Assembly: GCF_900095305.1 (NCBI RefSeq)
Contig: NZ_FMDO01000057.1
Span: forward strand, 18,473-42,472
Reading direction: 5' to 3'
Origin: Proteiniborus sp. DW1
GTDB taxonomy: Bacteria; Bacillota; Clostridia; Tissierellales; Proteiniboraceae
Length of the DNA stretch: 24,000 nucleotides
In this document: piece after piece, positions 1 through 24,000 of the stretch
Numbering within the stretch: the stretch's first letter is position 1
How the letters are laid out: each line of letters starts with the position of its first letter
Position numbers and translations under genes: made by a program
The notes under the pieces: generated by a model
Seen by the model: only the letters and a program-made list of their open reading frames with translations
What the model was told of the DNA's origin: nothing
Database searches by the model: none

Positions 1-301
1 GCAAATTGTCCGAACAAAGCATTTCCCCATCAACTTCAGTCATAAGCAGATAATCCAAGCCATTATAGGAGTTAAAATATAGTGCTTTTGGTACAGGCAA
101 TTTATCTCTTAGCCAGTCTATTATTTTATACTCTTTTTCTAGTTCTTGTGATGAAGGCTGGATTTTTAAGTAGTATGAAACATTGTCATTATAATATTTA
201 TAAACTCCTGCATTTGAGCAGCCTATATTGTTTTCCTCACAGCTCATTCCAGCAAGGAGTTCGTTTAAGTCTTTTGGATAAGAAGTATTTAAATTGTTCA
301 T
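1..301 (-). CDS. APH(3')-like aminoglycoside/antibiotic phosphotransferase, N-terminal part (gene runs off the window start)
   Basis: Absent from the ORF track because it leaves the window. My reverse-complement translation from ATG 301..299 is MNNLNTSYPKDLNELLAGMSCEENNIGCSNAGVYKYYNDNVSYYLKIQPSSQELEKEYKIIDWLRDKLPVPKALYFNSYNGLDYLLMTEVDGEMLCSDNL. The pattern S.A.VYK..YLK...E...WL..KLPVPK..F....LLM.E.DG..CS matches the N-lobe of APH(3') enzymes from memory. SD AGAGGTGA lies just upstream. Confidence 0.7.
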   Translation of the reverse strand, partial: MNNLNTSYPKDLNELLAGMSCEENNIGCSNAGVYKYYNDNVSYYLKIQPSSQELEKEYKIIDWLRDKLPVPKALYFNSYNGLDYLLMTEVDGEMLCSDNL

Positions 302-407
302 GATATCACCTCTAGGTTTTTCTGTCATTTTCAGTTCCTTAGTTTAAGTTAATGGCTTTATTTCCATCTATATCTCCCTGATAAACTTTGGTTCACAGTC
401 TTTCCAA

Positions 408-860
408 TTACAATAATTTTTCAAATTCTGATATATAAATTCCTTCACTAATCTCTATATCTTTTACTTTTTTATATCCATTTTTTAGATATAAATTAAC
501 GGCAGGCAAGTTCTTTGCTCCAGTACAAACTACCAGCTTATTTATATTTCTATGGATTTTTTCCACAAAGCTAATAAGTCTTCCCGCAATACCCATTCTA
601 AAAAATCTAGGATGTACTGCAACCCTGTGTATATCTAAAATATCTTCAATAACTTTATATGATATAATTCCTGCCAAGACATCGTTAATGTAGTATCCAT
701 AAAATATTTCATCACATTCCTGCAAACTTTTTATTGTATCTTTTAAAGGAGGGATTTCGTAAAAATTTAAAATCTCAGCCTCAACTTTGTATGATGCCTT
801 TTGTAAGTCTAATACAGCCTCTGCTGTTACTATGTCATTCAAATCAAGCCTTCTAATCAT
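408..860 (-). CDS. GNAT family N-acetyltransferase
   Basis: 150-aa ORF. The acetyl-CoA-binding core HRVAVHPRFFRMGIAGRLISFV and the C-terminal NLYLKNGYKKV are typical GNAT motifs A/B. SD AGAGGTGA precedes the ATG. Confidence 0.85.
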   Translation of the reverse strand: MIRRLDLNDIVTAEAVLDLQKASYKVEAEILNFYEIPPLKDTIKSLQECDEIFYGYYINDVLAGIISYKVIEDILDIHRVAVHPRFFRMGIAGRLISFVEKIHRNINKLVVCTGAKNLPAVNLYLKNGYKKVKDIEISEGIYISEFEKLL

Positions 861-884
861 CTCTTCACCTCTTTATAATAATAT

Positions 885-1187
885 TTACTTTACTTGCTTT
901 CTAATAGTAAGTAAAATGATAATTCCTGCTATTGTAAGCAGTCCAAATAAGCCAGTAAGAAGATGTGATGATGATTGGCTTGAGATAAATATTGTTGTTG
1001 GTCCATCTGCACCTCCAATAATTCCTATAGAACTTCCGTGCTTTATATCTCTTTTCAATTTGAATGATAAAAATATAGGCAATAAAAAATCAAATCCTAA
1101 CATCATTATGGTAACTATCCCAGTTATAAGGGTAATTATAAAAACTATCTTGGAAAATTTCCTTTTATCCAATATGCTCACTCCCAT
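885..1187 (-). CDS. small integral membrane protein (2-3 TM), function unknown
   Basis: 100-aa ORF with hydrophobic helices. The central IGIIGGADGPT motif resembles a segment of Na+-translocating decarboxylase beta subunits (from memory). Its stop abuts the SD of the downstream GNAT. The overlapping plus ORF 787..1257 is low-complexity and looks like an antisense shadow. Confidence 0.6.
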   Translation of the reverse strand: MGVSILDKRKFSKIVFIITLITGIVTIMMLGFDFLLPIFLSFKLKRDIKHGSSIGIIGGADGPTTIFISSQSSSHLLTGLFGLLTIAGIIILLTIRKQVK

Positions 1188-1342
1188 ATGTGCTTTGCAT
1201 TCCTTTTACAGTCTGATTAACTCTAACTCCTTACAAAGCTTTTATAGCAAATCATAGAAAACAATATTCCCTTCATATAAATACTTCTATATAAGCTATC
1301 TTTCTCCTTCATAAATACATATTCTTGATGTATATTAATATC

Positions 1343-1376
1343 AAAAAAGCGATAAGATAAAGCTTTATCCTATCGC
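1343..1376 (-). terminator. rho-independent terminator after the anti-sigma gene
   Basis: In minus sense: GCGATAGGAT-AAAGCTTT-ATCTTATCGC (10-bp stem, one G.U) followed by TTTTTT. It lies 30 nt downstream of the stop at 1406. Confidence 0.65.
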
Positions 1377-1405
1377 ATAATTTGATTCAAGTAGAATGCT
1401 ATTTT

Positions 1406-2725
1406 TTAATCTAATGGAATATCAATAATCTTGTTATAAGCTTGTGTATAAGTTATTTTCTCTATGCTCAGTTCGTACTTACTGCCCGTCTTAGGAAAAT
1501 GCAATGTTCTAGTATGAAGGATTGTTCCATCCTCTAGCTTTTTCAAGTCACTATTAATAGTTTCTTTAAGATTTATTCTCTCTCCATCTACTATAAGCCC
1601 CACTTTCGTAAGCACTACATCATCTCTCGTAGTAAAAGTAACATATGTGCTGTCTCCTGACTCATAGACTTGATTTATTTCAATATCTTGTCCTAAAGCC
1701 TGAACTTTTATATGTTTTAACTCTTTATTTAGGTTTACCTTTTTATTCACATCGCGGTCTACAGAAAAGCTTTCTATATTAAGCTGGAGCGAGGTCAAGT
1801 CATCTGGCAATGCATCATATTCACTATGAAATCTGATTCCCTTCATATCTGTACTCATACCTCCGCCCTGCCAATCTACTTCCTTCCCATTTGCTATGAG
1901 CTTAATATTTACACTATTAGGTCGAAGCCTTTCTCCAAGTATTTGATCCTTTGCAAACTCTATAATATTTTGTATTTTCCCATGGAGTACAGTTTTAGTC
2001 GGAGAAGCTACGATGGACACTAAATGAAGTTTTGTATCTCCCGCTTTTACTGTCTTATTTATGGTTTGCTTCAATGTATGGCCCATTGCCTTGTTTGGGT
2101 CAATACTAAATCTAATCTCTCCCTTTTCATAGTTTTTATTATTAAAATACATAAGCTCTAATTTCAGTTTTTTCTCAAAAACAGAAGGCTTCTCAAAGCT
2201 ATAAATCCATTTTACCTCTGTTTTCTCTTCATTCATTTCCCCCTGCCCACCTTCTGGATTGTATTCCCTGATAAATCCTTTAATAGTCATAATAAAATGG
2301 TCTTTCTCATTAACAGCTCCATCTGGGTCCTTTACTGTATAAAAAACTAAAAGCTGGTTTTCATCAACCATTACACCATCTAAGGTCACAGTTACTCCAT
2401 TAGTGAACGTATGGCTTTTCCCAATAGGCTGACCTTTTCCTAGCTCATTTAGCTGTCTTAAGGTTCCATTCATTACATTATCATATCCAAGAAGCTTTTT
2501 CCCATAGTATGCTAGAGCATTAAAGTTGTATCCCACGAGTAAAAATACAATACAAGCCACTGTAACAGCTATCCTCCAGTTTTTCTTCCTTACCTTAGTT
2601 TGTGAACTGCTTTCTAATGCTTTGTATAGTCTTGACTCTAATTCTTCTGGCACTTTTATATTGTCTATGTCTTTCTTTTTTTCAGCTAATAGTCTTTCAA
2701 CTTCTTTCAATTTCATCACCTCCAA
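1406..2725 (-). CDS. DUF4179-type anti-sigma factor (single-pass membrane protein)
   Basis: 439 aa. A short cytoplasmic N-terminus is followed by one TM (WRIAVTVACIVFLLVGYNF) and a large extracytoplasmic beta-rich domain. The gene overlaps the 3' end of the ECF sigma gene. The track start is TTG; GGAGGTG just inside suggests the real start may be a few codons downstream. Confidence 0.75.
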   Translation of the reverse strand: MEVMKLKEVERLLAEKKKDIDNIKVPEELESRLYKALESSSQTKVRKKNWRIAVTVACIVFLLVGYNFNALAYYGKKLLGYDNVMNGTLRQLNELGKGQPIGKSHTFTNGVTVTLDGVMVDENQLLVFYTVKDPDGAVNEKDHFIMTIKGFIREYNPEGGQGEMNEEKTEVKWIYSFEKPSVFEKKLKLELMYFNNKNYEKGEIRFSIDPNKAMGHTLKQTINKTVKAGDTKLHLVSIVASPTKTVLHGKIQNIIEFAKDQILGERLRPNSVNIKLIANGKEVDWQGGGMSTDMKGIRFHSEYDALPDDLTSLQLNIESFSVDRDVNKKVNLNKELKHIKVQALGQDIEINQVYESGDSTYVTFTTRDDVVLTKVGLIVDGERINLKETINSDLKKLEDGTILHTRTLHFPKTGSKYELSIEKITYTQAYNKIIDIPLD

Positions 2726-3275
2726 GGCTTTCCTTCAAATTTTTGAGCCCAATAGAAATACGTGATTTTACTGTTCCAAGAGGAATTTTTAATATATCTG
2801 ATATAGTTTGATAATCTAAATCTAAAAAATATCTCAACCTAATAACCTCTTGGTGCTTTTCATTAAGCTTAGATAGGTGTTCTTCTACCATTATCTGTTC
2901 ATCCATAGTTCTTAATCCACCTTCATGTCCCTGCTCTTCAACAATTTCCAATGAAACTATCTTGTTTCTTTCTTTTAAAATTTTTTTACAACAGTTTACT
3001 AGAATAGTTTTGCTCCAACTGTAAAAAGCTTCTGGTTTTTTTAACTGGTGCATTTTTTCATGTAAAATCACTATCATATCAGACATTGCATCTAAAGAGT
3101 CATCCTTATTTTTCATATATATAAAGGCCAGTTTATAGTAGTCCTGCTTTTTTTCCATAACTAGCTGAACTAATGCATCCTTATGACCTTTTTTGGCTTT
3201 TTTCACTAGTAATTCTATGTCCACCTTACCACCTTCTTTCATATATAAGAGTATATCATTATAAAAAAAGTTCAT
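2697..3275 (-). CDS. ECF-type sigma-70 family RNA polymerase sigma factor
   Basis: Region 2-like DALVQLVMEKKQDYYKLAFIYMKNKDDSLDAMSD and region 4 HTH RLRYFLDLDYQTISDILKIPLGTVKSRI. The start is uncertain; M12 or the GTG at VDIELL are alternatives. Confidence 0.85.
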   Translation of the reverse strand: MNFFYNDILLYMKEGGKVDIELLVKKAKKGHKDALVQLVMEKKQDYYKLAFIYMKNKDDSLDAMSDMIVILHEKMHQLKKPEAFYSWSKTILVNCCKKILKERNKIVSLEIVEEQGHEGGLRTMDEQIMVEEHLSKLNEKHQEVIRLRYFLDLDYQTISDILKIPLGTVKSRISIGLKNLKESLGGDEIERS

Positions 3276-3364
3276 TCTAAATATATTTTTTTATAGCCAA
3301 TAGAAAAGCTCTGCTTTCTATCTTTTTCATTTTAGAAGTTTGCGTCAATGAATCCACTCCCTTT

Positions 3365-3419
3365 AAAGGCTTCCATTAGAAGCTTTTTTTAACAAAAAAA
3401 GCTTCTAATGGAAGCCTTT
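3365..3419. terminator. 26-bp perfect hairpin, bidirectional terminator between the GNAT operon and the sigma operon
   Basis: AAAGGCTTCCATTAGAAGCTTTTTTT-AAC-AAAAAAAGCTTCTAATGGAAGCCTTT. It lies 14 nt downstream of the stop at 3433. The U-tract is better in plus sense (TTTTTCTTGTTT) than in minus sense (TTTAAAG). Confidence 0.7.
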
Positions 3420-3432
3420 TTCTTGTTTACAT

Positions 3433-3966
3433 CTACACTTTATTTTTTTCAAAGTTTTCGTACTCCTCTTTTGTAATCTTAAAATATTTGCAGTCTAGAT
3501 TAAATATTTCTATATCTTTAATATACTTCAATCCTATTTTCTCTAAAACATTCATAGAAGCAGTATTTGTTTGCTTTGTAAGACCTATAATATTGTCCAA
3601 ATCTATTTGCTTAAATGCATATTCAAGAGATGCCCTTGCTGCCTCTGTAGCATATCCTTTTCCTCTAGCATGCTTGCCAAATGCATATAAGACTTCTACT
3701 TCTGAAAGATCCTTAATATAGTTTAGACCACAATGCCCTAATAGACAATCGCTTTCTTTGTCTACAACAGCCCATATTCCATAGTTATATTTCTCCCAAT
3801 GCTTTATCATATAATTCATAAATTTCTCAGTTTCTTCTAAGGTATGTCCTTCTCCCTTTGGAAGCCATTTGCCAACCTCATATTCTCCCATAATATCAGC
3901 ATAATCCTTTAAATCCTTTTCAACATCAAAATGCCTTAAATATAATCTTTCAGTTTCTACTCTCAT
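3433..3966 (-). CDS. GNAT acetyltransferase, RimJ/RimL-like
   Basis: 177 aa. It begins with the ERLYLRHF-type N-terminus typical of the RimJ/RimL subgroup and has the core ARGKGYATEAARASLEYAF. SD AGGGGG lies upstream. Confidence 0.85.
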   Translation of the reverse strand: MRVETERLYLRHFDVEKDLKDYADIMGEYEVGKWLPKGEGHTLEETEKFMNYMIKHWEKYNYGIWAVVDKESDCLLGHCGLNYIKDLSEVEVLYAFGKHARGKGYATEAARASLEYAFKQIDLDNIIGLTKQTNTASMNVLEKIGLKYIKDIEIFNLDCKYFKITKEEYENFEKNKV

Positions 3967-3992
3967 TAGTAACCCCCTAAAAATTAATAGTT

Positions 3993-4847
3993 TTATAGTA
4001 GTGTATAATACATCTCATACTGTGAAATTGAGTCTTTAGTAAAGCCTAAGTGCTTCATAAAGCCTAAAAGACTTGCATTGTTAGGAAAGTTAATTATTAA
4101 TTTTTCTATACCAAGGTCATTCACAGCATAGGTGATAAGGCCTTTAGCTATATTCTGATGACGAAGCTCAGGACTAATCCATATGAAGCTAATCTTTCCT
4201 TTAGGATGGATACTCAATCCTCCTATTATTTTAATATCTTTAAATAACCCGTAATGTATTTGTCCGTCAATTTGACTAACATAATCAAAATCGTTTTGCC
4301 AATTTATATGTATATCTGAGATTTTATTTTTTAAAGCCCTTAAAATTTCTATACCTACTTTTTCTACTCTTAAATCACTAGGTAATATTCCTTTAATCTC
4401 TGATGGATTGTTATGTGAGTAATATACTATATCATACACCTTTTCATAGCCTTTTTTCTTGTAAAAATTAATAGCTCTATCATTGCCTACTATAACCTCT
4501 AAAAACATCTGCTTGCAACTATTCTCTAAAGCTATTTCCTTGTGGAGTTCAAAAAGTTTTTTTCCAACTTCGGTACCTCTATATTCAGGATGAATACATA
4601 ATGCTCCACATCTAAGTGTTTTTATTCCTTCATATACTTTAATGCCAGCTAGATTAAGCCCTACTGGCTTATCACCATCAAGGGCAATGACAGAATACTC
4701 TAGGCTATTTCCCTCTGGTCCAAAAAATCGCTTAAAAAAGAACTCCTTTGACATCTCAATCTTTATGATATAATCTGAAAAGCCAATTTGAAAAGCTTGA
4801 AATATGGTATCTTCGTTCACATCTGTGCATCTTTTATAATTTATCAT
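3993..4847 (-). CDS. two-domain (tandem) GNAT acetyltransferase
   Basis: 284 aa with two GNAT-like halves: LCIHPEYRGTEVGKKLF...FYKKKGYEKV and IWISPELRHQNIAKGLI...FMKHLGFTK. Its ATG overlaps the upstream stop (ATGA at 4844-4847). Confidence 0.75.
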   Translation of the reverse strand: MINYKRCTDVNEDTIFQAFQIGFSDYIIKIEMSKEFFFKRFFGPEGNSLEYSVIALDGDKPVGLNLAGIKVYEGIKTLRCGALCIHPEYRGTEVGKKLFELHKEIALENSCKQMFLEVIVGNDRAINFYKKKGYEKVYDIVYYSHNNPSEIKGILPSDLRVEKVGIEILRALKNKISDIHINWQNDFDYVSQIDGQIHYGLFKDIKIIGGLSIHPKGKISFIWISPELRHQNIAKGLITYAVNDLGIEKLIINFPNNASLLGFMKHLGFTKDSISQYEMYYTLL

Positions 4848-6244
4848 CTAAACACCTCTACTTCATTGAAATTATACTTTTTACTTAATACCGTGCAAAT
4901 ATCTAATATATCCTTTGATGAAAATTCTTTTTGGAACCTTCTTTTTAATTTTTTATAATATGCAAATCTAAGCATAGAATATTTTTCAAGTTCTTTAATA
5001 TATTTCTTACTAAATCTCTTTTTGTTTTTTGATATTGCTTCAAAAATCATGACAATACAGCATTTCTTTATGATTCTTTTTAGCTTTATAGAATCCTCCT
5101 TTGTAAAGATTTTTGCATCATCCACAGCTTCTTCAATAAACCAGAGTAATTTGTTTATCAACTTGTCTAAAGGCCACTTTTGACCAACCTGAGAAAGTAT
5201 AGTCATATGTCCATTACTTAAGTCTTCTTCTACATCCTGAAGATCATCAATAATCTGAAGAAACACACCATAACCAAACATAAAGTCTGCTTCTTCTAAT
5301 GTAAGCTCTCCTTTTACAAGACAGCCATCAGCTAATACTGATGTGCCTCCTTTTTCAAAACTAATGCCAATTATATCTCTTTCATAAGGAAGAGTTTTTT
5401 CTCTCTGCTGAACAAGGCTTTCCTCTTGGCCTTTATGAATAGCTAATAAGCTTTGATGTACCTGAGGATATTTCTCTCTTGGAAATTCTCCTTCAATTCT
5501 TTTAACAAGCTTGTAGACATTTTCTTCGTTAATGTTTGAGACATTAGCCTCTTCTCCACAAAGCCATTTTTTTAACTTTTTACTAAAATCCTTTTTATTT
5601 TTAACTGATACTTCAGGATCATCAAGATAGTTGTCACTATAAGGATATAACATACTATATGAGAAAATAGAAGGTGTTAATTTGGGTTCCATATTAAATA
5701 GTACCTGGATACTATTCATGATCCACACATTTCTAATAGCTTGAAATATATCATATACATTCATACTTGAATCAAACTTCTTAACTTCTTGAATAAATTC
5801 TTCTGTAACTACTGAGTATCCTTTATCCACAAAAAAACTAATATAGCTTTCCTCATCTCCAATAATACTCATTTCCATCTCTTTTATTAATGAAAATATC
5901 CTACCAACCCATTCACTTTCTTTGCCCTCTTCATTAGGCATATTATGTAGTTCCTCAAAAAGCTCTTTTCTGAACCTTTCTACTTTTCTTTCGTTAGAAA
6001 GCTTTTCTAATAATCTGATTTCTCCTCCAAACTTGTAAAAATCAGCCTTTGTGCTCCACCAGGCATTAATATATTTAAGTTTTAGATAGTCAACTACTTT
6101 TCTTATGTCCAATAATTGATTAGACTTTTCGTAATCCTCTCTTCTAATAGTCACATACTCACCTCTATCTGCTATCCCATACTCCAATAATCTGTCTTCT
6201 ATAAAAGAATAAAATAATTCCACCTTTTTTACATAAAGATACAT
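4844..6244 (-). CDS. class I isoprenoid-synthase-fold protein (polyprenyl / squalene-phytoene synthase-like) with a novel ~190-aa N-terminal extension
   Basis: 466 aa. The first Asp-rich motif is YPYSDNYLDD (5618-5635). The second, GYGVFLQIIDDLQDVEEDLSNGHMTIL (DDLQD at 5234-5248), lies 129 aa later. Its context resembles both the polyprenyl synthase second aspartate-rich motif (SARM; G..FQ..DD..D) and the SQS/PSY motif (RDV.ED...G). The family call is from memory of motifs only. Confidence 0.55.
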   Translation of the reverse strand: MYLYVKKVELFYSFIEDRLLEYGIADRGEYVTIRREDYEKSNQLLDIRKVVDYLKLKYINAWWSTKADFYKFGGEIRLLEKLSNERKVERFRKELFEELHNMPNEEGKESEWVGRIFSLIKEMEMSIIGDEESYISFFVDKGYSVVTEEFIQEVKKFDSSMNVYDIFQAIRNVWIMNSIQVLFNMEPKLTPSIFSYSMLYPYSDNYLDDPEVSVKNKKDFSKKLKKWLCGEEANVSNINEENVYKLVKRIEGEFPREKYPQVHQSLLAIHKGQEESLVQQREKTLPYERDIIGISFEKGGTSVLADGCLVKGELTLEEADFMFGYGVFLQIIDDLQDVEEDLSNGHMTILSQVGQKWPLDKLINKLLWFIEEAVDDAKIFTKEDSIKLKRIIKKCCIVMIFEAISKNKKRFSKKYIKELEKYSMLRFAYYKKLKRRFQKEFSSKDILDICTVLSKKYNFNEVEVFR

Positions 6245-6328
6245 AATATTATTCTATAAATTGCTAGAAACTCCTTTATTTTTTATTAGAGTATCGAAAT
6301 ATTATTGTTGAATTTTGTTGTTATTTGT

Positions 6329-6360
6329 AAAAAAACAGCATGCTTAGAAACATGCTGTTT
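6329..6360 (-). terminator. rho-independent terminator after the radical SAM gene
   Basis: In minus sense: AAACAGCATG-TTTCTAAG-CATGCTGTTT followed by TTTTT. Confidence 0.7.
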
Positions 6361-6482
6361 TACATAAAAAATAACATTAAATTAACCTGTTTTGATTAAG
6401 TTTAATTAGGTATATCCACATATAATTTCCTAGGCAATATGGAACAATAGAATTATGAACTTAATCTAATTCCATTAATAGC

Positions 6483-7409
6483 CTAACCATTCTGATACTT
6501 TATTCCCTGATAGCTATTTCTTCTTTTTAGCTCCATATCAATCCCTGACAGCACCCTAAGCTTATCTAGACTCCATAATGGCTCAACTAATAAAGCTCTT
6601 TTGCCGTCACCTGTAAGCCTATGGATAACCATATCCTGTGGTAAATATTCAATACTATCCACTATTAAAGATATATACTCTTCCATAGATAGTATATGAA
6701 AAGGCGATTTTTTGTAATACTCATGAAGGTCTGTGCCTTTTTGAATGTATAATAAATGAAACTTAACTCCCCAAGTCTCTGTTGCAGCTACATACTTTAC
6801 TGAATCTAATATATCTTCTCTTGATTCATTAGGCAGCCCAAATATTAAATGAGTCACTACCTTTATATTTCTTTTCTTTAACTGTTTAATAGCTTCCTCA
6901 TAGCAATCTAATGGGTATCCTCTTCTTATAAATCTAGCAGTCTTTTCATGAATAGTTTGTAGGCCAAGTTCAACCCAAAAAAAAGTCTTTTCATTGATTT
7001 CTTCAAGTAAATCTAATATTTCTACAGAGAAACAATCTGGTCTTGTGGCTATGGCAAGGCCTACTACTCCTTCTTGGGATATAGCTGTATAATACTTTTC
7101 CTTTAAATCTTCATAGGTAGAATAGGTATTAGTAAAGTTTTGAAAATAGGCAATATATCTTCCGCTATCCCACTTTTTAGACAAGAGCTGTTTCTGACTC
7201 TCAACCTGTTTATTTATATCTAAGCATCTAGAAGCTGCAAACTCTCCCGAGCCTTCTTCTCCACAAAATATACATCCCCTAGTTCCTAAAGTCCCATCTC
7301 TATTAGGACAGGTAAACCCTCCATCTAGAGATAGTTTTATTGCCTTAGAATCAAATATTCTTTTCATTTCATAGTTAAAGGAAAGATATCTTTTATCTCC
7401 CCACATCAT
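6483..7409 (-). CDS. TIGR01212-family radical SAM protein (YhcC/YtqA-like)
   Basis: 308 aa. The N-terminal cluster motif CPNRDGTLGTRGCIFC and overall length match this family as I remember it. Confidence 0.88.
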   Translation of the reverse strand: MMWGDKRYLSFNYEMKRIFDSKAIKLSLDGGFTCPNRDGTLGTRGCIFCGEEGSGEFAASRCLDINKQVESQKQLLSKKWDSGRYIAYFQNFTNTYSTYEDLKEKYYTAISQEGVVGLAIATRPDCFSVEILDLLEEINEKTFFWVELGLQTIHEKTARFIRRGYPLDCYEEAIKQLKKRNIKVVTHLIFGLPNESREDILDSVKYVAATETWGVKFHLLYIQKGTDLHEYYKKSPFHILSMEEYISLIVDSIEYLPQDMVIHRLTGDGKRALLVEPLWSLDKLRVLSGIDMELKRRNSYQGIKYQNG

Positions 7410-7463
7410 ATTATCACTGCCTTTACTTGTCTTATGTATATTATAATACTATATAATACTATT

Positions 7464-8372
7464 TTAGCTTAAATGAATTAATTTAGCATTCACTTCTTCA
7501 AGCTCAGGTATTGATGTCCTTCCGCCAAACTTTGTAACCGATAACGCCGAAGTCATAGAAGAAAACCTTAGATTATATTCTAAATCAAATTCTTTTAAAA
7601 CACCATAGGCAAAGGCACCATGAAAAATATCTCCTGCTCCTGTTGTATCTATGGCCTTAACTCCAAAGGCTGGCATATTTATCATTCTATTATCTTTCTC
7701 ATAAATAAGCCCTCTTTCTCCTAAAGTAACTACTATGTTATTTCTATTTAATTTCTTTAGTTTGTTAAAGCATATCTCCATGTCTGCTTTAGTTTCTAAA
7801 GATTTCATTTTACAGTAATCTAATGCAAATCTTTCTGAGCAAACCAAATAATCAACTATAGCAGCAAGCTCTTCAGTTGATTTTTTCAAAGAACCTGCGT
7901 CTATTATTGTTTTAGAATGCGGAAACATCTCAATAGCTTCTAAGGAAGTCTTTAGTTCATGTCCATCTACGAGAATTACCTTAGGATTCATTTTTCTCAA
8001 CTCGTCAGCATCTACAGCAATATCTTCATGAGGCTCCTTTCTGTTTATTATGGTTCTACTTCCATTGCTAGTGTTTACAATAATTGTTGAAAGAGGTGTT
8101 GGATAATTATCCTTAACACAAACTAAAGACACATCTACTCCTACATCCTTAAATTCTTTGATTATATTGTTTCCATATACGTCATCGCCTAATAATCCAA
8201 TGTATCCTGTATTAACTCCCCATTTAGATAATAGATACGCTGCATTACCAGCAGGTCCTCCTCCACATTCTATAATCTTTGACACTGAATATTTCATGTT
8301 CTCCATTGGATATTCATTAAGAGGAACAGTTATATCATATGCAGAGTGCCCAATACATAATACATCTATCAT
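7464..8372 (-). CDS. PfkB-family carbohydrate kinase
   Basis: 302 aa. N-terminal GGGPAGNAA region and C-terminal PfkB signature DTTGAGDIFHGAFAYG. Confidence 0.9.
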   Translation of the reverse strand: MIDVLCIGHSAYDITVPLNEYPMENMKYSVSKIIECGGGPAGNAAYLLSKWGVNTGYIGLLGDDVYGNNIIKEFKDVGVDVSLVCVKDNYPTPLSTIIVNTSNGSRTIINRKEPHEDIAVDADELRKMNPKVILVDGHELKTSLEAIEMFPHSKTIIDAGSLKKSTEELAAIVDYLVCSERFALDYCKMKSLETKADMEICFNKLKKLNRNNIVVTLGERGLIYEKDNRMINMPAFGVKAIDTTGAGDIFHGAFAYGVLKEFDLEYNLRFSSMTSALSVTKFGGRTSIPELEEVNAKLIHLS

Positions 8373-8410
8373 TTGTTTCCCTCCTAGTCAGAATCATTTA
8401 ATTTATTATG

Positions 8411-8450
8411 CAAAAAACATAATCAAATGCCACATAGACATTTGATTATG
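8411..8450 (-). terminator. rho-independent terminator after PTS IIC
   Basis: In minus sense: CATAATCAAATG-TCTATGTGG-CATTTGATTATG (12-bp perfect stem) followed by TTTTTTG. It starts 24 nt after the stop at 8474. Confidence 0.75.
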
Positions 8451-8473
8451 CAGAAATCTATTTATAATTCATC

Positions 8474-9853
8474 CTATTTGTCTCTAGAAGCTTCAGGATT
8501 GTTATTTAGAGCAGGAGATTTTGTTTTAAAAAAGCTTGGTATGATTAGAGCTAATACAAAAACTGCTGCTAGTACATATATGCCCATTTTTCCAAAAGCA
8601 TCTGCAGCTTTCCCGAATATAATTCCTAATACTCCAAAATCAAAGTCCCCAAATGTTGTATTTTGAAAACCTAAGTTTCCTAGTACAGGTAAAAGTAAAG
8701 CAGGAAGGAACGTTATGGCTAATCCGTTGACAAAAGCTCCTATCATTGCACCTCTTTTACCACCTGTTGCATTCCCATATATTCCTGCTGTAGCTCCACA
8801 GAAGAAATGAGGAATCAATCCTGGGATGATTAATACTCCTCCTACTACACCTAAAATAACCATTCCAATAACTCCACCTATAAAGCTAAAAAGAAATCCT
8901 ATGATAACTGCTGTTGGTGCATAAGTAAAGAATACTGCACAGTCAACTGCTGGCACTGCATTTGGAATAATTTTTTGGGTTATTCCTTGGAATGCAGGAA
9001 TTAAATCTCCTAGAATCATTCTTACTCCGCTATAAACAATAGTTACTCCTACAGCAAATTTTAACGCAGTCATTAGTGAAAAAACTATAAAGTTTGTACC
9101 ACCTGATATTCCTGAAACAAACTCAGACCCCGCAGCAATTGCAGCTACAAGATAAAATACCATCATAGTTATTGCAGTAGAAATAGTTGTATCTCTTAAA
9201 AAACCAAATTTTTCGGGAATATTTATTTTTTCAGTACTATCTTCAGGCTTTCCTACCAATTTCCCAATCCAACCTGATAGATAGTAGCCAAGGCTTCCAA
9301 AGTGACCCATAGCTATGTCATCGCCATCAGTAACCTTAAGTGTGTATTTTTGTCCTATTGCTGGTGATATTGCACTCCAAGCTCCTAAGATAAATCCGCC
9401 AACACCTATTAGTAATGCTCCATCTAATCCTCCAGTACTTAATACAGCAGATAATAAACAAGCCATAAAGAAAGTATGATGTCCACTCAAGAAAATGTAC
9501 TTATATTTTGTAAATCTAGCAATTATTAAATTGAAAATCAATCCAAATAATAAAATGAACATAGTTTCTACACCTAGGACATTTTGAGCTATTGCCACTA
9601 TTGCCTCATTGTTTGGTACTACCCCTGTAATATTAAATCCATGCTCAATCATTTGCCCTAAAGGTTCAAGATTAGCTACAATAAAATCTGCACCTGCTCC
9701 CAGCATTAGATATCCCAAAATAGGTTTCAATGTACCTGTCATAATTTTGTTAAAGGGTCTTCTAAGTGCCAATAATCCAATTAATGAAATGAGTCCCATA
9801 AGTAACGCAGGCTGTGTCAAGATATCATTAGATATAACCTTTAAAATATCCAT
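8474..9853 (-). CDS. PTS EIIC, L-ascorbate (UlaA/SgaT) family
   Basis: 459-aa polytopic membrane protein. The N-terminus MDILKVISNDILTQPALLMGLISLIGLLAL and the glycine-rich TM pattern match UlaA/SgaT-type EIIC from memory. Confidence 0.9.
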   Translation of the reverse strand: MDILKVISNDILTQPALLMGLISLIGLLALRRPFNKIMTGTLKPILGYLMLGAGADFIVANLEPLGQMIEHGFNITGVVPNNEAIVAIAQNVLGVETMFILLFGLIFNLIIARFTKYKYIFLSGHHTFFMACLLSAVLSTGGLDGALLIGVGGFILGAWSAISPAIGQKYTLKVTDGDDIAMGHFGSLGYYLSGWIGKLVGKPEDSTEKINIPEKFGFLRDTTISTAITMMVFYLVAAIAAGSEFVSGISGGTNFIVFSLMTALKFAVGVTIVYSGVRMILGDLIPAFQGITQKIIPNAVPAVDCAVFFTYAPTAVIIGFLFSFIGGVIGMVILGVVGGVLIIPGLIPHFFCGATAGIYGNATGGKRGAMIGAFVNGLAITFLPALLLPVLGNLGFQNTTFGDFDFGVLGIIFGKAADAFGKMGIYVLAAVFVLALIIPSFFKTKSPALNNNPEASRDK

Positions 9854-9903
9854 TCCCTTACCCCCTTATAATATTAATTCAGGACAATTAATACTTACAC
9901 TGA

Positions 9904-10185
9904 CTACTTCATACCTGCTTTTTCTAATAATATTTCTAGTATATCTTCTTGTATTTTTTTCTTGTTAACATAGCTTCGTACTACAATAACGTCTCTATCA
10001 TCAAATTGTTCAGCTAGTTCTTTGACAGTAATTAGAAAATCACAAGTCTTCCCTTGTGCCGAGTTAAAATCTGTAGATTCTACCACAGCTTTAATTCCAT
10101 TCTCTTCACAAATCTCTTCTACTTTTGTTTTTAACATTATGCTACTACCAATACCATTTCCACATACAGTATAAATCTTTAGCAC
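9904..10185 (-). CDS. PTS EIIB, ascorbate (UlaB/SgaB) family
   Basis: Cys loop KIYTVCGNGIGSSIMLK. I place the start at GTG 10185, which has GGAGGAGGA 5 nt upstream. The longer track ORF (to 10230) would overlap the regulator and has no SD. Confidence 0.85.
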   Translation of the reverse strand: MLKIYTVCGNGIGSSIMLKTKVEEICEENGIKAVVESTDFNSAQGKTCDFLITVKELAEQFDDRDVIVVRSYVNKKKIQEDILEILLEKAGMK

Positions 10186-10217
10186 AAAAATCCTCCTCCT
10201 TTCTCCTTTGATTATGT

Positions 10218-12335
10218 TTATTTGCTGCATTCTTCAATAACTTTTATCACCTCACCTTTGCTTTTAGCATCTATTATTCTACTAATGTACTCTTCATTTT
10301 CTAAAAGAACCATCAGTTCAGATAGTGCTCTTAAATGAGTTTTAGAGTCTATTGAACAAAATGATATCACAAGTTTTACAGGATCATGATCAGCATTCCC
10401 AAATTCAATAGGCTTCTGCAAAGTAATTAAACTCATTGCCACTTTTAAAGCTCCGTCTTCAGGTCTAGCATGGGGCATCGCAATTCCTTCAGCTATTACT
10501 ATATAAGGGCCTATCTCCTTTACGCTGTTAATCATTGCATCTATATATCGGTTTTCTATCGCTTCATGTTTTATTAATAGCTCTCCACCTTTTCTCACGA
10601 CTTCTTCCCAAGTATTTGCTTCTACATTTAGGTCAATTGTATCCTCTGTAATTAAATCCATTAACATAGGTCCCTCATCTCCATCTAGTTCTTTTATTAC
10701 ACCAATATTTAAAATGTTATACAAATCCTTTTCAAGTTTTTGGTAATTTTTTATTTCACAGCTTTGCTCTATTACTTTTATTAGTCCTCTTATCTCAATT
10801 TTACTTTTTTTCGATTTTAGGAACATTTTATTCAGTAATTGAAAATTCTCATCTGTAAGTATTGGACTTACATTGATACTTTTTATATTTATATCTTTAT
10901 TTATTGGAACTGTAGATATTATTACATCAACATCATCAGTTACATATCTATCAAGCTGTCTATATGATATTTTGCCTACTATATCTACGTCAAACATAGA
11001 CTGAATCTGAACAGAAATCAGCTCTGATGTACTGACTCCAGCATTGCATACTATCAATACTTTGGGCTTAGAAAATGTAGCAGCCTTTTCTCTCTCAATA
11101 GCAGCTCCAAAATGTATTGTAAGAAAACCTATTTCTTCATCATTTAGCTTTGCACTTGCATAGTTTTCAATAGGCTCGATACTTTCTTTTACAATTTCAA
11201 ATAAGTATTTATAATTATCTTGTATATTTTTAAGCATTGGATTTTCAAGCCTTATGCCATACTTTAATCTATAAATCATTGGATCTATATGCTTTAAGAG
11301 ACTGGTAAAAAGTTTCTTATCATGAATAATATCTACAGCTATTTTTTTATTGACTTCTTGAATAATCTTCTTTACGATTAGCTGTAAATAAATCCATTCT
11401 CCCTGTGTATCTTTGTCTATTTCTGAAAGGTTTCCACCTAAGAAATGGGTTGCAATATATGCAATCTCATCCTCACACATCTTTATACTGAAATAGTCCT
11501 CAATTATTTCTACAAAATTTCTAACTACATTAAATTCTTTAGTACCTCTTAGCTTTTCTTTTTCCTGCTCTGTTAAAGTTATTCTATTTCCTCTTTTTAA
11601 TCTGTTTATTGTAATACACATATTTGCCACTATATTGGCATAAGCAACATCTGAATACCCTATACCTAATTCACTTTCCATAATATTTGCACAATTTTCC
11701 ACAAATGGAATGTCAATTCTTTGCTTAAGTCTTGATACTAGCCTTCTATACCTAAAATTTTCTCGTTTAAGTCTTGATTTATCTTTCCCTACATCTTGAG
11801 CTCTATATACATATTCAAGCCACATTTCTGATAATATATTTCTAATGTTCTTCTCTTTTCCTTCTAACTTCAATCCCTGACCAAAAACAGGATTTAATGA
11901 AATATCATGCTTCTCTAATATCTGCCTAACAGCTTTTAAATCTTTGTTTATTGTACTTCTGCTTACCATTAATTTGTCGCTAAGACTTTCAATAGTGACA
12001 TAATTGTCAGCTTCTACAAATTCTAATATTATTAGTTTAATTCTTTCATCTGGGGATAGAACATAGTTATATTCGTTTATGCTTTCTAGTAACTCCGCTA
12101 CCCTTTTTCTTTCAGTCTCAGTTCCACTAAAATGTACTCCTACTCTGGGCTTCCTATCTAGCTTAGAAAGCTTATGAAATATTAAAAAATCATCTATTAA
12201 ATCTAAATCATACCTGATAGTCCTATTACTGACCATCATTATCTTCTGTAAGTCAGATATTGTATGAGGAGTTTGACTGTTTATCAAATATGTAAGTATC
12301 TGTGCAGCTCTTTTGTAAAGTATAATAGCTTTCAC
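10218..12335 (-). CDS. PRD-domain PTS regulator (MtlR/LicR-like) with EIIB-like and C-terminal EIIA-2 domains
   Basis: 705 aa. It has an N-terminal HTH region (SDLQKIMMVSNRTIRYDLDLI) and central PRD-like repeats. An EIIB-like segment follows (PKVLIVCNAGVSTSELI), then a C-terminal EIIA(Mtl/Fru class) domain with GIAMPHARPEDG. The track start is GTG. Confidence 0.9.
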   Translation of the reverse strand: MKAIILYKRAAQILTYLINSQTPHTISDLQKIMMVSNRTIRYDLDLIDDFLIFHKLSKLDRKPRVGVHFSGTETERKRVAELLESINEYNYVLSPDERIKLIILEFVEADNYVTIESLSDKLMVSRSTINKDLKAVRQILEKHDISLNPVFGQGLKLEGKEKNIRNILSEMWLEYVYRAQDVGKDKSRLKRENFRYRRLVSRLKQRIDIPFVENCANIMESELGIGYSDVAYANIVANMCITINRLKRGNRITLTEQEKEKLRGTKEFNVVRNFVEIIEDYFSIKMCEDEIAYIATHFLGGNLSEIDKDTQGEWIYLQLIVKKIIQEVNKKIAVDIIHDKKLFTSLLKHIDPMIYRLKYGIRLENPMLKNIQDNYKYLFEIVKESIEPIENYASAKLNDEEIGFLTIHFGAAIEREKAATFSKPKVLIVCNAGVSTSELISVQIQSMFDVDIVGKISYRQLDRYVTDDVDVIISTVPINKDINIKSINVSPILTDENFQLLNKMFLKSKKSKIEIRGLIKVIEQSCEIKNYQKLEKDLYNILNIGVIKELDGDEGPMLMDLITEDTIDLNVEANTWEEVVRKGGELLIKHEAIENRYIDAMINSVKEIGPYIVIAEGIAMPHARPEDGALKVAMSLITLQKPIEFGNADHDPVKLVISFCSIDSKTHLRALSELMVLLENEEYISRIIDAKSKGEVIKVIEECSK

Positions 12336-12477
12336 TTCCCTTACAATTTATTAATATTTCTTAGTATAAATATATCATTTATGAATTTACTATAGAAGTT
12401 TATTATTTGTTGTTTCAAAATGTGGCAAAAGTAGCTTTACCTTAGATAATTTACTTAAATCAATAAACAACTAAAGC

Positions 12478-12495
12478 ACCTACAATATTGTAGGT
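12478..12495. repeat. 18-bp perfect palindrome ACCTACAATATTGTAGGT
   Basis: Read directly from the sequence. It lies ~145 nt upstream of the PRD regulator start and downstream of the GNAT fragment. It could be an operator or a second terminator stem. Confidence 0.4.
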
Positions 12496-12521
12496 ACTAA
12501 ATTAAAAATCATTGGTTATGT

Positions 12522-12544
12522 AAAAAAATACCCTAATAGGGTAT
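12522..12544 (-). terminator. rho-independent terminator (probably the original terminator of the GNAT remnant)
   Basis: In minus sense: ATACCCT-ATT-AGGGTAT followed by TTTTTTT. Confidence 0.55.
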
Positions 12545-12742
12545 CAGGCTTCTCGAAATTCAAAATACAAATTTGCTTATTTCCTTCAGGGGTACAGTCT
12601 TGGTTCTCTCCAGTTAAATCATTTCAATAGTTACTAAAAGTTTTCTTTTCTATCTGAGGTTAGTACTTAAATCTTTATTTTGTGTTCATACCTATATATT
12701 AACATCAAGGCTCAATAATCAGAATATAAAAACCACTTCAAG

Positions 12743-12946
12743 TTAAAGCAGTTCACCGTTTTCATTATAGAATGAATCGCAGAATCTCATGACACCACAA
12801 ACCTTACCTACATTATTTTTGTTTAAGAAAAGAATCTTTAGGTATTCATTTTCAGGATTATTTTCTGATAAAATAATATTATATTGTAATGCAGGCTCAA
12901 ATCCAAACTGCAAATAGTAATATCCCCCTGTTAATGCAATGTGGAA
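12743..12946 (-). pseudogene. 3' fragment of a YhbS-type GNAT acetyltransferase gene
   Basis: An open frame of 67 codons reads FHIALTGGYYYLQFGFEPALQYNIILSENNPENEYLKILFLNKNNVGKVCGVMRFCDSFYNENGELL*. This resembles only the C-terminal third of YhbS-like GNATs (YY..FGF.PA ... G.V.....F). There is no start codon and no N-terminal domain. Confidence 0.5.
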
Positions 12947-13299
12947 CTAGGCTTTTCAGAATGTATTCCATCTTCAGATATACATATTTTTCTGTTCCCA
13001 AACATATCTCCTTTACTTCCTTCCTTAAGGAGCCACTTAATCCTTAATCTAAATAACCAATAAAAAAATGGATTAAAGATTAATACTACGATTATTGCTA
13101 ATATTAAAGAAATAATAAATTCAATAATACTGTATCTATGAAATACAATTTTTGATGAAATCAATATTAAAAGCCCCAATAATAACCTTGTTATCACCAA
13201 CATTCTAGTTGATGACTTAGATGTGTTGAAAAAATGCAAATTAAAACTAATATAGTCTTGCTCGGTAAGTTCATATTCAAAGTTATACATACTTTCCAC
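12931..13299 (-). CDS. YcxB-like membrane protein, probably 3'-truncated
   Basis: 122 aa. The N-terminal FEYELTEQDYISFNLHFF and two TM helices are typical of YcxB-like proteins. The ORF ends where family members, as I recall them, continue for ~50 more residues. Confidence 0.6.
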   Translation of the reverse strand: MESMYNFEYELTEQDYISFNLHFFNTSKSSTRMLVITRLLLGLLILISSKIVFHRYSIIEFIISLILAIIVVLIFNPFFYWLFRLRIKWLLKEGSKGDMFGNRKICISEDGIHSEKPSSTLH

Positions 13300-13331
13300 C
13301 TCTATAAATAATAATAAAATTTCTCTAAGCT

Positions 13332-13730
13332 TTACTTTTTCTTAAATGCTTCACTTTTAAAAAAATCCTTTAAAAATGATGTCCCTACAAATAATAGAAC
13401 AAATAATATGGAAAATTCATTTCTTTTTAATACAGCCTCGATATTTCCCTTATCATACCTTTTAAAACTGAGATAACCTAAAACTGCAAAAGCAACTACT
13501 TGTATAATATCTATTAATGCTAAATATATATTTGTAGTAAATTGCTTTCTCTTTATATCAACATGGGTTTCATATATCATAAGGATAAGTACTAGTGCTC
13601 CAACTATAATAGCAATTAAATCTCTTATCTCATTTGAAAAAGCTAAGCTAATAAACCTTGGTAAAGATAATAATATTATAAATAAAATAGTAAAGAGAAT
13701 TTTAATAATATTTTTATTGGTGTAACTCAT
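13332..13730 (-). CDS. hypothetical 4-TM membrane protein
   Basis: 132-aa ORF with four hydrophobic segments. SD AAAGGAAG lies upstream of the ATG. I recognise no family. Confidence 0.6.
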   Translation of the reverse strand: MSYTNKNIIKILFTILFIILLSLPRFISLAFSNEIRDLIAIIVGALVLILMIYETHVDIKRKQFTTNIYLALIDIIQVVAFAVLGYLSFKRYDKGNIEAVLKRNEFSILFVLLFVGTSFLKDFFKSEAFKKK

Positions 13731-13756
13731 ATTTCTCTTCCTTTCAATAAAAGATG

Positions 13757-13914
13757 TCAGCTAATAATTTTTCTCCTTATATCGTATTGAATTTCATTAT
13801 CCTTTATAGCTTTCTTTAAAGACAATACTTCTTCATTTTTTGCTAAGAGCAATAATAGAATTACGGTACTATAAATTACAAATAATAATAATAATAAAAT
13901 ACGTTTTTTCCCAT
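13757..13914 (-). CDS. small single-pass membrane protein ORF requiring a -1 shift (or 1-nt indel) in an A6 tract at codons 3-4
   Basis: SD AAGGGAG (13921-13927) is followed 6 nt later by ATG 13914. The zero frame gives MGKNVFYYYYYL* (stop 13876-13878). The -1 frame from CGT 13903 is open to TGA 13757 and reads RILLLLLFVIYSTVILLLLLAKNEEVLSLKKAIKDNEIQYDIRRKIIS. Confidence 0.3.
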
Positions 13915-13953
13915 ACCCATCTCCCTTATTACTTCTTAAAACTCTGCAACAAT

Positions 13954-13976
13954 GTTATGCAACGGTGCTAACTCAT
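13954..13976. repeat. left arm of 23-bp inverted repeat (GTTATGCAACGGTGCTAACTCAT)
   Basis: It is the reverse complement of 14732-14754 at 21 of 23 positions, read directly from the sequence. Confidence 0.85.
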
Positions 13977-14040
13977 CTCCAATAGTTTAATCTAATAAGA
14001 TCAATTTTTACTTGTACATATAATGTCAACTAATATAATT

Positions 14041-14355
14041 TTAGCAGTTCATTAGTTTTATTATTTCTTCTATACTATCTGCCTGAGAATCATATTCTGC
14101 TATTATATTAACTTTTCGTGAACCACATTTTACACATTGATGTACTATCTGAATCCCTTTTTTGGATGAATTCTTAATGCCTATTGGCTTCATTAAAGCC
14201 ATACACATGCTTTGTCTATCTCCAGGCTTATTATCTACATGTTTAGAATATAAACAAAATGGACAATGATTTCTGTAACTACCGTTTTTTAATGGCAAGA
14301 CAACTTGTCCGCAATTTTCACAAATAAACCCTTTGTTTTCTTGTTCTCTACTCAA
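14041..14355 (-). CDS. RNHCP-domain zinc-ribbon protein
   Basis: 104 aa. Contains CENCG...YRNHCPFC...HQCVKCG, i.e. the literal RNHCP motif plus CxxC pairs. TTG start with SD GAGGGG 8 nt upstream. Confidence 0.85.
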   Translation of the reverse strand: MSREQENKGFICENCGQVVLPLKNGSYRNHCPFCLYSKHVDNKPGDRQSMCMALMKPIGIKNSSKKGIQIVHQCVKCGSRKVNIIAEYDSQADSIEEIIKLMNC

Positions 14356-14731
14356 AATAGCTTCCCCTCTCTTGATTTATTTGCTAAATCAAGAAATGGG
14401 TTCCGTTTTATTCTTTAATTTAGGCTTGAATGAACAAGTGACAAATTCACCGCCATTCCTTTAGGGTTAGCGATTACTTCCAGTTCCAGCTTCATTAAGG
14501 CATTTTTCATCCTTAAATCCGAACCATGATTAACTTTGTCTTACTTTGTATTAATCACTGTAAGGCGGGTGGGGCCCACCTTCCACTGGTATGTGTAGTT
14601 TCATTCTCACTAACATTGGCGTTCGTCCCCAATTAGCTTTGAGTAAAGAATAATACTTTGTTGCTCAAGTTTTCACTTCCTTCTTTCTGTCACAAGATAT
14701 CAAAAAATTGACCCCATAAACACTCTTAGAA
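14356..14731 (-). ncRNA. long structured 5' leader / candidate cis-regulatory RNA of unknown class
   Basis: This is a visibly GC-enriched island in AT-rich DNA. Hairpins (plus coordinates) lie at 14610-14636, 14562-14582 (AAGGUGGG-CCCCA-CCCGCCUU), 14526-14558, 14495-14516, 14428-14458 and 14364-14400. Several contain G.U pairs that exist only in minus sense. No long ORF is present. Confidence 0.45.
14364..14400 (-). promoter_or_regulatory. SD-sequestering hairpin immediately upstream of the RNHCP start
   Basis: In minus sense: CCCAUU-UCUUGAUUUA-GCAA-UAAAUCAAGA-GAGGGG. A 10-bp perfect stem is extended by CCC:GGG plus U.G and U-A pairs, so the GAGGGG SD is base-paired. No U-tract follows, so this is not a terminator. 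Confidence 0.55.
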
Positions 14732-14754
14732 ATGAGTTAGTACTGTTGCATAAC
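14732..14754. repeat. right arm of 23-bp inverted repeat (ATGAGTTAGTACTGTTGCATAAC)
   Basis: Partner of 13954-13976. It ends 9 nt from the stop of the TIM-barrel gene fragment. Confidence 0.85.
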
Positions 14755-14763
14755 GCTCCGTAT

Positions 14764-15010
14764 TTACACAGGCTCTGTACTATTATCTTTTCGTATTTCA
14801 TTCATACTTTCGTAAGGAGCATGTATATTTTCTATTTCTACCCCAGATTTTCTAGCTAGGCCAGGTAATAATTCTTTTTCTCCATTTATATCTCTTAAAC
14901 TCATCTCCCCACCAAAGCATGACACAATCAAATCCAGCTTCTCTTATTAAGCTAAATCTCTTTTTGCTTTCTATTGCATATCCAAACCTATAATCTAGCC
15001 CCGTTTTCAT
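14764..15010 (-). pseudogene. 5' fragment (frameshifted, truncated) of a xylose-isomerase-like TIM-barrel sugar phosphate isomerase/epimerase gene
   Basis: SD GAGGGAG plus ATG 15010 opens MKTGLDYRFGYAIESKKRFSLIREAGFDCVMLWWGDEFKR. A +1 shift near 14895 is needed to continue DINGEKELLPGLARKSGVEIENIHAPYESMNEIRKDNSTEPV*. Only ~85 of the expected ~270 residues are present. The family call is from memory. Confidence 0.5.
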
Positions 15011-15155
15011 AGTCTCCCTCTATTTTTTCTTTTTTCATTCCGCCATAGGATGCGGTGGTCAATTTTTATGGGATTTTATATAACATCATTCTTTGTGATT
15101 TTGAGATTTTTTTACTTTTCTGGGTTGCAACTTCTTTTAAAATTTACCATCTTTA

Positions 15156-15164
15156 TGGTATAAT
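15156..15164 (+). promoter_or_regulatory. extended -10 promoter element TGGTATAAT
   Basis: A perfect TGnTATAAT lies ~45 nt upstream of the ATG at 15210. The -35 is weak (TTTAAA at 17-nt spacing). Confidence 0.5.
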
Positions 15165-15209
15165 GTCAAGTATATGATATTATATATAAATATGGAAAGA
15201 TGGTGAAAA

Positions 15210-15449
15210 ATGTCTAAAAAAATTATATTTTCATTAGTCATTATTGTAGTGAATATATCAGTGCTTTACATTTCAAAAAACATTAACGCTTTTTCTATAT
15301 CTGCAGCATTAACGTCAATTATTACAGCTATAATAATTGCTCGTTTTCCTAAACTAATTGATTATAATAAAAAAAATAATCATTTTATTACTTTTATAAG
15401 TCTCATTATTATCAGCTGTTTGTTGTTAATGAGCACGTTCTTATTTTAA
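15210..15449 (+). CDS. hypothetical small membrane protein (about 3 TM), the only plus-strand gene
   Basis: 79-aa ORF with hydrophobic segments, an SD-like GATGGTGA 5 nt upstream, and its own promoter element. Confidence 0.5.
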   Translation: MSKKIIFSLVIIVVNISVLYISKNINAFSISAALTSIITAIIIARFPKLIDYNKKNNHFITFISLIIISCLLLMSTFLF

Positions 15450-15732
15450 GCATCTATTCATTTAATTGAATACTTTAAGATAAGTATAGGAGAGAGCATA
15501 GACTAAAAAATTCATTCTAAAGAAAGTATTAAGTTTGTCATTAATTAGCAGATAATAATTCACCATATTTGAAAGTAGTTAGTAATATTGTTTATTGAAG
15601 TGTTGAGTAAAGGGTATAAATTAGGACTATTGTACCAAATTTATATAAGACTTTTACTAACTCTACATAAAATAACTTTTCCCTTCCATATTTTTGTTTT
15701 TCATATAAAACATAGAAGTGATTAATATATGT

Positions 15733-15760
15733 AACAAAACAACCAAGTATCTCTACTTGG
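15733..15760 (-). terminator. probable terminator of the glpA-like operon
   Basis: In minus sense: CCAAGTA-GAGA-TACTTGG followed by TTGTTTTGTT. It lies ~130 nt after the stop at 15889. Confidence 0.5.
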
Positions 15761-15888
15761 CTGCAGTTATAAAATAAATACTATTTTACTTTCTGGATGT
15801 ATTATCTTATTAGTCTTATCTATTTGTATGGTTTGAATCTTTCCACACTTTATTTAACTACCATCTGTATTTATTTCCCCAAGTTCCT

Positions 15889-16257
15889 CTAATCCGAAAA
15901 TCGCTCCATACTTCTAGAAGCCACTAAGTCTACTCCTATACCTAATATATCTTTAACTATTACCTGCCCTACTTTTACAGGTGCTTCTACTTCAAGGGAA
16001 TTTATGAGTTCCATACATTTAAAGTTCATATCCTTTGGTATAGCTCCATTAGTCTTTACAGGAAGTCTATTTAGATGGGCATTGTTTATTTTAACAGTTG
16101 AGGTAATCACTCTAGTAGGATTTGTCATCTCTAGTATTCCATAACGCTCTCCTCTTTTGCATTGGTTTCCTGTGACTACATAGCCATCATGGCTTGTAGG
16201 GTCTTTGGTTATGGTTAGTCGGCATCCAATTGGACAAACTATGCAAATAGTTTCCAT
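15889..16257 (-). CDS. DUF1667 domain protein (third subunit of clostridial/archaeal-type G3P dehydrogenase module)
   Basis: 122 aa. CIVCPIGCRLTI...GNQCKRGERYG...PTRVITSTV matches DUF1667 as I remember it. It lies 4 nt downstream of the oxidoreductase gene. Confidence 0.85.
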   Translation of the reverse strand: METICIVCPIGCRLTITKDPTSHDGYVVTGNQCKRGERYGILEMTNPTRVITSTVKINNAHLNRLPVKTNGAIPKDMNFKCMELINSLEVEAPVKVGQVIVKDILGIGVDLVASRSMERFSD

Positions 16258-16261
16258 ACTA

Positions 16262-17521
16262 TTATTTCCCTCCTTCTAATTCTACAACTAAAGTCTCTGT
16301 AGCAGTATCTTTTAGGAGGCTAATATCTATGTTTACTCTCTCCATTTCTCCTGGAGTGAGGGTTCTCTTCTTAATTTTTCTAATTACTTTTTCACCTAGC
16401 TTCACATTCATGATTACATTAGAATATACATCATCTGACCTCATGAAAAGAGTTATAGCATTATCTAAGTTTTCTAGTCTTATTATCTGCGGTACTATAT
16501 ATCTGATTCCTCTCCCTGCTTTGGTGTGAATAAGTCTCTCTGATTTACTAAAGCCTTCTAATACATATTTGGCTGCATTTTTCCCTGCTCTACGTCCTTC
16601 TTCACTTACATAATCAACTAAATCATGAACATGAACTACATTGCCACAGGCAAATATCCCTTCTACTGTGGTTTCCATAGATTCATTTACTATGGGCCCT
16701 CCTGTTATGTTGTCAAGCTTTAGGTTTGCACTCTTTGAAAGCTCATTTTCAGGTATTAGCCCTACTGACAAAAGTAATGTGTCACATTCATAATATTTCT
16801 CCGTGCCTGGAATAGGTCTTCTATTTTCATCTACCTCTGATAATTGTATTCCTTCGATTCTATCTTTTCCATCTATTCTTGTTATAGTATGACTCAAGAA
16901 TAAAGGTATGTTATAATCATGAAGACATTGAACAATGTTTCTAGTTAGTCCTCCTGAATAAGGCATAAGCTCTGCTACTCCTATAACCTCTGCCCCTTCT
17001 AATGTAAGCCTTCTTGCCATTATAAGTCCAATATCTCCTGAACCTAGTATGAATATTTTCTCGCCAACCATATAACCTTCCATATTTATATACCTTTGAG
17101 CTGTTCCTGCAGTAAATATACCTGCAGGTCTTGTACCTGGAATATTTATAGCTCCCCTAGTTCGTTCTCTACAGCCCATTGAAAGTATTATTGATTTTGC
17201 CTTTATATTAATTAGCCCGTCCTTTGAGTTTATTGCACTAATAATCTTATCTTCAGAAATATTAAGTACCATGGTATCTAGCTTATATTCTATTTCAAGT
17301 TCTTCTACTTGGTCTATAAACCTTTCAGCATATTCAGGACCTGTAAGCTCTTCTTTAAATTCATGAAGTCCAAATCCATTATGAATACACTGCTGAAGTA
17401 TACCTCCAAGTTCTCTATCTCTTTCTATTATGAGAATATTATCTACTCCGCTCTTTTTAGCCTCTACTGCTGCTGCTAAGCCTGCTGGACCTCCTCCTAT
17501 AACTACAATATCGTAGTTCAC
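16262..17521 (-). CDS. NAD(P)/FAD-dependent pyridine nucleotide-disulfide-type oxidoreductase
   Basis: 419 aa with two Rossmann motifs: IVVIGGGPAGLAAA and IFILGSGDIGLIMA. Confidence 0.9.
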   Translation of the reverse strand: MNYDIVVIGGGPAGLAAAVEAKKSGVDNILIIERDRELGGILQQCIHNGFGLHEFKEELTGPEYAERFIDQVEELEIEYKLDTMVLNISEDKIISAINSKDGLINIKAKSIILSMGCRERTRGAINIPGTRPAGIFTAGTAQRYINMEGYMVGEKIFILGSGDIGLIMARRLTLEGAEVIGVAELMPYSGGLTRNIVQCLHDYNIPLFLSHTITRIDGKDRIEGIQLSEVDENRRPIPGTEKYYECDTLLLSVGLIPENELSKSANLKLDNITGGPIVNESMETTVEGIFACGNVVHVHDLVDYVSEEGRRAGKNAAKYVLEGFSKSERLIHTKAGRGIRYIVPQIIRLENLDNAITLFMRSDDVYSNVIMNVKLGEKVIRKIKKRTLTPGEMERVNIDISLLKDTATETLVVELEGGK

Positions 17522-17533
17522 ACCATCACCCCC

Positions 17534-18976
17534 TTACCTATTGCCTTTATTTGTCTTGCCTATCAATATATATGAATCTTCACTATCCTTCACAATTTCA
17601 TCCATATCCTTACTAAGCTCTCTAGCTAATATCTCAACTACCCTAGGTCCACAGAAGCCTCCCTGGCATCTTCCTGTTCCCGGTCTTGCTCTTCTTTTAA
17701 CTCCATCTACTGTAGTTGCACCTACATTTCTGTTGATAATATCTACTATTTCTCCTTCTGTAACGCTTTCGCATCTACATATTATCCTTCCAAATCTAGG
17801 GTCTTTTTTAATTAATTCAGCTTTTTCCTCATCACTTAGTTTGTTAAATCTAATAACTCTTCTTCTCCTTGGATTGAAGTTTTCTTTTTCCTTGAGTCCC
17901 CCTGCTATATCTTTCATTATGTCAACTACATACTCAGCTATAGCCGGTGAAGCGGATAGTCCAGGTGACTTAATACCAGCTACATTTATGAATCCCTTTG
18001 CGTCTTTGACTTCTCCAATTATAAAATCTCCAGTACTTGCCTCTGCTCTTAGACCTGAATATGTGGTTATAACCTTATTTACTGGAACAGTAGGAGCTGA
18101 CCTTCTAGCTACTTCCTTTATGTATTCTAGGTTTTCTGTAGCAGTTGAAGTGTCATCCTTATCTTGAATATCCTCTACATCAGGTCCTACTAATAGATTG
18201 CCATGGATTGTTGGAGTTATGAGTATACCCTTTCCTACACTTGAAGGACATTGAAATACTACTGTATTTACAAAATCTCCTTCGCTTCTATCTAGTACAA
18301 AGTATTGTCCCTTTCTAGGTTTTATCACAAAAGATTCTTTAGATACCATGTTATTTATTTTATCTGCATATACGCCTGCACAGTTTATTACATATTTAGA
18401 GTTTATCTCGCCTTTATTTGTAATTATCTTATAGCCTAAATCAGTTTTTTCAATATCCTGCACTTCATTATTTAATAGGATCTCTACTCCGTTATCTACT
18501 GCGTTTTCAGCTAATGCTATGGTTAATTCCCATGGACTAAGAATTCCACAGGTAGGTGCATATAAGGCTCCTTTTATTGTGTCGTTTAGATTAGGCTCCA
18601 TTTCTCTTACCTTGTTTCCGTCAATTATTTCTAGGCCCTTAATATTATTTTCTATTCCCCGCTTATATAGATCTTTTATAGTTTCCATATCATCATCGTC
18701 AAACCCTACAACAAATGAACCTATTCTTTCGAACTCAACATCTAGCTCTTCGCATATCTTATCAAACATGGGATTTCCCAGTGAATTGAATTTTGCCATA
18801 TTAGTCCCAGGCTTGGCATCATATCCAGCATGTATTATTGCACTATTAGCTTTAGATGCTCCATTAGATACATCATTTTCCTTATCAAGCAATGCTATTT
18901 TAAGCTCATATCTAGAAAGCTCTCGTGCAATAAAAGCTCCAATTATGCCAGCACCTATTATTGTGACATCATACAT
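17534..18976 (-). CDS. glpA: FAD-dependent glycerol-3-phosphate dehydrogenase/oxidase with C-terminal BFD-like [2Fe-2S] domain
   Basis: DVTIIGAGIIGAFIA FAD motif and C-terminal ICRCESVTEGEI...GTGRCQGGFCG. I place the start at ATG 18976 (MYDVTIIG), which has AAAGGGGTGA 5 nt upstream, rather than the track start at 19015. Confidence 0.88.
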   Translation of the reverse strand: MYDVTIIGAGIIGAFIARELSRYELKIALLDKENDVSNGASKANSAIIHAGYDAKPGTNMAKFNSLGNPMFDKICEELDVEFERIGSFVVGFDDDDMETIKDLYKRGIENNIKGLEIIDGNKVREMEPNLNDTIKGALYAPTCGILSPWELTIALAENAVDNGVEILLNNEVQDIEKTDLGYKIITNKGEINSKYVINCAGVYADKINNMVSKESFVIKPRKGQYFVLDRSEGDFVNTVVFQCPSSVGKGILITPTIHGNLLVGPDVEDIQDKDDTSTATENLEYIKEVARRSAPTVPVNKVITTYSGLRAEASTGDFIIGEVKDAKGFINVAGIKSPGLSASPAIAEYVVDIMKDIAGGLKEKENFNPRRRRVIRFNKLSDEEKAELIKKDPRFGRIICRCESVTEGEIVDIINRNVGATTVDGVKRRARPGTGRCQGGFCGPRVVEILARELSKDMDEIVKDSEDSYILIGKTNKGNR

Positions 18977-19082
18977 CTTTTTCACCCCTTTTGCTTTAAT
19001 AATAAAAAAATCCATATAGAAATCTCAAGAAGAGATCCTTCGCTACGCTCAGGATGACATCTGTTTTACTAATTCACAGTAG

Positions 19083-19136
19083 AAAAAAAGCCGCTCAAAT
19101 CTACCCCTATTCATCATAGGCATAGACTGTACGGCT
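19083..19136 (-). terminator. long imperfect hairpin plus U7 in the glpK-glpA intergenic leader; candidate GlpP-controlled terminator
   Basis: In minus sense: AGCCG...CCTAT-GATGA-ATAGG...CGGCT followed by TTTTTTT. It lies between the glpK stop (19206) and the glpA start (18976). Confidence 0.6.
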
Positions 19137-19205
19137 CTCTTGCTCTAGTCTTAATTATTATTATCTTTTATTGAATAGTCTCAAAAAAGAACTGATGGTC
19201 TAGAC

Positions 19206-20717
<1,512 letters not shown>

Positions 20718-20761
20718 TTATTTCAGTTTAGTTCTTATATGTCAAATATTCAAGTGTGTTT

Positions 20762-21094
20762 TTATAGGAAACAAGATAGGATAAATCCTCCTAAAGTGCC
20801 TCCTATTAATGCTACTATATAATTAACAGCGCCCTTTCCAAATTTGTCTCCACTAGCTACTGAAGCTGTAAATAATCCTATTCCTGCAGCCCAAGCCATG
20901 TCTATCCATGCACCTGTTTGATAAATCATACCCACACCATGATTTAATGTCCAAGCAAGACCAACTATAAATCCAGCTGCCATCCATCCGCCAATATTTC
21001 CCCAGTTTTCGCACATTTTGCCCCATAACAATCTAATTAGAAATGGGAATATAAAACCTCCTGCAAATGTAGCTATTGCTAACTTAACTGTCAT
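20762..21094 (-). CDS. small 3-4 TM membrane protein, paralog B of a tandem pair (putative glycerol uptake subunit)
   Basis: 110 aa. Shares GGW.A..I.G..W..NH..G.I...GA..DMA and the C-terminal L.GG..GGF with the upstream ORF. It sits between glpP and glpK. SD AAAAGGGGGG. Confidence 0.7.
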   Translation of the reverse strand: MTVKLAIATFAGGFIFPFLIRLLWGKMCENWGNIGGWMAAGFIVGLAWTLNHGVGMIYQTGAWIDMAWAAGIGLFTASVASGDKFGKGAVNYIVALIGGTLGGFILSCFL

Positions 21095-21155
21095 CCTTAG
21101 CCCCCCTTTTCATTATAATTTCATTTTGAAATTCAAGTAGTTAAATCTTAGCCCA

Positions 21156-21503
21156 TTATTTTGAAGCTAAATACTTTTCAAGCTTAGCAGCTGTAAAGCC
21201 ACCTACTATACCGCCCAAAAGAACTATTACTAAAGTTGGTAGTGCGTCTACAAATACCTGTCCCCCGTTCATGAATACATCTCTCATTGTACCTGCCATT
21301 CCGATGCCAACTGCCATATCTACAAATGCTCCATCGTTATTAATTAGTCCTAGTGAATGGTTCATAAACCACATAGTGCCTATTATAAGTAGTCCAGCAA
21401 ACCATCCCCCTGCAATTCCATAAGCACCGGCAAATGCTCCCCATACGCTCATGACAAACATACCTGCTATGGCAGTTCCTAGAATTGTACCTAAATGTTT
21501 CAT
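21156..21503 (-). CDS. small 3-4 TM membrane protein, paralog A of a tandem pair (putative glycerol uptake subunit)
   Basis: 115 aa with the same motifs as 20762..21094. SD AAGGGGG. Confidence 0.7.
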   Translation of the reverse strand: MKHLGTILGTAIAGMFVMSVWGAFAGAYGIAGGWFAGLLIIGTMWFMNHSLGLINNDGAFVDMAVGIGMAGTMRDVFMNGGQVFVDALPTLVIVLLGGIVGGFTAAKLEKYLASK

Positions 21504-21562
21504 AGTTACACCCCCTTATTTTTTTATATATACAACTAGGTCAATACCTAGGTTGTACCTCC

Positions 21563-22129
21563 TCACATATACCAAATCTCTTCCTTACTAGTAGATACAC
21601 CAATTGCACCAGACCTTAGGTTTTGGATTACATCATCTTTTTTACTTATTAATCCACCTGTAATCACAGGAATCTTAGTTTCACTGTGTATTGCCTTAGT
21701 TACTCTTGGCATAATTCCCGGTAGTATTTCAATAGCATCTGGTCTAGTGCTTCTTATGGACTTTATTCCAGTATCTAAGGATAGAGAATCTAATACAAAT
21801 AGTCTTTGTATTGCAAAAATATTCATTTCCTTTGCAGCCTTTACAATATTTCCTCTTGTGGTAATTATTCCATCTGGACCAATGTTCTCATTAATAAACC
21901 GTAGGGCTATGATATCCTTTGAAAAGCCTTCCATTAAGTCTATATGAACATAAATAAGCTTGTGATTTTCCTTTACTCTATCTACAATGCTTTTTATGTT
22001 AAATATGTCTCCAGCTAATAAAAAGATTATTTTACAAGGTGAGTTAATAGCAGCCTCTGCTTTATTCAGATCATTTATAGCTGCAACTATTGGATTATTA
22101 ATGATATTTTTAAAGAATCCATCCCACAT
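21563..22129 (-). CDS. glpP: glycerol-3-phosphate-responsive antiterminator GlpP
   Basis: 188 aa. The length, the TIM-like pattern (IIFLL.GDI...VHIDL..G...D...ILPG..P...PVI.GGLI) and the glp context match the GlpP family from memory. Confidence 0.85.
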   Translation of the reverse strand: MWDGFFKNIINNPIVAAINDLNKAEAAINSPCKIIFLLAGDIFNIKSIVDRVKENHKLIYVHIDLMEGFSKDIIALRFINENIGPDGIITTRGNIVKAAKEMNIFAIQRLFVLDSLSLDTGIKSIRSTRPDAIEILPGIMPRVTKAIHSETKIPVITGGLISKKDDVIQNLRSGAIGVSTSKEEIWYM

Positions 22130-22176
22130 TTAACACACCCCTCATCCATATGATTATTAATAGATGCTGGAGGTAG

Positions 22177-22575
22177 TCAGTTCCCAATCTTATTCATATA
22201 TTTTGCTTCCATTCCGGCTCTTAATATATCCTCCAAATCATTTGAAATACATGCCTGTATAGCTACTGCCAAGCTACCCTCTACTATTGGAGCATCGAGT
22301 ATAACTACCTTTCCCTTTATTTCCTCTGGCAGCATCTCTATTGCCATTTCAGAGCTCATTATGGAGCTTCCCATATCTGCCAATATGGCTACCCCATCAC
22401 CACTGTTGGCCTCTTCTATAGCCTCCATAATTAGAGTTGCATCTGTTCCTAATCTTCCATCTCTAGTGCCCCCAGCAGATATTATCTTAATGTCATCTCT
22501 TGCTACTTCCTTACATAACTCTACTATTCCAGTAGATATTTTGTTACTATGGGATACTACAACTATTCCAATCAT
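22177..22575 (-). CDS. dhaM: PTS-dependent dihydroxyacetone kinase phosphotransferase subunit DhaM (EIIA-Man-like domain only)
   Basis: 132 aa. Reads MIGIVVVSHS (phospho-His loop), GTDA..I..AIE and MGSS, collinear with the DhaM N-domain. Confidence 0.85.
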   Translation of the reverse strand: MIGIVVVSHSNKISTGIVELCKEVARDDIKIISAGGTRDGRLGTDATLIMEAIEEANSGDGVAILADMGSSIMSSEMAIEMLPEEIKGKVVILDAPIVEGSLAVAIQACISNDLEDILRAGMEAKYMNKIGN

Positions 22576-22585
22576 CTAAATCCTC

Positions 22586-23110
22586 CTACTGCTGAAGAAA
22601 ATCGATAATTGCCTTCATAAAACTTGGTAAATCCTTAGGAGTCCTAGATGTTATCATATTTCTATCTACAATCACTTCATCATCTATATAAGTAGCACCA
22701 GCATTTTCAATGTCGTCAATTATTGCATTTACACAGGTCATTTTATAGCCCTTAACTACCTTAGCTGATATGAAAACCCAACCTCCATGGCAGATTGTAG
22801 CTAATAACTTTCCTTCATCTGCAAACTCCTTAACTAAATCAAGTATGCCTTGACATCTTCTCAATTTATCTGGTGCCCAACCTCCCGGAACAATTATTCC
22901 ATCATAATCCTTTGATAAAATAGCATCATAATCTAAATCTACCTGTACTGTAGTTCCGTATTTTCCTGTGTATTTCTTTTGGCTTCCGCTGCCTACTATA
23001 TCAACATGGTATCCTTCCTCCCTTAACCTTATAGCTGGATACCAGAGCTCCAAGTCTTCATAGCCTTCTTCTGCTAATACCACTATCTTTTTCTTTCTAC
23101 CTGTCATCAT
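22586..23110 (-). CDS. DJ-1/PfpI family protein (class I glutamine amidotransferase-like; possible glyoxalase III / deglycase)
   Basis: 174 aa. Nucleophile elbow ATICHGGW, plus IIVPGGWAPD. Its ATG overlaps the dhaL stop (ATGA at 23107-23110). Confidence 0.88.
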   Translation of the reverse strand: MMTGRKKKIVVLAEEGYEDLELWYPAIRLREEGYHVDIVGSGSQKKYTGKYGTTVQVDLDYDAILSKDYDGIIVPGGWAPDKLRRCQGILDLVKEFADEGKLLATICHGGWVFISAKVVKGYKMTCVNAIIDDIENAGATYIDDEVIVDRNMITSRTPKDLPSFMKAIIDFLQQ

Positions 23111-23742
23111 CTTGCCTCCTTCAAAGTATCTGCTATTGTTTTTATGATAATATAGCTAGATGTAGCCCCAGGATCCTGATGTCCAATACTCCTCTCTCCT
23201 AGATAGCTAGCTCTACCTTTTCTTGCTAGAATTGTTTTTGTATACTCTGCTCCTTCCTTTGCAGCATTTTCGGCTTTTTCAAAGGCAATAATAATTTCTT
23301 CTCCATTCTCTATAGATTCCTTGAGCACTTCATAGGCTGGGATTAATGCATCAAGCATTGTTTTATCTCCCTTGTCAGCCTTGCCCCTAGACTTTATTCC
23401 CTGAATAGCTTCATACAGCATTTGAATTGTATCCTGTCTATCTATATAAACCTTCCCACTAACTACTGATGATGCCTTTAAAAAGGCTGTACCATATAGG
23501 GGGCCTGATGCCCCTCCTACAGTAGATATTAAAGTCATGGCTACTGTTTTTAGGATGGTTCCACAGTCCTTACCCTCCATTCCATCTAGCTTACTTAATA
23601 CTGCTGAAAAGCCCTTGCTCATGTTTATTCCATGGTCAGAATCTCCTATTGCAGTATCTAAGTCTGTCAAGTACTCCTTGTTTTCTTTTATTGCTCCTCC
23701 TATGTTTTTAATCAATGTCAGGAGCATATCTGATGTAATCAT
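23107..23742 (-). CDS. dhaL: dihydroxyacetone kinase ADP-binding subunit DhaL
   Basis: DLDTAIGDSDHGINMSKGF and GGASGPLYGTAF motifs. I place the start at ATG 23742 (MITSDML), which has GGGGGG 8 nt upstream, rather than the track start at 23787. Confidence 0.9.
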   Translation of the reverse strand: MITSDMLLTLIKNIGGAIKENKEYLTDLDTAIGDSDHGINMSKGFSAVLSKLDGMEGKDCGTILKTVAMTLISTVGGASGPLYGTAFLKASSVVSGKVYIDRQDTIQMLYEAIQGIKSRGKADKGDKTMLDALIPAYEVLKESIENGEEIIIAFEKAENAAKEGAEYTKTILARKGRASYLGERSIGHQDPGATSSYIIIKTIADTLKEAR

Positions 23743-23853
23743 AATTATTTCCCCCCGAGAACAATAGTTTGGACAGCAGTTAAACAATAGTCTAGAAGAA
23801 GTTTAGCAGTAGTTAATCAATCGTTACACTACCGTTAATCAGCTTTTAGAAAC

Positions 23854-24000
23854 CTATAATTGTCTAAATGCTGGTGTATCTGCACTTGCATCTAGTAATT
23901 CCTTTATTTCGTCATCTAGCTTAAGTACACTTATTGATGCTCCTGCCATTTCTATAGATGTCATGAAGTTGCCTACAAGAGCTTTATATACCTTTATTCC
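23854..24000 (-). CDS. dhaK: dihydroxyacetone kinase subunit DhaK, C-terminal 48 codons (gene continues beyond window end)
   Basis: My translation is GIKVYKALVGNFMTSIEMAGASISVLKLDDEIKELLDASADTPAFRQL*. The FMTS.EMAG.S...LKLDDE...LLDA...TPA pattern is the DhaK C-terminus. Confidence 0.85.
   Translation of the reverse strand, partial: GIKVYKALVGNFMTSIEMAGASISVLKLDDEIKELLDASADTPAFRQL

Follow-up and report, generated by a model that had tools for sequence, protein, structure and literature searches.

The question raised by this locus is what two near-complementary stretches of DNA do on either side of a single gene unit of Proteiniborus sp. DW1. We considered them as DNA, namely as the ends of a mobile element, as recombination sites or as protein-binding sites, and as RNA, in which case they would be the two ends of one transcript that pair with each other. 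We call the window the whole stretch of 24,000 nucleotides that was analysed, and all positions refer to it. The sequence GTTATGCAACGGTGCTAACTCAT occupies positions 13954-13976 and its near reverse complement positions 14732-14754, with 21 of 23 positions identical in these cores. A repeat search extends the pair to 33 nt (13954-13986 and 14722-14754), with 85% complementarity and 735 nt between the two arms. A degenerate form of the 23-mer is present at these two places only in the window, and in none of 100 shuffled sequences. Hence the inverted repeats reported by a preliminary description of this DNA are not due to chance. Its alternative that the 23-mer might prove to be a common dispersed operator finds no support in the window, which holds only two sites, or in the sequence collections, where the matches are either RNHCP cassettes or chance matches.

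The arms bracket one minus-strand unit, composed of a short upstream ORF (uORF), a leader of ~370 nt and the RNHCP coding sequence (Table 1). The preliminary description had recognised leader and coding sequence as the only transcription unit enclosed, which is correct, and had missed the uORF. It had also placed the end of a TIM-barrel gene fragment 9 nt from the right (5′) arm, and the Shine-Dalgarno (SD) sequence of a small ORF 26 nt from the left (3′) arm. We recovered both, the first as a frameshifted ORF pair (15010..14764) and the second at 13927-13921, upstream of a mini-ORF starting at 13914. With its frames joined by hand, the TIM-barrel fragment gives a weak match to the first 60 positions of the xylose-isomerase-like TIM-barrel profile (E 0.004, below the Pfam cut-off). 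Judging from the letters, the mini-ORF, with no terminator between the two, is probably co-transcribed with the RNHCP unit. The neighbourhoods of the module are variable and rich in acetyltransferases.

Table 1. Features of the locus, in window positions, with the basis of each assignment.
Feature	Positions	Strand	Remarks
5′ arm (right arm of the preliminary description)	14722..14754	-	core 23 nt 14732-14754; repeat search and relatives
3′ arm (left arm of the preliminary description)	13954..13986	-	core 23 nt 13954-13976; repeat search and relatives
Full 5′ strand of the predicted closing helix	14703..14754	-	in the 5′ leader, upstream of the uORF SD; MFE and centroid
Full 3′ strand of the predicted closing helix	13954..14009	-	in the RNHCP 3′ UTR, begins 32 nt past the stop codon; MFE and centroid
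uORF MSNKVLFFTQS*, TTG start	14633..14668	-	SD GGAAGTGA at 14680-14673; read from sequence
Structured leader, a miniature of the 16S rRNA 3′ major domain	14398..14631	-	E. coli 1171-1386; h41 truncated, h42, h43
Hairpin predicted to sequester the RNHCP Shine-Dalgarno	14361..14400	-	MFE folds and alignment
RNHCP-domain protein, 104 aa	14041..14355	-	PF12647, E 1e-30 (Pfam)
Mini-ORF MGKNVFYYYYYL*	13876..13914	-	directly downstream of the 3′ arm; read from sequence
Xylose-isomerase-like TIM-barrel gene fragment, frameshifted, 3′-truncated	14764..15010	-	ORF pair and weak profile match
Best promoter-like site, TTGACA-17-TAAATT with TG	15141..15169	-	candidate source of a transcript including the 5′ arm

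We hold it to be the probable answer, with moderate confidence, that a long-range RNA helix of ~49 pairs, of which the arms make up the outer 33 bp, ties the 5′ leader (14754-14703) to the 3′ UTR (14009-13954) of one mRNA. When an 809-nt transcript is folded, both the MFE and the centroid structure are predicted to be closed by the arm helix, with 49 pairs and a z-score of -5.35, and 30 of the 33 arm positions pair with a probability of 0.8-1.0. The complementarity thus does not stop at the arms and runs inward as far as 14703 and 14009. The preliminary description had argued against pairing within the mRNA from two mismatches, which are A.C in the mRNA sense. The mismatches are real, but the argument drawn from them is overturned by the inward extension, where the mRNA sense of the window has seven G.U pairs that are absent from the other strand. 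The same strand bias was found in all of the five units that were folded. The sense strands give 43-56 closing pairs with 3-7 G.U each, against 25-42 pairs with 0-2 G.U for the antisense strands, so that the sense helix is longer in every unit and the G.U pairs amount to 24 versus 2. In terms of duplex energy, sense and antisense are equal for the window, and sense is better for the other five arm pairs. Two further observations counter the argument, precisely the recurrence of complementary, mutually unrelated sequences at the same two places in distant lineages, and the position of the arms, in several relatives, between a predicted transcription start and a terminator.

The arms themselves are present in three other Clostridia lineages with nine compensatory pair changes, the units that keep them being L015, L094, L064/L119 and L134, and they are retained even though the spacers internal to them are unalignable across lineages. 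Over six arm pairs from four lineages, 94% of the cells are paired in a 27-pair helix, in which nine pairs changed on both sides; the covariation score is 0.326 versus 0.170 in shuffles, and none of 500 shuffles reaches 0.326. Two features of the arms count against an RNA helix: all eight arms agree at 13 of the 23 core positions, among them the GTTATG and TCAT tips, a degree of conservation beyond what pairing by itself demands, and position 8 is mismatched in three lineages. The excess of invariant positions speaks for paired protein-binding sites on DNA, that is looping or insulating operators, another reading that had been put forward. However, no further such sites were found in the window or the collections, neither arm contains a dyad, distant lineages retain the complementarity and not the sequence, and the pairing is biased to one strand. 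We therefore find the operator reading scarcely credible.

The distant lineages bear on the RNA helix directly. In 37 further lineages that carry the leader, we looked for lineage-specific complementarity between a stretch just 5′ of the uORF SD and the region from -4 to +20 after the stop codon. Such complementarity is shorter than in the window and unrelated in sequence from lineage to lineage, and it lies at the same two places. For these short helices we used ungapped helix scoring against same-locus controls, which replaced RNAduplex on 190-nt windows, uninformative because many helices get chained. A helix score of at least 9 was reached by 14 of the 37 lineages versus 9.8% of the same-locus controls (p 5e-6), and a score of at least 11 by 6 of 37 versus 1.7% (p 3e-5), both thresholds having been picked after inspecting the data and a first test with wider windows having been only marginal. 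In the two WOR-3 genomes the helix is homologous and differs by two compensatory changes and one U.G. Against the RNA helix stands Brassicibacter, the closest relative (87-89% identical in the core), which lacks such a helix; the helix is therefore dispensable. Inside the one Clostridia clade in which it occurs, the long repeat has a patchy distribution.

An RNA helix also demands that both strands be transcribed together. The best promoter-like site lies 415 nt upstream of the unit, with no better site between it and the 5′ arm, and a search of 12700-15600 gave nothing terminator-like. The -10 candidates immediately upstream of the window's 5′ arm are weak, which speaks against the helix, as does a -10 similar to TGGTATTTAT, conserved in L015, L094 and L134, that lies just inside the arm: if this inner promoter is used, the 5′ arm lies outside the transcript made from the unit's own promoter. 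Across 15 lineages, on the other side, the 5′ strand begins 4-8 nt past a good -10 box in six, versus 8% in the background (p 7e-4), and in L077 (Paucisalibacillus globulus DSM 18846, a cultured carrier of a short-helix unit), L088, L083 and L023 the 3′ strand is located between the stop codon and a predicted intrinsic terminator. The order predicted from sequence in these relatives is thus -10 box, 5′ strand, stop codon, 3′ strand, terminator.

The strongest competitor of the RNA helix is that the arms are the terminal inverted repeats (TIRs) of a non-autonomous cassette with one passenger gene, of the MITE or mobile insertion cassette type, moved by a transposase acting in trans, with RNA pairing as a by-product. 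The repeats have the right form, with 33 nt at 85% and tips kept in four lineages, and fixed GTTATG/TCAT tips with a co-varying middle in the eight arms correspond to the usual two-part TIR layout. The cassettes of L015 and L094 share 90.9% identity over a stretch of exactly 803 nt that runs from one arm to the other, and the two loci lie between unrelated genes; their flanks are no more alike than shuffles, and the homology ends within 1-3 nt of both arm tips. Together with the truncated, frameshifted pseudogene that ends 9 nt from the window's arm, these edges point to DNA breakpoints at the arms. The patchiness of the long repeat within its clade fits a cassette as well. So do the non-syntenic contexts of the leader-carrying RNHCP units, one of which sits on a chlamydial plasmid.

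Several other features expected of a transposed cassette were looked for and not found. No target-site duplication is present in the window, in agreement with the preliminary description, nor in L015, L094, L064/L119 or L134/L171. We found one copy per contig and window, and no empty site in ~20 site-spanning contigs of two species; an exact-protein look-up of the two neighbouring genes returned neither an empty site nor a rearranged version. The absence of a transposase or recombinase, also noted before, holds for the 24 kb examined. Arm-like sequences in viral, metagenome and plasmid collections are RNHCP cassettes or in-gene chance matches. Precisely, BLAST of the two 45-nt arms against plasmids gave in-gene chance matches only (E >= 0.2), a search of viral contigs with the degenerate arm pattern matched one phage gene in three copies, as chance predicts, and in metagenome contigs 66 of 80 loci among the matches listed represent one chance match in a gut species. 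We discarded an arm match in L143, inside a high-GC gene, for the same reason. Moreover, strand-biased G.U pairing is unexpected for DNA sites, a 5′ strand just downstream of -10 boxes would leave the promoter outside the element, which is also unexpected, and the Streptomyces RNHCP units change context without any such repeat. What stands of the idea of a TIR element is therefore a discrete module, and we consider the element itself unlikely.

The remaining one of the earlier proposals was an inverton, in which a recombinase encoded elsewhere would flip the 800 bp, turning RNHCP off and uncoupling the downstream small ORFs. The length and spacing of the repeats would suit it, recombinational homogenisation would explain arms that are near-identical within and divergent between lineages, and the unit of the window may rely on an outside promoter. 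However, a single orientation was seen in all the contigs that include arm and flank (at least 8 for the window's species, 10 for the L094 species, and L064/L119), i.e. no flipped version in ~20 assembled contigs from many samples. Moreover, the window encodes no recombinase, the arms on inspection lack the internal dyad typical of recombinase core sites, and the strand-biased G.U pairs would be left unexplained. We judge an inverton extremely unlikely.

Three further candidates were tried and rejected. The attC site of an integron cassette is a single imperfect palindrome of 55-140 bp, RYYYAAC...GTTRRRY, at the 3′ end of the cassette with an integrase nearby; here the arms are 735 nt apart, in the order GTTATGC...GCATAAC, and the window has no integrase. 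Sites of the Xer/dif type were rejected because inspection of the arms gave no 11-6-11 dyad. Finally, an 11-mer of the window's arm is shared with what we take to be the end of IS26, a likeness that we consider a coincidence since the 11-mer is oriented the other way round and the other lineages lack it.

The leader enclosed by the arms is a bigger find than the arms themselves: it is widespread, absent from Rfam, and copies ~215 nt of the 16S head domain. Abutted by the uORF, this leader of ~235 nt has been conserved in front of RNHCP genes of different phyla; nhmmer found it there in 49 of 77 non-redundant lineages. Its structure has 47 pairs, 36 of them with compensatory changes (RNAalifold), and covarying hairpins are found at the positions of h41, h42 and h43. 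The profile of the leader matches E. coli 16S 1171-1386 with 52.3 bits (E 4e-15), and 2500 shuffles gave at most 6.8 bits. With Rfam 15 we obtained no match at gathering score in the window or in the plasmid copy, and nothing relevant at E <= 10 on 13700-15250; likewise, the literature that we searched describes no 16S-like leader of this kind. In most of the aligned lineages an SD and a uORF of 7-13 codons precede the leader, the uORF ending 1-6 nt before GGGGACGA and its peptide sequence being unconserved. In the window, the first pair of the leader helix P1 follows the uORF stop codon by 2 nt. The 3′ strand of P1 includes the CCC at 14400-14398, which is also the 5′ CCC of the hairpin at the RNHCP Shine-Dalgarno, and therefore the two predicted pairings would be mutually exclusive.

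As for the protein, we collected 1270 RNHCP homologues, and a scan of ~185,000 species-representative genomes found the domain in at least 551. Its AF2 model (pLDDT 84) has two predicted zinc ribbons and a small beta-barrel. Comparison with the PDB gave no match, either by sequence (best E 0.25, Q antiterminator zinc ribbons) or by fold (best E 0.03, TM 0.28, Pol I subunit A12.2), and neither RNHCP nor PF12647 was covered in the literature that we searched. With the 831-bp cassette as query, BLAST returned one copy from plasmids, on the Protochlamydia plasmid pPNK and without arms, and no match from phages.

If the arms form an RNA helix, the uORF, the 16S-like leader and the RNHCP ORF would all lie inside a closed loop, whose geometry would be that of the stalk formed by the flanks of pre-16S rRNA. 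A near-perfect duplex longer than 20 bp is an RNase III-type substrate, and the unit of the window seems to be read from the promoter upstream of the pseudogene and on into the downstream small ORFs. The likeliest role of the helix would therefore be to release the module from a longer transcript by cleavage, to protect its ends by base pairing, or both. In the relatives with a short helix, the 5′ strand touches the ribosome-binding site of the uORF and the 3′ strand follows the stop codon at a distance of 0-20 nt. More speculatively, ribosomes that finish RNHCP could open the short helix and so free the uORF. Speculatively too, translation of the uORF would unwind P1, and the freed CCC would then sequester the RNHCP Shine-Dalgarno.

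The ends of the predicted helix coincide with the ends of the DNA common to different genomes. We also considered, and regard as very unlikely, that the module is a self-contained, transcript-shaped mobile unit imitating a small rRNA operon. A stalk-like helix would set the processed RNA ends, and the unit would spread, without a transposase, with an RNA as intermediate or through recombination directed by a hairpin at the repeat's base. Its cargo would be an accessory protein of the 30S head, gated by the uORF and the 16S mimic.

A 16S-head mimic placed between a uORF and a zinc-ribbon gene predicts that the RNHCP family consists of 30S-head-binding proteins and that rRNA mimicry lets them regulate their own synthesis. 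Should this be true, RNHCP, a domain of unknown function, gains a concrete and testable role. Given the variable, acetyltransferase-rich neighbourhoods and the chlamydial plasmid, the mode of spread of the module is of interest too. To our knowledge, only a few cases of long-range pairing between the ends of a bacterial mRNA are known; its recurrence across phyla in one compact module makes it open to comparative and mutational testing.

Among the closest known systems are the rRNA operons. There, the sequences on either side of 16S or 23S rRNA pair with each other across a distance of more than 1 kb, and RNase III cuts the resulting stalk. As there, complementary stretches hundreds of nt apart on one predicted transcript enclose a functional RNA in a duplex of more than 20 bp, and the RNA enclosed here itself imitates part of 16S rRNA. 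Unlike an rRNA stalk, the predicted helix encloses a protein-coding mRNA with a uORF and is missing in some close relatives.

Pairing between 5′ and 3′ UTRs within bacterial mRNAs is known for icaR of Staphylococcus aureus and hbs of Bacillus subtilis. As in these mRNAs, a 5′ leader would pair with the 3′ UTR of the same mRNA, with proposed effects on translation initiation, RNase III cleavage and stability of the 5′ end. In icaR the SD itself is the target of the 3′ UTR. The predicted helix of the RNHCP unit, in contrast, is situated 5′ of the uORF SD and, with 49 pairs, is much longer; it also recurs across phyla within one module.

Mobile insertion cassettes and MITEs, e.g. MIC231 of Bacillus cereus, carry IS-type terminal inverted repeats around passenger DNA and no transposase. 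The module shares with them inverted repeats of 30-40 bp, one passenger gene, no internal transposase, and homology that ends at the repeats in unrelated contexts. It differs in that no target-site duplication, multiple copies or parent IS with these ends were found, and in its mRNA-strand-biased pairing. The pdif modules of Acinetobacter plasmids are gene modules bounded by inverted XerC/XerD sites. Here too there is a discrete module with inverted sites (~28 bp in pdif), no duplication and no transposase; the arms, unlike pdif, lack the 11-6-11 Xer dyad, and the resemblance of TTATGTTA to a XerD arm is limited to one lineage.

The enclosed leader, finally, resembles the rRNA-mimicking autoregulatory leaders of ribosomal-protein operons (reviewed by Meyer 2018, cited as reference 43 in PMC11109978). 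Compared with those leaders, the mimic of the RNHCP unit is unusually large (~235 nt, three 16S helices) and is preceded by a conserved uORF; its gene codes for an uncharacterised zinc-ribbon protein that is no known ribosomal protein and that would be the putative ligand. What it has in common with them is a 5′ leader that copies rRNA sequence and helices and is placed over the ribosome-binding site of the downstream gene.

The inverted repeat of the preliminary description lies where it was placed, at 13954-13976 and 14732-14754, with 21 of 23 positions reverse complementary, and a repeat search lengthened its arms to 33 nt (13954-13986 and 14722-14754, 85%). A degenerate form of the 23-mer occurred at only two places in the window, which are the arms, and was matched in 0 of 100 shuffles. 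All genes here are on the minus strand; the arm at 14722-14754 is the 5' one in the mRNA sense.

Features at and around the inverted repeat (window coordinates; SD, Shine-Dalgarno)
Feature	Position	Strand	Remarks
Frameshifted ORF pair	15010..14764	minus	5' of the unit; ends 9 nt from the arm
uORF	14668..14633	minus	SD 14673-14680; stop 2 nt 5' of leader helix P1
Leader	between the arms, 5' of RNHCP	minus	~370 nt
Structured leader	14398-14631	minus	by sequence, miniature of 16S rRNA 1171-1386; likewise 5' of RNHCP in L011-L091
RNHCP-domain gene	14355..14041	minus	104 aa; PF12647, E 1e-30
Mini-ORF MGKNVFYYYYYL*	13914..13876	minus	SD 13921-13927, 26 nt past the arm

Outside the unit, the frameshifted ORF pair, when frame-joined by hand, matched a xylose-isomerase-like TIM-barrel profile weakly, over its first 60 positions and below the curated cut-off (E 0.004); this fragment is N-terminal and short by ~170 codons, and the remainder of the gene is absent from the opposite side of the cassette. 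The mini-ORF, directly past the 3' arm, has five Tyr codons in a row, may encode a leader peptide, and is followed by two small membrane-protein ORFs (13730..13332 and 13299..12931). A 14-nt direct repeat, TAnTTGACATTATA on the minus strand (13/14 identical), occurs at 15159-15172, in a promoter-like site 5' of the TIM-barrel pseudogene, and at 14019-14032, 9 nt past the RNHCP stop.

The leader, judged by its profile, is a miniature of 16S rRNA: the profile scored 52.3 bits (E 4e-15) against E. coli 16S 1171-1386, where 2500 shuffles reached at most 6.8 bits, and its hairpins coincide with the positions of h41 (truncated), h42 and h43. In an alignment of 43 leaders, compensatory changes were seen at 36 of the 47 consensus pairs. 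By nhmmer, 49 of 77 non-redundant lineages have the leader directly 5' of RNHCP, among them Bacillota, Chloroflexota, WOR-3, Actinomycetota and Alphaproteobacteria. It had no match in Rfam 15 and no counterpart was found in the searchable literature; it appears to be a widespread, undescribed rRNA mimic. In a distant BLAST match on a Protochlamydia plasmid the leader is conserved better than the CDS. This unit (L011 6001-6561; Ca. Protochlamydia naegleriophila pPNK, NZ_LN879503.1 96582-97142) is 69% identical to that of the window, is without flanking arms, has an IS5-like transposase fragment on one side and DHFR/MarR genes on the other, and is unannotated in the PLSDB gene table, which is incomplete.

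The RNHCP family is broad: the protein collection gave 1270 matches, and of the species-representative genomes scanned at least 551 carry it. No homologue of known function was found by sequence or by fold; the model, which is confident (pLDDT 84), predicts two zinc ribbons and a small barrel. Leaderless RNHCP genes, in gut Alphaproteobacteria and some Clostridia, have chromosomal contexts that are syntenic over kilobases. Leader-bearing units lie among GNAT acetyltransferases (408-860, 3433-3966 and 3993-4847 in the window; the flanks of L012, L015, L092, L094 and L119), and these surroundings are variable neighbourhoods. In Brassicibacter the ORF beside the unit looks, by eye only, like a class D beta-lactamase.

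A strong SD and a uORF of 7-13 codons precede the leader in most to almost all aligned lineages; the peptide is unconserved, and its stop codon is 1-6 nt 5' of an invariant GGGGACGA. In the window, P1 pairs U14631 with A14397 and G14630-28 with C14398-14400. In the folds this CCC is able instead to lengthen the hairpin over the RNHCP SD, and since both pairings use C14398-14400, P1 and SD sequestration look mutually exclusive.

In about a dozen metagenomes, contigs of the window species (99.7-99.9% identical) had the arrangement and orientation unchanged, with no empty site or inversion. Among 80 genomes and further contigs, the long repeat was found in four lineages only, all of a single Clostridia clade: the window species, L015 and the L094 group, L064/L119, and L134 with L171 and L151. 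Some lineages of that clade are without arms, including Brassicibacter, the closest relative, whose core is 87-89% identical and whose homology with the window ends inside the arms. Each of the 8 arms has GTTATG at its start and TCAT at positions 20-23; what lies between varies among lineages and matches within each arm pair. Over six arm pairs, 94% of the cells of a 27-pair helix are paired and 9 pairs are altered on both sides, a covariation score reached by 0 of 500 shuffles. The spacers just inside the arms are unalignable among lineages, so the arms themselves are under selection.

Compensatory change cannot decide between a DNA element and an RNA helix, because co-variation is also seen at transposon ends and recombination sites. 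For the TIR element and the inverton first proposed, the discrete module stands, but both readings fell short in their defining tests. Some results still favour a role at the DNA level. L015 and L094 are 90.9% identical across exactly 803 nt, the match stops no further than 1-3 nt from either arm tip, and the flanks are unrelated genes no more similar than shuffles; in the window a truncated pseudogene adjoins the arm. DNA breakpoints therefore fall at the repeat. Several results count against a transposon: every long-repeat lineage lacks a target-site duplication, there is no second copy, no transposase or recombinase is encoded across the 24-kb window, and arm-like sequence occurs nowhere else in metagenome, viral or plasmid collections. 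Moreover, Streptomyces units also lie in unrelated contexts, yet without such a repeat, with homology confined approximately to the stretch from transcription start to terminator. Recurrent rearrangement in variable regions may pare shared DNA to the functional unit or, alternatively, the repeat itself may draw breakpoints; the breakpoint data fit both. A 9-bp hairpin of the L094 species, CTTGTCGAT...ATCGACAAG (L094 3338-3395), surrounds the 3' arm, one half within the shared cassette and the other beyond; it is missing in L015.

Four further results point to RNA. First, complementarity in the window runs on past 33 nt: a 49-pair helix (14754-14703 with 13954-14009) closes the 809-nt transcript in its MFE fold and in its centroid fold, with pair probabilities of 0.8-1.0 at 30 of 33 arm positions. 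Seven of these pairs are G.U when read as mRNA but would be A.C mismatches on the other strand; the opposite bias is limited to the two positions from which RNA pairing had been argued against, a case that the extended helix overturns. Secondly, all five complete units share this sense-strand bias (43-56 closing pairs with 3-7 G.U in sense folds, 25-42 with 0-2 in antisense folds), and duplex energies concur. Thirdly, with the conserved leader's 5' end as the anchor point, 37 further lineages (Bacillales, other Clostridia, WOR-3) had excess lineage-specific complementarity between the stretch just 5' of the uORF SD and positions -4 to +20 past the RNHCP stop, in sequences unrelated to GTTATG. 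Scores ≥9 were reached in 14/37 lineages versus 9.8% of same-locus controls (p 5e-6) and scores ≥11 in 6/37 versus 1.7% (p 3e-5); we considered this support good but not conclusive, because an earlier version with wider windows was marginal and the thresholds were picked after data inspection. The helix of the two WOR-3 genomes is homologous between them; it shows one U.G and two compensatory changes. Finally, the 5' strand begins 4-8 nt past a good -10 box (TATAAT, TGgTATAAT, TGcTAAAAT and others) in 6 of 15 lineages versus 8% background (p 7e-4), and in four of them the 3' strand follows the stop codon and precedes an intrinsic terminator. This predicted placement puts the promoter outside the repeat and both strands inside the transcript, as expected of an RNA helix, unlike transposon ends.

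In the mechanism that we infer, at every functional step, the arms would be the base of a stalk closing the entire uORF-leader-RNHCP mRNA. The window has no good promoter between the arm and TTGACA-17-TAAATT (15169..15141) and no terminator past the unit, so the module is probably embedded in a longer transcript. As a natural site for RNase III, the 49-pair duplex would free the module or shield its ends, and the uORF and end-pairing would supply translational feedback on top of RNHCP binding. On the model of ribosomal-protein leaders, RNHCP would probably bind its own leader as well as the head of 16S rRNA.

Follow-up and report, generated by a model that had tools for sequence, protein, structure and literature searches.

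A precedent for regulation by an mRNA that resembles rRNA is found in the ribosomal protein operons, whose autogenous control rests on rRNA mimicry. In the leaders recognized by uS8 (spc operon), uS15, uL1, and bL20, among others, the 5' or intercistronic mRNA imitates the site of the protein on rRNA. Each of these known mimics copies a single helix or a single junction and belongs to a ribosomal protein operon, and their distribution is usually confined to one phylum. In erm/cat attenuation, a ribosome on a short leader ORF remodels the downstream pairing that hides a Shine–Dalgarno (SD) sequence or a start codon. In the str operon of Escherichia coli, uS7 represses only the coupled translation of rpsL-rpsG, through a 16S-like site in the mRNA (PMC10931766), and on the rRNA the uS7 site covers exactly two junctions, h28/h29/h43 and h29/h30/h41/h42 (PMC13004024).

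Here we analyze a leader from Proteiniborus sp. DW1, contained in a stretch of 24,000 nucleotides that we refer to as the window. The gene of an RNHCP zinc-ribbon protein (14041–14355, minus strand; 104 aa, TTG start; Pfam PF12647, E 1e-30) is preceded there by a structured leader that, according to sequence conservation and covariation, occupies positions 14344–14680 of the same strand. The encoded RNHCP sequence shows 100% identity to a protein of Proteiniborus sp. DW1. We consider that it may be a protein-operated, rRNA-mimic translational operator gating the coupling between a mini-ORF and RNHCP, an interpretation to which we would give an even chance. To judge from the sequence, its architecture points to ribosome-linked control of RNHCP, an uncharacterized family.

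Conservation and genomic context

The RNHCP family (PF12647) is matched by more than 1,200 clusters from many phyla, but we found no published function and no mention of it in the literature searched. Neither a PDB or fold homologue nor a recognizable RNA-binding homologue was found, and the comparison with PADLOC and PHROGs gave nothing informative. The leader RNA has no dedicated Rfam family either, and no description of it was found in the literature searched.

An initial annotation of this DNA had proposed a candidate cis-regulatory leader RNA of minus sense, and comparison with other genomes shows it to be genuine and conserved. Used alone, the leader of the window matches sequence immediately 5' of RNHCP at 45 of 81 loci (with E-values down to 2e-80), and a profile built from the leaders matches 49 of the 81 RNHCP genome loci. 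The other 32 RNHCP genes had no leader in this profile search, so the control seems to be dispensable in some lineages. The loci with a leader are spread over at least eight phyla, including Bacillota, Chloroflexota, WOR-3, Alphaproteobacteria, Actinomycetota, Planctomycetota, Nitrospirota, and a Chlamydiota plasmid. The linkage to RNHCP was also assessed blindly with respect to the gene, by scanning metagenomes with a 24-nt pattern, which provided 79 loci with a strong leader match. RNHCP lies immediately downstream in 66 of them, while 10 reach the contig end and three are exceptions; the linkage is thus nearly exclusive (66 of 69 assessable matches). One leader, L193, precedes a methyltransferase gene instead of RNHCP. 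There was no match in the phage collection, and the pattern scan of viral contigs gave four matches, none of them real. As for gene neighborhoods, nothing is conserved except for synteny at the clade level and a GNAT gene in 5–6 loci, with no conserved neighbor for transport or biosynthesis, which made us drop gene neighborhood as a clue to a ligand.

In the window the whole unit is bracketed by a 33-nt inverted repeat, with the upstream arm at 14722–14754 and the downstream arm at 13954–13986, which is 55 nt past the stop of RNHCP. This repeat is lineage-specific and lies outside the conserved RNA; inverted repeats of 27–33 nt appear only in the window locus, in L050/L128, and in L005 (4 of 68 loci), and no direct repeats indicative of a target-site duplication are visible at the flanks of the arms. 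No sigma-70 promoter was found in the segment that separates the mini-ORF from the inverted repeat, the nearest candidates being at 15141–15207, and a search for a −10 box at a fixed distance was negative.

Fold and covariation of the leader

The region stands out from its surroundings in composition, with a G+C content of 0.39–0.40 at 14400–14700 against 0.22–0.30 in nearby intergenic DNA, as the initial annotation had observed. Its structure had also been claimed to be specific to the minus sense, and indeed the minus strand of 14340–14760 folds with an MFE of −106.9 kcal/mol (z = −2.98, none of 100 shuffles being as good), compared to z = −0.99 for the plus strand, so that folding is strand-specific. 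The consensus fold comprises 64 pairs in 10 helices, with 91.6% of cells paired versus 33–48% when the partners are slid. Compensatory double changes were found in 51 of the 64 pairs, and the covariation score (0.525, versus 0.229 in shuffles) was reached by none of 500 shuffles. Two of the checks suggested with the initial annotation, folding energy against shuffles and conservation with covariation upstream of related RNHCP genes, have come out in favor of a conserved structure. A decayed coding fragment was considered and rejected, the stretch being non-coding in all compared loci and the substitutions in helices compensatory. In the 12 leaders tested, the consensus fold lies 4–25 kcal/mol above the nearest-neighbor MFE, a gap that is consistent with a need for tertiary or protein stabilization.

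Of six hairpins originally drawn by eye, four are found in the conserved fold (14562–14582, P4; 14526–14558, P5; 14495–14516, P6; and 14364–14400, the SD hairpin). Those at 14610–14636 and 14428–14458 have no covariation support and are local alternatives, replaced in the conserved fold by the long-range helices P1, P2, and P7.

Two family-specific helices, P1 and the outer P2, clamp a core that resembles 16S rRNA. In P1, the 5' strand UGGGGACG (14624–14631, minus strand), which contains an invariant GGGG, pairs with CGGAACCC (14398–14405, minus strand), located within the invariant AACGGAACCC block. Three of its pairs are invariably G-C across the 37 sequences, and the flanking pairs covary (30/311 being AU 20, UA 6, GC 4, and CG 3, and 36/304 being CG 29 and UA 7). 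The outer P2 extends the h28-like helix and is formed by UUAGUGAGAAUGA (14601–14613, minus strand) with 14420–14432 of the same strand, part of GUUCAUUCAAGCCUAA; nine of its 11 pairs show compensatory changes.

The 16S rRNA-like core

The core (14433–14600, minus strand) has 168 nt and reads as a miniature of h28, h29, an h30 stub, an h41 stub, h42, and h43. Its match to the Rfam model SSU_rRNA_bacteria (RF00177) reaches 57.4 bits (gathering score 50; E 5.6e-16) and covers model positions 919–1379 with 274 + 33 (307) positions deleted; in this match of the window leader the brackets of h28, h29, h30, h41, h42, and h43 all align. The same model also matches the leaders L007, L021, and L076. In the other direction, the leader profile HMM finds E. 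coli 16S rRNA (nhmmer, E 3.8e-15, positions 1171–1383) and cross-matches two real 16S genes.

The SSU match surfaced only in a scan limited to about 340 nt; Rfam scans of the whole window at the gathering threshold and of the 1.3 kb at 13900–15200 with E ≤ 10 returned nothing relevant. The initial annotation had seen no known class here, which holds for riboswitch classes but not for the core, given the short scan. It had also anticipated that a significant Rfam hit would make the element a known one; formally there is such a hit, yet it is to rRNA and to no known regulatory family, so that the element is reclassified rather than known. For annotation in general this calls for some caution, as leaders of this kind exceed the Rfam SSU threshold or escape notice depending on the length scanned.

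Helix by helix, P3 pairs CCAGU (14585–14589, minus strand; the h29 5' strand in the CM alignment) with ACUGG (14480–14484, minus strand; the h29 3' strand), the latter being inside AUGAAGCUGGAACUGGAAGUAAUCG, which matches 16S AUGAAGUCGGAAUCGCUAGUAAUCG; its five pairs all covary. The P4 hairpin (14562–14582, minus strand; AAGGUGG...CCGCCUU) is the h30 stub in the CM alignment and closes off the place where distal h30 to h40 are deleted, with six of seven pairs covarying and 98.5% of cells paired. P5 (14529–14555, minus strand) represents the base of h41, aligning to 16S GGCGCAUACAAA...AAAGUGCGUC (5/6 pairs covary), while P6 (14495–14516, minus strand) corresponds to h42 in the CM alignment, covaries in all six pairs, and has 99.1% of cells paired. 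P7 (14449–14474, minus strand) is equivalent to h43, with four of six pairs covarying, and is followed by GGUGAAU as in 16S. The leader keeps the universally conserved 16S junction strands ACAnUGG, GUYCGGAU, AUGAAG..GGAA, AGUAAUCG, and GGUGAAU, and has in addition strongly conserved blocks without likeness to 16S (GGGGACGAnGCC, CAGUGAG, AAGCCUG, and AACGGAACCC). Both in its sequence and in its covariation-supported fold, the core is a reproduction of the h28/h29/h43 three-way and the h29/h30/h41/h42 four-way junctions of the lower 3'-major domain, that is, the binding platform of the primary assembly protein uS7.

Mini-ORF and occlusion of the RNHCP start

Upstream of RNHCP the ORF listing contains no ORF longer than 36 aa, and the initial annotation had described the stretch as non-coding in all frames; it overlooked, however, a conserved mini-ORF of 11 codons at 14633–14668 of the minus strand (TTG plus 10 codons, MSNKVLFFTQS, and TAA), with the stop codon 2 nt upstream of the P1 GGGG. 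An SD-like GGAAGUGA can be read directly from the sequence ahead of it (14673–14680, minus strand), and in relatives GGAGG or GGAGUGA is found 5–12 nt before the start. ORFs of 6–15 codons preceded by an SD and ending 2–10 nt before GGGG occur in 72 of 95 distinct leaders, compared to 6.5% of shuffled upstream sequences. The peptides encoded are unrelated in sequence except where P0 constrains the codons.

The P0 helix is formed by codons 7–10 of the mini-ORF (UUCUUUACUCAA, 14639–14650, minus strand) and by the RNHCP start UUG with the next three codons (UUGAGUAGAGAA, 14344–14355, minus strand). Its inner six pairs are conserved and covary (column 14/364, AU 15 and GC 14; column 19/359, UA 16, AU 7, and CG 4), and the base facing the start codon covaries with the identity of the latter (AUG, UUG, or GUG). 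Neither the mini-ORF nor P0, both central to the likely mechanism, figured in the initial annotation. The SD-sequestering helix that it placed before the TTG-initiated RNHCP gene was confirmed: in the hairpin at 14364–14400 (minus strand; inverted repeat I20) the 5' arm, containing an anti-SD, pairs with the GAGGGG SD, 14364–14379 facing 14385–14400 over 16 nt with 88% complementarity. A hairpin is found at the SD position in all aligned leaders. Together with P0 it takes in both the SD and the start codon, conserved with covariation, and it looks constitutive. Support is mixed for a switch in which the 3' strand of P1 pairs, in a mutually exclusive manner, with the SD-to-start spacer: this alternative helix is strong in no more than some 23 of the 37 sequences, about half (mean −6.9 versus −5.5 kcal/mol in shuffles). 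The succession of a mini-ORF, an rRNA mimic, and a start codon paired to the 3' end of the mini-ORF itself constitutes a new layout.

A model for the control of RNHCP and its alternatives

We propose that a ribosome translating the mini-ORF would melt P0 and, on reaching the stop codon, P1 as well. The RNHCP start would then be briefly exposed, placed by the fold beside the terminating ribosome, so that translation of RNHCP would be coupled to that of the mini-ORF. Under a shortage of nascent 16S 3' domains that are still unoccupied, a protein that natively recognizes the 16S platform would bind the folded mimic instead, stabilizing P2, P1, and P0 and thereby blocking the coupling. We infer that the operating protein is one that recognizes the uS7 platform of 16S, either RNHCP itself or free uS7. 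The most economical candidate for the effector would be RNHCP, acting as an autogenous repressor, and this autogenous model implies that RNHCP would be a previously unrecognized binder of the 16S head or 3' domain. It would provide the first concrete and testable hypothesis of function for the family, namely binding to the 16S rRNA 3'-domain core. With somewhat less than even confidence, we extend this to the suggestion that RNHCP proteins may be widespread, so far unrecognized factors binding the nascent-16S uS7 platform, be it as assembly factors of the head, as placeholders, or for quality control. A decoy "mini 3' domain", which would be larger than any rRNA mimic yet seen in an mRNA, would meter their synthesis: it would sense the available unoccupied 16S 3' domains (or free uS7) and gate re-initiation from the mini-ORF across a folded insert of 280 nt.

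The mimic is so faithful to the uS7 site that its reader might be uS7 rather than RNHCP. With the same RNA and the same coupling, free uS7 (possibly with uS9, uS13, or uS19) would be the effector; the leader would be a decoy of the nascent 16S 3' domain reporting on the balance between ribosomal proteins and rRNA, and RNHCP would be made only when new rRNA titrates uS7. The reproduction of both junctions of the uS7 site and the retention of the universally conserved junction strands listed above speak for this variant, as does the fact that uS7 already represses coupled translation through a 16S-like mRNA site (PMC10931766). Nevertheless, we regard it as rather unlikely, since in all established cases the regulated operon encodes the binder, and uS7 is not encoded here; moreover, the four conserved blocks without 16S likeness suggest an added determinant specific to RNHCP.

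Another explanation is a leader-peptide attenuator of the erm/cat type, in which pausing or slow termination on the mini-ORF (e.g., by translation stress or an antibiotic) would keep P0 and P1 open and induce RNHCP, the rRNA-like domain being a spacer or a decoy for a ligand or antibiotic. It would fit the conserved position of the SD-preceded mini-ORF (the 72 of 95 leaders above), the pairing of its last codons, as the P0 5' strand, to the downstream start codon, and the stop that abuts or overlaps P1. But erm/cat leaders need specific stalling peptides and the peptide here is not conserved, and the explanation leaves unaccounted for some 170 nt of 16S core kept in sequence and pairing across eight phyla. 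Antibiotics bind the 30S subunit mainly at h31, h34, and h44, none of which is among the retained parts of 16S. We thus consider such an attenuator improbable.

The initial annotation had suggested a riboswitch or other cis-regulatory RNA, speculatively with a metal or redox ligand, and a small-molecule or metal sensor with an SD-sequestering expression platform would indeed look like a large, highly conserved, and covarying 5' leader with an occluded SD, although these traits alone do not discriminate; the Cys/His-rich nature of the regulated protein is also in its favor. The idea is not supported: it does not fit a core that copies h28-h29-h30-h41-h42-h43 of 16S, a protein-binding rRNA platform, in sequence and structure. 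Furthermore, the gene-blind search leads to one gene family (with one methyltransferase exception), whereas riboswitch classes usually control several genes of a pathway. Such linkage to a single family is the signature of protein-operated rRNA mimicry and not of metabolite sensing. Given also the lack of conserved transport or biosynthesis neighbors, and that Rfam reports no riboswitch family even at E ≤ 10, the leader is probably not a small-molecule riboswitch, for which we see very little chance.

Finally, a decayed 16S gene fragment, or a structured RNA belonging to a mobile cassette with the inverted repeat at its ends, in either case without regulatory role, could account for the significant SSU match, for the repeat around the unit with a truncated TIM-barrel gene ending 10 nt from it, and for the copies on a Chlamydiota plasmid, but is hardly credible when more than 100 loci across phyla share the same deletion boundaries and compensatory changes, when 51 of 64 pairs with such changes argue against neutral decay, when the position is fixed and the SD and start codon are built into the fold, when the repeat is confined to so few loci and accompanied by no visible target-site duplication, no transposase, and a single copy within the window, and when, in the sequences compared, neither many copies lacking RNHCP scattered within single genomes nor an absence of purifying selection on the paired positions was seen.

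Comparison with known regulatory systems

The leader agrees with bacterial SSU rRNA (RF00177) both in sequence and in pairing at h28, h29, h42, and h43 and at the basal parts of h30 and h41, but it aligns over its core only, with the large deletions capped by loops, and belongs to an mRNA leader and not to an rRNA operon, with P0, P1, and the outer P2 as extra conserved elements. Rather than a full-length or contiguous 16S within an rRNA operon, as in an SSU gene or pseudogene, what is found is a partial match with a mini-ORF on one side and a protein gene on the other.

The erm/cat attenuators are similar in opposing the occupancy of a short leader ORF to a pairing over the downstream start. 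In contrast, the RNHCP leader has no conserved stalling peptide and carries a large rRNA replica instead of two or three simple hairpins. In rpmI-rplT, with the bL20 pseudoknot, a long-range pairing shuts the downstream start, upstream translation opens it, and a bound protein modulates the outcome, the protein being a proposal in our case. Here, however, the upstream frame is a non-conserved mini-peptide, P0 pairs the start codon directly, and the intervening RNA imitates 16S and not 23S.

In the E. coli str operon, the uS7 operator is found in the rpsL-rpsG intercistronic region and has, like the RNHCP leader, an mRNA resembling the uS7 site between an upstream frame and the regulated start; its repression acts on coupled translation (PMC10931766), and coupling is what we propose for RNHCP. 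The str site is, however, short, of limited similarity to 16S, and controls the gene of uS7 itself, whereas in the RNHCP leader about 170 nt carry the equivalents of six 16S helices, with the two junctions, and the likeness is such that the Rfam SSU threshold is exceeded. Its upstream frame is a mini-ORF of 11 codons and the regulated gene encodes an uncharacterized zinc-ribbon protein.

Lastly, the rRNA-mimic leaders of uS8/spc, uS15, uL1, and bL20 likewise imitate an rRNA site within 5' or intercistronic mRNA and overlap the initiation region. They give autogenous feedback, which for RNHCP is proposed. The scale is nonetheless different, as the RNHCP leader involves a whole sub-domain, is found in at least eight phyla, and has as target a protein not known as ribosomal. 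Known mimics are single helices, while this one is a predicted sub-domain with two junctions; it should be able to fold on its own and to bind uS7, which would make it a natural minimal model of the nucleation of the 30S head.

The RNHCP leader is a conserved structured RNA

The stretch upstream of the RNHCP gene, which the initial annotation described as GC-rich, non-coding and folded in the minus sense into at least six hairpins, has a G+C content of 0.39–0.40, compared to 0.22–0.30 in neighbouring intergenic DNA, and all its ORFs are short (≤36 aa). In the proposed comparison with dinucleotide shuffles, the minus strand of 14340-14760 (MFE −106.9 kcal/mol, z = −2.98) was more stable than all 100 shuffles, against z = −0.99 for the plus strand. 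The hairpin sequestering the Shine–Dalgarno (SD) sequence is also real (14364-14379 paired with 14385-14400, minus strand), so this description stands, except that the stretch holds a conserved mini-ORF (14668-14633) and that only four of the six hairpins listed correspond to helices of the conserved fold, namely P4, P5, P6, and the SD hairpin. Those at 14610-14636 and 14428-14458 are displaced in the conserved fold by the long-range helices P1, P2, and P7.

Thirty-seven leaders were aligned with MAFFT (mean column identity 59%, 51 invariant columns). The RNAalifold consensus contains 53 pairs, 43 of them with compensatory double changes, and with the start-codon helix the structure reaches 64 pairs in 10 helices. 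Standard pairs are formed in 91.6% of the cells (33–48% in controls with partners slid by 1–3 columns). Covariation among relatives, on which the proposal of a cis-regulatory RNA had been made to depend, is evident: 51 of the 64 pairs are changed on both sides, and the score of 0.525 (shuffles, 0.229) was reached by none of 500 shuffles. The same helices came out of a mutual-information scan run independently on 81 sequences. In the 12 leaders for which it was computed, the consensus fold is 4–25 kcal/mol less stable than the nearest-neighbour MFE, which fits a need for tertiary or protein stabilisation.

Linkage to RNHCP genes

The leader is linked near-exclusively to RNHCP. We fetched 80 RNHCP loci, one genome per species (81 loci with the window), and searched them with profile HMMs. 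The single window leader gave a significant match directly 5' of the RNHCP start in 45 of the 81 loci, and a profile of the 37 leaders in 49, belonging to Bacillota, Chloroflexota, WOR-3, Alphaproteobacteria, Actinomycetota, Planctomycetota, Nitrospirota, and a Chlamydiota plasmid. The remaining 32 RNHCP genes, which are leaderless, lie directly behind another ORF (a TPR-methyltransferase in gut Alphaproteobacteria, argR in Oscillospiraceae). The plasmid match, from Protochlamydia naegleriophila, was unexpected (leader and ORF, 69% identity, E 2e-45, blastn of plasmids). In this plasmid (pPNK, L001:2975-3620) the leader is intact and the RNHCP ORF, absent from the plasmid's gene list and adjoining AbiEi/AbiEii toxin–antitoxin genes, is apparently frameshifted near its 3' end. 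In Viridibacillus soli a second, partial leader-like match (L075:1521-1621, profile positions 56–146, E 2e-11) precedes the complete leader by ~600 nt.

The linkage was also tested blind to genes. A 24-nt pattern was taken from the block with the highest conservation and used to scan metagenome contigs; in the fetched loci this pattern finds 42 of the 49 known leaders and nothing else. RNHCP was directly downstream in 66 of the 79 strong leader matches; ten were cut by the contig end and three were exceptions, one disrupted (L137), one degraded (a partial copy, L144:5750-5911), and one followed by a Methyltransf_32 ORF. The latter (L193:1657-2793), a full leader that includes both the mini-ORF and the SD hairpin, is the sole one found with a methyltransferase (class I) downstream instead of RNHCP, and is more 16S-like than most (CUACAAUGG, CAGUCCGGAU, GAAUCGCGUUCCC).

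The window RNHCP ORF (14041-14355, minus strand, TTG start; Pfam PF12647, E 1e-30) has a product 100% identical to a protein of Proteiniborus sp. DW1. Family members, mostly stand-alone and 100–130 aa long, are 55–79% identical between phyla, and 32 of their residues, including two Cys clusters, are invariant. Occasional fusions join RNHCP to a GIY-YIG nuclease domain (P0146, 206 aa) or a cytidylate-kinase-like/AAA_18 domain (P0231, 305 aa). No sequence homologue was found in PDB, the AlphaFold model (pLDDT 81) had no significant Foldseek match there, PADLOC and PHROGs searches gave nothing informative, and the literature searched contains no description of RNHCP function.

The leader core copies the uS7 platform of 16S rRNA

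Two metagenome matches, L135 and L162, proved to be genuine 16S rRNA genes rather than leaders (Rfam 940 and 854 bits), and for this reason we compared the leader with 16S directly. The leader profile matched E. coli 16S at positions 1171–1383 (E 3.8e-15) and a spliced 16S (905–955 joined to 1225–1420) with E 4.8e-16. With only 14330-14670 as input, the structure-aware Rfam model SSU_rRNA_bacteria (gathering score 50) matched 14433-14600 (minus strand) with 57.4 bits (E 5.6e-16), aligning model positions 919–1379 with local deletions of 274 and 33 positions, and its consensus-structure line places h28, h29, h30, h41, h42, and h43 all on paired leader columns. Other leaders also matched SSU models (L007, 54.1 and 48.3 bits; L021, 48 bits; L076, 59.8 bits to the microsporidial model). 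The leader has, as anticipated, no dedicated Rfam family, nor any description in the literature searched; the family it does match is the SSU rRNA. This match went unreported when 24 kb (at the gathering threshold) or 1.3 kb (at E ≤ 10) was scanned, presumably lost to speed filters, and since it depends on a short input, annotation pipelines may miss or mislabel such leaders.

The conserved, covarying leader copies the uS7 platform, the h28/h29/h43 three-way and h29/h30/h41/h42 four-way junctions (PMC13004024), and exactly this part of 16S is kept. Inner P2 corresponds to h28, P3 to h29, P5 to the base of h41, P6 to h42, and P7 to h43, and P4, a stub of h30, caps the deletion that runs from distal h30 to h40 inclusive. 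The junction strands deviate little from the universal 16S sequences: ACAGUGG for ACAAUGG, GUUCGGAUU for GUCCGGAUU, AUGAAGCUGGAAC for AUGAAGUCGGAAU, with AGUAAUCG and GGUGAAU identical. The blocks of P1 and outer P2 (GGGGACGAnGCC, CAGUGAG, AAGCCUG, AACGGAACCC), family-specific clamps around this core, are conserved as strongly as the core itself, but nothing corresponding to them is detectable in 16S.

In some leaders (L008:1903-2513, L054:2096-2509, L069:2102-2508, and L006 in the P5 loop) 50–180 nt are inserted, apparently at the tips of P5 and P7, although positions are approximate. If so placed, the insertions fall on the helices with tips shortened relative to 16S, and the constraint would seem to be confined to the junction core.

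Initiation region and mini-ORF

The RNHCP initiation region is built into the leader base by three features, the SD hairpin, seen in every aligned leader, helix P0, and the mini-ORF. In P0, UUCUUUACUCAA (14650-14639, minus strand) pairs with UUGAGUAGAGAA (14355-14344, minus strand), the start codon plus three codons. The inner six pairs are kept across the family, and the base facing the first start-codon nucleotide covaries with AUG/UUG/GUG (UA in 16, AU in 7, and CG in 4 sequences).

The mini-ORF, conserved in position, overlaps this helix. Defined by a GGAGG-like SD, an ATG/GTG/TTG start, 6–15 codons, and a stop starting 2–10 nt before the invariant GGGG of P1, it occurs in 72 of 95 distinct leaders and in 6.5% of shuffled upstream sequences, most often with 11–12 codons. 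In the window it reads MSNKVLFFTQS (minus strand) behind the SD GGAAGUGA (14680-14673, minus strand). The peptides are unrelated among leaders save for the last codons, which are the P0 5' strand, and in many loci the stop is the base of P1 (UAGGGG). P0 and P1 meet the SD hairpin in a three-way junction, which sets the RNHCP start beside the mini-ORF stop. A possible switch, in which the P1 3' strand would instead pair with the spacer that follows the SD, has a strong helix in only ~23 of 37 sequences. A transcription start was sought for the leader and not found.

Surroundings of the RNHCP unit

Mini-ORF, leader, and RNHCP are bracketed by a 33-nt inverted repeat (13954-13986 and 14722-14754, 85% complementary), with equivalents of 27–30 nt only in L050/L128 and L005 (4 of 68 loci), which share the outer ends (GTTATG...CATAAC) and differ by compensatory changes. 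The repeat may act as a stem for RNA processing or mark the edge of a mobilised cassette, and it shows no visible target-site duplication. Ten nucleotides from the repeat end two frameshifted ORF fragments (52 and 55 aa; 14764-15010, minus strand) resembling the N-terminal part of a xylose-isomerase-like TIM barrel (AP_endonuc_2, profile 2–60 of 249, E 0.0038, below cut-off); they look like the remains of a gene cut short at the start of the RNHCP unit.

In five loci from Bacillota, WOR-3, and an unclassified bacterium, a same-strand GNAT acetyltransferase (Acetyltransf_3), weakly similar to RimJ, RimL, SpeG, and PseH, lies upstream of the leader, ~1 kb away in L002 (665-1186) and 120–280 nt away in L005 (1402-1962), L008 (1057-1623), L015 (1523-2023), and L021 (1516-2058). 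One giant protein, P0206, combines GNAT and RNHCP domains. A molybdenum cofactor riboswitch (RF01055, 71 bits) ~1 kb downstream of RNHCP in a Dehalococcoidia contig (L007:3857-3978) is probably unrelated to the leader.

Proposed mechanism and comparison with known mimics

Since the last mini-ORF codons form P0 and the stop abuts P1, a translating ribosome would have to melt P0 and then, at the stop codon, also P1. Translation of RNHCP would in this way be coupled to that of the mini-ORF, and when few free 16S 3' domains are available, a protein recognising the 16S platform may bind the mimic and so prevent the coupling. Going by how all known rRNA-mimic operators work (PMC10931766), the simplest candidate effector would be RNHCP itself, which would then be a protein that binds 16S in its head or 3' domain. 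The mimic is so faithful to the uS7 site that free uS7 must be taken seriously as an alternative, and in the str operon uS7 represses only coupled translation (PMC10931766). An attenuator acting through stalling on the leader peptide is less likely, as is a metabolite riboswitch, the initial reading, for a leader whose core is a copy of the 16S platform. An rRNA pseudogene or mobile-cassette RNA is likewise less likely.

Mimicry of rRNA in translational operators is an established principle. Compared to the known mimics, the RNHCP leader is larger in scale, a two-junction sub-domain that passes the threshold of an SSU rRNA model, and differs in its phylogenetic breadth, in its layout (a mini-ORF followed by the mimic and then by a start codon that pairs with the mini-ORF), and in the nature of the regulated gene.
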